Shown here one piece after another: positions 1 through 64,000 of a DNA stretch of 64,000 bases. Position 1 is the stretch's first letter; the number at the start of each line of letters is the position of its first letter. The translations under genes and the position numbers were made by a program. Source of the stretch: Planctomycetota bacterium (GTDB lineage Bacteria; Planctomycetota; UBA1135); the NCBI GenBank assembly GCA_024229395.1, contig JAAESM010000050.1, positions 250,758 to 314,757 of the forward strand. Direction: 5' to 3'. The notes beneath the pieces were generated by a model. That model had not been told where the DNA came from and did not search any database. It saw only the letters and a list, made by a program, of their open reading frames with translations.

Positions 1-263
1 TGCGCCGTGGTCATGGGCACTTGAGTCTGGTTGCGGTAACCGAAGGCGTCGCGCAGACGATCGGCTTCGCCTGGGAACAAATCGCTCCACACCAAGGTGT
101 AGCGGCCGCCATCACGAGCAGTAGTCAGCATGAAGCCATCGAGGTCATGCTCGACGATCGCCCCCACCAACATGCGGCCGTCGCGGAGACGCACCACTTG
201 ATCGCCGCCATCTTGAGGCATGGCAGGTAGTAGCAGGGTGGTTAACAGAAGTGGAAGGATCAT
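1..263 (-). CDS. hypothetical secreted protein, N-terminal part only (runs off the window); last visible gene of the pseudopilin operon
   Basis: ATG at 263 (cat 261-263), 2 nt after the stop of the upstream gene. The minus-strand frame is open to base 1. Hand translation: MILPLLLTTLLLPAMPQDGGDQVVRLRDGRMLVGAIVEHDLDGFMLTTARDGGRYTLVWSDLF..., with a signal-peptide-like N-terminus. Absent from the ORF track because it has no stop in the window. Confidence 0.4.
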   Translation of the reverse strand, partial: MILPLLLTTLLLPAMPQDGGDQVVRLRDGRMLVGAIVEHDLDGFMLTTARDGGRYTLVWSDLFPGEADRLRDAFGYRNQTQVPMTTA

Positions 264-265
264 GA

Positions 266-709
266 TCATGGCCGCTTGGTGCGTCGCTCGATGGGAACAT
301 CCCTTTCAAGCATAAAGGAAACACGCGTGAGCACGCGCTCTGGTGACTTGCGGTAGAAACGCAATTCTGCCCGACGTAAAGCCGGGTTGTCGCCGGGAGG
401 CCGCACGATCAAGTCGAAACGGTATCCAGACGCGCCTGGCACCTCGGTGCCAGTGTAGGTACGTAAGCCGGTGGGTGCACCGGATTCGTCTAGCAACCAC
501 GCATCGCGGCGTAACTCGGCGATGAGCGGTTCGATGGCGGGCGCCAGTTCGGCGCGCACGCGAGCACTTTGTTCGAGGTTGCCACCGACTTGGAACAAGC
601 CCAAGATGGCAGTGATGCCGAACATGAAGATCGCAATCGCGATAATGACTTCAAGGATGGTGAAGCCCGACGCCTTGCGTTTTGCGATGGTTGCGTTGAC
701 GGAGTTCAT
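266..709 (-). CDS. minor pseudopilin, GspI-like (prepilin-type N-terminal cleavage/methylation domain)
   Basis: N-terminus KRKASGFTILEVIIAIAIFMFGITAILGLF matches the prepilin G|FT(L/I)xE motif plus hydrophobic helix. The size (147 aa) is typical of GspI. ATG at 709 overlaps the upstream TGA (TGATG). Confidence 0.65.
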   Translation of the reverse strand: MNSVNATIAKRKASGFTILEVIIAIAIFMFGITAILGLFQVGGNLEQSARVRAELAPAIEPLIAELRRDAWLLDESGAPTGLRTYTGTEVPGASGYRFDLIVRPPGDNPALRRAELRFYRKSPERVLTRVSFMLERDVPIERRTKRP

Positions 710-1620
710 CAAGGAAGCCTCCGGCCGTCGGCAGCGATGCGGTTGGTGCTCTGATAACGCGACGGCATGTAGACCGGTGTGCGTTGCGAATATTCGCCTG
801 GCAGCGTGTCGCGTTCACCGCGCGCGCTGAAGCGAATGTTCGGGAAGCTGCCGTCGATGCGTACCCATTCGTTGCCAACCAGCGCATATTCCGGAAGGCG
901 AATCGGCGCGATACCACGCAAGCGCACGGCTTCCGGTTCGCCGGCGATTGGATCATCGAGGTTGGCGGGCTGCTTGCGCGCGTTACCGGAAACGAACTCA
1001 ATGGTGAGATCGATCTTCGACGGGAAGTCGAAAGGCATGTCGTTATCGATGCGCACGTTCTTGGTCAGCTGACCATCGGTGTCGTGGGCAATAAACTCAG
1101 TCCACAATACGCCGTCCATCACCGTCAGGCCTTCGTCGCCACGGATCATCTCTTGCAGGGTGCCGCGATCACGCACGCTGCGCTGCGGGTTCTCGATGTT
1201 GGTAAAACGCACCAAGCGCCCGAAACGGGAATTGGGGTCTTCCGGCACGATGGTCCACATGATTTCAACAGGCTCGCGGTTGGTCGGATCCACATCCGTC
1301 AGGGCAGCACCATCAGCTAGGAAACGAATGCGTGGCAGATACCAAGCCGCAACGCCTTCACTGGCGGAGCGCGCTTCCCATTGATCGACGATCAGCCAAC
1401 CGCGGGAACCGGTGTGCAGAGCATTCAAGTCGCCACGGAAACGTTCCACTGCCGCAGCGAAGACCAAGTCCCCCTGGCCGCGGCGCTCACCGCTCGACCA
1501 CAGGTTGACCACCGAGTTCATCACTTGCATGACGAAGGCCGACAGGATGCCGAACAAGGCCAGTGCGATGACCAGTTCCAGCAAGGTCATGCCGCGACGC
1601 TTCTGATCGCTGCGGATCAT
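709..1620 (-). CDS. minor pseudopilin, GspJ-like (prepilin-type N-terminal domain)
   Basis: N-terminus KRRGMTLLELVIALALFGILSAFVMQV is a prepilin motif. There is an ATGA overlap with the upstream gene at 1617-1620. The position between the K-like and I-like genes fits GspJ. Confidence 0.6.
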   Translation of the reverse strand: MIRSDQKRRGMTLLELVIALALFGILSAFVMQVMNSVVNLWSSGERRGQGDLVFAAAVERFRGDLNALHTGSRGWLIVDQWEARSASEGVAAWYLPRIRFLADGAALTDVDPTNREPVEIMWTIVPEDPNSRFGRLVRFTNIENPQRSVRDRGTLQEMIRGDEGLTVMDGVLWTEFIAHDTDGQLTKNVRIDNDMPFDFPSKIDLTIEFVSGNARKQPANLDDPIAGEPEAVRLRGIAPIRLPEYALVGNEWVRIDGSFPNIRFSARGERDTLPGEYSQRTPVYMPSRYQSTNRIAADGRRLP

Positions 1621-4600
1621 TCGACCACCTCCTTGCTGTTCTCAATCCGGGTGCTTGCCCAGTAATCGAACATGACATGACGCAGACGCGGCTCCATCGT
1701 CCAGCCGGTCGCGGTGTAGGTGGTTGGGTCGAATGCACCCGGTCCCCAATCGAACATGAAGCGCGCATCAAGGCGATCGCTGTTCAGCTGCAGGGTCTGC
1801 GGTCCACCACTTGCGGTGCGCCCGCGGTGGAACTCCAGCAAGCCTGGCGTGGTGCGTGGATCGTCTTCCCAGTTCGCCAAACCAGCACGCACCAAAGCGC
1901 GCACAGTAATCGAGTTATCCGGCAGTTCGGCTTGATACGACATGGATTCCCAATGCGCTTGCGGTTCTTCGAAGCTCACTTGGTACCACGCGCCGACCCC
2001 GCTATCGGAGCGTGGGATGTAGTTATCCATCCAACGGTTGGGGAAGGAAATCGCCACCGCGCCATCGGCGTGGTTGGCGGGATCGGTTCCGAAACGTCCG
2101 CGCAACAAGCCCATACCAGGGTCATCGTCGCCGTTGTCACGCGTACGCGGCATTCCAACAAAACCATTGCCGCGCATAGGTGCGTGCATCAACTCCTGAC
2201 CAATCAGAATCATGCCGCTGGTGGCGAAGCCGTTGGTGTTGGTCAGTGGCACAACTTCGCTGCCGATGCCCATACCGCCGTTAAGCGCAACAGATGCACG
2301 GCCATCAACCATCCACACCCGTGCGCCGCGACCATGGCCGCGTGGCTCGGTGCCCATCAATCCACGACCATCCGGTGCGATGGTGATCTCACCATTGCCG
2401 ACGTCGATCTGGTTGTAAGCGATACGCTCGCCATCAATATCGAGGATGCCCGACTGTGGCATGAACCCAAGGTAAGTTCCTTGCGCCACACCCGGCGAAC
2501 CCCAGCGCCGCCCATCCAACGAAAGTTGGCTGCGGTTAACTGTTATGTTGCCAGAGTAGGTGGCATCAAAATCCATTTCCAGGATCATTGCGCCACGCGC
2601 GAAGGCACCTTGCACATTGCCCATGCCGCCGACGTTATGCAGTGAGACTTCATCGACCATGCCGCTGAACTCCGGCGCTGCGCCACTGGTATCGCCACCA
2701 ACAATGAAGTTGGCCAGATTCGCAGGGCGTTCATGGTTCGGGAACTTGCAGATTCGTGGGAACTCGCGCCAGTCGGAATAGAACAGCGGGTTCTGCACCA
2801 GGGTCTGGTAGTCGAACGAGGTCACCGGGTTGACGGTCGAATCCTCGAAGGCAATGTAGGTGCAGCGCGATTCCAGGCGGCCGTCGTTCTCGCGCACAGC
2901 CGTAGCCCATTGCACGGTGTACCAGAATGGCGTTCCGGTGTTGGTTGGATCCATGACCGCAACGCGATCCAAACGACCGACATAACCTTCGCCAGGAATG
3001 CTGTTGAGTGCTTGCGCTCCTGAGAACGGGCGGATGGTCTTGAACACCGGCACGGCACGATCGCCGGCAGTGTGCGGGTGGTCGTGGGTGCCCATGACGC
3101 CACGGAACTGTAAGCGCCATGACCGCTGCCAAATGGTCTCGCCAGCGACATCGGTGTCCCGCCCCTCTTCGGCAATGCCGATGGTCGGGCGCGTTGCCCA
3201 GATATCCTCTGGGTCTTGTTGCAGCGCCGGTGGCTCTGGAATGTCGTAGAACGCAGGCGACACGATCAACGGTGCGTTAGGGGCATTCGGTGCATCGGGC
3301 CCTGACGGCGCAGGCGGAGCGGATGGAGGCTCAACGTCGTCTTCTTCGTCATCCCAAACCAAGCCTTCCTGCATGCGATACAGAGCACCCCATTCATCGC
3401 GCACGAAGCAACCATCAATGATGTTGTCGTAACGCACCCACTCGGTGTTGGCAGGGTCACCGGCAGCGGCGATCTGCACGATCTCCGAGCGGTTCGGCAA
3501 GCCCGGTGAGTAGGTCACGTCGGTGGCGCCGGTGGTCTTCAATGAGATCGGCACGATGTAGACATCGAGCTGGTGGATCTCACTGAGCATGCGCCCATCG
3601 GCGAGCTGTAGGTTGTCCTCCCAGTTGGTGACGAAGGTGTTGCCAGCTTCATTGAAGACGCCATCGGTGGCTTCGACCACGCCAGGAGTCTGCACGTTGC
3701 GCTCGGACAAGGTTAGCGTGGTGCCGGTGCGCGAGCTGTAACGCACGACTTCCCAACCACCGATGCGGCTTTCGTCCTCGGCGTTGCGCAGTGCCAACGG
3801 GCCTTGGAACATGAAGGCGAAACCGCCGTCACTCTGGAAGGCTTCGGCGTAGTACTCATCCTCGGCGTCGAAACGCATCAATGGGCTTAGTTCGATCGGG
3901 CCGAGGTAATCGCCGGAGATGCCTTGGCCGAGTCCGATTGGCACCAACAACGGTGGAATCAAGGCGATGATCTCATCGATACCGGTGGTGCAAGTTGCGA
4001 TCGACCATGGGCCGACTTCGCCCGACAAGGTATGGCCGCCTGGTGGCAAGCGCTCAAGGATGGCGGCCGAGTAACCGTACAACTCCACGCCCGCACCCAG
4101 CGGATGCTCAGTACCGGTAGATAAGGCGAGCAAGTCGGTGCCTTCGCGCAAGGAGCGACCACCAATGAACAAGCCAGGATCCCAATCAAGCACGAAGGAG
4201 TTGGAAGTCTTGGAACTGTAATCGACCAGCTCATTGCCGATCCGTAAAACGCCGCGGTCCGGGAAACCTTCGGTGCCTTCGACGTAAATCTCACCACCCG
4301 CGGCGGCGGTGAAGGCATCCATGGCTGCAGTCAGATGGGTGAAGCCATCGATCTCGCCACGTGGGACGCCGTCGATGCAGACCTGAATGCCGCGCGCCGA
4401 TTGGTTGCGCATGGTCACCGAGATGTGGAACCATCGATTGGTCAGCGCGTACTCGGCAAAATCCAAGCGCTGGGTGACCGCCTCCTGCAGCGAGAATGGA
4501 TCACCTGGATCTTCGCCCATGGTGCTCCAGCAGCGCACGATTAACTCGTTGTTTTCAATCGCCACACTGACGCGGTTGCGATCGGTCTCAAAACCGGCAA

Positions 4601-6548
4601 GGTCAAAGACATGGCCGTTGTTGAGGTTGTCAGCACGGAACCAACCCTGGAAGTGCAGCGGCTCAATATTGCTGATGGAATTGCCTTCGCCGACCCCCCA
4701 CTCATTGAGCGGCTGGTTGTACGGGCCGAACTCATTGATGTTGCGACCAAGCGGAGAGGTTTCGTAATCGAAGTGTTCGGTACGCCCACGACCATTGTGC
4801 GGGAATGTATCGCTTTCGCGCGCCGGCACCGGCACCACGGAGCTGACTTCATAATCTTTCTCTGGCAGGCTGCGACCAGGGCGTGTCAAAGCCCCCACTT
4901 GCATGGTTGGGCCGTTCATCGGCTGGCCGAACTCGTTGGTAAAACTGCCCATCGCGTTTGGCAAGGTCGTCACGCCATGCAAGCCGCGCGACCAACGTCC
5001 GAAGTCTTCAAAGACCTCTTGGTTGTTCAGCAAGGAGACAGCTGCATCCGACTGCGCACTCGGGGCGGCATGCACGCGTTGCTCATAGGAGGCGCGCGCC
5101 AAGGTGCGGCCGAGTCGCGAGCGGATCGCGGCATTGACGCGATGCTGATAGAGGTTGCCGGTGCGATAACCGAACGATGTGGTGCTCTGGCGCAGAGTGC
5201 CGTTGTTCGGATCGATGCTGTTGACGTAGATTGCCCAGGCATCGATGTCGGTCAAGCCGCCTTCGTCAGCCATCGGTCCAAGTACGCGGCCCCACAAATC
5301 GGCTGGACCCTGCAGCGGTCGCGCAGCCATCACACGTTCGGTGAAAGCGCGTGCTTCGGTCTCACTGACCCATTCGCGACCACGTGCACCACTGGTCTGA
5401 CGATCACTGATCACCGGCGGATTGCCGCGGAAGGCCAAGCCCGTGACCATGGCAGTGATGATCTCTGGCTGACATGCGTTGATGTCAATCGGCTCGCGGC
5501 GCAACGGATGGATGCGCGTTTGAAACGGCACGAACCAAGTTGGCACCGGCGCGGACAACAACAAGCGCCCTCCATTGGCCACCATCACCAGACGGTCGAC
5601 GGCATCGATCAAATCGCCGTCTTCCGGGATGATGCGCACCACGGTTCCGGCGTTGAACAAAGTGGCGTCGCTGATCGAGATGATCTCGGGGTTCTCCGGA
5701 TCGATCGCGCGCGTCAGCCAACCGCCGGGTTCCCATTCGGCACTGCCATAGGAACCAGTGTCCAAACTGGAGTAGGACTGGATGCGACTCTTATCGGCCT
5801 CGGGTAAGACTTCGGCATCGGCAGTGCCAAAGTTGAAGTTCAGCATGTCGCCGAAGAACTCCGGTGCATGATGTTGGCCGGTCTGGAAGCGCGACAGCAC
5901 CAAAGCTTGCACACGCGGATCCTGAATCTCGCGGCCACGTCGGAAGCGCGTTTGATCAAGGTCTTCTGGCGCATCCAAGTCTTGTTGGACTTCGGTGAAC
6001 TTACGTGCCTCGATGCCACCATAGACCACCCACTTCGAACCGATCCACAACAGGCCGGTTTCGGGGAAGCCGTCGGTAGAGGTGACTTGTAATTCGCTGT
6101 CGCCGTGTGCTGCATCGGCGGTCAGGAAGCACGGGTGGATCAAGTTCTGCAGCAGCATCACCGGCGCTGTGGCCAAAGAGACCTTCGACTGCAGGCTTTC
6201 GATTTCAGCGCCCCATGCTTCGGTGGAACCTAACCAATCATCGCCAAGGCTATGCGGCAACGGTCCAAGAATGCTGCCATCCCATTCATCGGTGGAATCC
6301 CAAAGCGGCGTCGGATCCATCGATGGATGGCTCAAGGCTTCGTGGAAGGCGGTCACGCGCGAAGCCGAATCGACCGCAATGCGTGCGCGCGAACGGTCAT
6401 AAGTTTCGCTGGCCGCTTCCGAACGCATACGACTGGCGAACAGGAAAGGAACGCCGAGCGAGAACAGAACTGCCAACGACATCAACACGATCAGCAACGC
6501 GGCGCCACGTCGGCGGCCGACGGCGGTGGACATCCATGCGGTGCTCAT
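1617..6548 (-). CDS. giant (1643 aa) GspK-like pseudopilin-tip protein with an internal LamG/ConA-like region
   Basis: N-terminus GRRRGAALLIVLMSLAVLFSLGVPFLF resembles the GspK N-terminus (RGxALLxVL...). The segment WFHISVTMRNQSARGIQVCIDGVPRGEIDG looks like a LamG jelly-roll. There is a Pro/Ala-rich linker, PSAPPAPSGPDAPNAPNAP. ATGA overlaps occur at both ends (6545-6548 and 1617-1620). Confidence 0.55.
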   Translation of the reverse strand: MSTAWMSTAVGRRRGAALLIVLMSLAVLFSLGVPFLFASRMRSEAASETYDRSRARIAVDSASRVTAFHEALSHPSMDPTPLWDSTDEWDGSILGPLPHSLGDDWLGSTEAWGAEIESLQSKVSLATAPVMLLQNLIHPCFLTADAAHGDSELQVTSTDGFPETGLLWIGSKWVVYGGIEARKFTEVQQDLDAPEDLDQTRFRRGREIQDPRVQALVLSRFQTGQHHAPEFFGDMLNFNFGTADAEVLPEADKSRIQSYSSLDTGSYGSAEWEPGGWLTRAIDPENPEIISISDATLFNAGTVVRIIPEDGDLIDAVDRLVMVANGGRLLLSAPVPTWFVPFQTRIHPLRREPIDINACQPEIITAMVTGLAFRGNPPVISDRQTSGARGREWVSETEARAFTERVMAARPLQGPADLWGRVLGPMADEGGLTDIDAWAIYVNSIDPNNGTLRQSTTSFGYRTGNLYQHRVNAAIRSRLGRTLARASYEQRVHAAPSAQSDAAVSLLNNQEVFEDFGRWSRGLHGVTTLPNAMGSFTNEFGQPMNGPTMQVGALTRPGRSLPEKDYEVSSVVPVPARESDTFPHNGRGRTEHFDYETSPLGRNINEFGPYNQPLNEWGVGEGNSISNIEPLHFQGWFRADNLNNGHVFDLAGFETDRNRVSVAIENNELIVRCWSTMGEDPGDPFSLQEAVTQRLDFAEYALTNRWFHISVTMRNQSARGIQVCIDGVPRGEIDGFTHLTAAMDAFTAAAGGEIYVEGTEGFPDRGVLRIGNELVDYSSKTSNSFVLDWDPGLFIGGRSLREGTDLLALSTGTEHPLGAGVELYGYSAAILERLPPGGHTLSGEVGPWSIATCTTGIDEIIALIPPLLVPIGLGQGISGDYLGPIELSPLMRFDAEDEYYAEAFQSDGGFAFMFQGPLALRNAEDESRIGGWEVVRYSSRTGTTLTLSERNVQTPGVVEATDGVFNEAGNTFVTNWEDNLQLADGRMLSEIHQLDVYIVPISLKTTGATDVTYSPGLPNRSEIVQIAAAGDPANTEWVRYDNIIDGCFVRDEWGALYRMQEGLVWDDEEDDVEPPSAPPAPSGPDAPNAPNAPLIVSPAFYDIPEPPALQQDPEDIWATRPTIGIAEEGRDTDVAGETIWQRSWRLQFRGVMGTHDHPHTAGDRAVPVFKTIRPFSGAQALNSIPGEGYVGRLDRVAVMDPTNTGTPFWYTVQWATAVRENDGRLESRCTYIAFEDSTVNPVTSFDYQTLVQNPLFYSDWREFPRICKFPNHERPANLANFIVGGDTSGAAPEFSGMVDEVSLHNVGGMGNVQGAFARGAMILEMDFDATYSGNITVNRSQLSLDGRRWGSPGVAQGTYLGFMPQSGILDIDGERIAYNQIDVGNGEITIAPDGRGLMGTEPRGHGRGARVWMVDGRASVALNGGMGIGSEVVPLTNTNGFATSGMILIGQELMHAPMRGNGFVGMPRTRDNGDDDPGMGLLRGRFGTDPANHADGAVAISFPNRWMDNYIPRSDSGVGAWYQVSFEEPQAHWESMSYQAELPDNSITVRALVRAGLANWEDDPRTTPGLLEFHRGRTASGGPQTLQLNSDRLDARFMFDWGPGAFDPTTYTATGWTMEPRLRHVMFDYWASTRIENSKEVVE

Positions 6549-7549
6549 AGCGAGGCCTCCTGGGTGAAGCGTCCGACCACGAAGGAGCCGATTTCTTCAT
6601 CCAACTCAAGGATTACGACCGGCACCGAGCTCGCATGTGCTGCGGCATCGAGCATGCCGTTGCGGTCGAACAACAAGGGCAGACCAGCCGGCAGGATCTC
6701 GACGTTTTCGGGGACTTCTGGTCCCAACTCACCAACACGAGCCCACACGGTGAACTCATCAACCAGCCCAATCCAGCCATCCTCGTCGTTGCCAAGAATC
6801 GGTATCGAGCGCGAGGCCTGCAGAATCGGTGGAATCTCCATGCGCGCGACTTCCACCCCATTGATGGCCATCACGAAGCTTTGTTCGGCAGCGACCAATT
6901 TCAGATGCTGCCACTGATTGATCTTCAGGCTATCGGCCGGTGACTCCAGCAACATGTCCTGGAAGAAATCACCGTCACCGGCGCGTACTGTGGCCGCAAC
7001 CACTCCGGAGCGACGGATCTCGATGTTCAGGAAGCCATCCCAACCGAGCAAGTCGCCGCCGTTACCGAGCTCACTGAAGATATCCATATCGAGGCCGAAG
7101 CCTTGGGTCAGATCCGGCATACCGCGCCCTTCGATACTAATGGTGCCGCCTTCGCGCAAGTCACCGCAAGTACCGAAGCGTCCGGTAGCGCCAATCGCGG
7201 CCGAACCAGTGAACTGCAGTCCTTCACGCAACTGGAAGTCTGGTTCGAAGGAAGCCTCGAGTGCACGTCGGTAGACGAAGCGCATCAGACGGCGTTCCCG
7301 CTCTGCAGTGGCTGGCATCTGCTTGACGCTGACTGGATGACCAGAGATGCGTGCGCGATCACGACTGCCTTCCAGGAAAGTCTCGATACTGACTCGCAAG
7401 CCACGGTTACCGGGGTCGAAGCGATCGATGCCGGCGACACTGACTCCGGCCACCACTCCCAAGACCACCATCACGATAATCAACTCCAGCAGGGTGAAGC
7501 CTGCGGAGCGTGAGCGTGATGAGGATTTGAGCAAGGGAGTCACCGACAT
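6545..7549 (-). CDS. GspH-like pseudopilin fused to a LamG-like (concanavalin A-like lectin) domain
   Basis: The motif RSRSAGFTLLELIIVMVVLGVVAGVSVAG is a prepilin N-terminus. The C-terminal part, WQHLKLVAAEQSFVMAINGVEVARME...GWIGLVDEFTVW, matches the LamG pattern (W.H...DG...G.iDE..vW). ATG verified at 7549. Confidence 0.6.
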   Translation of the reverse strand: MSVTPLLKSSSRSRSAGFTLLELIIVMVVLGVVAGVSVAGIDRFDPGNRGLRVSIETFLEGSRDRARISGHPVSVKQMPATAERERRLMRFVYRRALEASFEPDFQLREGLQFTGSAAIGATGRFGTCGDLREGGTISIEGRGMPDLTQGFGLDMDIFSELGNGGDLLGWDGFLNIEIRRSGVVAATVRAGDGDFFQDMLLESPADSLKINQWQHLKLVAAEQSFVMAINGVEVARMEIPPILQASRSIPILGNDEDGWIGLVDEFTVWARVGELGPEVPENVEILPAGLPLLFDRNGMLDAAAHASSVPVVILELDEEIGSFVVGRFTQEASL

Positions 7550-7555
7550 CCTGAA

Positions 7556-8167
7556 TCAATCCGTGAACGAGTAGAGGTCGTCGTCGGTGTTGAAGTAGCC
7601 GTCTGGTCCAGCCGAGATGAGCTGAAAATCATTCGGCTCATGGAAGCTGTTGGTCACACTGCTGCGCTGTGCGAACACCACATCTTCTTCGAAGTAGTCA
7701 TCTTCACCAGCTAAGGCCACGCAGCCGTTCTCATCGGCATAGTGCAAGCTCTCGAAGTAAAGAATCGGGTTGCCCCATTCATCGCCGATCTCGAACAAAG
7801 CGCGCGTGCCGAGCATGGTCAGGTCGCGATTAGCCTCATCGCCATCGGTGTTGACCAGCCATTCTTGCGACGGGCGCGAGCCGGTGTACTTGGAATCGAA
7901 CAAGGCCAGAAAAAGTGCCTCGGCGTTGGCGTTCTTGGCATTCATGGCCACGCCTTTCATCAGGCGGTCATCGGGGTACTCGCCTTCTATGTTGCGGTAC
8001 TCGCGAATCATCGCCTCCAGCGAACGCAGCTTGGCTTGTGCCGCCTTGGTCTTGCTATCGCCGAAGATGTTGCCGCCGAAGCCAACGAACACGGCGCTCA
8101 ACACACCGATGATGACCAGCACGATCATCAACTCCAACAAGGTAAATCCGTTCGCTCTGTTTTTCAT
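7556..8167 (-). CDS. gspG: major pseudopilin, GspG-like
   Basis: The motif MKNRANGFTLLELMIVLVIIGVLSAV is a canonical prepilin N-terminus. The C-terminal SAGPDGYFNTDDDLYSF resembles the GspG Ca-binding tail. It is the first pseudopilin in the operon and has an ATGA overlap with the TPR gene at 8164-8167. Confidence 0.7.
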   Translation of the reverse strand: MKNRANGFTLLELMIVLVIIGVLSAVFVGFGGNIFGDSKTKAAQAKLRSLEAMIREYRNIEGEYPDDRLMKGVAMNAKNANAEALFLALFDSKYTGSRPSQEWLVNTDGDEANRDLTMLGTRALFEIGDEWGNPILYFESLHYADENGCVALAGEDDYFEEDVVFAQRSSVTNSFHEPNDFQLISAGPDGYFNTDDDLYSFTD

Positions 8168-10863
8168 TGCTGGGCAAAAATCATCTCGACGTTATCGATG
8201 CTGGCATTGACATCCAAGGCACCAGAAGTTGCGACGAACAAGCCGCATGCCATCCGCCCGGTCGGGTTACGCAAGTTCGAGACCTGCTCGGAAAACAGGA
8301 CCTCGTCGTTAAACCACACGGTCAGCAACGGTTGCGTGCCTTCGCGGTTGACGCTGAAACGCACCAAGCCACTCTCACCTTCACGCAACTGGAAACGCGT
8401 GACCACTGGCGGATCGACACGCGAGCCGCGCGACATTTCGTAAGTGATTTTGCTCTCGCGATCGCGGAAGACGCGGAAGTACCAAGTCTCCTTGTTGCGG
8501 TTCTGCAAGGCGATGTAAGCACCGGCCTCGCCACGGTGGCCACTACCGATGGTCAAATCGGTGGTGAAGTCACGGAAGGAAATACCGGGTACGGTGCGGT
8601 AGGCCTTGGTTTCACCGACGCCGGAGTGACGTCCGCTGATCCAGAAGGCACCATCTTCAAGGCGTGGCTCCACGCCCAAACGTGCAGCCTCTTGAGTATC
8701 CCAACCTGCACGCAATCGCTTGCCCTCGAAGGCATCGACCCATAGGCGCAACTTGGCATGCTCTTCAACCCGCGCTTGCCAGATCTGCGCGTATTCCGCT
8801 TGTGGATGCCCTTCGGTGTCACGCAAGCTGTCTTGCAAGTAAGCGAACTCGGCGATGGTGGCATCGAAATCACCCTCACGGTAATAGACCATTCCTTTGG
8901 CATTACGCGCGGCGTGCAGTTCGGCATTCATCGACAAGGCTTGGTCAAAAGAACCCATAGCCAACTCCAACTCACCCAAGGCAAGGAAGTTCAAGCCACG
9001 ACGCAAAGTCAGGCCAGCCCAAGCGGGTGCTGATTGCGAGCGCAGCACGCCCTCAGGGAACAACTCTTCCAAGCGGCGGAAAGCCACTTCGGCCTGCACT
9101 TGCGAACCATCGCTGTACAGCAAGGAGCTGAACTCGGCGAGAACTGCAGCACAGTTCGGCTGAATCCGAACCAAGGACTGCAGCTCTTCACGAGCAGCTT
9201 CACTGTCGCCATCGCGCGCCGCCCAGTTGGCCTTCAAGTAACGCGAGTAGAAGTGTTGCGGCGACAAGTCCAAGGCATCGGCCAGGGCGACATCGGCGAG
9301 TTCGCGCTCACCCATGCGGTCCAACCAGAAAGCCATCGCCGATAGCGCTGGAGCGGCATCGAATGGCTGAGCGGCAGCGGCGGCGCGCAAGTCACGAATG
9401 ACTTCACCGGCAGAACCACCGTCGGCGCCTTCGGAGATGCCTCGCAAGTACAACAAGGTGGCGTCGGTGCCGAACTCTTGCAGTGCCGACGTAGCTTGCT
9501 CGCTCGCTTCACTGAAGTTACCGGCCAGATAAGCGGCTGCGATTGCACCCCGACGTGCATTCAGACCTGCACTCTTATTGGTGTTTGCTGCACGTTCGGC
9601 TTCGGCGTAGGCCGTCGATGCGGCCGCCCAAGAACCGGAACGCAATGCTGCTTCGCCAAGCGCCAAGCTGTTGCGCAAGCCCGAGTTCGAGTTGCGATGC
9701 TTCTGCAAGCCCATGGCGCGTTCGAGCAGGTCACGGCCTTCCGCAACACGATCGCTATCCAAGAACAAGATACCCAGCTCCAACAACGGCGCTGGATCTC
9801 CATCATTGAGATCTGCTGCAGCCTGAAGCTGTGGCTCCGCCACTTCATCAAGATCAAGGCTGCGTAGGATCATGCCCATGCGCACGCGTGGTGCGCTGCG
9901 CTTGTCGAAACGGCCTTGCGGCACCTCGATGCCGAAGTCTTCGACCTGCAGCGGCAGGCGATCGCCGCTCAAGGTGGCGTACAAAGCGAAGGCGCGGTCC
10001 AAGTCGAAGGTACGCTCCCACACCTCACCGAGCAACATCCAGTTGTCGATGTCATCCTGATCCAAATTGACGCTGGCGATCGCTAGCTCTTCGGCGTAGA
10101 CAAAGGCACCTGGCACGGCCAAGCCTTGGTCCAACAACCAACGCACGTAGTCGCGCAAAGGAGCGATGCGCGAAGGTGACAGGCGTGCGCGCTGCTCACG
10201 CACTCCGAGTTCTACCTCGTTATGGAGGTTCTCAGCGAATCCAAAGGTGGTGTATTCCTCGGCAGTGAATGGGCGCAAGCCAAAACGCTCGGTACCGGTG
10301 CGTGGGTTGACCTCTTGGAACTGCAGGGTTTCGCCCTTCTTGTAGTCATAACGGTTTTCACCAACCAAGTGGCCGTAGAGAATCGTCAACGGATCGAGAC
10401 GCACCCAATCGTAAGAAGCCTTGTAGCCGTCGGCTTCGTCTTGGAAGACGCTGGCTAGGTCTTCATCGCTGCTGCCCGCGGTGTCTTCTACCGTGCCAGC
10501 ATCGACCAAGTCATTCAAGTCACCCAACAACGATGGGGCCAATTGGAACAGATGCTCACTCCAATAGCTCGGACCGGAATCCGGCATCGGTGGAGGCATC
10601 AACACGGCAAGTGGTGCCAACTGCGGGTCTGGCAACGGCAATGGCTCCAAAGGCTCATCGGCGGCCGGGCGCTTGAACAAGTCACGTCCGCCTGGACCAC
10701 TTCCCAAGGACAACACCGGGTCCTCGGAACCCATGCGGAATTCTTCAAGAGCTTGCGGGTTCGGCGTGCGAGCTTTGCGCGGCGCCTTTTCCTGCAACAA
10801 ACTGTAGGTCATCAAGCCGAGAATCAGCAAGACCACCACGAACATGATTGGTTCTCTTTTCAC
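8164..10863 (-). CDS. membrane-anchored TPR-repeat protein (899 aa) with a C-terminal jelly-roll-like domain
   Basis: N-terminal TM helix IMFVVVLLILGLMTYSLL. The long central region has Ala/Leu-rich 34-aa-type repeats (AFALYATL..., ALGEAALRSGSWAAASTAYAEA..., NAKGMVYYREGDFDATIAEFAY). The C-terminal ~200 aa is beta-rich (WYFRVFRDRESKITYEM...LLTVWFNDEVLF). Confidence 0.7.
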   Translation of the reverse strand: MKREPIMFVVVLLILGLMTYSLLQEKAPRKARTPNPQALEEFRMGSEDPVLSLGSGPGGRDLFKRPAADEPLEPLPLPDPQLAPLAVLMPPPMPDSGPSYWSEHLFQLAPSLLGDLNDLVDAGTVEDTAGSSDEDLASVFQDEADGYKASYDWVRLDPLTILYGHLVGENRYDYKKGETLQFQEVNPRTGTERFGLRPFTAEEYTTFGFAENLHNEVELGVREQRARLSPSRIAPLRDYVRWLLDQGLAVPGAFVYAEELAIASVNLDQDDIDNWMLLGEVWERTFDLDRAFALYATLSGDRLPLQVEDFGIEVPQGRFDKRSAPRVRMGMILRSLDLDEVAEPQLQAAADLNDGDPAPLLELGILFLDSDRVAEGRDLLERAMGLQKHRNSNSGLRNSLALGEAALRSGSWAAASTAYAEAERAANTNKSAGLNARRGAIAAAYLAGNFSEASEQATSALQEFGTDATLLYLRGISEGADGGSAGEVIRDLRAAAAAQPFDAAPALSAMAFWLDRMGERELADVALADALDLSPQHFYSRYLKANWAARDGDSEAAREELQSLVRIQPNCAAVLAEFSSLLYSDGSQVQAEVAFRRLEELFPEGVLRSQSAPAWAGLTLRRGLNFLALGELELAMGSFDQALSMNAELHAARNAKGMVYYREGDFDATIAEFAYLQDSLRDTEGHPQAEYAQIWQARVEEHAKLRLWVDAFEGKRLRAGWDTQEAARLGVEPRLEDGAFWISGRHSGVGETKAYRTVPGISFRDFTTDLTIGSGHRGEAGAYIALQNRNKETWYFRVFRDRESKITYEMSRGSRVDPPVVTRFQLREGESGLVRFSVNREGTQPLLTVWFNDEVLFSEQVSNLRNPTGRMACGLFVATSGALDVNASIDNVEMIFAQQ

Positions 10864-11642
10864 TGCAGGTCCTCCCCTTCTTGCGGCGCGGGAAGGGCGC
10901 CAACTCCAAACTCAAGAAGCAGTTTCTGCTCCATACGCTTCTCATTTCGCGGCAAGACTTCCAAACCCATTAGCCCCAATGGACGCCCGGCTTGTTGTTC
11001 GGCCAGCAGCGCGTTCAAAAACGGGGCGATACTGGTGCGCGCGAAAGTTACCTCCAAGGTAATCGGCGTGATGTCCAACGGCGAAACGTTGCGACCACTC
11101 CGACGCGAACGCTTTTGTGCGATGCGGATCTTGTCGACCTCGGAGGCTCCGAAATCCACTGCCAAGTGCACGACACGATCGACCACATCCAAACCGCGCA
11201 ACACGCGATCGATTTGCTGCGGTTGCGATGGCGATACCGGTGGCAAGCCAAGGGAATCATCGACTTCACAGTTGCGTCGCAAAGCCCAACCGATCAGTTC
11301 GTCACGCATCTCACCTGTCAGCGAGATGTAATGCTGTGCTGCCGATCCTCCAGGTGGAACCTGAAAGCGTTCGCGGAAGGCCGGCAGATTGCGCTCAGCC
11401 AACAGCTCATTGCGATCCTGCAACATGCTCAAGCGCTCTTTCAATTCGGAGACTTGATTGGCTGCATAAAGGTTGTTGCTTGCCATCGTTCGCGAGGCTC
11501 TCGAAATCGAGATCCGCGACCTGCTCAAGCGATCCTTGGCGCCGCCGCCGGTGAAGGCGAGCAGGATGAAGAACACGACCAGTCCACCGGCCATGCCCAT
11601 GATGAAACGACGATGCGTTTGCCAGAATGCGTCAAAGTTCAT
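10860..11642 (-). CDS. PilO/GspM-like inner-membrane assembly protein
   Basis: A single N-terminal TM helix (IMGMAGGLVVFFILLAFTG) is followed by a coiled-coil-like stretch (VSELKERLSMLQDRNELLAERN) and a ~150-aa periplasmic domain. It lies immediately after the PilM-PilN fusion, with ATGA overlaps at both ends. Confidence 0.45.
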   Translation of the reverse strand: MNFDAFWQTHRRFIMGMAGGLVVFFILLAFTGGGAKDRLSRSRISISRASRTMASNNLYAANQVSELKERLSMLQDRNELLAERNLPAFRERFQVPPGGSAAQHYISLTGEMRDELIGWALRRNCEVDDSLGLPPVSPSQPQQIDRVLRGLDVVDRVVHLAVDFGASEVDKIRIAQKRSRRSGRNVSPLDITPITLEVTFARTSIAPFLNALLAEQQAGRPLGLMGLEVLPRNEKRMEQKLLLEFGVGALPAPQEGEDLQ

Positions 11643-13288
11643 TGCATGTCCTCCTCGCCTTCTTCAGAGGGATTTCGTTCTTCGAGGAGTTGAGCGCGCA
11701 TTGACCATTCCAGGACCTTGCCGCGCGGATTCGAACTGGGTTGCAGGTAAGTCTTATCTGCAAGCATGCCTTCCAACGCGACAACGAACACGCCGAAAGC
11801 GGAACTTGCCGCACGCACGTCGTCTTCGGCGCGACCTTCGACCTGCAGAATCGGAACGGGTTGATCCTCTCGCTCCCATTCCTTGCCATCGGTCATCGTC
11901 ACACGCACCTGCTCGACCCACAAGCTGTCAGGCAAGGAAGTACGCAGGTGATCGATGAACTCCGCAGCACTGCGGTTGACGGCGAAACGCGCTTCCAAGT
12001 CGCGGTAAAGCAACTCTTGTTCGCGAATCTGTTCGAGCAACTCCACGGCTTCGGAGTTACTGGTATCGAGAGCCTTCTGGGTGCGCTTGGTGGCAGCCGA
12101 TGCGGTGGCCGCTTCATCAGCCAGCCCACCCATCACGATGAAGTTCACCGCCAAGAAAATCACCGCGGCAGCACCCATCAGGATGTTGAAGATGCCACGC
12201 TCGGCAAAGGCCTTCTTCTTGCGCGCGGCGGCAGTCAGGATCTCCAGGGCGTAGAGGTCTGGGTCGGCGGCACTGAGGGCCAATCCGAGCGCGACCGCAG
12301 CGCCTGGGCCATCGGCTTCAAGCTGATCGGCTTCGTCTTCGGGCAACTCGCTTGGATCGATCATCTCTGCCGGGTTCCAAACACTGACCGGCACGCGCAT
12401 GCGATCGTTCAAGAACTCCACCAGGCCGTTGGCGTTGGCGCCGCCGCCTGTGAGCAGTACGCGATCCAAGTTCAACTCGCTCAAGCGCGTTTGTGCCTTA
12501 CACAAAGTGACCACACCACCAAGCAAGGTAGGCAGGCTTTCGTACAGAGGCAGCAGTGGGCGCGTGACGCGTTCCGCATCGGTGCCCAATCGTTGGCCGG
12601 TAGCCAGGCGCAAATCAAGGTGCTTATGGATTAAGCCCTTGGCGCGTTCGCCATCAATGCCAAGTTGCGCTGCCAAAGTCTGGTCGCGCTTCTCCAAGCT
12701 GGTCGTGACCGAACGTGCGAAGTACAGGTCGGTGCCATTGACCAACGCTAGGTCCAAGGTGCCTTTGCCAAGGCTGGCGATCAAGGTGGTGGATTGCTCG
12801 TGATCCCCCAAGGCCAGGTAACAGTTGTACAAGGCAATCGCGTTCGGTGAGAAAGCCTTGACGGCAATCCCGGGAATGCCACTCATGGTCTCATCGAGCA
12901 GGTCTTCGCGCACCAGGCTCAACAGCATGGTGTCCTCGTCGTCGAGCCCCTTCGGCACCGGCAACAAGTTGTAGGACGACGCCATCGAGGAACCGGAACG
13001 GCCTTCGATCTCGCGGATCTCAAAATCCATCAGGCGCTCCAGGCGCCAGTCCTCTACCGCCGGCACAGGCAAGTAGCGCATCATCAGGTCGGCGCCGGTC
13101 AAACCGACGTGCACCGAGCCGGAGCGTTTGGCACCACTGAATACCGCACGCGCGGCTTCCACTGGAGTTTCGCCACCTTCTGGGGCAGCGGCCAAGTAGC
13201 GCTTCAGGGTGTGGGCTCCCTTGCGCGAGTCCACCATGGCAAGGCGGACCAACGAGTGTCCTAAATCAATTCCGCAGCCACTAGCCAT
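11639..13288 (-). CDS. PilM-PilN fusion (GspL-like actin-fold assembly ATPase-like protein plus TM/periplasmic part)
   Basis: MASGCGIDLGHSLVRLAMVD is a PilM/FtsA-like phosphate-1 motif, and LLTGGGANANGL is an actin-fold ADENOSINE-like motif. These are followed by a TM helix (IFNILMGAAAVIFLAVNFIVMGGL) and a PilN-like coiled coil. The start was moved to the ATG at 13288, which overlaps the FHA gene stop (TGATG). Confidence 0.65.
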   Translation of the reverse strand: MASGCGIDLGHSLVRLAMVDSRKGAHTLKRYLAAAPEGGETPVEAARAVFSGAKRSGSVHVGLTGADLMMRYLPVPAVEDWRLERLMDFEIREIEGRSGSSMASSYNLLPVPKGLDDEDTMLLSLVREDLLDETMSGIPGIAVKAFSPNAIALYNCYLALGDHEQSTTLIASLGKGTLDLALVNGTDLYFARSVTTSLEKRDQTLAAQLGIDGERAKGLIHKHLDLRLATGQRLGTDAERVTRPLLPLYESLPTLLGGVVTLCKAQTRLSELNLDRVLLTGGGANANGLVEFLNDRMRVPVSVWNPAEMIDPSELPEDEADQLEADGPGAAVALGLALSAADPDLYALEILTAAARKKKAFAERGIFNILMGAAAVIFLAVNFIVMGGLADEAATASAATKRTQKALDTSNSEAVELLEQIREQELLYRDLEARFAVNRSAAEFIDHLRTSLPDSLWVEQVRVTMTDGKEWEREDQPVPILQVEGRAEDDVRAASSAFGVFVVALEGMLADKTYLQPSSNPRGKVLEWSMRAQLLEERNPSEEGEEDMQ

Positions 13289-15063
13289 CAGTTCACCTCC
13301 TTCAGCCAAGCGGCAAGTACGGGGTAAGAAGTCGTCAGCGCACCTTGCAGACGTTCGCGGTATTCCGAGGCAGCCTCTTGGCTACCTTGTGCGGCTTGTT
13401 CCGCGCCGATCTCCAAGTCAGCGGCAAGCGCGGTGGCTTGCGGTTCGACGACCGTTCCGGGATAACGCGAAGCCAAGTCGCGTGCATCGTTGGCGAGTTG
13501 CGACATCAGCGAACCAGCACCCACGAAGACCGCGCCACTTGCTTGAATCTGCAAGTTCGCCAAGTCTGCGCGGCCGCGCTCCAAAGCCTCTTGTGAACGC
13601 AACAAAGCCTCTTGCACCTTCAACTCATCGAGTGGCAGATCGCGCAGTAGTTCCGCAGCGGATGCCAATAGTTGACGATCGTTTCCTTCACGCTCGGCGC
13701 GGGTGATCGCTTGAGAAAGACGTGCCGCTTGGGTCATGGCCTCGGCCAAATCCCAATGCAGATGGAATGGCTCAGTAGTGGTCAGACTCGCGCCTCCATC
13801 TTCAAAGCGAATACTGCTGGCTTGATCCAAGGTCAGCAGCAGGCGCGTGGCGCCACCGCCGAGCAAGATGCCAGGGCTGGATTCGACGATCACGCCAGGA
13901 GCGAGACCGACTGGGCCGCCGTCGGCCAACAGCAGGAAGGCGCCTGCTTCCAACAAATCGCCAGAGGCACTGAAGACCACGCTGGCTTCACCATTCGGAG
14001 TGAAGAGCAAGCCGCCGGTTTCGTCACTCCAAGTGCCGTTCTGGCCGCGCGCGGTCAGCAAAGCACCAGAAGAGTTCGACATCATCAAGTTGGCGCCTTC
14101 ATGCAGTGCCGTGCCTATTGGCGACGAGACTTTCTGCGGCGCGCGGGAAGTGGTTTCCACGCTCAACTCGCTAAGACTGCCTTGGCCTTCCAAACGAAGC
14201 GCAATCTGAAACCATTCAGCATCTGCGGGCAGGCTCAAGGTCACGTTGCCTGCTGCTAGGTCGCCGCCTTCCCATGTGCCGACGGGCTGGCTGCTCTCTT
14301 CGCCTTTACCCCAGCTGATCTGAGGAAAGACTTGGTTGCCCGAAACGCTAGCCGAGATCTCTAAAGCAGTATCCATCATAGAGAAGTTACGCCCCAAACG
14401 CGCGGTCGAACGACCACTGCCTGCACTCAAGCGCCCTTCTTCGATGGTTGTGCCTTTACTCAGACTCCATGCCTCTGGTTCTTGGAAATCTCCAAGGCCA
14501 TCGATGGCATCGAGGGCTTGGCTACTGACGCCGCCGTTGGCAGCTGCCGTATTGCCGCTGCCTGGATTGCCTTCTTCAGCGGCACCTCCGCGACCGAAGG
14601 TCCACCAAGCGCCGCCGCCTGCGGCCAGGACCAACACCACGCCAAGCGCCATCTGCAGTGGACCACCTTTGCGCTTACTACTCATGGCGGCCTCGCGGGC
14701 GCGGCGATGGATATCAGAATCATCGTCTTCCACCTCGCTGCTGGCCGTGCTGGACGAGCTGGACGCTCCGCCGCCCTCTGGAACAAGGCGCAATACGCAC
14801 TTGCCGAGTTTAATCTCGCTGCCTGGGAACCATTCGCCCTCGGCGACTTGCACGCCGCCGGACCAGGTACCGTTGGTGGAGCCGAGGTCGCGGAAGCGGA
14901 TTTCGCCCGCCGCGCTGACCGTCAGCTCGAGGTGTCGGCCTGAAACGGATTCAACACCCAAGACGCGGCTGTTCGAAGCAGCACGACCAAGGGTATGTGT
15001 TCCAACGCCCAGATCAAAAATCTGACCGCTTTCAGGACCACTTAGGATCTCAATTTGAACCAT
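13288..15063 (-). CDS. FHA-domain protein with a central TM helix and a large periplasmic domain; first gene of the pseudopilus operon
   Basis: The N-terminus MVQIEILSGPESGQIFDLGVGTHTLGRAASNSRVLGVESVSGRHLELT...FRDLGSTNGTWSGG carries the FHA signature (GR...S..H......D.GS.NGT). A Ser-rich linker follows, then a TM helix (LQMALGVVLVLAAGGGAWW). I prefer the ATG at 15063 (cat 15061-63) over the TTG at 15099. Confidence 0.7.
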   Translation of the reverse strand: MVQIEILSGPESGQIFDLGVGTHTLGRAASNSRVLGVESVSGRHLELTVSAAGEIRFRDLGSTNGTWSGGVQVAEGEWFPGSEIKLGKCVLRLVPEGGGASSSSSTASSEVEDDDSDIHRRAREAAMSSKRKGGPLQMALGVVLVLAAGGGAWWTFGRGGAAEEGNPGSGNTAAANGGVSSQALDAIDGLGDFQEPEAWSLSKGTTIEEGRLSAGSGRSTARLGRNFSMMDTALEISASVSGNQVFPQISWGKGEESSQPVGTWEGGDLAAGNVTLSLPADAEWFQIALRLEGQGSLSELSVETTSRAPQKVSSPIGTALHEGANLMMSNSSGALLTARGQNGTWSDETGGLLFTPNGEASVVFSASGDLLEAGAFLLLADGGPVGLAPGVIVESSPGILLGGGATRLLLTLDQASSIRFEDGGASLTTTEPFHLHWDLAEAMTQAARLSQAITRAEREGNDRQLLASAAELLRDLPLDELKVQEALLRSQEALERGRADLANLQIQASGAVFVGAGSLMSQLANDARDLASRYPGTVVEPQATALAADLEIGAEQAAQGSQEAASEYRERLQGALTTSYPVLAAWLKEVN

Positions 15064-15186
15064 GTGGGAAAGGTGCGTCCCGGCGTGACTCCGGGACAAG
15101 GGAGTCTAGGCCACCCCGACTTCACGGGCAAACCGGGCAGCTTATAGATAGGGCCAACCCCGGCGACAGTAACCTGTTACGTGCCA

Positions 15187-15909
15187 ATGCGATTTTTCTT
15201 CCTTGCCACAGCACCGCAGAGCACCGACGGACCTTGGAACCCTGGTCCGGAGCTCGGCCGCCATCTGCGTGCTCTGAGATTTCAGCCCGGCGACAAGCTG
15301 CTGCTGCTACCGCCAAGCGGAGATGCCATCGTTGCCGTATTCCAGAGTCCCAAGTTGGTGGAGCTAGAGGGCACTCAGCCTCGGCCCGTCCTACCCTTAC
15401 TGGGTCTGACCTTGGCCAGCGCTTGGCCCAAGGGTTCACGCGGCGATGAGCTTGTGCGGCGGGCCACAGAGAGTGGCGTAACCCATTTAGCACCAATATC
15501 TTGCGAACGCAGCGTGGTTGGCCGAGGAGACTTCAGCCCCTCCCGCTTGCAGCGCTGGTCCAAGATTGCGGCAGAGGTTTGCCAACAAAGCCGACGCCCT
15601 GAGCCGCCCCAAATCAGCTCCAATCCAGTGCCATTGGCGGAGATTCGCAGCCTTGCCCCCGACGCACACCCGATTGCTTTGGTGCCCGGAACTTGGCCGT
15701 TGAGCATGGAATTGGACCTGCACCAACCCAGCTCGGTGCTGATTGCGATCGGTCCAGAAGGTGGTTTCAGCCCCGCCGAAGAAACCATACTGCGGGATTT
15801 GGGCTTCAGTTTCTGCGGTTTGGTCCCGACGATTTTGCGCATTGAGGCCGCTGGTCCGCTGGCGGCAGGAATTTGCCAACATCACTTTTTGTCGCGCCAG
15901 GGTCAGTAA
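15187..15909 (+). CDS. rsmE: 16S rRNA (uracil1498-N3)-methyltransferase RsmE
   Basis: The N-terminus MRFFFL and the C-terminal IAIGPEGGFSPAEETILRDLGFSFCGLVPTILRIEAAGPLAAG match the RsmE SPOUT knot motif (GPEGG...E...LG.RILR.ETA). The ATG at 15187 is preferred over the GTG at 15181. Confidence 0.85.
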   Translation: MRFFFLATAPQSTDGPWNPGPELGRHLRALRFQPGDKLLLLPPSGDAIVAVFQSPKLVELEGTQPRPVLPLLGLTLASAWPKGSRGDELVRRATESGVTHLAPISCERSVVGRGDFSPSRLQRWSKIAAEVCQQSRRPEPPQISSNPVPLAEIRSLAPDAHPIALVPGTWPLSMELDLHQPSSVLIAIGPEGGFSPAEETILRDLGFSFCGLVPTILRIEAAGPLAAGICQHHFLSRQGQ

Positions 15910-15939
15910 ACAGCTCCCTCGACTCAGCGCTTGCTGCAA

Positions 15940-16542
15940 TTAGAGCCAGCCTTGCTCCAAGAATGAGGTGAAGCGCCCCGCGCCCACCACCACATGGTCG
16001 AGCAGCTCAATGCCCAATAGACGCCCGGCGCGCTGCAGCCTGCGGGTGGTGGTGCGATCATCGGCCGAAGGCTCGGGATCGCCGGAAGGATGGTTATGCG
16101 CCACCACGATGGCAGCAGCACGGCGCAGCAACGCGGGTGCGAAAACCTCACGCGGATGGACCAAAGACGAACTCAGCGTGCCGCGGCTGACCTCTTGTTC
16201 ATGCAACAGCCGCCCTTTGGTATCCAAGTACAGCACGTAGAAGCATTCGCAGCGCAAATGTGCCAGCCGTGGAGCCAAGTAGTGATAGACATCCTCTCCA
16301 CCGCGGACCGGCTCGCCTAAATGTTGATTGGCCCGCGCCACCCTGCGCCCAAGTTCGAAGGCTGCCGCCACCTGAAAGGAAGCCTTGGCTCCACAACCTA
16401 GTTGCTCCTGTAACTCGGCTGGCTCCATACCTGCAGCGCGCCAAGGCTCGAACTGCAAAGGCAGTTGCACTTGGAAAGGCTTCAACAGCTCTTGATTGCT
16501 CCATTCCTCGAGCTGCGACTTATTAACCTGAATGTTCGACAT
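15940..16542 (-). CDS. radC: RadC-family JAB/MPN domain protein
   Basis: The JAMM motif VVAHNHPSGDPEPSADDRTTTRRLQRAGRLLGIELLDHVVVG is present. The internal ATG at 16542 (cat 16540-42) removes the overlap with the upstream gene. Confidence 0.8.
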   Translation of the reverse strand: MSNIQVNKSQLEEWSNQELLKPFQVQLPLQFEPWRAAGMEPAELQEQLGCGAKASFQVAAAFELGRRVARANQHLGEPVRGGEDVYHYLAPRLAHLRCECFYVLYLDTKGRLLHEQEVSRGTLSSSLVHPREVFAPALLRRAAAIVVAHNHPSGDPEPSADDRTTTRRLQRAGRLLGIELLDHVVVGAGRFTSFLEQGWL

Positions 16543-16583
16543 ACTGCAGCGATGACGGTCCAGCTGCGCCGCGGTCACGGTCT

Positions 16584-17933
16584 TTATAGTTGTTCGCGAA
16601 ACAACATATCGGCGGCGGCAAGGTCTACGCCGAAGGTCAACAGCCAAGCGTCTTGAAAGGAGCGCCCCTCCAAGTTGAGAAATAGATTCGCCATCACGGA
16701 TTCGCTGTACTCCTGGCGCAACCAGGTGCAGAAGGCCAAGGCATAGGCATAAGCCTCGGTGACTTGATCGCGGTCGGTCCAGGTAGTCCAGTTGCCATCC
16801 ATCTGCTCCAGGCTCAACTTCGGGGATCCGTCGGCGAAGTAAGAAGCGGCGGCGTGGCTATCACGCCCTTCTGCCGACTGCGCCATGCCTTCATGCAACC
16901 AAGTCGGCAATGGCGTGCCCATGGTGTGCAAGACCGCGTGGGTTAACTCATGGCGCAGCGTGCGGCGAATCGAAGCCTTCTGGCGTTCGTAGTCCTCGAT
17001 CACGATGCGCACGCGGCCATCAAAAAGGGCAGCAGACCACTCTGGCGCCTGCCAACGGTAACTTTCGGCATCCAACCAAATCACCAACAAGCGATCACGC
17101 GGCTGCACGCCCAAAACGTCGACCACATCCTGCCACGCATCTTCAAGGTCGCGGTTCAAGTCGGTCAAAGAATCGACAATGGCGCGGTCTTGGGGGTTGT
17201 AGCGACTATCGAAATGTGCGGTGGCATCGGTGAGATAATTCTGGAAGGCATCGCGCTCGGCATGCAGTTGATCGGCGCGATCCTGCAGATTTGCATTTTC
17301 GGGATCGAGTGCCAAGGCTTGATCAATCAAGCTGACCGATTGATCCAACTCCCCTTCGACGGCGGCCAAGTCGGCGCGTTTGCGCAACAGCAAGGCATGT
17401 TCGATTCCCAAGTCCAAGGCTTCATCGAGTACGGCCTTGGCGGCGTCGCGGTCACCTTGCCCCAGATAGAGGTGCGCCAACCAATATGGCCCGCTCGGGT
17501 CTTCGGTCTGCAGGGCAACGGCGCGTTTTAAGGTTTCGATCGCCGCACGATGGTCGCCTCCCTCTTGTTGTTGGAGCGCCAACGAGACTAAGGCAGTCGC
17601 CAAGTTCAGCTTCAAGGTGGCATGTTGCGGCGCAAGCGCAAGCGCGGCTTCAAAGGCTTCGATTGCGGCTAGCGACTCTTCCTTATCTAAGGCCGCCAAA
17701 CCCTTGCGGTTGAGTGCGAAGACTTCATCCGGCAAGGCATCCTGACTGTTGAACTCGGTAGCGACCGGCGCTTGTTCCTTGGGTTGCTTGGGGTGAACCT
17801 CGGTACGCTGCAGGCCGCCATTGCTGATCGGCGGCTCGACGGTCTCTTCGTTTGGTGCGGGCGATATCCACAACCAAACACCTCCACTACCGAGCAATAG
17901 CACGACGAACAGGAGGGTGAGGAGACGATTCAT
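16584..17933 (-). CDS. secreted/anchored TPR protein with a C-terminal peptidase-MA-like HExxH domain
   Basis: Signal/anchor MNRLLTLLFVVLLLGSGG. TPR-like repeats are present (AIEAFEAALALAPQHA..., AHLYLGQGDRDAAKAVLDEAL). LRHELTHAVLHTMGTPLPTWLHEGMAQSAEG matches the Peptidase_MA_2 pattern HExxH...W..EG.A. The start ATG at 17933 overlaps the upstream stop (ATGA). Confidence 0.6.
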   Translation of the reverse strand: MNRLLTLLFVVLLLGSGGVWLWISPAPNEETVEPPISNGGLQRTEVHPKQPKEQAPVATEFNSQDALPDEVFALNRKGLAALDKEESLAAIEAFEAALALAPQHATLKLNLATALVSLALQQQEGGDHRAAIETLKRAVALQTEDPSGPYWLAHLYLGQGDRDAAKAVLDEALDLGIEHALLLRKRADLAAVEGELDQSVSLIDQALALDPENANLQDRADQLHAERDAFQNYLTDATAHFDSRYNPQDRAIVDSLTDLNRDLEDAWQDVVDVLGVQPRDRLLVIWLDAESYRWQAPEWSAALFDGRVRIVIEDYERQKASIRRTLRHELTHAVLHTMGTPLPTWLHEGMAQSAEGRDSHAAASYFADGSPKLSLEQMDGNWTTWTDRDQVTEAYAYALAFCTWLRQEYSESVMANLFLNLEGRSFQDAWLLTFGVDLAAADMLFREQL

Positions 17934-18625
17934 GACAACGGAGGTAAGCCACCGCGCTCGGCCCACCCTTCCTTGCGGTCAGCGAGCAAACGTGGCCAAG
18001 CGGCGCTGGACCAAGGATAACCGCTGTCGCTGGCAAGGTTTTGAAGCTGCTGTCCAAGCTCCACCAGCAACTGCGGGTCGAAGATGTGACGCTCGACACC
18101 GCTGGCCAAGAACAAGTCGATCTCAAGACTGTTAGCCCAACGGACCGTCTCACCTGCTTCCGTCCGCTCCACCAGCTCATGCTCTTGTCGCTGCAACAAG
18201 GCATCCAAGACTTGCGCAACTTGCGGCAAGACCTGCAGGGCCATCTCAGGATCCGGGAAGCGTTGAATGCCTGGGCAATACTGCGCAGCGCGATGCAAGG
18301 CCTGTGGGTCATCCAACAGCTCCGGCCAATAAGGAAAGCTGCGGCATTGCTCAGGACGTTGCTGGTAAATCGAACAACGGTTTTGGCCATCCAGCAGGAT
18401 GCAGCGGCCGTCGGCACGTTCGCGCAAAGAAAGGCGCTCGCCGACTTGCTTCACGTTCAAATCCACAAAGGCTTGAGTGCTAGTGCCGGTCAACTGAGCG
18501 TATTCTGCAAGGTCACTTGCTTTGATCCAGACATGACCGGTGCCCACGCGGCAGCAATTGCCCGAACGCTGACAGGAAAAGTAAAACGGCGGCGTGGAAT
18601 TTGATTCCGAAGACGTGGCCATCAA
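17930..18625 (-). CDS. YkgJ-family cysteine-cluster (Zn/Fe-binding, UPF0153) protein
   Basis: CQRSGNCCRVGTGHVWI ... GRCILLDGQNRCSIYQQRPEQCRSFPYW is the CxxxxxCC ... C.(F/L)L....C.IY..RP..CR.(F/Y)P signature. Confidence 0.7.
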   Translation of the reverse strand: MMATSSESNSTPPFYFSCQRSGNCCRVGTGHVWIKASDLAEYAQLTGTSTQAFVDLNVKQVGERLSLRERADGRCILLDGQNRCSIYQQRPEQCRSFPYWPELLDDPQALHRAAQYCPGIQRFPDPEMALQVLPQVAQVLDALLQRQEHELVERTEAGETVRWANSLEIDLFLASGVERHIFDPQLLVELGQQLQNLASDSGYPWSSAAWPRLLADRKEGWAERGGLPPLS

Positions 18626-18657
18626 TCAGTGCGACTTGGGAACACGAATGCCACAGG

Positions 18658-19665
18658 TTATCGCGACAAGTGAGCGCGAATGTCTTCGATCAACTCGGTC
18701 GGCGTGGAGTAACGCACATCACGATCCTTGGCCATCATTTTCTCGATGAAGAAGTGCAGCATAGGCGAGATACCAAGCCCCTTCAAAGCCGATCCTTTCA
18801 GGCTTTCCAGCACTTGCGCGCGCACCATCTCTTGGTCGTCCTCGGCACTAAAAGGCAGTTCGCCGATCACCAAGTGATAAAGAGTGGCACCCAGCGAATA
18901 GATATCAGCGCGGCCATCCAAGGACTCTTCGCCGCGCGCTTGTTCAGGCGCGAGATAAGCCGCAGTACCCAAGGTAGTACCGGCACCATGGGTGCCCTCC
19001 ATGCCTTCGCCGGCGAATCCCAAATCGATCAACTTGACAACACCGTTCTTGTCGATCATCACATTGCCAGGTTTCAAGTCACGATGAACCACACCACTGG
19101 CACGCATGCCCTCTAAGGCTTCGGCCACTTGCACGACGACCCTCAAAGCATCGACTTCGGAGAAGCGCTGCCCTTCGGCGAGCATCTCTTCCAAGGTGCG
19201 ACCAGGTACACGTTCCATCTCAAGGACGATCGTGTCCATGAAACGGAAGGCGCGATAACCACGCACAACACCAGGAACATCGAGATCCTTCAGCAGTTTG
19301 GCCTCTTGGGCAAAACGCTTGGCCGCGACCGGATCCTTTGCAAGGTTCGGGCGCAGGATCTTCAAGGCCACGCGTTTGAAATCCTTCTGGCGTTGCGCAC
19401 TGAAGACTTCTGCAGTAGCACCGGTGCCAAGCATGGCCTCTACCTTGAAACCAGGAATCTCCGGCTGGGTCATGGCCTTGGTCCTACGCAAATAATCAAT
19501 GCGTTGATCATCCCAATCGGTTACCGCACCAAGGGCATCATCAAAGGGAACCTCCTTAGCGGCTTCCATGACCAGCTGCGCCTGCTCACGTGGCAAGAAG
19601 CCACGGTGTACGAGTTGAACCAAGAAATCCTGATCCTGGTTTTGGGCGGGGTCGACAGCCGACAT
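18658..19665 (-). CDS. cytoplasmic Ser/Thr protein kinase (Hanks type), with no sensor or TM domain
   Basis: Glycine loop GTGATAEVF, VALKIL (catalytic Lys), HRDLKPGNVMI, KLIDLGFA (DFG-like DLG), and TAAYLAPEQ (APE). Confidence 0.9.
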   Translation of the reverse strand: MSAVDPAQNQDQDFLVQLVHRGFLPREQAQLVMEAAKEVPFDDALGAVTDWDDQRIDYLRRTKAMTQPEIPGFKVEAMLGTGATAEVFSAQRQKDFKRVALKILRPNLAKDPVAAKRFAQEAKLLKDLDVPGVVRGYRAFRFMDTIVLEMERVPGRTLEEMLAEGQRFSEVDALRVVVQVAEALEGMRASGVVHRDLKPGNVMIDKNGVVKLIDLGFAGEGMEGTHGAGTTLGTAAYLAPEQARGEESLDGRADIYSLGATLYHLVIGELPFSAEDDQEMVRAQVLESLKGSALKGLGISPMLHFFIEKMMAKDRDVRYSTPTELIEDIRAHLSR

Positions 19666-19806
19666 GAAGCTGACATCCTATATCGGCGCTTCCAATGTGC
19701 GAACTTAAGCCGCTCGGCTGAGATTTCTGCGACTCAAGAAACAGTTACGACTTTCCCGAAAAGACCATGACGGCGGGCAACAACCCAAACCGCGGTCCAT
19801 CTTCAA

Positions 19807-21087
19807 ATGTCTAACAGCGCAGGAATCGTCTACAAATACTTCGACCTGATTGATGGCTTCATCAGGGTTCGGATACTCTCCCAGGAGGAATCACTACCCG
19901 CCTTGCAGAAAGGCGTCGGTGAGCCCCCTAGTCGCCGCGAATACCGTCGCATGGTGGTGGAAAGCTGTGTGGTAGGCGTCGCCGACGACGTCTTCCCGAA
20001 GGTGCATGCCATCTATCCTGAAGACACCGTCGCCGCCGAGGATCTGCTCTACCAGATCGTCATCGATGTGAACCCCAACCTTGAGATCCATTCTGTGGCG
20101 CTGCCTGCCGAATCTGAAGAAGGCGTTCAGGCCGAGGACAATGAAGAGTTCTTCCAGCGCGCTGCATCGTTGGAGAAGAATGTGTTGCAGGAATTGGTTG
20201 GCCAAGACGAGGCTGTGGCAAAGATCTGCCGCGCTGTGCGCAAATCGGCATCGGGGATTGCCGATCCATTGCGCCCCATCGGTTCTTTCATGCTGGTCGG
20301 GCGTACCGGTACCGGCAAGACCGAGTTAGCCAAATCGCTGGCACGCCATCTCTTCGCCAGCAACAACTTGATCCGTATTGACTGCTCCGAATTTGCGCTC
20401 CCACACGAGACCGCCAAACTGATCGGAGCCCCCCCTGGATATGTTGGGCATAACGACGGCGGCACCTTGACCGAGGCACTGATGCGTGATCCGAAAGCTG
20501 TGATCCTGTTCGATGAGATCGAAAAGGGGCACGAGAAGCTGCACAACATGTTGCTGCAGATCCTCGATGAAGGTCGTTTGACCGACAGCAAAGGTAAGAC
20601 CGTGGTCTTCAACCAGGCTTTGGTATTGATGACGTCGAACGTAGGTACTGCGGATTACCGCACTGCTTCGAATCGCGTCGGCTTTGGTCGCGATGCTGGT
20701 CTCGATCAGCATGACTTCCATGCCATCACCGACGCTGCCCTGCGCGCCAACTTCAAGCCTGAGATGCTCAACCGCTTGGATGGCACGCTGACTTTTCGCG
20801 CCTTGGATAATGACGATTGCACGCGCATCGCGCAGATGCAGTTGCAGAAACTGAACGCGCGTATGCATAACGCCGGCATTGACCTGCGCTGGTCTAAGAG
20901 TTTGGCTGCTGCTGTGGCTGAAGCCGGTTATTGCGAGGAATATGGTGCACGTGAAGTGCGTCGAGCGTTGGCAAGGATGGTCGAAGAACCGTTATCCAGC
21001 GCGATTCTCGATGGCGAGTTCTCTCCGGGAACGACGGTCTACGCCGGCTGGCGTGGTGGCAAGTTGTCGCTGCGTGCTGCCGCCTGA
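19807..21087 (+). CDS. stand-alone ClpA/ClpB D2-type AAA+ ATPase with an unrecognised ~130-aa N-terminal domain
   Basis: LVGQDEAVAKICRAVRKSASGIADPLRPIGSFMLVGRTGTGKTELAKSLA...IRIDCSEF...LIGAPPGYVGH...VILFDEIEKGH...ILDEGRLTDSKGKTVVFNQALVLMTSNVG is the Clp D2 module (Walker A/B, sensor). A ClpB_D2-small-like C-terminus follows. There is no D1 domain and no Clp N domain. Confidence 0.8.
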   Translation: MSNSAGIVYKYFDLIDGFIRVRILSQEESLPALQKGVGEPPSRREYRRMVVESCVVGVADDVFPKVHAIYPEDTVAAEDLLYQIVIDVNPNLEIHSVALPAESEEGVQAEDNEEFFQRAASLEKNVLQELVGQDEAVAKICRAVRKSASGIADPLRPIGSFMLVGRTGTGKTELAKSLARHLFASNNLIRIDCSEFALPHETAKLIGAPPGYVGHNDGGTLTEALMRDPKAVILFDEIEKGHEKLHNMLLQILDEGRLTDSKGKTVVFNQALVLMTSNVGTADYRTASNRVGFGRDAGLDQHDFHAITDAALRANFKPEMLNRLDGTLTFRALDNDDCTRIAQMQLQKLNARMHNAGIDLRWSKSLAAAVAEAGYCEEYGAREVRRALARMVEEPLSSAILDGEFSPGTTVYAGWRGGKLSLRAAA

Positions 21088-21178
21088 TCCACCGTCAGGA
21101 AGCGTCCCAACCTCCAGATTCGGCCCCACACGAATCGGGGCGTAACCCAAATCCGCAGACGGGCTATCCTGTGGCCAA

Positions 21179-22549
21179 ATGTTGGCTGCCCTCCTCCTTT
21201 GTCTGCCAGTGGCGCTTGCTGCGTCGCCCTCTCAAACGCCCGAATTGGGTGAAGACGTGGTTGCCGTATGGAACGGCGGTTCCGTCAGCACCAAGCAGTT
21301 CGACCGTTTCCTGGGCCAGCATGCCCACCGCCAGCAGCAGGGTAATGATGCGCTGACCCACATGTTGCAACTGCAGCTTGTCGAGTTCGAAGCCGCCGAG
21401 GCCGGAATGACCGTCAGCCCGGTTGCCGTGGATGCCCGCATCGAAGACGCCCGCAGTCAGATCGAGGCCGCCGGCCAGGACCTCGATGCCATTCTCGCCG
21501 CTCGCCAACTGAGCCAGAAGGAGTTTCGCAAGCTAATCGCCGACTCACTGCTGCACGAGAAGCTGGTGCGTAAGACCAATAACCTGGCCGACAACGCCGA
21601 AGTCACGCCCGACATGCTCAATGCTTGGAGCCAAGAGCGTATCGCCTCGCTGATTGAAGCCTCGGCCGTCGCCCCCGCCGGCATGGCCCTCGATGTTGCC
21701 CCCTACCACATCACCTTGGAGAAACTCGGCACCACCGTACGCCGCACCATGGGCGATCGTGATCTGCAGGATCGCGTCGATCAGTTGGTGCTTGGCTTGA
21801 CCTTGCCGCAGTGGGCCCAGCAGCAGAAGTTGGTCTTGACCGACGTCACCCTGCACGAGGAAATCGAATGGCGTCGCAAGCGGGTCGAAGAGAACCCGGC
21901 CTACGGCGGAGTCAGCTATGAAGACTTGCTAAAGTCGCGCGGTGCCACCATTGAAACCGTGTTGAAGTCTGAGGAGTTGCGCGTTGCGGGTTATATGCGT
22001 TTGTTGGCCGAGCAGCGTTTCCCCGATCTGTGGTTCGCCGAGCTCAGTGAAGAGCAGCAGTTGGAGCTCGATACCATGTTCGGCCCAAGCCGCATGGTTG
22101 GCTGGATCCTGTTGCACGCTCTCGAAGAGAAGGCCGATGAACTGGACCTCGATTTCGATGAGGCCGCCGCCGAGCTGAAGCTACTCAGTGAGCGCATCCG
22201 CTCGACCAAGGATTTCCACCAGATCGCGTCGGACTACTCCGAGCATGAAGTCACGCGGCGCCGAGATGGCATGCTTGGGCGCATCCACCGCAGTGAGGAA
22301 GGGGTTCCACAAGCCTTGTGCGACGCCGCCTTCGCAGTCGAGAAGCCTGGCATCTATGGGCCGGTCAAGATCGTCGATTCGAACCCATTCGCCCCGACCA
22401 GCGGCATGGCCTTGATTTTGGTACAGGACTTCGATCCAGGCCCAACGTCAGAACAGTTCCGCGCCCTGGTGCGACGCGGACAGCATCGCGACCTACGTAA
22501 GCAGTTCCTTGCTGAGATCGGTCTGCGTTCGCTTTGGTCGAAGAAGTAA
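21179..22549 (+). CDS. periplasmic SurA-like chaperone / PpiC-type peptidyl-prolyl isomerase
   Basis: Signal peptide MLAALLLCLPVALAASP, then a long helical SurA_N-like region. A parvulin-like C-terminal domain follows (FHQIASDYSEHEVTRRRDGMLGRIHRSE...AFAVEKPGIYGPVK). Confidence 0.65.
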   Translation: MLAALLLCLPVALAASPSQTPELGEDVVAVWNGGSVSTKQFDRFLGQHAHRQQQGNDALTHMLQLQLVEFEAAEAGMTVSPVAVDARIEDARSQIEAAGQDLDAILAARQLSQKEFRKLIADSLLHEKLVRKTNNLADNAEVTPDMLNAWSQERIASLIEASAVAPAGMALDVAPYHITLEKLGTTVRRTMGDRDLQDRVDQLVLGLTLPQWAQQQKLVLTDVTLHEEIEWRRKRVEENPAYGGVSYEDLLKSRGATIETVLKSEELRVAGYMRLLAEQRFPDLWFAELSEEQQLELDTMFGPSRMVGWILLHALEEKADELDLDFDEAAAELKLLSERIRSTKDFHQIASDYSEHEVTRRRDGMLGRIHRSEEGVPQALCDAAFAVEKPGIYGPVKIVDSNPFAPTSGMALILVQDFDPGPTSEQFRALVRRGQHRDLRKQFLAEIGLRSLWSKK

Positions 22550-22565
22550 GCCCTAAAGCGGGCGC

Positions 22566-23963
22566 TTAGCAACTCAACTGGAAGCTTTCGCGCGCGGCGA
22601 AGGTGGCTTGGATTTCGGCAGCACGCTGCTCGAATCCTTCGCAACCCATCAGCGCCAAGGCGGCGATCTTGCCAGCTTCTACACCGGGTTGATCGAAAGG
22701 ATCAATACCCATGATGCCACCGGCATAAGCGGTCGCGATCTGTAGGAACTGGAAGTACTGACCAAGGTGGAAGGCGTCCATGCCACACATCTCAATCAAG
22801 CACACCGGCCGATTGGCGTCCAACAACGCCACTTCCGTGCCACAACGCTCCTGCTCCATCAGCTCGCTGAGCTTGCGCCCGCGTAAGTGCTCGAAGGCCT
22901 GCGACTTGACGAAGGGCTCGGGGATTTCGACCTCGCGACCGAACTTGCGCAACTTCAGCATGGTGTAGACCTTGTCGTTAGGACCTTCCACGTAAAGTTG
23001 AGCCTGACTGTGCTGATCGGTTGGCCCTACGGCCTTGACCGGCGTTGGCCCCACATGCACCACTTCGCCGGCGGCATTCAAGCGTTTGCCCAGCGATTCT
23101 GCCCACAGTTGCTTGTACCAATCGGCCAAGAAACGCAAGCGATGCGCATAAGCGAAGTGCACATGAACCGGCTTTCCGCCTTCCATGTACAACACATGCG
23201 CCAGCGCGTAGAGCAAGGCTGGATCGTCTTCCGGCGCACATTCCGCCAAGTTCTTATCCACGCGCGCTGCACCAGCATGAATCGATGCGCAATCGAAACC
23301 AGCCATGGCAGCGGTGAACATGCCCACTGGCGACATCACCGAGAAGCGTCCGCCGACGCCATCGGGTACTGGCAAGGTGAAGAAGCCAAGTTCATCACAG
23401 AAGCCACGGAAGTGTCCCGTCTTGGGATCGGTGGTGATGGTGAAACGAGCACGCGCTGCATTTTCATCGCCACAGCAAGCTTGCTTCATGGCGTCGAAAG
23501 CAATCAGGAACTGCGAACTGGTCTCGATGGTGCCACCGGACTTGGAGATTACATTGATGTGCGTGCGCTCCAGTGGCACGCTGGCGAAGAACTCGCCCAA
23601 CCAATCCGGATCGACATTGTCCAACACGAAGACGCGCGGTTGGCCAGGTTCAGGATTCCATTCTTGGAACACTGGTGCCAAGGCAGAGACCATGGCGGTG
23701 TTGCCTAGGGCCGAACCACCAATGCCAAGGACCACGAAATAATCGACGTCGCCGGCTGCTTTGACTTGTTTGGCACGCGCATCACAGGCGGCTTGTAGAT
23801 CACCTTGTGCATGCAAGCTGCGCCACTTGGGAAGGTTGGCCAAATGGGCTTCACGGGCAGCGATCGCGCGCGGCATGGCGCTAGCAAGTTGCTCACGAGT
23901 GAGGCGCCCAGCGCTCTCGGAAGTTGGGTCAAAGAGACCACTAAGGTCGAGGTGCAGAGCCAT
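22566..23963 (-). CDS. pgi: glucose-6-phosphate isomerase
   Basis: FVVLGIGGSALG, GGRFSV, GPTDQHSQ.QL and the overall length (465 aa, short bacterial/archaeal-type PGI). The start overlaps the upstream stop (TGATG). Confidence 0.9.
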   Translation of the reverse strand: MALHLDLSGLFDPTSESAGRLTREQLASAMPRAIAAREAHLANLPKWRSLHAQGDLQAACDARAKQVKAAGDVDYFVVLGIGGSALGNTAMVSALAPVFQEWNPEPGQPRVFVLDNVDPDWLGEFFASVPLERTHINVISKSGGTIETSSQFLIAFDAMKQACCGDENAARARFTITTDPKTGHFRGFCDELGFFTLPVPDGVGGRFSVMSPVGMFTAAMAGFDCASIHAGAARVDKNLAECAPEDDPALLYALAHVLYMEGGKPVHVHFAYAHRLRFLADWYKQLWAESLGKRLNAAGEVVHVGPTPVKAVGPTDQHSQAQLYVEGPNDKVYTMLKLRKFGREVEIPEPFVKSQAFEHLRGRKLSELMEQERCGTEVALLDANRPVCLIEMCGMDAFHLGQYFQFLQIATAYAGGIMGIDPFDQPGVEAGKIAALALMGCEGFEQRAAEIQATFAARESFQLSC

Positions 23964-24649
23964 CAGTTTCGTCTTCCTCCGAAGATCATGAACAGGTAGT
24001 AAAGCAGCATGGCGATTCCAGCCAAGGCCGCGGCCACATAGGTTAGGGCGGCGGCGTTCAAGACGGCAGCCGCGCCATGAGCCTCTTCTTCGGTCTGAAG
24101 CAGGCGCAGCTCATCGAGGTTTTCCAGCGCGCGTTTGGAGGCGTCGAGTTCGACCGGCAAAGTGATGAGCTGGAGGAGGATGACGCCGAGGTAGAAGAGC
24201 GCTCCGAGGATGGCCAGCAGCGGAATGTGCAGGATTGCGCCGAACAGCAGCAAAGGCAGGCCGATGGCGTTGCCCAGTTGGGCGCTCGGGATGGCCAAGC
24301 TGCGCACCGTCAGCGGCGCGTAGGCCATGGCATCTTGTAGGGCGTGGCCGGCTTCGTGAGCAGCGACCCCCATCGCGGCGACGGAACGGCCATCGTGGAC
24401 TTCTTCGGTCAGCCGCAGCACGCGCTTTTTCGGGTCGTAATGGTCTCGCAAAGGACCACCCGGCAACTTTTCGATGGTCACATCATCAATTCTGGCACGG
24501 CGCAGGATGGCTGCTGCCACCTCAGCCCCGGTCATCGCGGCGCGGTTGGGAATCTGGAGGTAGCGCTTGTAGTTGCGCACCACCTGGTTTTGGGCCCAAA
24601 AGCCCAGCAGGGCGGCCCCAATGACCAGTAAAAAAGGGAGTACCAGCAT
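23963..24649 (-). CDS. membrane zinc metallopeptidase, YugP-like (Zn_peptidase_2)
   Basis: The N-terminal TM (MLVLPFLLVIGAALLGFWAQNQVVRNYKRY), the motif RVLRLTEEVHDGRSVAAMGVAAHEAGHALQD (HExxH) and the C-terminal TM helices fit this family. ATG verified at 24649. Confidence 0.8.
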   Translation of the reverse strand: MLVLPFLLVIGAALLGFWAQNQVVRNYKRYLQIPNRAAMTGAEVAAAILRRARIDDVTIEKLPGGPLRDHYDPKKRVLRLTEEVHDGRSVAAMGVAAHEAGHALQDAMAYAPLTVRSLAIPSAQLGNAIGLPLLLFGAILHIPLLAILGALFYLGVILLQLITLPVELDASKRALENLDELRLLQTEEEAHGAAAVLNAAALTYVAAALAGIAMLLYYLFMIFGGRRN

Positions 24650-24779
24650 GGCAGACGGTGATTTTAGCGGAACCTCTGAGAAATCCAGCACTTGGAAGTC
24701 CAGGATTGCCGATAAAGAAGGCAAGATTCCCGGCTCCCGGTGCGTCACAACGACGGCACCCTACGCCCCGACAACCACC

Positions 24780-26819
24780 ATGTCTCGTCTTCAGTCTGGC
24801 ACCTCACAAGTCCTCGGCCTCATCGCCGTCGCCATCACCATCATCGCTGCAGCGGTGTTCGTTTTCATGTCTAGTGACCCGGCCACTCCGATTGAGGAGA
24901 CCAATCTGGTCACCGAGACCAATGGGACAGAGGAACTCGAAGATGTCCCGGGTTTGGATCCGAATCTAGCCAATGGTGGCCCGAGCCGCACCGAGGTTGA
25001 GCGTACCCCGACTGTGATGCCCGGAGCTGGCAAGGTGGATGACTTTGGTGACTTGATTGGTGCTGCCATTAGTGGGCGCGTGGTGAATCAAAATGGTCAG
25101 GCGGTCAGCGGAGCCGCCATCACGCTGAGCCAGCGTTACTCCAACAGCACCTTGATGCGTGGCTACAACCGCGGCGAACGCTTCGAAACTACCAGTGGTG
25201 CCGATGGAACGTTCCACTTCCGCAACCTAGCGGCCGGGATCGAGATGAACATGTGGGTGGCGCACTCGGAATACGCACCGAGCGCTGGCCCTCCCTTCGC
25301 TTCGTTGCAAGGCGAGGCCCAATATCTTGGCGACATCACCCTCACTGAGGGATTCAGCATTCACGGCACCGTCACCGATGAAGCCGGCAACCCGCTTGCC
25401 GCCGCCGTCGAAGTGCGCATGCAACCCAACGACGCCTTCCGCCTCGGTAGCAGTACCGAACTGCGCGAAGTGGATGAAGGCATGGGGCGTTTGTTGACGG
25501 TCATCGCCGATGAGCAAGGCAATTTCAAGGTCAACAAGTTGGCCGCCAACATCTGGAATGTCACCGCACGTTTGGAAGGCTACGCCAGTTCGCCAAAGAA
25601 CGCGATCTCCCTGCATGGGAAGCCGCGGCCACGCACCGAACCGATCCTCATCAAGCTAGGCGAGGAGTTCCACATCGCTGGTATCGTCCAAGATGAGAAT
25701 AAGAATCCGATTGCCGGTGCCATCATCAATGTTGCGCGCGCGCAACCTCGTCCGGTCGTCACCGCCGACGCCATCAGTGATGAGAACGGTCAATTCGATG
25801 TGCGTGGCCTGCAAAAGGGCATCTATAGCCTTTCCGCCCAAGCTGAAGGTTTCTCCAACGGGCGCGCTGGCCGCGTTGATGCCAACACCACGGACTTGAT
25901 CATGGTGCTGCAAGTGAAGGGTGGCGTTAGCGGTCGGGTCACCGATGCCAACGGCAGCCCGGTGCAGAAGTTCTCCCTTGAGGTTCTCCGCACCCGCTCC
26001 GGTAACGCCATGTACAGCTTGACTGGCTTGGTCCATCGCCTGGAGAGTGCCGACGGCAGTTACTCGCTTGGCAACTTGGATCCCGGCAGCTACATCTTGC
26101 TTGCCCGCGCCGACGGTTTGGCCGCAACCTACTCTGCAGGATTCTCGGTGCAACGCGACATGGTCGACGGCATCGATATCCCAATGAATCAAGGCGGCAT
26201 CATCTCTGGTCGTGTAGTTGATGCGGAGGGCATTCCGATCGCTGGCGCTGAGGTCAGCCTGCATGGCGATGAGTACAGTCCCGACGAGTTGAACTCCTTG
26301 TTCGGTGCATCTTTGGGTGATCCCAACAACGTTCCCACCACCAAAGTGCGCAGTGGTCGCGACGGCCAGTTCCGCCTCGAAAACGCTTACCTCGGTTCAG
26401 TCCAAGTGATGGTCAAGCATCAGCTTTACCTACCGCAGTTGGTTCCGTCCTCTGTAAGCAATGGTGGCCTCAACGAACTTGGCGATGTACGCCTGTACCG
26501 CGGTTCGTCAATCTTCGGCGTGGCCAAGGATCACGATGGCAACCTCTTGACTGGAGGTAGCGTCAATCTCACCAGCAAGGACAGCAACGCTTTCTTCCAC
26601 CGCTCAACCACCATCGACGCCCGTGGTCGCTACCGTTTCGACGGACTGAAGGCCGGTTCCTATCAAGTGGTGGCTCTACCAAGTGCTGCCGAGAACAGCT
26701 TCATGTTCCCGCCAGAAACCGATCAGCGCAGCATTTTCCTCAATGAAGGCCAAGATTCTGAGGTCGACCTCAGCTCAACGCTGATGCAGAAGGCCAAGAA
26801 GCCTGGCGACAGACGCTAG
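24780..26819 (+). CDS. membrane-anchored protein made of ~6 carboxypeptidase-regulatory-like (CarboxypepD_reg / Ig-like) repeats (paralog 1)
   Basis: N-terminal anchor VLGLIAVAITIIAAAVFVF. The repeated motif is ISGRVVNQNGQAVSGAAITL / IHGTVTDEAGNPLAAAVEV / IAGIVQDENKNPIAGAIINV / VSGRVTDANGSPVQKFSLEV / ISGRVVDAEGIPIAGAEVSL / IFGVAKDHDGNLLTGGSVNL. Each repeat is followed by G.F.(F)..L..G.Y. ATG verified at 24780. Confidence 0.7.
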   Translation: MSRLQSGTSQVLGLIAVAITIIAAAVFVFMSSDPATPIEETNLVTETNGTEELEDVPGLDPNLANGGPSRTEVERTPTVMPGAGKVDDFGDLIGAAISGRVVNQNGQAVSGAAITLSQRYSNSTLMRGYNRGERFETTSGADGTFHFRNLAAGIEMNMWVAHSEYAPSAGPPFASLQGEAQYLGDITLTEGFSIHGTVTDEAGNPLAAAVEVRMQPNDAFRLGSSTELREVDEGMGRLLTVIADEQGNFKVNKLAANIWNVTARLEGYASSPKNAISLHGKPRPRTEPILIKLGEEFHIAGIVQDENKNPIAGAIINVARAQPRPVVTADAISDENGQFDVRGLQKGIYSLSAQAEGFSNGRAGRVDANTTDLIMVLQVKGGVSGRVTDANGSPVQKFSLEVLRTRSGNAMYSLTGLVHRLESADGSYSLGNLDPGSYILLARADGLAATYSAGFSVQRDMVDGIDIPMNQGGIISGRVVDAEGIPIAGAEVSLHGDEYSPDELNSLFGASLGDPNNVPTTKVRSGRDGQFRLENAYLGSVQVMVKHQLYLPQLVPSSVSNGGLNELGDVRLYRGSSIFGVAKDHDGNLLTGGSVNLTSKDSNAFFHRSTTIDARGRYRFDGLKAGSYQVVALPSAAENSFMFPPETDQRSIFLNEGQDSEVDLSSTLMQKAKKPGDRR

Positions 26820-26894
26820 CCAAAAAAATCCTGCATTGGGGTCATATTCCCGTATCCTTCTCCGTCCCGTGAGAAGTTGCGGGCAACCATCATC

Positions 26895-28133
26895 ATGATT
26901 CTAAGCACGATTCTTCTTTCCGCGGCAGCTTTTCAGGAGCCGCTACAAGCCGAGGTTCGGGTAGCTGACCTCAAAGCCCACATCGGTTTCTTCACCAGCG
27001 AGGAGCTGGAAGGCCGCGAAGCGGGCAAGCGTGGCGCCCATCTTGCCGCCAGCTACATCGAGAACCAGTTTCGCCGCCTGGGCTTGAAGCCTCTCGGTGA
27101 GGAAGGCTCTTACCGTCTGCCCTTCGCCCTGCGCAAGGACACCGCTTACAACGTGGTCGGCATCTTGCCGGGAACCGATCCGGAACTCTCCAAGAAGTTC
27201 ATCGCCGTCGGTGGTCACCATGACCATGCGGGCTTGGGCTCAGGCATGTCCGGAGCCATGGGTTTCCCCTACGAGATCCACAATGGCGCCGACGACAACG
27301 CTTCGGGCGCCTCGGGTGTCTTGGAGTTGGCCGAGTACTACGCCGCTCATCCAAGCAAGCACTCGATGATCTTCATGACCTTCAGTGCTGAAGAACGTGG
27401 TTTATTGGGCAGTAAGCACTTGGTGCAAAGTGGCATCCTGCCGAACGATGACATCCTCTTCATGGTCAACCTCGACATGATCGGCCGCCTGACGGAAGAC
27501 AAGCTGTTCGTCGGTGGGCTCGGAACCGCAGAGGAATTGCATGACTACCTCGATCCTGTCTTCGAGGCCTGCAAATTGGATCTAGAGCTCGACGATCGCG
27601 GCGAAGCCCCTTCGGACAACACCAGCTTCTTCCACGGTGGTATCCCGGCGCTGTTCTTCTTCACCAACATTCACGAGGACTACCACATGCCAAGTGATGA
27701 TGCCGAGCGCATCAACTACGTCGGCGAGGTCAAGGTGCTCAACTTGGTGCAACGGGTCATCGCCAAGCTCGATGGCGCACCTTCGCTGACCTTCCGCAAT
27801 CACGGCGGTATGGGCATGCCAGAGGATTTCATGGCGCGCATGAACACGCACTACCGCAGTATTGCCAAGCGCAAAAGCATGAAGGGCAAGCTCGGCGTGC
27901 GAGCTGGCGACGTGGTCGGCAACGGCTTGTTGGTGGATTCCGTCCGTGATGGCAGTGCGGCCGCTGAAGCCGGCATGAAGGACGGCGACGTCTTGCTGGC
28001 GATTAATGACCGCAACACTATCGACATGATGGCGCTGCGCCGTGCGCTCGCCAGTGGCTTGAAGGGCGATGAGATCAATATCAAGGTCTTGCGCGGTGAA
28101 ACCACGGTGAGATTGACCGCTGTCCTGAAGTAA
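26895..28133 (+). CDS. secreted M28-family aminopeptidase with a C-terminal PDZ domain
   Basis: Signal MILSTILLSAAAFQ. M28 motifs are VGGHHDHAG, GADDNASGASGVLELAEY, FSAEERGLLGSKH and DYHMPSDD. A PDZ-like segment is present (LGVRAGDVVGNGLLVDSVRDGSAAAEAGMKDGDVLLAINDRN). A TTG at 26877 is an alternative start. Confidence 0.85.
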   Translation: MILSTILLSAAAFQEPLQAEVRVADLKAHIGFFTSEELEGREAGKRGAHLAASYIENQFRRLGLKPLGEEGSYRLPFALRKDTAYNVVGILPGTDPELSKKFIAVGGHHDHAGLGSGMSGAMGFPYEIHNGADDNASGASGVLELAEYYAAHPSKHSMIFMTFSAEERGLLGSKHLVQSGILPNDDILFMVNLDMIGRLTEDKLFVGGLGTAEELHDYLDPVFEACKLDLELDDRGEAPSDNTSFFHGGIPALFFFTNIHEDYHMPSDDAERINYVGEVKVLNLVQRVIAKLDGAPSLTFRNHGGMGMPEDFMARMNTHYRSIAKRKSMKGKLGVRAGDVVGNGLLVDSVRDGSAAAEAGMKDGDVLLAINDRNTIDMMALRRALASGLKGDEINIKVLRGETTVRLTAVLK

Positions 28134-28153
28134 TCAGCAGGTTAATCCCCATT

Positions 28154-28189
28154 AAGGCCGGTAGCGATTGGAATCGCTACCGGCCTTTT
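28154..28189 (+). terminator. rho-independent terminator after the M28-PDZ gene
   Basis: Perfect inverted repeat aaggccggtagcgatt (28154-28169) / aatcgctaccggcctt (28172-28187), running into TTTT (28186-28189), 20 nt after the stop. Confidence 0.7.
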
Positions 28190-28196
28190 GCGTAGA

Positions 28197-31187
28197 ATGG
28201 CCGCGGCTATGCGCAAGAATCCCATTCTCGCTGGTGGAATTGCAGGATTGCTGATCCTGGTCGTGGCTGTATTTGACCCATTCGGCCTTTTCAACGGCCC
28301 CCAGACCCCGGTCAACGAGATCACCGATGTCGATCCTGAGCTGGAGCAGGGCGCTCCCCCACAGGAAGAAGCTCAGCTCGAGACCAGCAAACGCGTAGTC
28401 GCGATGGAATCCGCCGAGGAGCAAGCCAAGGATGTGGTGTTCTTCGCGCGTACTTCCGAAGGTGCCCAGCGCTTTGAAGCCGGACGTGGTTGGGCGCGCA
28501 TTCCATTGAATACAGAAGCCACCACCCCCGTAGCCGCTTTGAGTTTGTCGACTTGGTCTGCGGTCGTGGAGCTGCCAGAAGCCAGCGTCACGGTCAGCGA
28601 AGAGATTCTGCTGAACCTGGATATTCCGGCCTCGGATCTAGAACTGAACGTCAGCGTGGCTGGTCAAGAGGAAATGGCTCTGCCGCATGCCACCATCCAC
28701 CCAGTCGATGAATCGTTGGTGGCCAGTGCCGCGGAGATGTATCTCGAGGAGATCAGTGCCGGAAGCTCCCTGTTCCAAGGATCGGAAGGCAAGCTGTCTT
28801 GGGTCGACCTGCCGCCAGGCCCTTATGAGATTGAAATCAAGCATAAGGATTGTGTCACGCAAAGACTGCAGGTCCGCTTGACTTCCGGACAAGCGACGCA
28901 GATGCCGGTTGAGTTGCAACGCAGTGGTGGCATCAGCGGCGAGGTCGCCAACGCCGCTGGCGAGAAGTTGATCGGTGCACAAGTCGCACTGTGGCAGCGC
29001 GAAGGAGCATCCACCTTGGAAGATCCGCTGTTGGCCTTCAAGACCTACGGCTTCTTCCCACGCTTGGATTCAAGCTTGCGTACAACTACCGCTGAAGACG
29101 GCAGTTTCCGATTCGAGAACTTGGCGCCTGGCGATTGGACGGTGCTGGTGCATGCCAGCGATTATCGCCCCTTAGTTGGTGGCAGCACCATTCAAGTGGT
29201 TTCCGCGGATACCGCCAAGACCGGCACTTTGACACCCGTCGCTGGCTTCAACCTCACCCTGAATCTGGTTGGCGTCGATGGCCAGAGCGTCAGTGGTGCC
29301 AGCGTTCGTTGGATGAAGCGGCCGCCATCGGGGCGCGCCTTGCCACAACAAGCCAGCTCTTCGCCACTGGCCAGCGATGCCAATGGCCAATGTCTATTAG
29401 CTGGCTTGCCGAATGGCCGCGTTCACCTGCAAGTGGTCCATGATGACTTTGCCGTGGCCGAACAAGCAATCGACATCCAAGCCGATCCTGCAACTCCAGA
29501 ACTGCTGGAGATCGTACTCCATGAAGGCCGCAAGTTGAACGGCCGCGTGCTTGACATCATCACCGAGGTACCCATCGCAGGAGTCGACCTGAAGATCGTG
29601 CCACGCATGGGCGGCACGCGCAGCCTGGCCGGCTTTGGCCCGGGCTTCACTACCGAGGCCATCACCGATGAAGACGGCGCTTTCAGTTTCTCAAGCTTGC
29701 CGCCGGATGATTACCTGCTGATCGCCCACCACTCGGAGTACGCGCAGACCTTGTCGCCATCGATCGCGGTCGGCGATGGCATGAGTGATGAGACCCAATT
29801 GTTCATCTCCCCAGGAGCCAACTTGGCGGTGGAACTGCTCGATACCACCGGTGCGCCCTTGCCCAACACTTGGGTCATCGCGCTGGGTGAAGTGAACCAG
29901 GATTTCCGTCGCCAGCAGACCGATGAAGGCGGTGTTGCTCGCTTTGAGCATATGCCCGCTGGCACCTACAAAGTCATGCAAGCCGATTCGGTCGCGCAGG
30001 CCACCAGTAGGTCCGGGCGCCTGCACCGCGATTACGAATATTGCAGCTTGATGGACTTGGAGAATCGCGAGGTGCTGCTCGGCGGCCGCGAAGTCTTCTC
30101 CACCCTCGAAGGCTTCGTGTTGCTCGGCGGCAAGGCCGTCAGCGGCCGACGCGTGGTGTTGCTGGCTGATGATGGCACGCGCATAGCCACTTCTGACCAG
30201 AGCGGTTTCTATCAGTTCGAAGATCTCGTTCCGGGTAACTACCTGTTCCAGGTCACCACTGGCGCTTCCTCGCTCGGCGGGAGTTTCTTCGGCAGTGTCA
30301 GCGTCACTTCCGACGCCATCTCTAATCGCGACATCATCCTGCCCTCAGCCGAGCTCGAGGTCCATATCGCCGATGCCCGCGGCGGCCGACCAGTTCCGCG
30401 CATTCCGATCAACTTGCGCCCCGCCGACGGCACCGCAGTAGCTGGCGGTCAGTTCCAATCCAGCGACGACAACGGTGTCGCCACCTTCAAGACTTTGCGC
30501 CCGGGTAAATACCTAGTCTGCGCTGGCGAGGCCGCCATGCCATTCTTCGGCGGCACCGGCATGTTCGGTGCCAAGATGACCGAGATCGAGATCAAGCCTG
30601 GGCAAAAGAACACCCAGCGCCTCGACCTTCGTCTCCCGCGCAGCGCAACCTTCACCGCCAATGTCCGCGACATCCAAGGTCGTCCGCTCGACAATGTGCA
30701 CCTGCATTACGAGAACAAACAAGGTCAAGTGCTGAATCGCATGTCGATGACTGGCAGCAACGCCAATGGCTTGATCGAGCTGCGCGGCCTGCCACCGGGC
30801 AACGGCGTCATCGTGGCGCGCCACCCAAGCTTTGGCTTGTCGCGCACACCGATCGAATTGGTCGAGGGCCAACGTGCCTCGCGCACCATCACCTTGCAGC
30901 CCGCATCCTTGGTCTTTGTGCAGATGGTCGACCCCGACGGCCGCCCGCTGACTGGAGTCATTGCCACCATCGTCGAAAAAGATGGCCGCGTGATCGGCCG
31001 TCTCAACACCATGAAAGAAGCCCAAGAGACCCGCTTGGCTTACTTGCGTGGCATCGAGCAGAAACTGGGGCCACTGCTACCAAGCAGCTACTCGGTGAAG
31101 ATGTTCCGCCCCGGTGAGAAGCCTCGCTTCCACCCGGTCGAAGTGCTACCGAACGCGCGCGATCAGCATCTGCGCCTAGTCTACTAG
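28197..31187 (+). CDS. membrane-anchored CarboxypepD_reg-repeat protein (paralog 2, ~996 aa)
   Basis: Anchor ILAGGIAGLLILVVAVF. Repeats include ISGEVANAAGEKLIGAQVAL, LNGRVLDIITEVPIAGVDLKI and FTANVRDIQGRPLDNVHLHY. The C-terminal ~250 aa aligns by eye with the C-terminus of 32235..35303. The ATG at 28197 is preferred because the TTG at 28188 lies inside the terminator. Confidence 0.7.
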   Translation: MAAAMRKNPILAGGIAGLLILVVAVFDPFGLFNGPQTPVNEITDVDPELEQGAPPQEEAQLETSKRVVAMESAEEQAKDVVFFARTSEGAQRFEAGRGWARIPLNTEATTPVAALSLSTWSAVVELPEASVTVSEEILLNLDIPASDLELNVSVAGQEEMALPHATIHPVDESLVASAAEMYLEEISAGSSLFQGSEGKLSWVDLPPGPYEIEIKHKDCVTQRLQVRLTSGQATQMPVELQRSGGISGEVANAAGEKLIGAQVALWQREGASTLEDPLLAFKTYGFFPRLDSSLRTTTAEDGSFRFENLAPGDWTVLVHASDYRPLVGGSTIQVVSADTAKTGTLTPVAGFNLTLNLVGVDGQSVSGASVRWMKRPPSGRALPQQASSSPLASDANGQCLLAGLPNGRVHLQVVHDDFAVAEQAIDIQADPATPELLEIVLHEGRKLNGRVLDIITEVPIAGVDLKIVPRMGGTRSLAGFGPGFTTEAITDEDGAFSFSSLPPDDYLLIAHHSEYAQTLSPSIAVGDGMSDETQLFISPGANLAVELLDTTGAPLPNTWVIALGEVNQDFRRQQTDEGGVARFEHMPAGTYKVMQADSVAQATSRSGRLHRDYEYCSLMDLENREVLLGGREVFSTLEGFVLLGGKAVSGRRVVLLADDGTRIATSDQSGFYQFEDLVPGNYLFQVTTGASSLGGSFFGSVSVTSDAISNRDIILPSAELEVHIADARGGRPVPRIPINLRPADGTAVAGGQFQSSDDNGVATFKTLRPGKYLVCAGEAAMPFFGGTGMFGAKMTEIEIKPGQKNTQRLDLRLPRSATFTANVRDIQGRPLDNVHLHYENKQGQVLNRMSMTGSNANGLIELRGLPPGNGVIVARHPSFGLSRTPIELVEGQRASRTITLQPASLVFVQMVDPDGRPLTGVIATIVEKDGRVIGRLNTMKEAQETRLAYLRGIEQKLGPLLPSSYSVKMFRPGEKPRFHPVEVLPNARDQHLRLVY

Positions 31188-31191
31188 AACA

Positions 31192-32172
31192 GTGATTGCC
31201 CTGTTGATGCAAGCGGCTGAGCCGCCATTCCGTGGTGCCGGAGAGTTCTCAGCTCTTGGTGGCGCGCTGGTTTGGGCGATCGCCTCGATCCTCTACGCCA
31301 AGTCCTTTCGCAAGGGCGGCACCAACGACGCCGTCTGGTTCAAGAACTTCATCAGCACCGTCGTCCTGGGCCTGATCGCTCTGGTCATCGGACGCGAATA
31401 TGGCGGCGGCTTACCGGCTATGCATGAGTTCGGCTGGATCCTCGCCTCTGGCCTGTTCGGCATGTGGATCGGCGACTGGATGTACTTCATCGCGTTGACC
31501 CATTTGGGTGTCAGTCGCTCGGTCATCTTGACCATGGCAACTCCTGCATTGACCGCCATGTTCGCATGGTGGATCTATGGCGAAGTCCTAATCGTCGGCC
31601 AATGGATCGGCATCTTGTGCGTGGTCGGTGGCAGCATCCTGGTCGAGAGCCGACGCCTGAAGCCTGCCGCTGCTGAGCCCCAGGATGAGAAGGAAGGCGC
31701 CGCCGCTGCAGAAGAAAGCCTGGCACCGGTGCGCTCCCTGAAGGTGGGCTATCTCTCCTGCCTTACCGCAACCTTGGCCTGGACTCTCAGCAACCTGTTG
31801 GTTCGCAAGGGCCTGGTCGAGACCGGCGCCGTCACCGGTGGCGCCCTGCGCTTGGCCGCAGGTACCTTCGGATTCGCCGTGTGGTTCCTGTTTCGCGGAC
31901 AACTACGCCAGCAGATACGCAAGCTCGGCACCTGGGATAGTTGGCGCAAGTTCGCCTTCCCTACCTTTCTGGGCACGGTGGTCGGCATGAGCCTCTATGT
32001 GGCCGGCTTCAAATGGGCGCCACAGGGCGTGGCCTCGAGTCTGGCGTCTACGGTGCCGTTGTTCGCCTTGCCGCTGTCGATCTGGCTGCTGCACGAGAAA
32101 TCGAGCTGGCGTGGCTGGCTAGGCAGCATCGTGGTCGTGATTGGCGTTTTCTTGGTCGGGAAAGTGCTCTAA
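31192..32172 (+). CDS. EamA/DMT-superfamily permease (10 TM)
   Basis: Two EamA-like halves of hydrophobic helices (GGALVWAIASILYAK..., LSCLTATLAWTLSNLLVRKG...). There is a GTG start 4 nt after the upstream stop. Confidence 0.75.
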   Translation: MIALLMQAAEPPFRGAGEFSALGGALVWAIASILYAKSFRKGGTNDAVWFKNFISTVVLGLIALVIGREYGGGLPAMHEFGWILASGLFGMWIGDWMYFIALTHLGVSRSVILTMATPALTAMFAWWIYGEVLIVGQWIGILCVVGGSILVESRRLKPAAAEPQDEKEGAAAAEESLAPVRSLKVGYLSCLTATLAWTLSNLLVRKGLVETGAVTGGALRLAAGTFGFAVWFLFRGQLRQQIRKLGTWDSWRKFAFPTFLGTVVGMSLYVAGFKWAPQGVASSLASTVPLFALPLSIWLLHEKSSWRGWLGSIVVVIGVFLVGKVL

Positions 32173-32234
32173 ACCCTTCTGTTCACGCCATTTTCGCAAA
32201 ATATCGCCCGCGATTGGCGAATTAGTGCGTAACA

Positions 32235-35200
32235 ATGAGCAAGGTGAACAAACGACTAATCCCCCTACTCCTGGTCGCCGGCGTCATTGCACTTGCTGTC
32301 TATCTGATCAGATCGATCAACGACCCCGATTCCACCACGAATGGTGGTGGCACAACCCCTCCCACTGCTTCCGGCGAAAACGCCGAACTGGAGCAGGCAG
32401 AGCTCGAAAACAATAGCGATATCCCGCTTCCTGATTCGGACCTCAGCTTCGAGCCACAAGCACTGGAGCGCTCTGAATTCTCCAACGCGGCGCTGATCGT
32501 CGACGTGGTTCTCGACAGCCAAGGAACGACCGCCGATTCCTTCGATCTGTTGCTAGTCGATTTCGATGAGGAGATCACCACCTTGCATCAGCGTTCCGAA
32601 CATGTCGACCTGGCGAATATCAGCAATGTCGAATATGTATGTGCTCGTGGACCGGAGGGATGGTCCAAGATGTACGCGGTTGCCGATGCAGAAGATATTG
32701 ACGGCACCCCGCATGTGCAAGTCACCTTGGATCAACCTCGCGTTGGTTTCCAAATCACCAGCCACAGCAGCGATGGCGTATCCACCGCCAATGCCAAGCT
32801 CACCCTGGAAGCTATCAACGGCGTAGCCGTCAGTTATCTACGCAGCAGTCTGGCCAGCGCCAAGATGGATGCTGACACCACCGGCACCTTCCGACTCGAA
32901 GAAATGCCGCCGGCGGTCTACGAAGGCAGTTTGACCTTGGCAGGTCATGTGCCGCAAACCCTGTCGATCGACCTCAGAGAAGCAAGCGATCATTCGCTGG
33001 ATGTCAGTTTTGAGCCTTCTGGAAGTACGTCGGGGCGCATCGTTTCTGAGGGCAAAGGTCTGGCAGAAACCACCGTCGCTCTTCTTTCCGCCGATTTCCA
33101 AGACAACCTGTTTGGTTTTGGACTCGATGACTTCCGCAGTGTCGGCGAAATGCCCGACGCCGTAGAAGCATTCAACATCACCACCACCGACGCCAACGGC
33201 AACTTCCAGCTGAGCCTAGCTGCCGCCGGCGAGTATCAGATCCTGGTCGCGGCTGAGGGTTTCTTGCCGTTGATCAGCGCCGACCCCATCACCGTGATTG
33301 CGCATGAGAATACCGATTGCGGCGATATCGAGATGGAGCTCGGCTTCGGCTTGAACTTGGTGGTGGTTGATTCCAAGGCGATCGCCGTGCCTGATGTCAG
33401 CGTGCGTTGGTATCGCAATGCGGGCAGCAACCTAGTGGAAGCTAGGCGTCGCGGCACAGTGGAACAACACACCACCAATGATCGTGGTGTCTTGAAGTTG
33501 CGTGGTCTGCCTGCTGCGCAGATCACCTTGGAGCTGACCCATCCGGATTATGCCCATTTAGTCCTGGAGCATGATTTCTCCGGTCGCACCAAGAAGACCA
33601 ATGATCCGCTCGAGGTGGTACTTCAAGTTGGTGCTTCGGTCGCCGGTTCGGTGATTGATGGGCGCAGCGGCATGCCAATCGCGGACGCCAGCCTCGAGTT
33701 ACATACGACCAGCAACAACTCGGGCTTCGGTGCCTTGATTCGTGGTTCCGATTGGGATGCTACCAGTGGCCAAGATGGCAAATTCGATTTTGCCCACCTG
33801 CCAAGTGATGAGTACATCTTGATCGCGCGTCACAGCGACTTCGCCGAGACCCAAGTCGGTCCGCTGACGGTCGAAGGCAGCGCCGTCGAGAACATCACCG
33901 TGATGATGCACCCCGGTGGAACGCTGTTGGTTTCGGTGTTGGACAGTGATGGTGTTGGAATCGCCGAAGCTACTGTGCAAGCCGTCAACACCGAAGCGCA
34001 GCAAGTGCTGACTGGTGACACCGATGAAGAGGGATTGGCGCGCATCGAGAACGTCGCGCCCGGTAACTACCAGATCGCCTTCACCGACATCTCTGCCTTC
34101 GATACCGATAACAACACCGGCAATATCGACGTCCGTTTCAAGTTCGTCACGGTCGAAGAGAACCAAGAAGTCGAAGTGGTCCTTGGTGGTCCGATCCTCA
34201 GCGCCGACGTCGAAGGTGTGGTGCGCATGGGCAGTGAGTTGATCAATGCCGCGACCGTCGCCATCATCACCGATAGTGGCATCAAGACTGATAGTTCCGA
34301 TGAGACGGGTGCCTACAAGATTGAAGGTGTGCCACTTGGCGCTTACACCATCCTGGTTCGCACCGGCTTACCGCTACGCGGTGGTTCGACCTTCTACGAT
34401 TACATTGCGATCGATCACGAAGGCACCATTACGCGCGATATCGATATACCCAATGCTGGTGTTGAGATCACCGTGATCGGCGCTGCGGATCGCATAGGCT
34501 TGGCTAGCATTCCAGTAACCGTACGGCCAATGGATGGCAGCAATATCTCCGGTGGCGATTTCGGTCTGACTGATGAAGCTGGCGTGGTTAGGTTCCCAAG
34601 CTTGCCCGCAGGTGAGTACATCATCTCGGCCGGTAATGCCGCCGCCAGTTTCTTGGCGTCGTCGGAAGCCGGCTTCGGTTCCTTGCAGAAGAGTCACGTT
34701 TTTATCGAAGAAGGATCCGGCATCCAGAAGATCGAGATGGCCTTGCAATTAGGAGCCACTTTCAAGGTGCAGGTCACCGACCCTGAAGGCAATCTGCTTT
34801 CAGGAGTGCATATGCATTACCTCGATGCCGAAGGCCAGCCTTTGAACATCCTGTCCTTCAAAGGAACCAATAGCAAAGGTGTGGCCGAGATGACTGGCTT
34901 GCCCGCTGGTCCTGGCATCATCCATGTGCGTCATCCGCAACTGGGTAGCAAGGAGATCCAGGTCAACCTGAAGGCCGGCGAAGCCACCAAGCAACGGGTC
35001 CAACTGGAACGTGGCACCGTGGTCTACGTCAGCGTGACGGATGCCAGCGGCGCCCCTCAATCGGGTGTCTTGGCGACCGCCTTGGATCGCCGAGGCTCGC
35101 CGATCTCCTACCTGTGGAGCCAAGAAGAGACCCAAGCGACCAACGCTGCTTTCTTCAGCGGTGGGGAACAGAAGCTCGGTCCATTGCCGGATGGGGACTA

Positions 35201-35303
35201 CCTGATCCAGCTCTATCGCCCCGGCAACCCACCAGTGAGGCATGTCGTGGCGGTCAAGGGAGAGCAGGAAATGCATCTGAGCCTTCCCTATTCGGCCGAG
35301 TAA
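32235..35303 (+). CDS. membrane-anchored CarboxypepD_reg-repeat protein (paralog 3, 1022 aa)
   Basis: Anchor LIPLLLVAGVIALAVYLI. Repeats include TSGRIVSEGKGLAETTVAL, VAGSVIDGRSGMPIADASLEL, VEGVVRMGSELINAATVAI and FKVQVTDPEGNLLSGVHMHY. The C-terminus is paralogous to 28197..31187 (EQKLGPLPDGDYLIQLYRPG vs EQKLGPLLPSSYSVKMFRPG). Confidence 0.7.
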   Translation: MSKVNKRLIPLLLVAGVIALAVYLIRSINDPDSTTNGGGTTPPTASGENAELEQAELENNSDIPLPDSDLSFEPQALERSEFSNAALIVDVVLDSQGTTADSFDLLLVDFDEEITTLHQRSEHVDLANISNVEYVCARGPEGWSKMYAVADAEDIDGTPHVQVTLDQPRVGFQITSHSSDGVSTANAKLTLEAINGVAVSYLRSSLASAKMDADTTGTFRLEEMPPAVYEGSLTLAGHVPQTLSIDLREASDHSLDVSFEPSGSTSGRIVSEGKGLAETTVALLSADFQDNLFGFGLDDFRSVGEMPDAVEAFNITTTDANGNFQLSLAAAGEYQILVAAEGFLPLISADPITVIAHENTDCGDIEMELGFGLNLVVVDSKAIAVPDVSVRWYRNAGSNLVEARRRGTVEQHTTNDRGVLKLRGLPAAQITLELTHPDYAHLVLEHDFSGRTKKTNDPLEVVLQVGASVAGSVIDGRSGMPIADASLELHTTSNNSGFGALIRGSDWDATSGQDGKFDFAHLPSDEYILIARHSDFAETQVGPLTVEGSAVENITVMMHPGGTLLVSVLDSDGVGIAEATVQAVNTEAQQVLTGDTDEEGLARIENVAPGNYQIAFTDISAFDTDNNTGNIDVRFKFVTVEENQEVEVVLGGPILSADVEGVVRMGSELINAATVAIITDSGIKTDSSDETGAYKIEGVPLGAYTILVRTGLPLRGGSTFYDYIAIDHEGTITRDIDIPNAGVEITVIGAADRIGLASIPVTVRPMDGSNISGGDFGLTDEAGVVRFPSLPAGEYIISAGNAAASFLASSEAGFGSLQKSHVFIEEGSGIQKIEMALQLGATFKVQVTDPEGNLLSGVHMHYLDAEGQPLNILSFKGTNSKGVAEMTGLPAGPGIIHVRHPQLGSKEIQVNLKAGEATKQRVQLERGTVVYVSVTDASGAPQSGVLATALDRRGSPISYLWSQEETQATNAAFFSGGEQKLGPLPDGDYLIQLYRPGNPPVRHVVAVKGEQEMHLSLPYSAE

Positions 35304-35319
35304 GGGTAGGCTCTCCGCC

Positions 35320-36672
35320 ATGTTCCACCGCGTCTTCATCGCGAACCGTGGGGAGGTGGCTGCACGATTGGTGCGCGCCTGCCGCGACATGGGAATCGAG
35401 CCGGTTTGCGCCGCCTCCGAACCCGACCTAGCCGCTGGCTTCCCCTATCTTGAGCAGGCCGCCGAGGTTGTTTGCCTTGGCCCTGGTGCCGCTGCGGATT
35501 CCTACCTGAAAATGGAGGAAGTCGTGCAGGCCGCACGCCAAAGCCATTGCACGGCTCTGCACCCAGGCTGGGGATTCCTGGCCGAGAACAGTTTGTTTGC
35601 AGCCTTATGCGAACAGCATGGCGTCAAGTTCATCGGACCATCACCAGCTGTGATGGATCAGATGGGTTTGAAGGTCGCCGCGCGCGCCGCTGCCAGTGCT
35701 GCCGGCCTGCCGGTGGTACCCGGTTCCGATGGCATGTTGACCAGTGTCGAAGAAGCTGTGGCGATGGCCGAAAGCATTGGCTTCCCAGTGGTACTGAAGG
35801 CCGATGCCGGTGGCGGTGGCCGCGGCATCCGCCGCTGCGACAACTCCAACGAGATCAAAGAAGCCTTCGTATCCGCGGCGCGTGAATCCCTTGCCGCATT
35901 CGGCAATGGTGACTTGTACATGGAGAAGTACTTGGTCGGCGGACGCCACATCGAGTTCCAGGTCATTGGCGATGGTCTAGGCAACGCAATCCATCTCGGC
36001 GAACGCGAGTGCTCGATCCAGCGTCGGCATCAGAAGTTGTTGGAAGAAGCTCCTTCTCCTGCGCTGAACGCAGAGCAACGTGATTACTACGGCGGCCTTT
36101 CTGCAGCGGCTGCCGCGCAATGGAACTACGCCGGTGTTGGCACTATGGAGTACTTGTTGGCCGACGACGGCAAGCTGTACTTCCTGGAGATGAATACGCG
36201 CTTGCAGGTGGAGCATCCGGTCACCGAATGCATTACTGGCATCGATTTGGTCCAAGCGCAGATTCGCATTGCTGCCGGCGAAGGCTTGCCATGCAAACAA
36301 GAAGATGTGCAATGGAATGGTCATGCCATTGAAGTGCGTTTGAATGCCGAGGATCCCGAGCAAGATTTCCGTCCGGCACCTGGTCGTTTGGATTGTTTCG
36401 ATCTTCCGGATCTGGAAGGCGTGCGGGTCGATAGCCACCTCACCACCGGCTCGAAGATTCCGCCGCACTACGATTCGCTGATCGCCAAAGTCATTGCCCA
36501 CGGCAGCAATCGCTCCACAGCCACCAGCACCATGCTGAGTGCTCTGGAGCAGACCAAGATCGAAGGTGTGCCCACCACCGCAGGGCTGCATACACGCATT
36601 CTGAGCTGTGAGGACTTCCAAAAAGGGGCTTTTGACACCCTTTGGCTGACAGATTTCCTTGAACGTAGCTAG
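35320..36672 (+). CDS. accC: biotin carboxylase subunit of a biotin-dependent carboxylase
   Basis: MFHRVFIANRGEVAARLVRACRDMGIE, the ATP-grasp motifs (GFPVVLKADAGGGGRGIR, EMNTRLQVEHPVTE), and the length of 450 aa. Confidence 0.9.
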   Translation: MFHRVFIANRGEVAARLVRACRDMGIEPVCAASEPDLAAGFPYLEQAAEVVCLGPGAAADSYLKMEEVVQAARQSHCTALHPGWGFLAENSLFAALCEQHGVKFIGPSPAVMDQMGLKVAARAAASAAGLPVVPGSDGMLTSVEEAVAMAESIGFPVVLKADAGGGGRGIRRCDNSNEIKEAFVSAARESLAAFGNGDLYMEKYLVGGRHIEFQVIGDGLGNAIHLGERECSIQRRHQKLLEEAPSPALNAEQRDYYGGLSAAAAAQWNYAGVGTMEYLLADDGKLYFLEMNTRLQVEHPVTECITGIDLVQAQIRIAAGEGLPCKQEDVQWNGHAIEVRLNAEDPEQDFRPAPGRLDCFDLPDLEGVRVDSHLTTGSKIPPHYDSLIAKVIAHGSNRSTATSTMLSALEQTKIEGVPTTAGLHTRILSCEDFQKGAFDTLWLTDFLERS

Positions 36673-36693
36673 ATTTACCCCCTGAAAACCCTC

Positions 36694-37316
36694 ATGAAGC
36701 AGGACTTCGCAATCCTCCTGCTGGCTGGCCTTGCTGTCGTCAGCCTGTCCTTCCAAGAGCCTACAGCCAGTCAAGAACCGCCTGCCCCTCAGAATCCAGC
36801 GGATATGGATCCAATGGAGCTGATGGCCAAAATGATGAAGGTTGGCCAGCCTGGCGAGCCACACAAGGCGTTGATGGCCATGGCCGGCAATTGGGAGACC
36901 AAAATCAAGATGAAGATGGCTCCTGATGCTCCTTGGGAGGAGTAGACCGGCAAGTCGAAGATTCAGAAGGCCCTTGGCGGCCGCTACATCATCGAGAAGT
37001 TCTCGGCTGAGTTGGGCATGATGGGCAAATTCGAAGGTCTGCTGATCCTCGGCTAAAACAACCTCACCGAAGAGTACGAGTCGATCTGGATGGACAACTT
37101 CTCCACGTCGCCAGCGCGCGCTGCTGGCAACCACAACGATGCCGGTGCCATGGTCATGAAAGGCTTGATGAAGGACCTAATCACCCCAGATGGCCGTCCT
37201 TACCGCCACGAGACCACGCCAAAAGACGACGATCACCAGTTGATGCAGATATTCGATACCATCCCCCTCACGGCGACGTGATGGTGATGGAATTTGAATA
37301 TACGCGGGTCAAGTAA
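36694..37316 (+). pseudogene. DUF1579-family secreted protein, disrupted (two in-frame stops plus one frameshift)
   Basis: A single frame runs 36694-37281, with a TAG at 36946-48 and a TAA at 37054-56. The text either side reads as one protein (signal MKQDFAILLLAGLAVVSLS ... NWETKIKMK ... ALGGRYIIEKF ... YESIWMDNFST ...). The expected C-terminus ...[17 protein letters not shown] is in the -1 frame, ending at the TAA at 37314-16. This implies a 1-nt-deletion-type shift near 37255-37270. Confidence 0.6.
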
Positions 37317-37345
37317 GACCCTCGGCGGAGTTACCCTTTTGCCCC

Positions 37346-39082
37346 ATGGCGATTGTCCCCCTCCACCCCTTCGGAAGCCCACAGGAACGCTTACTTGACC
37401 GCAAAGAGGTCAAGAGCAACTCGGTTTTTATGGCCGGCCTTGCTGAAACTTTGGCCGCCAATCGCGCCAAGGTGAAAGCCGGCTGGGGCGAGAAGTATGT
37501 GGAGCGTGTTCACGCCAAAGGAAAGCTCACGGCCTGGGAACGGGTCGAAGCACTCAAAGATGAAGGTGCCCCGGTTTATCCGTTGGGCACTTTCGTGAAT
37601 TGGGAGCGCGATTTCGATCAGGGCGGACGCATCCTGCAGGCTCCTGGCGCAGGAGTCGTCACGGTATTCACCAAGGTCGAGGATCGTTGGGTGATGGTGA
37701 TCGCCAACGACAACACGGTTGCATCCGGTTCCTGGTGGCCACAAACGCCTGAGAAGATCGAACGTGCCCAAGAGATCGCCCTGCGCTTGCGTCTGCCGGT
37801 GGTCTACTTGGTGGACTGCAGTGGTCTGTTTCTGCCGGAACAAGCCAAGTCCTTCCCGGGCCAAACCGGTGCTGGACATATCTTCATGAAGAACTCGCAG
37901 CTGTCGGCTGCGGGCGTGCCACAGATCGCTGGCGTATTCGGCGACTGCATTGCCGGTGGTGGTTATATGCCGATCATCTCCGATCGCGTCTACATGACCG
38001 AACAGGCCTATATGGTGATCGCTGGTGCAGCCTTGATCAAAGGCGCCAAGTCTCAACATCTGACTTCGCTCGGCATCGGTGGCCCTGAAGTCCATGTCAG
38101 TCGTTCCGGTTGCGCCGATGAACGCGTACCGGATGATGAAGCTTGCCTGCGCGCCATTCGTGAAGAAGTCGCGCGCACTGCCGCAAGCGGCGCCGACTTC
38201 CGACGTGGCGGCGTAGAGCCAGCTCCCCCACGCTTTGAAGCGACCGAGTTGGATACCTTATTCCCGCCGGACCACCGTACCTTCTACGATTCCCGCGAAG
38301 TGCTGGCGCGCTTGGTCGATCGCTCCTTGTTCTGGGAGTTGATGCCAGGTTTCGGTCAAGAGATGGTGGTTGGCGTTGGTCGCGTGAATGGTCTTTACTG
38401 TGGCTTCATCGCCAACGTGCAAGGTCCAGTGCCTGATCCAGAGCGCCCCGGCAAGGTGCGCCCTGGCGGCATCTTGTATCGCGACGGCATTGCCAAGATC
38501 TCGCAGTTCTCGCGCGCTTGCAACTCCGACGGCATCCCGATTGTGTGGTTGCAAGACATCTCTGGCTTCGACATCGGCACCGACGCTGAAGCGCGCGGCT
38601 TGCTCGGTTATGGATCCAACTTGATCTACACCAACAGCAGCAATGAAACGCCCATGTTCACTGTGCTGATGCGCAAGGCCAGCGGCGCGGGTTACTACGC
38701 CATGGCGGGCCTGCCTTACGAGCCCGTGGTGCAACTAAGCACCACCATCGCGCGCCAATCGGTGATGGAAGGGCGCACTCTGGCGATCGCCGCTTACAAC
38801 ACCAAATTGGATGATGACTTCAACATCGCCAGCGAAGATGAAGCCGAACGCGAAGCCATCGCCAAGGGCATGGCCGCCGTGGAAGAGCGCATCGAAGGCG
38901 ACATGGATCCCTACAAAGCCGCCAGTCAACGTGACACCGATGAAATCGTGTCGCCGGCGGAACTGCGCGGTTGGTTGGAATGCTTGGTCGAATCGGCTTA
39001 TCAAGCGCAAGGCTATCGCCGCGTCAAGAACCCGCGCATCTGGTCGCTGCATGATCTTGCAGCCATCTCTGGAGGTGCATAA
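37346..39082 (+). CDS. acyl-CoA carboxylase carboxyltransferase (beta) subunit family protein
   Basis: [19 protein letters not shown] matches the GKLTARERI motif. There are two crotonase-like CT halves, with ...AGGGYMP... and ...[35 protein letters not shown]...[14 protein letters not shown]. Substrate specificity cannot be read from the sequence. Confidence 0.8.
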
Positions 39083-39093
39083 GCATTACCATC

Positions 39094-39678
39094 ATGGAAG
39101 TTCGCGCAATGGAACTATTGTCCAAGTCTTCCGCTGACGGCGAAGGCTGGAGCTTGCACTGCCCAGCGGTCGGACGCGTGGTCGACTTGCCCATGCCCGG
39201 AGTACGTCTGGTGCCCGGACAGCAATGTGGTGCCATCGACATCCTTGGCGTACGCCATCGCCTGCTGGTTCCTTCTGGCGTTGCAGGATTTGTGACAGAT
39301 TCCGTGGATCGCAGTCAACGGCTGCACTCCTGCGGCTACGGCGAAGTGCTGTTCACTGCTCAAGAAGCCACCGATGCCGTGGCGTCGGCGTTCAAGACCG
39401 CGGTCGATGCCGCCGAGACTGCTGGCCATTACATCAGTGCACCGCAAGATGGCCGTTTCTATCAACGCCCTGATCCCGACAGCCCACCCTTCGTGCAAGT
39501 CGGCGATGAGATCGAGTACGGCCGCACGGTCGGTCTGCTGGAAGTCATGAAGACCTTCAGTCCGGTCAAGTACACCGAGCAGCCGGGTCATCCGCCGCGG
39601 GCCAAGGTCAAGGCCATCCTGGTGGATGACAACGCCGACGTCGAAGACGGCCAAGCCTTGATCGAGATCGAATCTTGA
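39094..39678 (+). CDS. biotin carboxyl carrier protein (BCCP)-like with an extra N-terminal lipoyl-like half-domain
   Basis: The C-terminal ISAPQDGRFYQRPDPDSPPFVQVGDEIEYGRTVGLLEVMKTFSPVK...VEDGQALIEIE aligns to the BCCP consensus (SP..G.FY..P.P...PFV.VGD.V..G..L..IEAMK...). The biotinyl-Lys context here is E-V-M-K-T. Confidence 0.7.
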   Translation: MEVRAMELLSKSSADGEGWSLHCPAVGRVVDLPMPGVRLVPGQQCGAIDILGVRHRLLVPSGVAGFVTDSVDRSQRLHSCGYGEVLFTAQEATDAVASAFKTAVDAAETAGHYISAPQDGRFYQRPDPDSPPFVQVGDEIEYGRTVGLLEVMKTFSPVKYTEQPGHPPRAKVKAILVDDNADVEDGQALIEIES

Positions 39679-40256
39679 GCGATTCCAAGTCGCCGCAACA
39701 GCAACTGCTTTTGGCGGAGCTGCATGGCTACACCGCTGCTGATTCCACCGAGGAGCAGCACCGTCGCGACATGATCGATTTGGTCGATGCGCAAGAGGCC
39801 TGGTGGCATCGCGATACCTTGCCCGGACACATCACCGCCAGCGCCTTCGTGGTTTCACCGGATCTGCATAACTTGCTGCTGCACTTTCATCGCAAGCTAG
39901 ATCGCTGGTTGCAGTTCGGCGGCCATGATGAAGGCGAGCAACATCCGGCCAAGGCGGTCTTGCGCGAGTTAGTCGAGGAAAGCGGCTTGCAGCACTTCGA
40001 TTTTTTCGGCGACCCCGCCTTCTTCGATCTGGATATCCATCCGATCCCGGAATCTCCGAAGATGGCGGCGCACTTGCACTACGACGTACGATTCCTGTTT
40101 GTCGCCGATGACCGCCAAGAACTCAATCCAGCCGATGGCGAAAGTGACCTACTGCGCTGGATGAGCCTTAAAGATGCCACCGAAGCTCTCGACGAAGACG
40201 CTTCGCAGCGGGTCTACCGTAAGATGTTGGATTTGCGAGATGCCAGAAAACAGTAG
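39675..40256 (+). CDS. NUDIX hydrolase
   Basis: NUDIX box GGHDEGEQHPAKAVLRELVEESGL (Gx5Ex7REUxEExGU). The TTG start overlaps the BCCP stop, so the start is uncertain. Confidence 0.8.
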   Translation: MSDSKSPQQQLLLAELHGYTAADSTEEQHRRDMIDLVDAQEAWWHRDTLPGHITASAFVVSPDLHNLLLHFHRKLDRWLQFGGHDEGEQHPAKAVLRELVEESGLQHFDFFGDPAFFDLDIHPIPESPKMAAHLHYDVRFLFVADDRQELNPADGESDLLRWMSLKDATEALDEDASQRVYRKMLDLRDARKQ

Positions 40257-40286
40257 CAGGCCTTTTTTTCGTGGTAGGCTTATTTC

Positions 40287-42659
40287 ATGCCACCCGATTT
40301 TTGGCTCATCGCTTCTCAAGCCTTGGCTGTCGGTAGCTTAGTAGTTATCGGGATCCAGATATATAAGCAGCGTCAAACGCGACGCCGAGTTCATCACTTA
40401 GTCGATGAACTCGCAAGCGGCAGACGTGACTTGATGCAACTGCGTTATCGTTCGAACTCCAACACTATGTTGATGGAGGTCTCGAGCCTATTCATTCGTA
40501 GCCACAGCGACGACGTCGATGACGTAGTCGATCGTGGCCTGGAAACGCTCGGTGACTTCATGCGCACCGACCGCGCTTATGTGTTCATGTTCGACATGCA
40601 TAGTTGGACCATGTCGAATACCCATGAGTGGTGTGAAGATCCTCTGCTCACCGAAAAGGATGGCCTGCAGGATTTGAACATTCGCGATTTCGGTTGGTTC
40701 GTGAATCGCATCCTGGCACGCCAAGTCGTACAAATTCCGGTGGTCGCACGGATCCCAGAGGAGGCGGAGAATTTTCGCCGCGTACTGGAGCAACAATCAA
40801 TCTTATCGCTGGTTGCAGTTCCTATGATCTGCCGCGACAACGTCATCGGTTTCATCGGTCTGGATAGCGTGCGCCGACAACGCACATGGTCCGACGACGA
40901 GACCGCCGTACTGCGTACCGTGTCTGAGATCTTCGCTTCGGAACTTTCGCACCGCACCGCCGAGAGTGAAGCGCAAACCAACCGCCAGCAGTTCGAGACC
41001 CTGCTGTCCTATGCGCCAGTAGCTATGTTCGTCTTCGACCGCCAGGGCAAAGTTCTGCTAGCTGTTGGACGTGCCCTCGCACGTGCTGGCATGATCACCA
41101 GCCAACTGCCTGGAAAGTCTGGTTTTGACCTGTTGAGCAAATCGCCGCAGATGCTGCTGGACCTGGAGAAAGGCCTTTCTGGCCAAGAGTTCCGCTCCGA
41201 AGTGGTGTTCGGCAAACGCGTCTTCGACAGTTATTACACGCCAGTTTTCTCTGAGTTCCAGAAGCTCGACAAGCTCATCGTGATCGCCACCGACGTCACC
41301 GAGCGCACCTTGGTCGAGGAGCAGCTAAACCAGGCCAAGCTTTACGATCCAGTCACGCTGCTACCAAACCGCAGCTTGTTCTTGGATCGCTTGCGCTTGT
41401 TCATCGACAAGCGATATCTCGATCATTCGCAATCAGCTGCAGTCTTGTTCTTCGACCTGGATCGCTTCGTACCGCTGAATGATGCGCTCGGCATGGAAGC
41501 CGCTAACGAGGTGCTGCGCCAAGTCGCGAAAATCCTTAAGGATTTCTTCTCGCCAGCGACTTTGATCGCGCGTGTCGGTTCCGACGAGTTCGCGGTCCTT
41601 ATCGAGAACGTGCGCTCCGAAAACGAGATCACCAGCATCGCCGCGGAAGCGCAGGAAGCCCTGCGCAGTGGCGTCGCCGTCAGCGGGCGCCGCATTGCAT
41701 GTACCGCCAGTATCGGCATCTCGATGTCGTCGGAGCAGCACAAGGCACCGGAGGATTGGTTACGCGAATCGCATACCGGCATGGTGGCAGCCAAGCGCAA
41801 AGGTGGTGCAATTGCCGAGGTCTTCCGCCCAGTCATGCACACCCACATCCTCTCCAGTTGGAAGCTTGAGGAGGAACTCAACAACGCCATTGAGAAGGAT
41901 CAGATCGATGCCTGGTTGCAGCCGATCGTTGACCTGGAGAGTGGCACGCCCGTCGGCTTCGAGGCGCTGGCGCGCTGGTCGCACCCGGAAGGCGGCATGA
42001 TCCCACCGGCGCAGTTCATTCCGATCGCCGAAGATAACGGCAGCATCGGCGAAATCTCGTGGACGATGTTGCGCAAGGCCAGCGCTATGTTGAAGATGTG
42101 CCACGAGCTTGGCGAGAAATGGCATGACCTTTACGTCAGCGTGAACCTGTCGCCAAAACAACTTGGTGATCCGTCGATTCTGGAACGCACGTGCGACATC
42201 TTGCGCGAGCATGGACTCGAGCCACGCCATCTCAAATACGAGATCACCGAGCGCGACGCCATCAACCCTGGCGAGGATGTGCTGCCGATCCTGGAGTCCT
42301 TCCAGATGGCCGGCATTCAACTGAGCTTGGATGACTTTGGCACCGGCTACAGCTCCTTGAGTTACTTGAACCAATTGCCCGCATCATCGATGAAGATCGA
42401 CCGCAGCTTCGTAGTCAGCATGGACCGTTCCAGCACCGGCCGCAAGGTCATCTCATCGATCCTGCTGCTCGGCCAAGGATTGAATATGGAGATCATCGCC
42501 GAAGGCATTGAGACCGCCGAGCAACGCGAACAGCTGTCCGGCATGGGATGTGGCCTCGGCCAAGGTTTCCTGTTCGCGAAACCGATGCCACTCCCCGCCG
42601 TCATCGCCTACTTGGATAAGAATCAGTTCCTTGGCGCCATGGCGTCGGCTTCCAAGTAA
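40287..42659 (+). CDS. membrane-anchored GAF-PAS-GGDEF-EAL cyclic-di-GMP signalling protein (GGDEF degenerate, EAL intact)
   Basis: TM helix LIASQALAVGSLVVIGIQIY. GAF-like (RTDRAYVFMFD...LVAVPMI...IGFIGLD) and PAS-like segments are present. The GGDEF domain starts at DPVTLLPNRSLF and has GSDEF (RVGSDEFAVL) in place of GG(D/E)EF. EAL motifs are EALARW, NLSP, EITER, DDFGTGYSSLSYL, KIDRSF, EGIET and QGF. Confidence 0.85.
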   Translation: MPPDFWLIASQALAVGSLVVIGIQIYKQRQTRRRVHHLVDELASGRRDLMQLRYRSNSNTMLMEVSSLFIRSHSDDVDDVVDRGLETLGDFMRTDRAYVFMFDMHSWTMSNTHEWCEDPLLTEKDGLQDLNIRDFGWFVNRILARQVVQIPVVARIPEEAENFRRVLEQQSILSLVAVPMICRDNVIGFIGLDSVRRQRTWSDDETAVLRTVSEIFASELSHRTAESEAQTNRQQFETLLSYAPVAMFVFDRQGKVLLAVGRALARAGMITSQLPGKSGFDLLSKSPQMLLDLEKGLSGQEFRSEVVFGKRVFDSYYTPVFSEFQKLDKLIVIATDVTERTLVEEQLNQAKLYDPVTLLPNRSLFLDRLRLFIDKRYLDHSQSAAVLFFDLDRFVPLNDALGMEAANEVLRQVAKILKDFFSPATLIARVGSDEFAVLIENVRSENEITSIAAEAQEALRSGVAVSGRRIACTASIGISMSSEQHKAPEDWLRESHTGMVAAKRKGGAIAEVFRPVMHTHILSSWKLEEELNNAIEKDQIDAWLQPIVDLESGTPVGFEALARWSHPEGGMIPPAQFIPIAEDNGSIGEISWTMLRKASAMLKMCHELGEKWHDLYVSVNLSPKQLGDPSILERTCDILREHGLEPRHLKYEITERDAINPGEDVLPILESFQMAGIQLSLDDFGTGYSSLSYLNQLPASSMKIDRSFVVSMDRSSTGRKVISSILLLGQGLNMEIIAEGIETAEQREQLSGMGCGLGQGFLFAKPMPLPAVIAYLDKNQFLGAMASASK

Positions 42660-43117
42660 CCGCTGAAGAAGATCCTGCGGTTACATTCGTTCACTGGCGA
42701 CGAACGATAGTGCATCCAGACTTCACGACCGCTGGTGAAGCAGACGCCGGTCTCCCAGCGCAATGGATAAGGCAGCTCGCGCATGGGTGAATCGAAGACC
42801 ACACGGCGATCACGCTCGTAGCGACTCTCGATCCACAGACGATCGCTGTGGTTGATCTTGATAATCTCATCCTCGTAGGAAAGGAACCACATGTCAGTGA
42901 GCACGAAGCGCAAGCCATCGGGCACCACGAGCAGCTGCGTCTCGGTGTTCTCTTCGAAACGGATGCTATCCCAGATCGGCTGACGCTGTGGCACGACTGC
43001 ATAATTGGTGTAGCCTTCTACGGTGGCGGCACGTGGTGCGAACACGACAAGCAAAGGCGCGGCAATCAGGACCGCGAGAAGAAATGTTGAAGAAGTAAGT
43101 TTCATGGTCGTAGACAA
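42623..43117 (-). CDS. hypothetical secreted protein
   Basis: Signal peptide MKLTSSTFLLAVLIAAPLLVVFA. No recognisable motifs. The 3' end overlaps the convergent EAL gene by 37 nt. Confidence 0.4.
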   Translation of the reverse strand: MSTTMKLTSSTFLLAVLIAAPLLVVFAPRAATVEGYTNYAVVPQRQPIWDSIRFEENTETQLLVVPDGLRFVLTDMWFLSYEDEIIKINHSDRLWIESRYERDRRVVFDSPMRELPYPLRWETGVCFTSGREVWMHYRSSPVNECNRRIFFSGYLEADAMAPRN

Positions 43118-43137
43118 AGCGGAGAATCCGCTGAGCG

Positions 43138-44541
43138 ATGTTAACCTGTGATGGCATGAAGCATGTACTTGTACTGAACCTGGTGGGGCTAAACCGCGCC
43201 CTGATCGACTCTGGCGCCATGCCAGCGGTGCAAGCCTATGCCCAAAAGCAGCGGCTGCTTGAGGTCGTGCCTCCTTTGCCAGCGGTCACATGCACAGCTC
43301 AGGCCGACATGATGATGGGCTGTAACGCCAATCAGCACGGCGGTGTGGCCAATGGTTGGTACTTCCGTGACCTCGCGGAAGTGTGGCTATGGCGGCAATC
43401 GGTCAAGTTGATTGACGGCAACGGTGCACTCGAATCGATCTTCCAACGCTGGAAGCGCGCCTACCCCGAGTCCACGACTGCCCAAGTATTCTGGTGGTGG
43501 AACCTGCCTGGTCATGCCGATCTGTGCATCACGCCGCGCCCCACCTATTATGCCGACGGCCGCAAGAGCCCTGATACGCATAGCTCGCCGCCGTCGTATC
43601 GCCTTGAGTTGCAGGAAGAGCTGGGTGATTTCCCGCTGTTCCGTTTCTGGGGACCGGGTGCTGACATCGCCAGCACGCGTTGGATCGCCGAGGCCGTGCG
43701 TCACACCATGCGCAAGCACAAGCCCGGCCTAGTCATGGGTTACTTGCCACACTTGGACTATGACCTGCAGCGCTATGGTCCGAACTCCTCGCAAGCCAAG
43801 GCCGCAGCCGCCGAGTTGGATAAAGAAGTCGCGCGCCTACTCGAAGAAGCCGAGTTGCTCGGTTATGAAGTCATCTTGCTGAGCGAGTATGGCATCGAGG
43901 AAGTCAACCAAGCGGTGTTCCCGAATCATGTCTTGCGTGATGCCGGTTTGCTGGAAGTTCATCCTGCACGCAATGGTGCCTTGTTGGACCCGGGCAACTC
44001 ACGCGCCTTCGCGGTTTGTGATCACCAACTCGCACATGTCTATGTCGATGACCCTGCCGACTTGGCTAAAGTGCGCGAACTACTGAGCAATCTGGAAGGC
44101 GTCGAGCAGTGTTATGGCAGTGAGGAACTGGAGGCACTCGGCTTGGCCCATGCGCGTAGCGGTGAGCTGGTCCTTGTTGCAGAACAGGGTTTCTGGTTTG
44201 CCTACCCCTATTGGACCGGCAATGATCAAGAACCGGACTTCGCGCGCACCGTCGACATCCACCGCAAGCCAGGATACGACCCATGCGAGTTGCTGTTCGA
44301 TCCGAACATCTCATGGCTGAAGCCACGGCTAGCCTTGAAGCTGCTCGGCAAGAAGCTCGGTCAACGCACGATGATGAACGTCATCCCCACCGATACTTCC
44401 TTGGTGCGCGGTTCGCACGGACGCCCACCATCGTCGGCAGAAATGGCACCCGTGTGGATCGGCCCGGTAGACTTGGCGCCGCATGGACAAAAGACAACCG
44501 CGGCCAACGTCTTTCAACGTCTAGCCGCGGTTGATGAATAG
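43138..44541 (+). CDS. alkaline-phosphatase-superfamily protein (type I phosphodiesterase / nucleotide pyrophosphatase-like)
   Basis: HVLVLNLVGLN...PPLPAVTCTAQADMMMG matches the metal-site/nucleophile-Thr context of PF01663-type enzymes, together with later GYLPHLDY and SEYG motifs. An alternative ATG lies at 43156. Confidence 0.65.
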   Translation: MLTCDGMKHVLVLNLVGLNRALIDSGAMPAVQAYAQKQRLLEVVPPLPAVTCTAQADMMMGCNANQHGGVANGWYFRDLAEVWLWRQSVKLIDGNGALESIFQRWKRAYPESTTAQVFWWWNLPGHADLCITPRPTYYADGRKSPDTHSSPPSYRLELQEELGDFPLFRFWGPGADIASTRWIAEAVRHTMRKHKPGLVMGYLPHLDYDLQRYGPNSSQAKAAAAELDKEVARLLEEAELLGYEVILLSEYGIEEVNQAVFPNHVLRDAGLLEVHPARNGALLDPGNSRAFAVCDHQLAHVYVDDPADLAKVRELLSNLEGVEQCYGSEELEALGLAHARSGELVLVAEQGFWFAYPYWTGNDQEPDFARTVDIHRKPGYDPCELLFDPNISWLKPRLALKLLGKKLGQRTMMNVIPTDTSLVRGSHGRPPSSAEMAPVWIGPVDLAPHGQKTTAANVFQRLAAVDE

Positions 44542-44574
44542 CCGAGCAGTGTGCGTCTGCTCCGCTAGCTGTTC

Positions 44575-45969
44575 CTAGTGCCAGCGTGCGATGCTGTTCT
44601 CGCGCTTGGCACCGAGGTCGAAGACCCATTGTGCGCCAACGGTGAAGAACTTCTCTTCCACATAACCTGGGTTTGTGTGGGTCATGAACATCGAGAAGCG
44701 GTTGTTCTCGTTAACCGAGTAGGTCACGAAGCCAGAGTGGTAAGAGGCATCGTTATCGATAGGGCCAGCGATACCGAGCACGTCGTTGCGAGACAGCAAC
44801 GCACCTGCGGACCAACTGGCATCGTAGACGAATTCGTACATCATCCATTCACCACGCGACTCATCATCTGCCAAGGTGCCTGGGCCGGAGCGGAACTCCG
44901 CATCGCTGATCCACAATTCGGCGGACAGTTCGTGCGACATGGTCGAATCGGGGACTTCCCAAAGGAATCCGAGGTCGAAACCGCGCAGGGTATTGCGGGC
45001 GTCGAGGCGTTCGGTGGAGCCACCACCCAAGTCGGTGAACAGCGGTTGTTCTGGAGCGTAGTAAGCACTGGCTCCGGCACGCCCTTTCATGCCACTACCG
45101 AAGTTCAACTGCAAGGAAGCACGTGCGGTACCTGCCCAGTTGGAGAAGCCGCGACGACCGACGCCGGCAGGCCCGCTGGAATCCAGACCGTTACCGAAGC
45201 CATCGACGTCTTGGCTTTCGACGTCGCCAGCCAAACCGACCGACCAACGGAAGTAGCCATCCTCGATCGGCATGCCGTGGTGCAGTTCGGCACCAGTCAT
45301 GACCATGTTGCCGCCGAGAAAGGAGCGGCGTACACCATCCAAGGAAGGTGCTGCGAACTCATTCGCCATCACGGTGTTCCATGCGCCAAGGTCAGCAAGA
45401 TACTTACCGACTTGTGCATCCATGCGGCCGGGGACGAAGTCACCAGCGAAGTCTTCGATCCATGCACCTGCTTCGCGCAACACGAAGTCGGTGCCGTTGC
45501 CACCGTCGGAGAAATCCAAGGTCGCGAAGGCGTGGCCCGTGCCATAAACAGGACTTGCGAAGTTGATCTGTGCACTACGGATGCGCAAGTCGTTGAACTC
45601 CTCGATCGAGTCTTCCTTCTCGGTGAACTCGGCGAATAAATCCAAGGTCAAACCGAAGGACATGTCGCGGATGAAACGACCGGTCGGGGAATCCCACTCG
45701 GGACCGTCTTCTGCCAACCAAGCAGCTAAGGCTTCAGCCTCCACATCGGTGACAGGCGGCTCTAGGCCCATTGGTACTTCTACGACGATTGGCTCCTGCG
45801 GCTCCTGCGGCTCCTGCGGCTCCTGCGGCTCCTGCGGCTCCTGCGGCTCCTGCGGCTCGTCGGCCACCAAGGCATCGAAGATGGATGGTCCCTCTTCGAC
45901 GACCGGTTCGACCGGCTCCTGGAATAGCGGCAGCGGTGCAAAAAGTAGGAGTTGAGCGGTGATTAACAT
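44575..45969 (-). CDS. putative outer-membrane beta-barrel (porin-like) protein with an N-terminal (EPQ)7 repeat linker
   Basis: Signal MLITAQLLLFAPLPLFQEP (ATG verified at 45969), followed by an acidic linker. About 380 aa then show alternating hydrophobic beta-strand periodicity and many G/Y/F/W/D/N residues. The terminal strand is ...FTVGAQWVFDLGA.... Confidence 0.45.
   Translation of the reverse strand: MLITAQLLLFAPLPLFQEPVEPVVEEGPSIFDALVADEPQEPQEPQEPQEPQEPQEPQEPIVVEVPMGLEPPVTDVEAEALAAWLAEDGPEWDSPTGRFIRDMSFGLTLDLFAEFTEKEDSIEEFNDLRIRSAQINFASPVYGTGHAFATLDFSDGGNGTDFVLREAGAWIEDFAGDFVPGRMDAQVGKYLADLGAWNTVMANEFAAPSLDGVRRSFLGGNMVMTGAELHHGMPIEDGYFRWSVGLAGDVESQDVDGFGNGLDSSGPAGVGRRGFSNWAGTARASLQLNFGSGMKGRAGASAYYAPEQPLFTDLGGGSTERLDARNTLRGFDLGFLWEVPDSTMSHELSAELWISDAEFRSGPGTLADDESRGEWMMYEFVYDASWSAGALLSRNDVLGIAGPIDNDASYHSGFVTYSVNENNRFSMFMTHTNPGYVEEKFFTVGAQWVFDLGAKRENSIARWH
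45791..45853 (-). repeat. perfect 9-bp tandem repeat x7 (ggctcctgc; coding strand CCGCAGGAG, giving EPQ)
   Basis: Seven identical head-to-tail copies span 45791-45853, followed by a degenerate eighth copy (ggctcgtcg). It is in-frame and encodes EPQEPQEPQEPQEPQEPQEPQ. Confidence 0.95.
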
Positions 45970-46154
45970 GATGGTCACTTCGTTTACGGGTGCAGCCAGT
46001 ACGGGGCGTCGACCGCGTATGAAAACTAGGTTATAGGATACCCAAGTACAGTCCAAATCCAAGCTTAGCGATGACTTTTGCCCGCTTTTTGATAGGCCAA
46101 AAAGACCCGAAGTCGGTGGTTCTAGATACAATGCCTGCCCACAGGAGTGGAAGA

Positions 46155-47063
46155 ATGGCTGACAACACTGAGCACCCGGTCTACGGTTCCACTTCGGAAA
46201 CGGCCCCAACTGAGCGCCAAATGCCGTCCAAAGTGACGGTGCCAAGCTTGGTTGCCCGCAAAGGAACGGCGAAAAAGATCCTTTGCCTAACGGCTTATGA
46301 CTACCCCACTGCGCGGCTGGTAGATGAAGCAGGCTTCGACTTGATCCTGGTCGGTGATTCGATGGCCAACGTCGTGCTAGGCCACGCCAGCACCTTGAAG
46401 ATCTCCTTGGACCAAATCATCAGTGCCACGCGTGCAGTGAAACGCGCTGCAGACCGGCCCTTAGTCGTGGCCGACATGCCCTTCGGCACTTACCACGTGT
46501 CGCCTGCCGATACCGCGAGTAACGCACTGCGTTTGATTCGCGAAGGTGGTGCTCAAGCAGTCAAGTTGGAAGGTGGTGAAGCACGTGCACATCTGGTGCG
46601 CACCTTGGTCGACGCCGATATCCCAGTAATGGGTCACATCGGTTTGTTGCCACAGTCCGTCAACGCGCGCGGTGGTTATCGCGTGCAAGGCAAGACTGCC
46701 GAAGGCGCCCGGCAATTGTTGAATGATGCCCTAGCGCTGGAAGAAGCTGGAGTCTTCGCCATCGTGCTCGAAGGTGTTCCGGCCAACGTTGCTGAAAGAA
46801 TCAGTGAACGTCTGACCGTGCCGACCATTGGCATCGGTGCTGGTGGTGGTTGCGATGGACAAATCCTGGTCTTCCACGACGTGATGGGATTGTCACTTGG
46901 GCCAGCACCGAAGTTCGTCAAGCGCTACGCGAATGTAGCGGAGATCATGCGCACGGCTTTGGGTGAGTTGGTGGATGATATGCGTACCGGTGATTTCCCG
47001 GCCGAGGAGCATACTTACCCCACCCACGAAGAGCTTCCCGACGATTGGGACTACGGCATCTAG
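46155..47063 (+). CDS. panB: 3-methyl-2-oxobutanoate hydroxymethyltransferase
   Basis: KKILCLTAYDYPTARLVDEAGFDLILVGDSMANVVLGH, ADMPFGTY, VKLEGG, MGHIGLLPQS and VLEGVP. The ATG at 46155 has GGAG upstream; the ORF-track start at 46071 is probably too long. Confidence 0.9.
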   Translation: MADNTEHPVYGSTSETAPTERQMPSKVTVPSLVARKGTAKKILCLTAYDYPTARLVDEAGFDLILVGDSMANVVLGHASTLKISLDQIISATRAVKRAADRPLVVADMPFGTYHVSPADTASNALRLIREGGAQAVKLEGGEARAHLVRTLVDADIPVMGHIGLLPQSVNARGGYRVQGKTAEGARQLLNDALALEEAGVFAIVLEGVPANVAERISERLTVPTIGIGAGGGCDGQILVFHDVMGLSLGPAPKFVKRYANVAEIMRTALGELVDDMRTGDFPAEEHTYPTHEELPDDWDYGI

Positions 47064-47067
47064 CCGA

Positions 47068-49005
47068 TCAGAATTCCTTCTCGACCGTGATGCGCTTGCC
47101 CTGCATGAAGTGTCCGGCATTGGCGATATCCGGAGCAATCTTCACAGTCTCTCCCAAACCATGCGTTCCCTGGAGTTTGGCATGCGCACTTCGTAGGCCA
47201 CCTAACCACCAGCGCCTGTCGCAAAGGTAGACCAGGTCGCCTTCATTGGCGGATAAGTGGTGCATGCCTTCTGGGTCTACGCAGACCGTGCCTTCGGCCA
47301 GACTGTCATCGACTTCCCAGGTCATTGGCAACTTGAAGCCGGGCGTATCGTTGGGTTCACCACCCTTGAAGTAACGGCGCGCGTAAGACAACGTCCATAG
47401 CGTGAGGCCCTCGAGCTTGCGATCCTTGCTGGGTGTCAGCAGGCTGGCGATGATGCCGATGCCGAAGCAGGCCAACAGGTTGTAGAGCGCACCGATGTAG
47501 GTGTACGGCGCCTTACCCCCTTCCGGCAATGGGATGCCATGCGAGAACAAGCCGATGATCTGTTCTGGCCAAGTGCGGCCGAGGATGATCAACAAGATGC
47601 CTCCAGCGAAGGTCGCGATTGCACCCGCGGAGTTGAAACGCTTCCAGAAGATGCCAAGGAAGATGCAGGCCACAAGTGGTGGCGAGATGGTGCTCTGGAA
47701 GAAGGCGTGGGCGGTGTAGAGGTCCTCGAACTGCGCAAACATCCAAGCCGCTGCCACACCAATCAAGGTGCCGATGGCAGAGATAATCATGGCCGCGCGC
47801 AGGAAGTGCTTGTCGCCACGTTCCTTGTTGCGCCATTTCATAATCGGCTTGTAGATATCGTTGATCGCGATCGCTGCCGAAGCGTTGATGTAGGTGTCCA
47901 CCGACGACATCAAAGCCGCAGTCACTGCTGCCACGAAGAAGCCGAAGCCTGCCGTTGAGGTGAGCAGTTGCGTGACCATCACGAACACCGTGTCCGGTGC
48001 CATGTCATCAGGGAGAATGCCGGGCTCAGTCTCGACCATGCCTGCGCCAATCCAACCGGCACAACACACTGCGATTGCCGATAGCGGCAAGGCGAACAGC
48101 ACGTTGAAGGCTGCAGCCTTACGACCATGATCGACCGAACGGCATGCCATGAAGCGCATGATCAAGCCCTGACTCATGAACAGGAATGCGATCGAACCAG
48201 CGATCGCATCTTGCCAGAAGATGCCGACGAAGTTGAAACTCGGGTCATCGTTGAAGTTCGCCAGTGGCAACTTGAACTCGTCGGGCAAGGCATTCCAGAA
48301 GGCGTCGAAACCGCCAAACCAGTTCAATCCAAGCAGGAAGAGCATCAGGCCAGCGAACAGCAGGATGAAACCCTGCAGCAGGTCGGTGAAGATCACCGCA
48401 GTCTGTCCACCGAAGGTGATGTAGACACCAGCGACCACCGCCACCACCCAGATGATGTCCATCAGGCTCCAACCCAGAGCGCCTCCGACGATGGGCTCCA
48501 AGGTGCGTGCCATGGTCAAGAAACCAATACCCACATAGCCGATCATGTAGACCAGCTGCACCAAGGTGGCGAGCAGGCGCACGAAGGGATTGAAGCGTCG
48601 TTCGAAATACTCCGGGATCGAACGCACCTTCATGTAATAGACGATTGGTAACCAACCGAAGATGAACAACGGCATGAAGAACCAGTCGTTCATGTACGCC
48701 ATTGAACCGGAGAACCCGTTCTCGAAACTCTTGGCGCTGTACTTGACGAAGCTATGACTGCCGACGCCGGTCGCGACGATCGACATGGTGATCAGCCACC
48801 AGGAGAAACGTCGGCCGCCGAAGAAGAAGTCCGAGGTGGAGCGGTTGAACTTGGCGAAGTAAGAACCGAAACCAAGCACCACCACGAAGTAACCGATCAG
48901 GATGCTCCAGAACAGTGGCGATTCGCCGGCAGCCGCGGCGGCTTGCGAGGCGGCATCGGATGGAGTCTCGGCCGCGTGTTGCAGCAACATCAAGGGCAGG
49001 TTCAT
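47068..49005 (-). CDS. sodium:solute symporter (SSF) family transporter with a ~100-aa soluble C-terminal extension
   Basis: The N-terminal FFFGGRRFSWWLITMSIVATGVGSHSFV is typical of SSF, followed by about 13-14 hydrophobic helices. The C-terminal EVDDSLAEGTVCVDPEGMHHLSANEGDLVYLCDRRWWLGG...ITVEKEF is non-membrane. The ATG at 49005 (cat 49003-05) avoids overlap with the upstream small ORF. Confidence 0.85.
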   Translation of the reverse strand: MNLPLMLLQHAAETPSDAASQAAAAAGESPLFWSILIGYFVVVLGFGSYFAKFNRSTSDFFFGGRRFSWWLITMSIVATGVGSHSFVKYSAKSFENGFSGSMAYMNDWFFMPLFIFGWLPIVYYMKVRSIPEYFERRFNPFVRLLATLVQLVYMIGYVGIGFLTMARTLEPIVGGALGWSLMDIIWVVAVVAGVYITFGGQTAVIFTDLLQGFILLFAGLMLFLLGLNWFGGFDAFWNALPDEFKLPLANFNDDPSFNFVGIFWQDAIAGSIAFLFMSQGLIMRFMACRSVDHGRKAAAFNVLFALPLSAIAVCCAGWIGAGMVETEPGILPDDMAPDTVFVMVTQLLTSTAGFGFFVAAVTAALMSSVDTYINASAAIAINDIYKPIMKWRNKERGDKHFLRAAMIISAIGTLIGVAAAWMFAQFEDLYTAHAFFQSTISPPLVACIFLGIFWKRFNSAGAIATFAGGILLIILGRTWPEQIIGLFSHGIPLPEGGKAPYTYIGALYNLLACFGIGIIASLLTPSKDRKLEGLTLWTLSYARRYFKGGEPNDTPGFKLPMTWEVDDSLAEGTVCVDPEGMHHLSANEGDLVYLCDRRWWLGGLRSAHAKLQGTHGLGETVKIAPDIANAGHFMQGKRITVEKEF

Positions 49006-49009
49006 CAGG

Positions 49010-49225
49010 CTACAGATTGATAGCGGCGAGAGTGCCAAGTCCGTGGATGGCTGCGTACCAGCAGAAGCCGAAGAGCAAGACGCCGAGCCAACGACGATGT
49101 GAACGGCGCTTCCAATCCAACGCGCCGCTCTTCAGGACCAGCAGGATGCCGCTGAAGAAGCAGAAGCCTCCAACTCCGTACAGATAGATGTACGGCAACC
49201 AAACGCGATCAAAGGGCAAGTCCAT
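49010..49225 (-). CDS. small (71 aa) two-TM membrane protein immediately upstream of the symporter (possible symporter-associated subunit)
   Basis: ATG at 49225 (cat 49223-25). MDLPFDRVWLPYIYLYGVGGFCFFSGILLVLKSGALDWKRRSHRRWLGVLLFGFCWYAAIHGLGTLAAINL has two hydrophobic helices. The stop lies 4 nt before the symporter ATG. The rest of the 211-aa track ORF is antisense to the riboswitch and leader. Confidence 0.45.
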   Translation of the reverse strand: MDLPFDRVWLPYIYLYGVGGFCFFSGILLVLKSGALDWKRRSHRRWLGVLLFGFCWYAAIHGLGTLAAINL

Positions 49226-49333
49226 CGGCACAACATCATAGCCGCGCCTGCGCTTGTCGAGCGCCGGCCTGCGGCTTTGCTGGGTGGAAGCATGGTGGGA
49301 GTTGTGCTGCATCCGCGCACCGCTTAGAATCGC

Positions 49334-49430
49334 CCCTGCATCTAGACGGGAGGAGGGTAAGGCCCTGCGAATCTCGGCCAACCGGCACAGCACGGTGGCA
49401 ATGCCTTTCGCTGCGGCGAAGCGATGCGGG
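49334..49430 (+). promoter_or_regulatory. candidate SAM-I (S-box) riboswitch aptamer in the 5' leader of the homocysteine methyltransferase/MTHFR gene
   Basis: An ungapped by-eye alignment to the T. tengcongensis SAM-I core compares UAGACGGGAGGAGGGUAAGGCCCUGCGAAUCUCGGCCAACC with AAGAGAGGUGGAGGGACUGGCCCGAUGAAACCCGGCAACC. GGUGGCAAUGCC compares with GGUGCCAAUUCC. The helices can be drawn as follows: P1 is CCUGCAUC (49335-42) / GAUGCGGG (49423-30). P2b is GGG/CCC with a 5-nt loop. The K-turn GA/GA is kept. P3 is ACCG/CGGU (49381-84/49393-96). P4 is UUCGC-UGCG-GCGAA (49407-20). The pseudoknot is AAGGC/GCCUU. Confidence 0.55.
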
Positions 49431-49462
49431 AGTCCTCTCCTACCGTCGGTGGTGCATTCTTC

Positions 49463-51337
49463 ATGAATCCAAGCCCTCCACCACGGCCCGACCTTCAAAC
49501 CACCCTCGAAAGCAGCATCCTGGTGCTCGACGGCGCCATGGGCACGCAACTGCACGAACGCGGCATCGCCTTCAATAGTAGCTTCGAGACCGCCAACGTC
49601 GACAAGCCGAACTGGGTGCAGGAAGTCCATCAATCCTTCCTGCAAGCGGGCGCCGACGCCATCCTAACCAATACCTTTGGTGCCAACCGCTATCGCCTTG
49701 GCCGCCACCAACTTGGCGATCAGCTGCAGGCCTTGCTCGAAGCTGGTGGCAGTTTGGCACGCGAAAGTGCCGGCGATCAGGCTTATGTGATCGGTTCGCT
49801 TGGACCGCTAGGTGTGGAGCTGGAACCGATCGGACGTCTGGAAGAAGCCGAGGCGCGCTTGGCCTTCGCCGAGAGTGCCAAGATCTTGGCGCCTTTCGTG
49901 GATGGCTTCTCGCTCGAGACCTTCGATAACATCGCCGAGCTCGAGCAAGCGATTCGCGCTGTGCGTGAAGTCAGTGACCTTCCGGTCATGGCATTCCTGA
50001 CGGTAGGCGATGACACGCGCACCCAACATGGTGCAACGGCTTCCTCAGTCGCTGTGCGTGCCGCAAATGCCGGCGCCAGCATGGTCGGCTTCAACTGCAG
50101 TAGTGGCCCGCGCGTGGTGCTGGAGGCGGTGCGCCAAGCCAGTCAAGAGATTGAACTGCCACTCGGCGCCAAGCCCAATGCCGGTATGCCGCGCCAAGTG
50201 GATGGGCGCATCTTCTACGAGAACGACCCGGATTATTTCGCACGTTTCGCACGGCGCTTCCTGCAGGTGGGCGGCCAGGTGATCGGTGGGTGCTGCGGCA
50301 CGACCCCGGAGCACATTCGCGCCATTACCCGCGCAGCCCGCGCCGGACGTCAGCATATGCACCATGTCGGTGCGCATCCACATCAGGTCAGCGCCAAGCC
50401 GAAGAAAGCAAGCCCTGGCGTGGAACCTGTACCGCTGAAGCGCCGCTCGGCTTTCGGCAGTGCCTTGGCCAGTGGACGCACTGTGATCAGTGTGGAGTTG
50501 GTGCCACCGCGCACCACCGATACCAGTAAGTTGATCCATGCTGCGCGTGAATTGCATGTTGCAGGCGTGGATGCGGTGAACTTGCCGGATGGACCGCGAG
50601 CATCGGCACGCTTGTCGAATATGGCCACCGCCACCATATTGTTACGCGAGACCCGGATTGAACCGTTGCTGCATTTCTGTTGCCGCGACCGCAACCTGCT
50701 AGGCATGCAGTCAGACCTGCTCGGTGCTGCCGCTTTGGGTTTGCACAATCTGTTGATCGTGACTGGCGACCCACCTTATCAAGGGGACTATCCCGATCTG
50801 ACCGCGGTCTTCGATGTCGACGCCATCGGCTTGTGCAACATCGTCGCCAACTTGAATCGTGGTCTGGACCTTGGCGGCAACCCATTGGGATCCCCCACCG
50901 CATTCTGCTTCGGCGGGGCCTTGAACCATACTGCACTGGACATGGAGCGCGAGTTGGAACGTCTGAAGTGGAAGGTTGAATCAGGCGTGAACTACCTAAT
51001 CACTCAACCGGTATTCGACGCCGCTTCCTTACTCGAGATGGAAGCGCATTTCCCCGACGATATGCCGCCCGTACTGGCTGGCATTTGGCCGCTGCGCAGC
51101 TTGCGCAATGCCGAGTTCCTGCATTCCGAGGTTCCTGGCGTACGATTACCGCAAGTGATACTGGAGCGTATGCGTAAGGCCGAGGATGCCGGGCGTGCCG
51201 CCGAGGAAGGCTTGCTGATCGCAACCGAGACCATCAAAGATTTGCAGGGCAAGGTCGCTGGATTCCAGGTTGCTGCCCCCTTCAACAAGGTCGAACCGGC
51301 CCTCGAGCTTACGGAGCTGATTCGCGCAGGCGATTGA
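49463..51337 (+). CDS. bifunctional homocysteine S-methyltransferase / 5,10-methylenetetrahydrofolate reductase (YitJ-like)
   Basis: The N-terminal Hcy-binding domain has ILVLDGAMGTQLHERGI, NTFGAN and GGCCGTTPEHI. The C-terminal MTHFR domain has ISVELVPPRT, LLHFCCRDRN, LLIVTGDPP and YLITQPVFD. The start is at the ATG at 49463 or the ATG at 49424. Confidence 0.85.
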   Translation: MNPSPPPRPDLQTTLESSILVLDGAMGTQLHERGIAFNSSFETANVDKPNWVQEVHQSFLQAGADAILTNTFGANRYRLGRHQLGDQLQALLEAGGSLARESAGDQAYVIGSLGPLGVELEPIGRLEEAEARLAFAESAKILAPFVDGFSLETFDNIAELEQAIRAVREVSDLPVMAFLTVGDDTRTQHGATASSVAVRAANAGASMVGFNCSSGPRVVLEAVRQASQEIELPLGAKPNAGMPRQVDGRIFYENDPDYFARFARRFLQVGGQVIGGCCGTTPEHIRAITRAARAGRQHMHHVGAHPHQVSAKPKKASPGVEPVPLKRRSAFGSALASGRTVISVELVPPRTTDTSKLIHAARELHVAGVDAVNLPDGPRASARLSNMATATILLRETRIEPLLHFCCRDRNLLGMQSDLLGAAALGLHNLLIVTGDPPYQGDYPDLTAVFDVDAIGLCNIVANLNRGLDLGGNPLGSPTAFCFGGALNHTALDMERELERLKWKVESGVNYLITQPVFDAASLLEMEAHFPDDMPPVLAGIWPLRSLRNAEFLHSEVPGVRLPQVILERMRKAEDAGRAAEEGLLIATETIKDLQGKVAGFQVAAPFNKVEPALELTELIRAGD

Positions 51338-52220
51338 CCAAACGTGGCAAGGCGGTGACATGCGGCACGATGAAGTCGATGTCTTGCGGGCGCGGACCTA
51401 CCGACTCCAACACCCAATCAGGTGTATGCGGCAGATGCATGATGCCAATGCCACGTGGCGCGACGGCTTCACCGGCAGCGCGCATTGCCAATGGCATGGC
51501 AAGGTCTAAGGAAAGTACATCCCCAACCAATAGGTCTGGGTTCTCACGCTCGATGATGGCGCGATACTGCGGGCGATCAACATGGACCTCACGCCCGGCG
51601 AAGTCCATCACTTGATGGCTATCGCCTAGCCACTGCTTGCCGGCACGACCGTAGACGCGCAGCGGTACCTCACCGGGTTCGGTAGTGGCTGCATCCGCCA
51701 CGCCGAAACCATGGTGCGCGAACCAACCGACGATCTTCTCGGCCGGTGCATTGGTTGCGAAGACCACATGGACATCGTTGCTGCACAACCATTGCAGCAC
51801 GCGCTCGGCGCCTTCGGTGAGATCGTGGTCGACCTCGGCGCGGAAACGCGCGCAAGTGTCGTGGTAGCAGTAGTCGAGGAACTCCAACACCGAACCGAAA
51901 TCACGCAGCACCGCTTCTTTCAAACTGCCTGTGGTCTTGCATGGCGCTTGATCGATGTATTGGCCGATCGAAGTGGGCACGGCGAAGTAATCCTCATCCA
52001 CATAGGAGCTCAAGCGGCCCTCGATCTTCCAACCATGCTGGTCCGGCGAGGCCAAGACGGCGGCGCGGAAGCTGTCATAGGCCCCCTGCAGCTCGTCGGG
52101 AGACATGCCGGCTAGACGTGCCAGTTCATCGCGCACGGTGGTGTGCACGGCCTGCAGCTCGCGCCACGGGTTGGTCCAGACTCCATCGAAGTCCGTTAAA
52201 AAAGCTAAGGGGCTCGCCAT
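51309..52220 (-). CDS. HAD-superfamily hydrolase-like protein
   Basis: Motif I is FLTDFDGVWT (DxDG), motif II is VVFATNAP, and motif IV is LLVGDVLSLD (GDxxxxD). It has a large cap insertion. The 3' end overlaps the convergent MTHFR gene by 29 nt. Confidence 0.5.
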   Translation of the reverse strand: MASPLAFLTDFDGVWTNPWRELQAVHTTVRDELARLAGMSPDELQGAYDSFRAAVLASPDQHGWKIEGRLSSYVDEDYFAVPTSIGQYIDQAPCKTTGSLKEAVLRDFGSVLEFLDYCYHDTCARFRAEVDHDLTEGAERVLQWLCSNDVHVVFATNAPAEKIVGWFAHHGFGVADAATTEPGEVPLRVYGRAGKQWLGDSHQVMDFAGREVHVDRPQYRAIIERENPDLLVGDVLSLDLAMPLAMRAAGEAVAPRGIGIMHLPHTPDWVLESVGPRPQDIDFIVPHVTALPRLVNRLRESAP

Positions 52221-52232
52221 GAGCCCCTTAGC
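52198..52232 (-). terminator. terminator-like hairpin plus U-tract on the minus strand, enclosing the HAD-like gene start codon
   Basis: The minus strand reads GCTAAGGGGCTC-ATGGC-GAGCCCCTTAGC-TTTTTT: a 12-bp perfect stem, a 5-nt loop containing the ATG at 52220, then six T. It lies 48 nt downstream of the lipoprotein gene stop. Confidence 0.5.
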
Positions 52233-52279
52233 CTAGTGTCCGCGGGCGCGGACGCAAAGAGTCTTGCTATGAAATCAGC

Positions 52280-53152
52280 TTATTCCGCAGCTGGAGCAGG
52301 ATCCACCTTGCTCAGTCCGGCGACACCGGAACCCAACAGCGAGTCGAAGCCTGGGCCCCCGATCAAGGTGCCGTCTTCGTCGATCAAGGCGTAGGTGAAG
52401 AACAACACCGAGCCATCGTCGGCGTTGATCTGCACGTTGTCCATACGACCCACAGAATCGTTGGTCAAGGTGAACACGTTGGCTGCACTGGCCGAGTAGG
52501 TGTGTTGCACGAAGCTGTCATGAGGACGAATCATCTGACCGGATAGCACTGCACCGGCTACATCCAGAGTCAGTTCGATGAAACGACGCTTGCCGCGACT
52601 GTTGGCACCCGTACCCTTCCAGACTCCGTCCATCAGGTCTGCGCTGAACTGGCCAGCACCCATGCTGCGCTTCAGCACGAAGCTTCCTTCGATCAAGATG
52701 TCGGCGGCGTTGAGGTGGCTGAACTCACCGGTGAGGGTGGATAGCGCATCATTCATCTGGGCCGTCAGGACCAAGTTGTTGGTGACCAAAACCGATTCGA
52801 TGTTGGCCGCCATGACTCCGTCTACGTTGAAATCGAGGCTAGTGGTATCGATCGATGTCCATTGGTTACCAAGGCTATCGGCGGATTCCACAATCTGACC
52901 GCCGACCACGGTGAAGTAGAAGTTGCGTACATCCCTGGCAAGGCTGTCTGGAGTCAGCTGGCCGAACCAGTCGCCTTCCATGTCATCGAGGGAGAAGACA
53001 ATCGGCGGTGGGTCAACCGTGCCGCCGCCAGTGGCTCCACCGGTGATATTGGCAACGCCAGGACCGGGGTGCGAGCATGCGACAAAACCGCCGAGCAACA
53101 AAACTGCAAGGCTGCGTGTTGGCAGGGAAAGTGATCGTGAGAGGGTACTCAT
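52280..53152 (-). CDS. hypothetical lipoprotein
   Basis: MSTLSRSLSLPTRSLAVLLLGGFVAC has a lipobox-like L-G-G-F-V-A-C, followed by a Gly/Thr-rich linker. The remainder is beta-rich with no recognised motif. ATG verified at 53152. Confidence 0.5.
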   Translation of the reverse strand: MSTLSRSLSLPTRSLAVLLLGGFVACSHPGPGVANITGGATGGGTVDPPPIVFSLDDMEGDWFGQLTPDSLARDVRNFYFTVVGGQIVESADSLGNQWTSIDTTSLDFNVDGVMAANIESVLVTNNLVLTAQMNDALSTLTGEFSHLNAADILIEGSFVLKRSMGAGQFSADLMDGVWKGTGANSRGKRRFIELTLDVAGAVLSGQMIRPHDSFVQHTYSASAANVFTLTNDSVGRMDNVQINADDGSVLFFTYALIDEDGTLIGGPGFDSLLGSGVAGLSKVDPAPAAE

Positions 53153-53457
53153 GAATTCGTTTATGTGACTGGTGCGAGAGTGAAGATCCAGTTTGGCAAT
53201 CCGCAACGAAAGAGTGCGTTGTGAATGCCATTTCGTATGAATGATATTGCCTAAGTCATTGGTTCACAGAAATTTCCCAGGAATTCTTGTTTACAAACGC
53301 TAGGATGTCGTAAAGGCCCAAAAGACGCGAAACCCCCGTAATTATGGGTTCCAACAAATCCCCCAGATGTTAGAAAGGAGTTGGAACAAATAAGCGAAAC
53401 CGCCGTCCCATCTAATGGATAAGTGCTTTCTCCCCTTCTCCTTTCACCAATCCTCCA

Positions 53458-56373
53458 ATGATTCGAAGATCCCTAGCAGCCTCTTTGGCCGTGCTTGGCG
53501 CTTTGGCGCTGAATGCACCCGCCTACTCCCAAAATAGTCAGGAATCCGTCGACCCTGTCACCAAAGCCTTCCAAGGTTGGCAAGATGACAGCGGTATGGC
53601 TTGGCGTCTCACACGCCACACTGATCAGCCTACCGGTCAATTCCTGTATGGCGGCAAGCTCGCAGCTCCTTTCACCCCTGTCCTCGACGCCGACTGGTAC
53701 GAGCTCGCTCTGCAGTCCTTCGACCAGGCTTACGACGTCTTCGCGATTAGCGAGCAGACTCTGATCCCAATCCGGGTGAAGCACTTGGCCCTGAGTCAGA
53801 TCGGCACCACTGATAAGGTTGCCGTCGAGTTCATGCAGGCCGTTAACGGCGTGCCAGTGATTGATGGTTCGGTCCAGGCCCTGTTCACCCTACAGGGTGA
53901 GCTGCTTGCTTTGGACAGCTTGGCCATCGCCGGAGTTGAGAACCTCCGCACCCGCCCAGCATCTAACGCTTATCAGGCTGCCAACGCTGCAGTCACTGAC
54001 TACATCAATCTGGAGCAACGCGAGCCCTTCGAGGTCAGCGATCCAGAACTAGTCATCATCAAGCATGCTTCGGGTAAGTACATCGAAGGTCGCTTGGCTT
54101 GGGCTTTCGAGCTACGCAACCGCGAGAACCCTGAGAATCCTGCTGGTCGCGAGATCTTCATCTCCGCCGACGATTCTTCGCTGGTCATGCTGAAAGAGAA
54201 GAATCTGATTCATCATCAGCAGGCAAGCGGAACCATCGAGTCTTACGCGACTCCAGGAACGGCTGCTCCCTCCGCGAGCAACCCTCCGACCGTGCAGATC
54301 ATGCCGTTCATGAACTTGACTTCGAGTGCTGGTAACACCACCACCGATGAAAACGGCAACTTCAGCATCAACGTTGGTAACAGCAACCCGCTGGATATCA
54401 CCGCGACTTACGCTGGTCCTTACTGCCGCGTTTACAACCAGGCCGGTGGCGATCACAGCACCACGACTTCGTTCACCCCTGGCGTTCCTGGCACTTTGAC
54501 CATGAACACCGGGCAGACCGAATTCGTTACTTCTGAGGCATCGTGCTTTGACTCGGTCTTGGATGTACGTACGTGGTTGAAGTCGATCGACCCGAGCGAC
54601 AACACCCTCGACTTCCAGGTGCGCACCAACGCCAACCTGAACTCGACCTGTAACGCCTACTACGATGGTGTCTCGATCAACATGTACCGTTCCGGCGGTG
54701 GCTGCAACAACACTGGTTTCAGCACTGTGGTCGCGCACGAAGAAGGTCACTGGGCCAACTCCCTGTACGGCAGTGGCAACGGCGCCGATGGTTTCGGTGA
54801 AGGTAACGCCGACGTGCTTGGGATGTACGTCTACGACGTCGCTGTGATCGGTTCCGACTTCTTCACCAACGGTGGCATCATCCGCACCGGCAACAACACC
54901 CGCCAGTTCTGTGGCGACAATAACGGTGGCTGCTACGGCCAAGTCCACGCTGATGGCGAGGTCCTTGGTGGTGCTATGTGGAAGGTGCGTCAACGCCTCA
55001 ACGCTACCTTGGGTAACGCTGCAGGCGACCTAACGGCCAACACCCTCTGGGTAGCTTGGATGAACTCCTACAACGATGGCCAGATCAAGACTGTCATCGA
55101 AGAGCACTGGCTCGCATTGGACGACAACGACGGCAACATCTTCAACGGTACGCCGAACTTCGCAGACATCGATGGTGGTTTCCGCGACCAGGGTTTCCCA
55201 GGCGTAGATCTTGCCTTGATCGAAATCGACCACACTCCACTCGGTGACAGCCTCAGTGAAGCCGGTCCTTACGTGGTTGATGCTGACATCAACAGCGGCA
55301 TTGGTGCCGTCGTCACTGGCGCTGAAGTGCACTACACCGTGAATGGTGGTGCTGAAATGATCGTTGCAATGTCCAACCCTTCCGGCACCAACTGGACCGC
55401 CGGCATCCCTGGACAAGCTTCCCCAGCTCGCCTGACCTACTGGATCACCGCTGAGGATTCCATGGGTAACGATGAGCGTCTGCCACGCAACTCCGAGTAC
55501 GAGTTCGTCGTCGGTGTACGCACGCAGGTTTACTTCAACGACTTCGAAGGTGCTACCGACGAAGGTTGGACGCACGTACAAGTCGCAACCCAAGATGACT
55601 GGCAGCGTGGTACGCCTCAAGGCCAAGGCGGCGACCCAGGTGGCGCTTACTCGGGCAACAATGTCTGGGCAAACGACCTTGGTGCGTCCGGTTGGAACGG
55701 CACTTACGCCACCAACACCAACAACTACCTTGAGTCTCCGGTCATTGACTGCACCGGTGCGAGCGGCGTGACCTTGGGTTTCGCTCGTCACCTCTCGGTG
55801 GAAGAAGGCATCTACGACCAGGCAACCGTCCGCGTCAATGGCACCACCGTTTGGGCTAACCCCTTGAACGGCCACACCACCGATTCGGAATGGACCATGG
55901 TCGAGTACGACATCTCGGCAATCGCTGATAACAACCCATCCGTTCAGGTCCGCTTCACCATGCAGAGTGATGGTGGTCTTGAGTTCGGTGGCTGGAACAT
56001 CGATAACTTCGAGCTCTACACCTTGGATTCCGTCCCAGGTGGCGGCACCGACGTGATCCTGCTGACTGGCGACGCTAACGGCAACGCTGGTGGTCTGGTT
56101 TCCTACACCTTTAGCGGTATGGAAGCTGGTCGTCCTTGGCAAATGATTGGCGGTCTGTCCAACGCAGGCAGTGTAATCTTCGGTCACACCTTCGACATCG
56201 GTCCTGGATACCGTCAGCTCGGTTCCGGCATTGCTACCCCTTCCGGCGATGGCGCAGTCTCCTTCACGATCCCAGCCAGCCTTCCATCCGGAACGGTCGG
56301 CTATCTTGAAGTCGGTGCGCAATCTTCCAGCGGAATCGTCGATTCCAATCTCTTCAGCGTAACTGTTAACTAA
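53458..56373 (+). CDS. secreted gluzincin metalloprotease (thermolysin M4 / fungalysin M36-like catalytic core) with a C-terminal Ig-like + jelly-roll + beta-sandwich module
   Basis: Signal LAASLAVLGALALNAPAYSQ. The catalytic VVAHEEGHWANSLYGSGNGADGFGEGNADVLG gives HExxH plus a third-ligand Glu in a GEGxxD context, as in M36/M4. The C-terminal ~370 aa is shared with the next gene. Confidence 0.7.
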   Translation: MIRRSLAASLAVLGALALNAPAYSQNSQESVDPVTKAFQGWQDDSGMAWRLTRHTDQPTGQFLYGGKLAAPFTPVLDADWYELALQSFDQAYDVFAISEQTLIPIRVKHLALSQIGTTDKVAVEFMQAVNGVPVIDGSVQALFTLQGELLALDSLAIAGVENLRTRPASNAYQAANAAVTDYINLEQREPFEVSDPELVIIKHASGKYIEGRLAWAFELRNRENPENPAGREIFISADDSSLVMLKEKNLIHHQQASGTIESYATPGTAAPSASNPPTVQIMPFMNLTSSAGNTTTDENGNFSINVGNSNPLDITATYAGPYCRVYNQAGGDHSTTTSFTPGVPGTLTMNTGQTEFVTSEASCFDSVLDVRTWLKSIDPSDNTLDFQVRTNANLNSTCNAYYDGVSINMYRSGGGCNNTGFSTVVAHEEGHWANSLYGSGNGADGFGEGNADVLGMYVYDVAVIGSDFFTNGGIIRTGNNTRQFCGDNNGGCYGQVHADGEVLGGAMWKVRQRLNATLGNAAGDLTANTLWVAWMNSYNDGQIKTVIEEHWLALDDNDGNIFNGTPNFADIDGGFRDQGFPGVDLALIEIDHTPLGDSLSEAGPYVVDADINSGIGAVVTGAEVHYTVNGGAEMIVAMSNPSGTNWTAGIPGQASPARLTYWITAEDSMGNDERLPRNSEYEFVVGVRTQVYFNDFEGATDEGWTHVQVATQDDWQRGTPQGQGGDPGGAYSGNNVWANDLGASGWNGTYATNTNNYLESPVIDCTGASGVTLGFARHLSVEEGIYDQATVRVNGTTVWANPLNGHTTDSEWTMVEYDISAIADNNPSVQVRFTMQSDGGLEFGGWNIDNFELYTLDSVPGGGTDVILLTGDANGNAGGLVSYTFSGMEAGRPWQMIGGLSNAGSVIFGHTFDIGPGYRQLGSGIATPSGDGAVSFTIPASLPSGTVGYLEVGAQSSSGIVDSNLFSVTVN

Positions 56374-56379
56374 ACGCGA

Positions 56380-58890
56380 ATGTTCCTACCTCTACTTCTC
56401 GCCTCCCTGCTTCAGCAGGGAGCCGACGTTCTCGGTCCCCCTCCAGGGACCGAGGCGACGGCTCAAGTCCCAACCACGGAAAGCGACATCGCTGTCTATA
56501 CCTATGGCACCGACACCGCCTTGCGCGATCAGCTGATTCGCAACGGCGAGATGTACGATGACATGGGCGGCCTGATCGCCGGTCGCACCGACACACAGCT
56601 CGCCCAACGTCTGGGCGTGCCGATGAAGGTGCTGCCTGCCCTGGCCGCCGATGAAGAACTCTTCACCTTGGTAGCTCACCATGATGAAGAGGAAGCGGGT
56701 CCCGTAGCCTCTTCTGGCCGCGAGATCTGGCGCTCCGAGGATGGTCGTGTGCGTTTGCGCGCCCTGACCAAGGCACAGTTGGCCACCATGGTCAACCCTG
56801 GCTTCCGCTGCCACGGCGCAGTCCGCCAGATCGGTGGCAACGCCATCAAGCCAGTCTCGGCACAGAGTTATGGCGGTCGCCTGAACGCCATCACCCCTGA
56901 CCCTGTGATTGCCTCTTGGGTAGCACAGGTATCGGACACCAACATCGCCACGGACATCGCCACCATGGAGGCTTTCGGCACACGCCGTCACGGTCAACCT
57001 GGTTCGATCAACGCGCAGAACTGGTTGGTCTCCGAAATGAACGGTCTTGGCCTGACCACGACCACCTTCAGCTACGACAGCGACGCCGATGTCGTCATCG
57101 GTGAGAAGCAGGGCATTACCGATCCGAGCAAGATCGTCATCATTGGCGCTCACTACGACTCGGTGAACTGGCAAGGTTCCGCCACGTCGCCGGCACCAGG
57201 TGCTGACGATGATGCTTCCGGTACCGCCGGTGTCTTGGAGATCGCTCGCATCTTGGCGGCGAATGATTTCGATTACACCATCCGCTTCTGTGCCTTCTCC
57301 GGTGAGGAGCTGGGTTTGCTCGGTTCCGAGGCCTACGCCGCGCATCTGGACAACATCAACGCCAACGTGATCGGCATGGTGCAGCTGGATATGACCGCTT
57401 ACCGCGCTCCTGGCGATACGCGTTCGGTCGGTTTCATCACTAACGACACCGACACCAACATGAACAACTTCGCGATGGACGTCTACGCCGCGTATGTTCC
57501 AACCCTACCGATCAACATCGGCCCATTGAGTGGCGGTACCAGTGACCACCGCTCCTTCTTTAACCACGGCTTCCCGGCAATCTTCCCATTCGAGGACCTG
57601 GGGCAATACAGCCCTTACATTCACACCTCAAGCGATGTCACCGGCACTTCCGCCAACGACTTCGTCTTGGCTGAGATGATTACGGCAGGTGCTTTGGCAA
57701 CCGTCGCCGAACTGGCTCGCCCAGTGTCGATGACCTTGAGCCACTCGCCTTTGGGCAACACCCAAGATGAAGTCGGTCCTTACGTGGCAACCGCCGATGT
57801 GGTCTCGCAGACCGCAGCTTCGGTCAATACCGTGGAACTGAACTGGCGCCTTGAAGGTGGTAACTGGAACAGCGTGGCAATGAGCCCGACTGGAACTCCG
57901 GATCAATGGTCCGGCGATATTCCTGGTCAGGTCAGCCCGGCGCGCGTCGAGTACTACATCGTGGCCACCGACACCAACAGTCGCAGCATCTGGACTCCTG
58001 AAGGCTTCGCCCCAGGTGACAGCGTGCACCGCTTCGTCATCGGCATCTACAACCGCATCGCTTTCGACGACTTCGATGGCGCCAGCGACAACGGTTGGAC
58101 TCACACGCAGGTCGCAACCCAAGACGACTGGCAGCGCGGTACGCCTCAGGGCAACGGCGGTGATCCAGGTGGTGCCTACTCGGGCGCCAACGTGTGGGCT
58201 AACGACCTTGGCCTGTCCGGCTGGAATGGCACCTACGCCACCAACACCAACAATCACTTGGACTCGCCTCCATTCGATTGCACCGGTGCAAGCGGTGTTT
58301 ACCTGCGCTTCGCGCGCTGGTTGACGGTTGAAGATGGCGCTTACGACCACGCTCGCATTGAAGTGAATGGCCAAACGGTCTGGTCGAACCCAACCGGCAG
58401 TGACTTGCTCGATAACGCTTGGAGCATCCAAGACATCGACATCTCTGCTATCGCCGATGGCAACCCATCGGTTTCGGTTCGTTTCCACCTCGATTCCGAC
58501 GGCGGCCTGGAATATGGCGGCTGGAACATCGACGACTTCGAGCTCTACACCTTGGAGCCTGTCGGTGGCCCTGGCGGTCCAACCCTCGCTGCTCCTGGTT
58601 CGGTGAATGCCGGCTCGGCTGTGACCATCGACTTGTCGAATGCTCCTAGCAACAGCCCATGGTGGTTGCTCTACAGCTTCAGCAATAGTGGCACGGTGAT
58701 CTCCGGCTTGAGCTTCGAGATCGGCGCGCCTTGGGTGCTGCTGCACAACGGCTCGGCTGACGGCAACGGTGATGCTTCCTACACCAAGACGATTCCACCA
58801 ATCGCAAGTGGCCGGACGGTCTACCTGGAAGCCGCAACCAGCGGTGGTACTCCAACGACCACCAACATGCTGACCTTGCAGATCCTCTAG
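56380..58890 (+). CDS. secreted M28-family aminopeptidase carrying the same C-terminal module as the preceding protease
   Basis: Signal MFLPLLLASLLQQGA. M28 motifs are IIGAHYDSV, GADDDASGTAGVLEIARIL, FCAFSGEELGLLGSEAYA and SDHRSF. The C-terminal FDDFDGASDNGWTHTQVATQDDWQRGTPQGNGGDPGGAYSGANVWANDLG... is nearly identical to the equivalent stretch of 53458..56373. Confidence 0.8.
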   Translation: MFLPLLLASLLQQGADVLGPPPGTEATAQVPTTESDIAVYTYGTDTALRDQLIRNGEMYDDMGGLIAGRTDTQLAQRLGVPMKVLPALAADEELFTLVAHHDEEEAGPVASSGREIWRSEDGRVRLRALTKAQLATMVNPGFRCHGAVRQIGGNAIKPVSAQSYGGRLNAITPDPVIASWVAQVSDTNIATDIATMEAFGTRRHGQPGSINAQNWLVSEMNGLGLTTTTFSYDSDADVVIGEKQGITDPSKIVIIGAHYDSVNWQGSATSPAPGADDDASGTAGVLEIARILAANDFDYTIRFCAFSGEELGLLGSEAYAAHLDNINANVIGMVQLDMTAYRAPGDTRSVGFITNDTDTNMNNFAMDVYAAYVPTLPINIGPLSGGTSDHRSFFNHGFPAIFPFEDLGQYSPYIHTSSDVTGTSANDFVLAEMITAGALATVAELARPVSMTLSHSPLGNTQDEVGPYVATADVVSQTAASVNTVELNWRLEGGNWNSVAMSPTGTPDQWSGDIPGQVSPARVEYYIVATDTNSRSIWTPEGFAPGDSVHRFVIGIYNRIAFDDFDGASDNGWTHTQVATQDDWQRGTPQGNGGDPGGAYSGANVWANDLGLSGWNGTYATNTNNHLDSPPFDCTGASGVYLRFARWLTVEDGAYDHARIEVNGQTVWSNPTGSDLLDNAWSIQDIDISAIADGNPSVSVRFHLDSDGGLEYGGWNIDDFELYTLEPVGGPGGPTLAAPGSVNAGSAVTIDLSNAPSNSPWWLLYSFSNSGTVISGLSFEIGAPWVLLHNGSADGNGDASYTKTIPPIASGRTVYLEAATSGGTPTTTNMLTLQIL

Positions 58891-58911
58891 GGTCTGCCGC
58901 TCGGCAAAATC

Positions 58912-58955
58912 AAGAAGCCCTGATTCGCGCACAACAGCGTGAATCAGGGCTTCTT
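58912..58955. terminator. long hairpin between convergent genes (likely terminator, best for the minus-strand GT4 gene)
   Basis: Perfect 15-bp inverted repeat aagaagccctgattc (58912-26) / gaatcagggcttctt (58941-55) with a 14-nt loop. On the minus strand it is followed by GATTTTG. The right arm overlaps the GT4 stop codon. Confidence 0.6.
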
Positions 58956-60174
58956 AACTTGAGGCCGCGAGTTCCTGGAATAGCAGCTCGTAGGCTTCGG
59001 CTGCCTTATCCCAAGAATGCAGGCGCGCCATCACTTCGCGCCCTTGCTTACCGAGCTGCTTACGCTTGGCCTCATCATCCAAGAGCACGCACACCGCCTT
59101 GGCGAAGTCGGTTGGGTGATCGGCTAGGCACAGCAAGTCACGGACCTCGGAGTGCATGGCTTCAACGCCAGTGGAGTTGGTGACGACTGGCTTTTCGACC
59201 GCCATCGCCTCCAGCACCTTGTTCTTGATCCCTGCACCGAAACGCATTGGTGCGACCAACATGGTGGCGCGTTGGATCCACGGCTTCAGGTCCTCGACTC
59301 GTCCGGTGACTTCGACACCTTGGATCTCGGCGAGTGCCTGCACTTCCGGTAGCGGGTTGGTCCCCACCACTGTGAAGGTGACGTGCGGATGCGTCTTGCG
59401 AACGATTGGCAGGATGTCGGTGGCGAAGTGGATCGCTGCGTCGTAGTTGGGCAGGAAATCCATATTGCCGAATACGATCAGGTTGCCTGGTTCCTCCTCC
59501 ACTCCTTCGACGGGTTGAAACATCTCCAGATCCACGCCATTCGGAATCAACTCGACGCGACAACCCGGCTTTAAGCGTTGCAGACAATCGCGGTCCAACG
59601 GCGACACCACTGTGGACATGGGGTAGCGCTCCAGAGTGAAGGTTTCGTAGCGGTTGAAACGATGCAGCAACTGCTTGGTGCGCAAACGCTCCTTGAATCC
59701 GAGAGCGCCGCGTTCAAGCCTGCGCTCGTAGAACATGGTGCGACAGTCGCAAACATCCAACAGCGTAGGGATCTCCAAGGCGGCATCGCTGAACCACAAG
59801 TCCGCCCATGGATCAAAGACATAAGCCGCATCCAATTCAAGAGCGGCCTTCATGACGCGCACCTCCTCTTGTAGGGCTTGACGGAAGCCTGGGTATTCGG
59901 CGTGGAAAGCCGATACCGGTGCGATCCCCAAGTTGGTGCGCAAGCGCCCAACCACATTGCGCGCCGGCACATCACGCATGGTGATGGACTTGAAGATGCC
60001 TTGGCTTTCGACACCGCCTAGCTTGGCACGCTGCTCGTCCTCGTGGTTGAGGGCAAGCAGGTGAATCTCATGACGCTGCGCAAGCCTGCGGAAGATATGC
60101 AGGATGCGTAGGTGGTAACCCTCCGATATCGGCCAGGGCAAACCGCGGTAGACCACGAGTAAGCGCATGCCCAA
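58954..60174 (-). CDS. glycosyltransferase family 4 (GT-B, Glycos_transf_1)
   Basis: The C-terminal FGAGIKNKVLEAMAVEKPVVTNSTGVEAM matches the GT1/GT4 E(x7)E-type motif. The length and two-Rossmann layout also fit. Confidence 0.75.
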   Translation of the reverse strand: MGMRLLVVYRGLPWPISEGYHLRILHIFRRLAQRHEIHLLALNHEDEQRAKLGGVESQGIFKSITMRDVPARNVVGRLRTNLGIAPVSAFHAEYPGFRQALQEEVRVMKAALELDAAYVFDPWADLWFSDAALEIPTLLDVCDCRTMFYERRLERGALGFKERLRTKQLLHRFNRYETFTLERYPMSTVVSPLDRDCLQRLKPGCRVELIPNGVDLEMFQPVEGVEEEPGNLIVFGNMDFLPNYDAAIHFATDILPIVRKTHPHVTFTVVGTNPLPEVQALAEIQGVEVTGRVEDLKPWIQRATMLVAPMRFGAGIKNKVLEAMAVEKPVVTNSTGVEAMHSEVRDLLCLADHPTDFAKAVCVLLDDEAKRKQLGKQGREVMARLHSWDKAAEAYELLFQELAASS

Positions 60175-60218
60175 CTATAAGGCCATCGACCCTCGGAAGC
60201 TCTGCCTGATTCGGCAGC

Positions 60219-60548
60219 TCAGCTGGTGCTTTCGGTCGGCAAGACCTTGTCGAGCATGGCGCGCAACTCACCGTTGGCATGGAGCTCGTGAAGGATGTCG
60301 CCGCCGCCGATGAACTCACCGCCGAGGAAAATCTGCGGCGTGGTTGGCCAGTTGCTGATTTCCACCAGTGCTGGCTTGATGCCTTCATGCTGGAAGATAT
60401 CTATGACCTCGAAGGGCACCTGCATGCTGTTCATGATGTCGATCACGGCCTTCGAGAAGCCACAACGCGGAAACATTTTGTTGCCCTTGGCGAACACCAG
60501 GATGGGCTGTTCGGCGATGGCCTGTTGTAGAGATTCTTTGATGTTCAT
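60219..60548 (-). CDS. grxD: monothiol glutaredoxin (Grx4/GrxD type)
   Basis: ILVFAKGNKMFPRCGFSKAVIDIM has the CGFS active site, and WPTTPQIFLGGEFIGGGDI is also present. The ATG at 60548 overlaps the bolA-like stop (ATGA). Confidence 0.85.
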   Translation of the reverse strand: MNIKESLQQAIAEQPILVFAKGNKMFPRCGFSKAVIDIMNSMQVPFEVIDIFQHEGIKPALVEISNWPTTPQIFLGGEFIGGGDILHELHANGELRAMLDKVLPTESTS

Positions 60549-60787
60549 GATGCTGCTGGGCAAGTGGTCTTGATCTGGACGGCGTGAACCGAGTTATCGC
60601 CCTCGGACATGAAGGGGCGCATGACGTCGAGCACCTTACGATGCTGTTCGAGCAGGGGCAGGCCTTCAAAGCCAGCCCATGAGATCTGGAGATTCCAGTG
60701 ATCCATGGTGCCGGTCAGGTCTGTGGCAACGCAGGATGAGCCCTCTAGGCCATCCATGACAATTTTTTCGACTGCGGAAGCTTCCAT
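60545..60787 (-). CDS. bolA: BolA-family protein
   Basis: 80 aa with ...GTMDHWNLQISWAGFEGLPLLEQHRKVLDVM...VHAVQIKT, matching the BolA pattern (F.G......HR.V...L.....HA..I.T). It is translationally coupled to the CGFS glutaredoxin. Confidence 0.7.
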   Translation of the reverse strand: MEASAVEKIVMDGLEGSSCVATDLTGTMDHWNLQISWAGFEGLPLLEQHRKVLDVMRPFMSEGDNSVHAVQIKTTCPAAS

Positions 60788-60887
60788 CGATTGGGTATTT
60801 TATCCTGTTGAGTCCAGATTCGGGAACCAACCCCCGTTTTCTGGTACTAAAGTGCCCAGGTCCGTTTCTAGGACAGGAATCTGAACG

Positions 60888-61142
60888 ATGGCAAAAATCG
60901 AAATCTACTCTAAAACTACCTGCCCCTACTGTGTCATGGCCAAGCGCTTGTTCGAGAGCAAAGGTCAGGCCTTCGAGGAGATCAACCTCAACCTGAACCC
61001 CGAGCGCACCGACGAAATGGTAGAGCGCGCCGGTGGCAGGATGACCGTGCCGGAGATCTTCATCGATGACAAGCTGATCGGCGGTTACGACGACCTGGCT
61101 GCCTTGGAGCAGGAAGGCAAGCTCGACCCACTCCTAGCCTAA
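60888..61142 (+). CDS. grxC: dithiol glutaredoxin (Grx3 type)
   Basis: MAKIEIYSKTTCPYCVMAKRLFESKG has the CPYC active site. TVPEIFIDDKLIGGYDDL is present, and the length is 84 aa. Confidence 0.85.
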   Translation: MAKIEIYSKTTCPYCVMAKRLFESKGQAFEEINLNLNPERTDEMVERAGGRMTVPEIFIDDKLIGGYDDLAALEQEGKLDPLLA

Positions 61143-61160
61143 TCGGCCCGAATCTGTGCC

Positions 61161-62252
61161 CTATTTACCCAGCAGGAAGTGCGCGACGTCGCCTTCCCGC
61201 ATCTGGTAATCGCGCCCTTCGGTGCGCAGCTTGCCAGCTGCACGAATGGCAGATTCAGAGTGAAGCTCCTCCAAATCTGTAACCGAGTAGACCTCGGCGC
61301 GGATAAAGGCCTTCTCGAAATCGGTGTGGATCACACCAGCAGCTTTCGGCGCGACATCGCCAGCGTGGATGGTCCAAGCGCGCACTTCCTTCTCACCAGC
61401 GGTGAAGTAGGTCTGCAGGCCGAGCAACTGATAGACGGTGCGGATCAAGCGCTCTAAACCGAGCTGCTTCACTCCCAGATCCTCCATGAACATGGCGCGG
61501 TCCTCCTCTTCCATCGAGCGCAACTCCAGCTCCAGGTCGCCGCAGATCGGGATCCATTGCGAGCCCTGTTTGGAGGCATGCTCCGCCACCTGCTTGCACC
61601 ACTGGTTGTCGCCTTCGAGGTCATCGTCGCCAACGTTGGCCACGTAGAGCACTGGCTTCATGGTCATCAGGAACAACGGCTTCAACGACAGGCGCTGACG
61701 ATCGTTCCAATCAAATTCGCGCAGCTGCTGGCCTGCGTCGAGCATGGCAATCGCCTTTTCGAAAGTCTCGGAATCAAACAACGCATCCTTGTCACCAGCA
61801 CGACCTTTCTTGGCCACCCGGTCAGCGGCGCGGCGCAAGGTCTCCAAGTCCGCCATGGCCAATTCCAACTCGATGACCTCGATGTCACCGATGGGATCGA
61901 TATCGCCCTCGCGCAGCACCTTCTCGCCACCGAAGCAACGCACCACCTGCATGATGGCATCGCATTCCTTGATGTTGCCGAGGAACTTATTGCCCATGCC
62001 CTCGCCTTCCGACGCGCCAGCCACCAAGCCAGCGATATCGACAATCTTGACGACCGCCGGTAGGACTTTCTGGGTCTCGATGAATCCATGGATAATCTCC
62101 AGGCGCTCATCGGGTACTTCCACCACCGCCACGTTGGGTTCGATGGTGCAGAACGGGAAGTTGCCGACCTCTGCTTTGGCAGAAGACAGGGCGCTAAAAA
62201 TGGTGGACTTGCCGACGTTCGGAAGCCCTACGATGCCGCAGGAGACGCTCAT
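61161..62252 (-). CDS. ychF: redox-regulated ribosome-binding ATPase YchF
   Basis: MSVSCGIVGLPNVGKSTIFSAL (G1), DIAGLV.GAS.GEG.GN.FL, and the C-terminal TGS/YchF tail IHTDFEKAFIRAEV. ATG verified at 62252. Confidence 0.9.
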   Translation of the reverse strand: MSVSCGIVGLPNVGKSTIFSALSSAKAEVGNFPFCTIEPNVAVVEVPDERLEIIHGFIETQKVLPAVVKIVDIAGLVAGASEGEGMGNKFLGNIKECDAIMQVVRCFGGEKVLREGDIDPIGDIEVIELELAMADLETLRRAADRVAKKGRAGDKDALFDSETFEKAIAMLDAGQQLREFDWNDRQRLSLKPLFLMTMKPVLYVANVGDDDLEGDNQWCKQVAEHASKQGSQWIPICGDLELELRSMEEEDRAMFMEDLGVKQLGLERLIRTVYQLLGLQTYFTAGEKEVRAWTIHAGDVAPKAAGVIHTDFEKAFIRAEVYSVTDLEELHSESAIRAAGKLRTEGRDYQMREGDVAHFLLGK

Positions 62253-62328
62253 GTGACCCGGCATTGTACCCATTCCTGGCCATCCGGCGCAGGTCCCCAG
62301 GCGAGCAAAGCGCCCCGATTCAGAGCGA

Positions 62329-64000
62329 CTAGGCCGGTTGATTCAAGGCTTGCTGCACCGATTCGAGCAGTTCGCTGGCGGTAAACGGCTTGCGCAAGAA
62401 TGGGATCCCCTGCGCTTCGGGCTTAGCATCAGGGAAGACACGGTCGACAAAGCCAGACATCAGCAAGATCGGCACATCCGGGAAGGACTTGGCGAAGCGT
62501 CGGGCTAGTTCCAGGCCATCGACGCCGGGCATGATCACATCGGAGACCAACAGGTCGAATGCTTGGTTGGCTTCTGTTACGAGCTGCAGAGCGTCTTCGC
62601 CATTACTCGCCACCACAACCTTGAAGCCTTGCAGGCGCAGGCTATCGGCAGCAAAGCGACGCACAGGTTCTTGATCCTCCGCCAAGAGGATGCGACAGCC
62701 ATGAGCTAGAGGGACGGGCTCATCCTCTACCGCCACTGGCGATTCCGCCTCTGTGGGCAATTGCGGAAGTCGGAAGCGGCACAAGGTGCCACCGCTCTCT
62801 CCATCTTCGATCTCGATTTCGCCGCCGGCGCGTTTCATCACACCATAGACCGCTGACAATCCAAGACCGGTGCCGTGGCCGACTTCCTTCGTGGTGAAGA
62901 ACGGCTCGAAGATGCGTCGGCGAACTTCCTCGGACATGCCACCACCATCATCCTCGATTTCGAAGACCACGGATGCTGGTCGATCGGATTCGGCAAGCCC
63001 GTCTTCGACGAACACACGAATCCTCAAGGTTCCTTTCAGGCCGATGGCATCCTTGGCATTGACCGCCAAGTTCATCATGATCATCTCCAGTTCGCCTGGC
63101 TCCAGGAAGACCGAGCCGAGCTTGTCGCCGAACTCCAACTGCAAACGCAAGGTCTCGCCGATCAGCGGCCGCAACATCAACTCCAAACCGGACAAGACTT
63201 ATCCCACATCCACCGATTGTGGATCCAGTGATTTCTGCTTGCGGCTGAACTCCAATAGTTGCCGCACCGCCGCGGCCGAACTTTCGCCGGCGTTGAAGAT
63301 AGCTTGCAGCTTGGCGCGTTTCTCGGCACGAAGATCCGGATCATCGAGCAACAACGACGAGTAGCCGAGAATCACTGTCAGGGTGTTATTGAAGTTATGC
63401 GCGATGCCACCAGCCAACAGGCCGACGGCTTCCATCTTGTGAGCCTGGTGCAACTGTTCCGTCAAAGTCAGTTGCTCCATCAAGGTGGCGGCACGATCCA
63501 AGGCGGTGGCAAGGAGCACACCCAATCGCGAAAGAAAGCGACGCAGACGCGGGCTATCCTCGAGTTGAGGCTCATTGCGCCGGTTGGCGATCGAGAAATG
63601 AGCACACCGACCGCCACTCAAGTCACCTGCCAGGATCTCTGCGATCTGCACCAAGTTGCGTGAGTCCAGCTCCTCATCGCGAATGACGACAGTGTAGTCA
63701 TAGAGGTGCCGGACCTTGCCGTCGGCGCGCACGAAGTGGTAGGCCTGCTCGAAGCTCTAGAGATCCAAGGACACGGCCTCAGAGACCTCCAAGGCGATGC
63801 GCTCCAGATCATCTGGGTGCATCACACTGGCATAAGGTACATCGCCGCTCAGCAGCGACTCGGCACTATGACCGAACATGTCCAAGACGTTCGGCGTGAC
63901 GAACTCCACCGGCCAACCCGGCTCGTTGCGCCAACGAAATACGACCACCGGCCCACCACGCAAACTTCTCCATGCCCCCTCGCGCGGGCGGTTTGATGGG
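62329..64000 (-). pseudogene. hybrid sensor histidine kinase (PAS-HisKA-HATPase_c-REC) interrupted by two in-frame stop codons; the 5' end lies beyond the window
   Basis: One continuous minus-strand frame runs from 64000 to 62329. It has a PAS segment (VVVFRWRNEPGWPVEFVTPNV...), then a TAG at 63757-59, then ...SFEQAYHFVRADGKVRHLY. HisKA follows (HKMEAVGLLAGGIAHNFNNTLTVILGY) with ...SVDVG, then a TAA at 63199-201. After that come VLSGLELMLRPLIGE, HATPase_c (MNLAVNAKDA, GHGTGLGLS) and REC (ILLAEDQEP...LLVSDVIMPGVDG). Confidence 0.65.

Follow-up and report, generated by a model that had tools for sequence, protein, structure and literature searches.

Introduction

In Bacillus the yitJ leader terminates transcription intrinsically, and its antiterminator competes with the 3’ strand of P1. 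The SAM-I aptamer of metF-H2 from Thermoanaerobacter tengcongensis serves as the crystal-structure reference of the class. SAM-I riboswitches as a whole are among the most widespread riboswitches (PMC5473149). A translational member has been validated in the met operon of Xanthomonas campestris, where the SD and the AUG are hidden when SAM is bound (PMC7270179). This riboswitch, SAM-I(Xcc), features a long platform of three hairpins in which SD and anti-SD are defined, and it binds initiator tRNA in the uncharged form as well (PMC7270179). A literature search returned no paper on SAM-I in Planctomycetes specifically.

Here we analyze a SAM-I riboswitch located in a 64-kb stretch of DNA (the window, meaning the whole stretch analyzed) from a marine planctomycete. 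The genome (G000) is a MAG of 3.1 Mb in 93 contigs, 87% complete and with 57.6% GC; its relatives are marine Planctomycetota MAGs. Our main reading is that the riboswitch lies at the 5’ extreme of the yitJ mRNA and lowers YitJ synthesis when SAM is plentiful, acting as an OFF switch on translation that is possibly reinforced by Rho. We assign this reading a probability of roughly 0.6. Coordinates of all features are collected in Table 1.

Table 1. Features of the yitJ leader and of further SAM-I-type leaders in the same genome (positions refer to the window unless another sequence is named).
Feature	Position	Strand	Basis
SAM-I aptamer	49335..49430	+	RF00162, 66 bits; compensatory changes among 23 related aptamers
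P1	49335-42 / 49423-30	+	CM alignment; 8 bp
P2a	49347-51 / 49372-76	+	CM alignment; takes in G48-A51 / U72-C75 of the first-pass annotation
K-turn bases	49352-54 and 49366-71	+	CM alignment
P2b	49355-57 / 49363-65	+	CM alignment
P3	49377-85 / 49390-99	+	CM alignment
P4	49408-11 / 49416-19, plus pair G49403-C49422	+	CM alignment
Pseudoknot, P2 loop with J3/4	AAGG 49359-62 / CCUU 49404-07	+	
Expression platform (tail)	49431..49462	+	pyrimidine block antisense to J1/2-P2a 5’ strand
Candidate start-site hairpin, SAM-bound state	49443..49486	+	CCGU/ACGG, GGUGG/CCACC, AUUC/GAAU; AUG 49463-65 at apex
C-rich, G-poor stretch, possible Rho loading site	49435..49512	+	32 C, 13 G in 78 nt
Sigma-70-type promoter	49302..49330	+	-35 TTGTGC 49302-07, 17-nt spacer, -10 TAGAAT 49325-30
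Regulated gene yitJ, 624 aa	49463..51337	+	NF006396, 671 bits vs cut-off 453
metH SAM-I riboswitch, own genome	C73:31768-31866 (L002:1501-1599)	- (L002)	63 bits, full; metH = S-methyl_trans + Pterin_bind
Two near-identical SAM-I-like aptamers, own genome	C18:5861-5951 (L004:1501-1591), C18:6773-6863 (L003:1501-1591)	+	39.9 and 41.5 bits

A SAM-I aptamer upstream of yitJ

The whole 64-kb window was scanned with cmscan against 4227 Rfam families (Rfam 15). The SAM family (RF00162) matches at 49335-49430 on the plus strand with 66.0 bits against a gathering threshold of 44.4 (E = 3.9e-13 for the 64-kb window). The match covers model positions 1-108 of 108 and is therefore full length and not truncated; no other gathering-level Rfam match was found elsewhere in the window. 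A first-pass annotation, made from the letters alone, had folded the leader into the SAM-I architecture and named the Rfam SAM models as a check. The helices of the covariance model agree with that fold, and no other SAM class scores better on the leader. Assignment to SAM-IV (RF00634) or SAM-I/IV (RF01725) was considered and rejected: a permissive scan of 49200-49560 (E ≤ 10) reported RF00162 only, with one lower-scoring match suppressed that belongs to the same clan (SAM-IV and SAM-I/IV are also members of it), and P4 of the window aptamer sits at the SAM-I position. SAM-I is the best-fitting SAM class for this segment. Judged by its sequence, the element is a genuine SAM-I aptamer and an ordinary member of a well-known class, for which binding of SAM is predicted. 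Its only somewhat unusual trait is the coupling to gene expression.

All core blocks are present in the window, namely the A-U/U-A pairs of P1, AGA in J1/2, CAACC...GGUG in P3 and CAAU in J3/4, and they are invariant in 23 aligned aptamers. The K-turn signature GGA (49352-54) and GAA (49369-71) aligns to the consensus, a statement that concerns the sequence level and not the geometry. The motifs named in the first-pass annotation are all found at the positions given there: AAGGC (49359-63), GCCUU (49403-07), CCUCUCC (49434-40), CCUACC (49439-44), GGUGG (49448-52) and the two ATGs at 49463 and 49424.

Covariation was assessed on the same alignment, in which MAFFT left P4 unresolved; of its aptamers, 15 precede yitJ in the family and 8 precede metH in the genus. 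Double changes that keep the pair occur at 9 of 24 predicted pairs, all in P1, P2a and P3. For example, columns 4/157 in P1 hold G-C in 11 and C-G in 10 aptamers, and columns 15/40 in P2a hold G-C in 12 and A-U in 10. This bears out the compensatory changes that had been claimed for the aptamer, including the A-U pair in P2a: A51-U72 of the window is replaced by U-A, U-G or C-G in relatives. The proposed AAGGC/GCCUU pseudoknot is retained with AAGG paired to CCUU, and it covaries in part. Its GG/CC core does not vary, 17/23 aptamers have A-U as the third pair, and a fourth pair exists in 9/23, as C-G (5), A-U (3, the clade of the window) or U-A (1). Two segments that had been listed as deviations, GGCCAACC and GGUGGCAA, do differ from the consensus but contain no insertion. 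Each represents one side of a single P3 pair that is flipped, from G-C in the consensus to C49378-G49398 in the window, and the flip is common to 23/23 related aptamers. Overall the aptamer is under selection.

Regulated gene, start codon and promoter

The aptamer ends 32 nt before the ATG of yitJ and lies on the same strand, i.e. in sense orientation. The product of 49463-51337 is predicted to be a YitJ-type bifunctional homocysteine S-methyltransferase / methylenetetrahydrofolate reductase (MTHFR), with the Pfam domains S-methyl_trans at residues 20-291 and MTHFR at residues 333-595. The gene context read from the letters alone is therefore confirmed by the equivalog model NF006396 (Table 1). 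An alternative start at AUG 49424, within the P1 3’ strand, had also been put forward. This ATG is in frame in the window but not in the G004 ortholog, and the start of yitJ is consequently placed at 49463. Since the upstream genes are divergent and the next downstream gene is convergent, yitJ is monocistronic.

The divergent upstream genes are a small ORF of 71 aa (49005-49225, minus strand, start at 49225), which precedes an SSF symporter gene (47068-49038). Their arrangement is kept throughout the genus, with or without the riboswitch. A minus-strand ORF of 211 aa that runs over the riboswitch (49010-49645) was dismissed as spurious, since Pfam gave no match for it and the small upstream gene has its conserved start at 49225.

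A scan for consensus promoters found none, because the -35 element matches at only 3/6 bases; the promoter was revealed solely by comparison of orthologs. The four closest species, among them the aptamer-less G002, all share the pattern GTTGT...17 nt...TAGAAT without change, and a TAnnnT hexamer lies 4–8 nt ahead of the aptamer in 15/15 yitJ leaders. Transcription is predicted to start at about 49336-38, within the first bases of P1. As the conserved promoter places the transcript start at P1, the riboswitch would constitute the very 5’ end of the yitJ mRNA. The heptamer CTGCATC of the P1 5’ strand (49336-49342) recurs 29 nt upstream at 49307-49313, inside the promoter spacer. This repeat is found in the genome of the window only and is absent from G008 and G004.

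The tail between aptamer and start codon

No intrinsic terminator was found on the plus strand between 49431 and 49700, in agreement with the translational platform proposed in the first pass. A transcription-terminating S-box leader of the Firmicutes type was rejected, as this region is without a terminator-like site.

Within the tail a pyrimidine block, CCUCUCCUACCGUC (49434-47), forms 12 base pairs with GACGGGAGGAGG (49345-57), interrupted by a single G.A mismatch (-20.9 kcal/mol). The pairing suggested earlier between CCUCUCC and the 5’ strand of P2 is thus real and longer than claimed, and the antisense design of the tail recurs in relatives. In addition GGUGCA (49451-56) is complementary to UGCAUC of the P1 5’ strand (49337-42). 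The composite long-range helix between tail and aptamer is the MFE structure of 49330-49480; the duplex reaches -29.9 kcal/mol with z = -2.0, and 13/300 dinucleotide shuffles are as good. Duplex energies in the three aptamer-bearing species are -29.9, -31.4 and -28.0 kcal/mol, each reached by 2–4% of dinucleotide shuffles. Alternatively the tail can form a local hairpin with the P1 3’ strand (49423-32) of -8.1 kcal/mol. In the ligand-free ensemble the aptamer helices have probabilities of 0–0.3, and the tail:P2a pairing has one of 0.99–1.0 as long as the transcript ends between +3 and +18. Beyond that length tail:P2a and tail:P1-3’ pairing together account for about 0.8–1.0. Both the aptamer fold and the pairing of the tail need the J1/2-P2a 5’ strand, to which the tail is antisense, and they are therefore mutually exclusive.

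These pairings suggest how the switch may operate. Without SAM the block 49434-47 would be captured by purine strands that are otherwise buried in the folded aptamer. The main partner would be the J1/2-P2a 5’ strand (49345-57), extended by P1 5’ (49337-42) with 49451-56, and the P1 3’ strand (49423-32) would be a second possible partner. Either pairing would destroy the aptamer and leave both the AUG and the first part of the coding region unpaired, turning yitJ ON. With SAM the aptamer would be locked and the tail released, which could then fold back onto the initiation region. The hairpin at 49443-86 is the best candidate for this fold, a 5-bp CUACC/GGUGG hairpin being the weaker alternative. 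Translation would be hindered and yitJ turned OFF. The exposed C-rich tail together with the leader-proximal ORF may additionally permit termination by Rho.

The start-site hairpin folds with -16.0 kcal/mol, both when the aptamer is enforced and when the downstream part is folded alone. Compared with shuffles it gives z = -1.9 (12/300) in the window, -1.5 in G008 and +0.2 in G004, and it can also be formed in the aptamer-less leader of G002; its support is modest. With 45 nt of the ORF included it is partly present in the ligand-free ensemble too, and the computed pairing of -20 to +12 is nearly alike between the states, with the A and U of the AUG unpaired in both. Plain MFE folding is indecisive: the whole leader has z = -0.7 and rival states are 1–2 kcal/mol apart. 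The energies are -49.5 kcal/mol for the consensus aptamer plus start hairpin, -61.2 kcal/mol for the alternative helix and -62.0 kcal/mol for the unconstrained MFE. Within the model, nearest-neighbour energies do not cleanly separate the two states.

SD usage and a possible contribution of Rho

The first-pass annotation had offered a more classical platform, in which GGUGG (49448-52) is the SD, sequestered by CCUACC (49439-44) with SAM present and freed in its absence when CCUCUCC pairs with the P2 5’ strand. The anti-sequestor half of this model, the pairing of the tail with the P2 5’ strand, is supported by the data above. The sequestor can form as well: the 5-bp CUACC/GGUGG hairpin has -4.2 kcal/mol, a comparable CACC/GGUG hairpin exists in G004 (-3.9 kcal/mol), and the metH leaders of the genus likewise rely on a short 5-bp pairing between tail and start, UGUCC/GGACA. 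However, the hairpin is weak (-2.4 to -4.2 kcal/mol) with a loop of 3 nt, it is left with 3 pairs in G008, and in the MFE with an enforced aptamer the partner of GGUGG is CCACC, which lies in the ORF.

The role of GGUGG as an SD is itself doubtful, because G000 rarely uses SD sequences. Upstream of 1901 long ORFs in this genome GGAG peaks at -12 in about 3% of cases, GGTG shows no positional enrichment, and the commonest start context is a C at -1 (48%). The anti-SD is not readable directly, as the 3’ end of the 16S rRNA is absent from the MAG. Furthermore 10 nt separate GGUGG from the ATG, and the aptamer-less orthologs of the genus are without any purine-rich SD. We therefore consider sequestration of GGUGG as an SD unlikely and retain an OFF switch in which the initiation region itself would be covered.

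A further question is whether the output lies in translation at all. SAM could free the C-rich tail; joined with the likewise C-rich and G-poor 5’ end of the ORF (50 nt), it would serve as a rut site, so that Rho stops transcription early in yitJ as the primary output. The sliding C/G ratio peaks at 2.46 in 49435-49512, the maximum within the leader and the 5’ part of the gene, against 1.02 for the whole gene. Rho is encoded in G000 (TIGR00767, 536 bits, cut-off 509), an intrinsic terminator is absent, and several translational riboswitches in Proteobacteria act through Rho too. Yet this case is purely compositional: the C-richness stems partly from the proline and threonine codons of the N-terminus, and orthologs without an aptamer retain a similar N-terminal coding sequence. 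From composition a role of Rho at this site is possible, and Rho as the primary output is in our view rather improbable. Control of translation remains the preferred reading, with Rho at most as reinforcement.

The antisense tail in related leaders

For the window leader alone the antisense complementarity lies only about 2 standard deviations beyond shuffles, and the three leaders that carry it are close relatives. True covariation is not seen for the alternative helix because the aptamer side does not vary. A pattern search in the 49 genomes of the family confirmed only the same three (G000, G008, G004). In metagenome contigs an exact-pattern scan for the P2 sequence specific to the clade found none, and a protein-based scan found no relative above 69% identity. 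As these scans added no closer relative, the specific platform rests on three sequences, and support for an antisense tail comes mainly from related leaders.

Among the 15 yitJ leaders of the family, 10 have a tail antisense to the 5’ half of their aptamer, with at most 3/300 shuffles as good, and the aptamer segment that is targeted differs between genera; one example is a tail with GGCCUGUCCCUCC directed against GGAGGGACAGGCC. The metH leaders of the genus show the design throughout: in 8/8 the tail GCCUGUCC directly follows P1 and is antisense to the P2b segment GGACAGGC, and the start codon is embedded in an invariant GGACAUG, at variable spacing from the tail. GGACAUG at the metH start reads as a mimic of GGACAGG in the aptamer. 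In the metH riboswitch of the window’s own genome the tail GCCUGUCCCUCC is antisense to GGAGGGACAGGC, which comprises P2b and its loop.

As a control we inspected 20 SAM-I leaders from other Planctomycetota families (L209-L228). None of the 20 has the antisense-tail design (the best is equalled by 16/200 shuffles), and about half possess terminators composed of a hairpin and a U-run, with antiterminators that compete with P1. Transcriptional and non-terminator SAM-I platforms both occur in Planctomycetota. Since the leaders of the relatives share the design and the 20 controls do not, the antisense-tail, terminator-less platform is a trait of the family to which the window belongs.

Two further aptamers on contig C18 of the same genome score just below the gathering threshold, and their P4 is replaced by 2–3 nt. 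They precede a 254-aa protein without Pfam match and a 238-aa protein of the FGase family (PF05013), respectively. Copies of this type are found in G004 (45.5 bits) and G005. In 3 of 4 copies (L003, L207, L208) a 10-nt segment over the start codon, ACAUGUGUCA, complements the P3 loop region exactly. The C18-type aptamers may be SAM-I/IV-like.

Distribution and history of the yitJ riboswitch

SAM-I matches above the cut-off were obtained in 19/151 sampled Planctomycetota genomes and in 27/49 genomes of the family. Within the genus 8/9 genomes have a match. The metH-type copy is present in seven genomes (all but G006) when the window’s own genome is counted separately, i.e. in 8/9 overall. An aptamer in front of yitJ is restricted to G000, G008 and G004.

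This patchy occurrence bears on whether the yitJ aptamer functions at all. If it were a relic or a chance match, yitJ would be constitutive as in most species of the genus; 6/9 species indeed have no aptamer before yitJ, and its deletion in G002 implies that regulation of yitJ by SAM is dispensable in the lineage. On the other hand, the match stands 22 bits above gathering with all core blocks intact and a P1 of 8 bp. The three aptamers are 88–93% identical, with differences that fall mainly into the P3 loop and P4 and keep the pairing, and complementarity of the tail to the aptamer is kept in G004 despite an indel of 2 nt. A non-functional aptamer therefore seems very improbable to us, and we continue to read it as a working switch.

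G002 is sister to G004 on the YitJ tree (SH-aLRT 92), within a clade of 100% support. About 100 nt are missing from its yitJ leader (L008:1431-1530), corresponding to the aptamer and the first half of the tail. The promoter, a P1 5’ remnant CUGCAC and the distal tail GUGCAC are kept, and the latter two form a CUGCAC...GUGCAC hairpin. The case looks like a clean secondary deletion of the riboswitch.

Concerning the origin of the yitJ aptamer, the copies of the clade share features of P1 (GCAU...AUGC) and P3 (CCGG...CACGG) with the metH aptamers of the genus, and the aptamer tree groups both with a support of 87/87. This suggests that the yitJ aptamer was re-acquired from a metH leader. The metH-linked aptamers in this tree come from the genus only, so gain and loss are not separable by the tree alone.

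Combining these observations we tentatively propose a family-specific platform. The strand following P1 would be antisense to J1/2-P2 instead of the P1 3’ strand and would by turns invade the aptamer and cover the start codon, in largely SD-less genomes; the yitJ copy would have arisen recently from the paralogous metH leader and would have been deleted again in G002. As a whole this proposal is possible, with somewhat less than even odds.

Comparison with known systems

The riboswitch leaves the knowledge of the SAM-I class itself unchanged. It allows SAM feedback on the methyl cycle of an uncultured marine planctomycete to be annotated with confidence, with yitJ and metH each under a SAM-I switch. 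It also represents a compact natural example, consisting of a 96-nt aptamer and a 32-nt platform in a genome that makes little use of SD sequences. Presence and absence within the genus, including a clean deletion with promoter and start region intact, provide a natural comparison for the gain and loss of riboswitches. The lineage-specific design of the platform and the informative gain/loss pattern are modest extras.

Within its own genome the yitJ riboswitch resembles that of metH: in both the promoter lies directly before P1, a terminator is absent and the tail behind P1 is antisense to the P2 region. The two differ in their targets. The metH tail is directed against P2b and its loop and has a second partner, GGACA, abutting the AUG, whereas the yitJ tail is directed against J1/2-P2a and its second partner is less clear.

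The reference aptamer of T. tengcongensis metF-H2 and the window aptamer have in common the four-way junction, the conserved core blocks, the sequence signature of the K-turn in P2 and a pseudoknot that joins the P2 loop to J3/4. The window aptamer differs by the A-U pair in P2a, by the second P3 pair, which is flipped to C-G, by short P3 and P4 helices and by the AAGG/CCUU sequence of the pseudoknot.

The yitJ S-box of B. subtilis belongs to the same aptamer family (RF00162) and regulates the same gene (NF006396), presumably by the same logic of SAM turning expression OFF. In contrast to it, the window leader has no terminator, its aptamer is followed by the ATG after only 32 nt, and the strand that competes is complementary mainly to J1/2-P2a and not to P1.

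Compared with SAM-I(Xcc), the window riboswitch is far more compact: its platform of 32 nt contains no convincing SD, nothing in it points to tRNA sensing, and P2, not P1, is the target of its switching strand. By analogy, the nearest functional counterparts of the window riboswitch would be translational SAM-I switches, of which SAM-I(Xcc) is an example.
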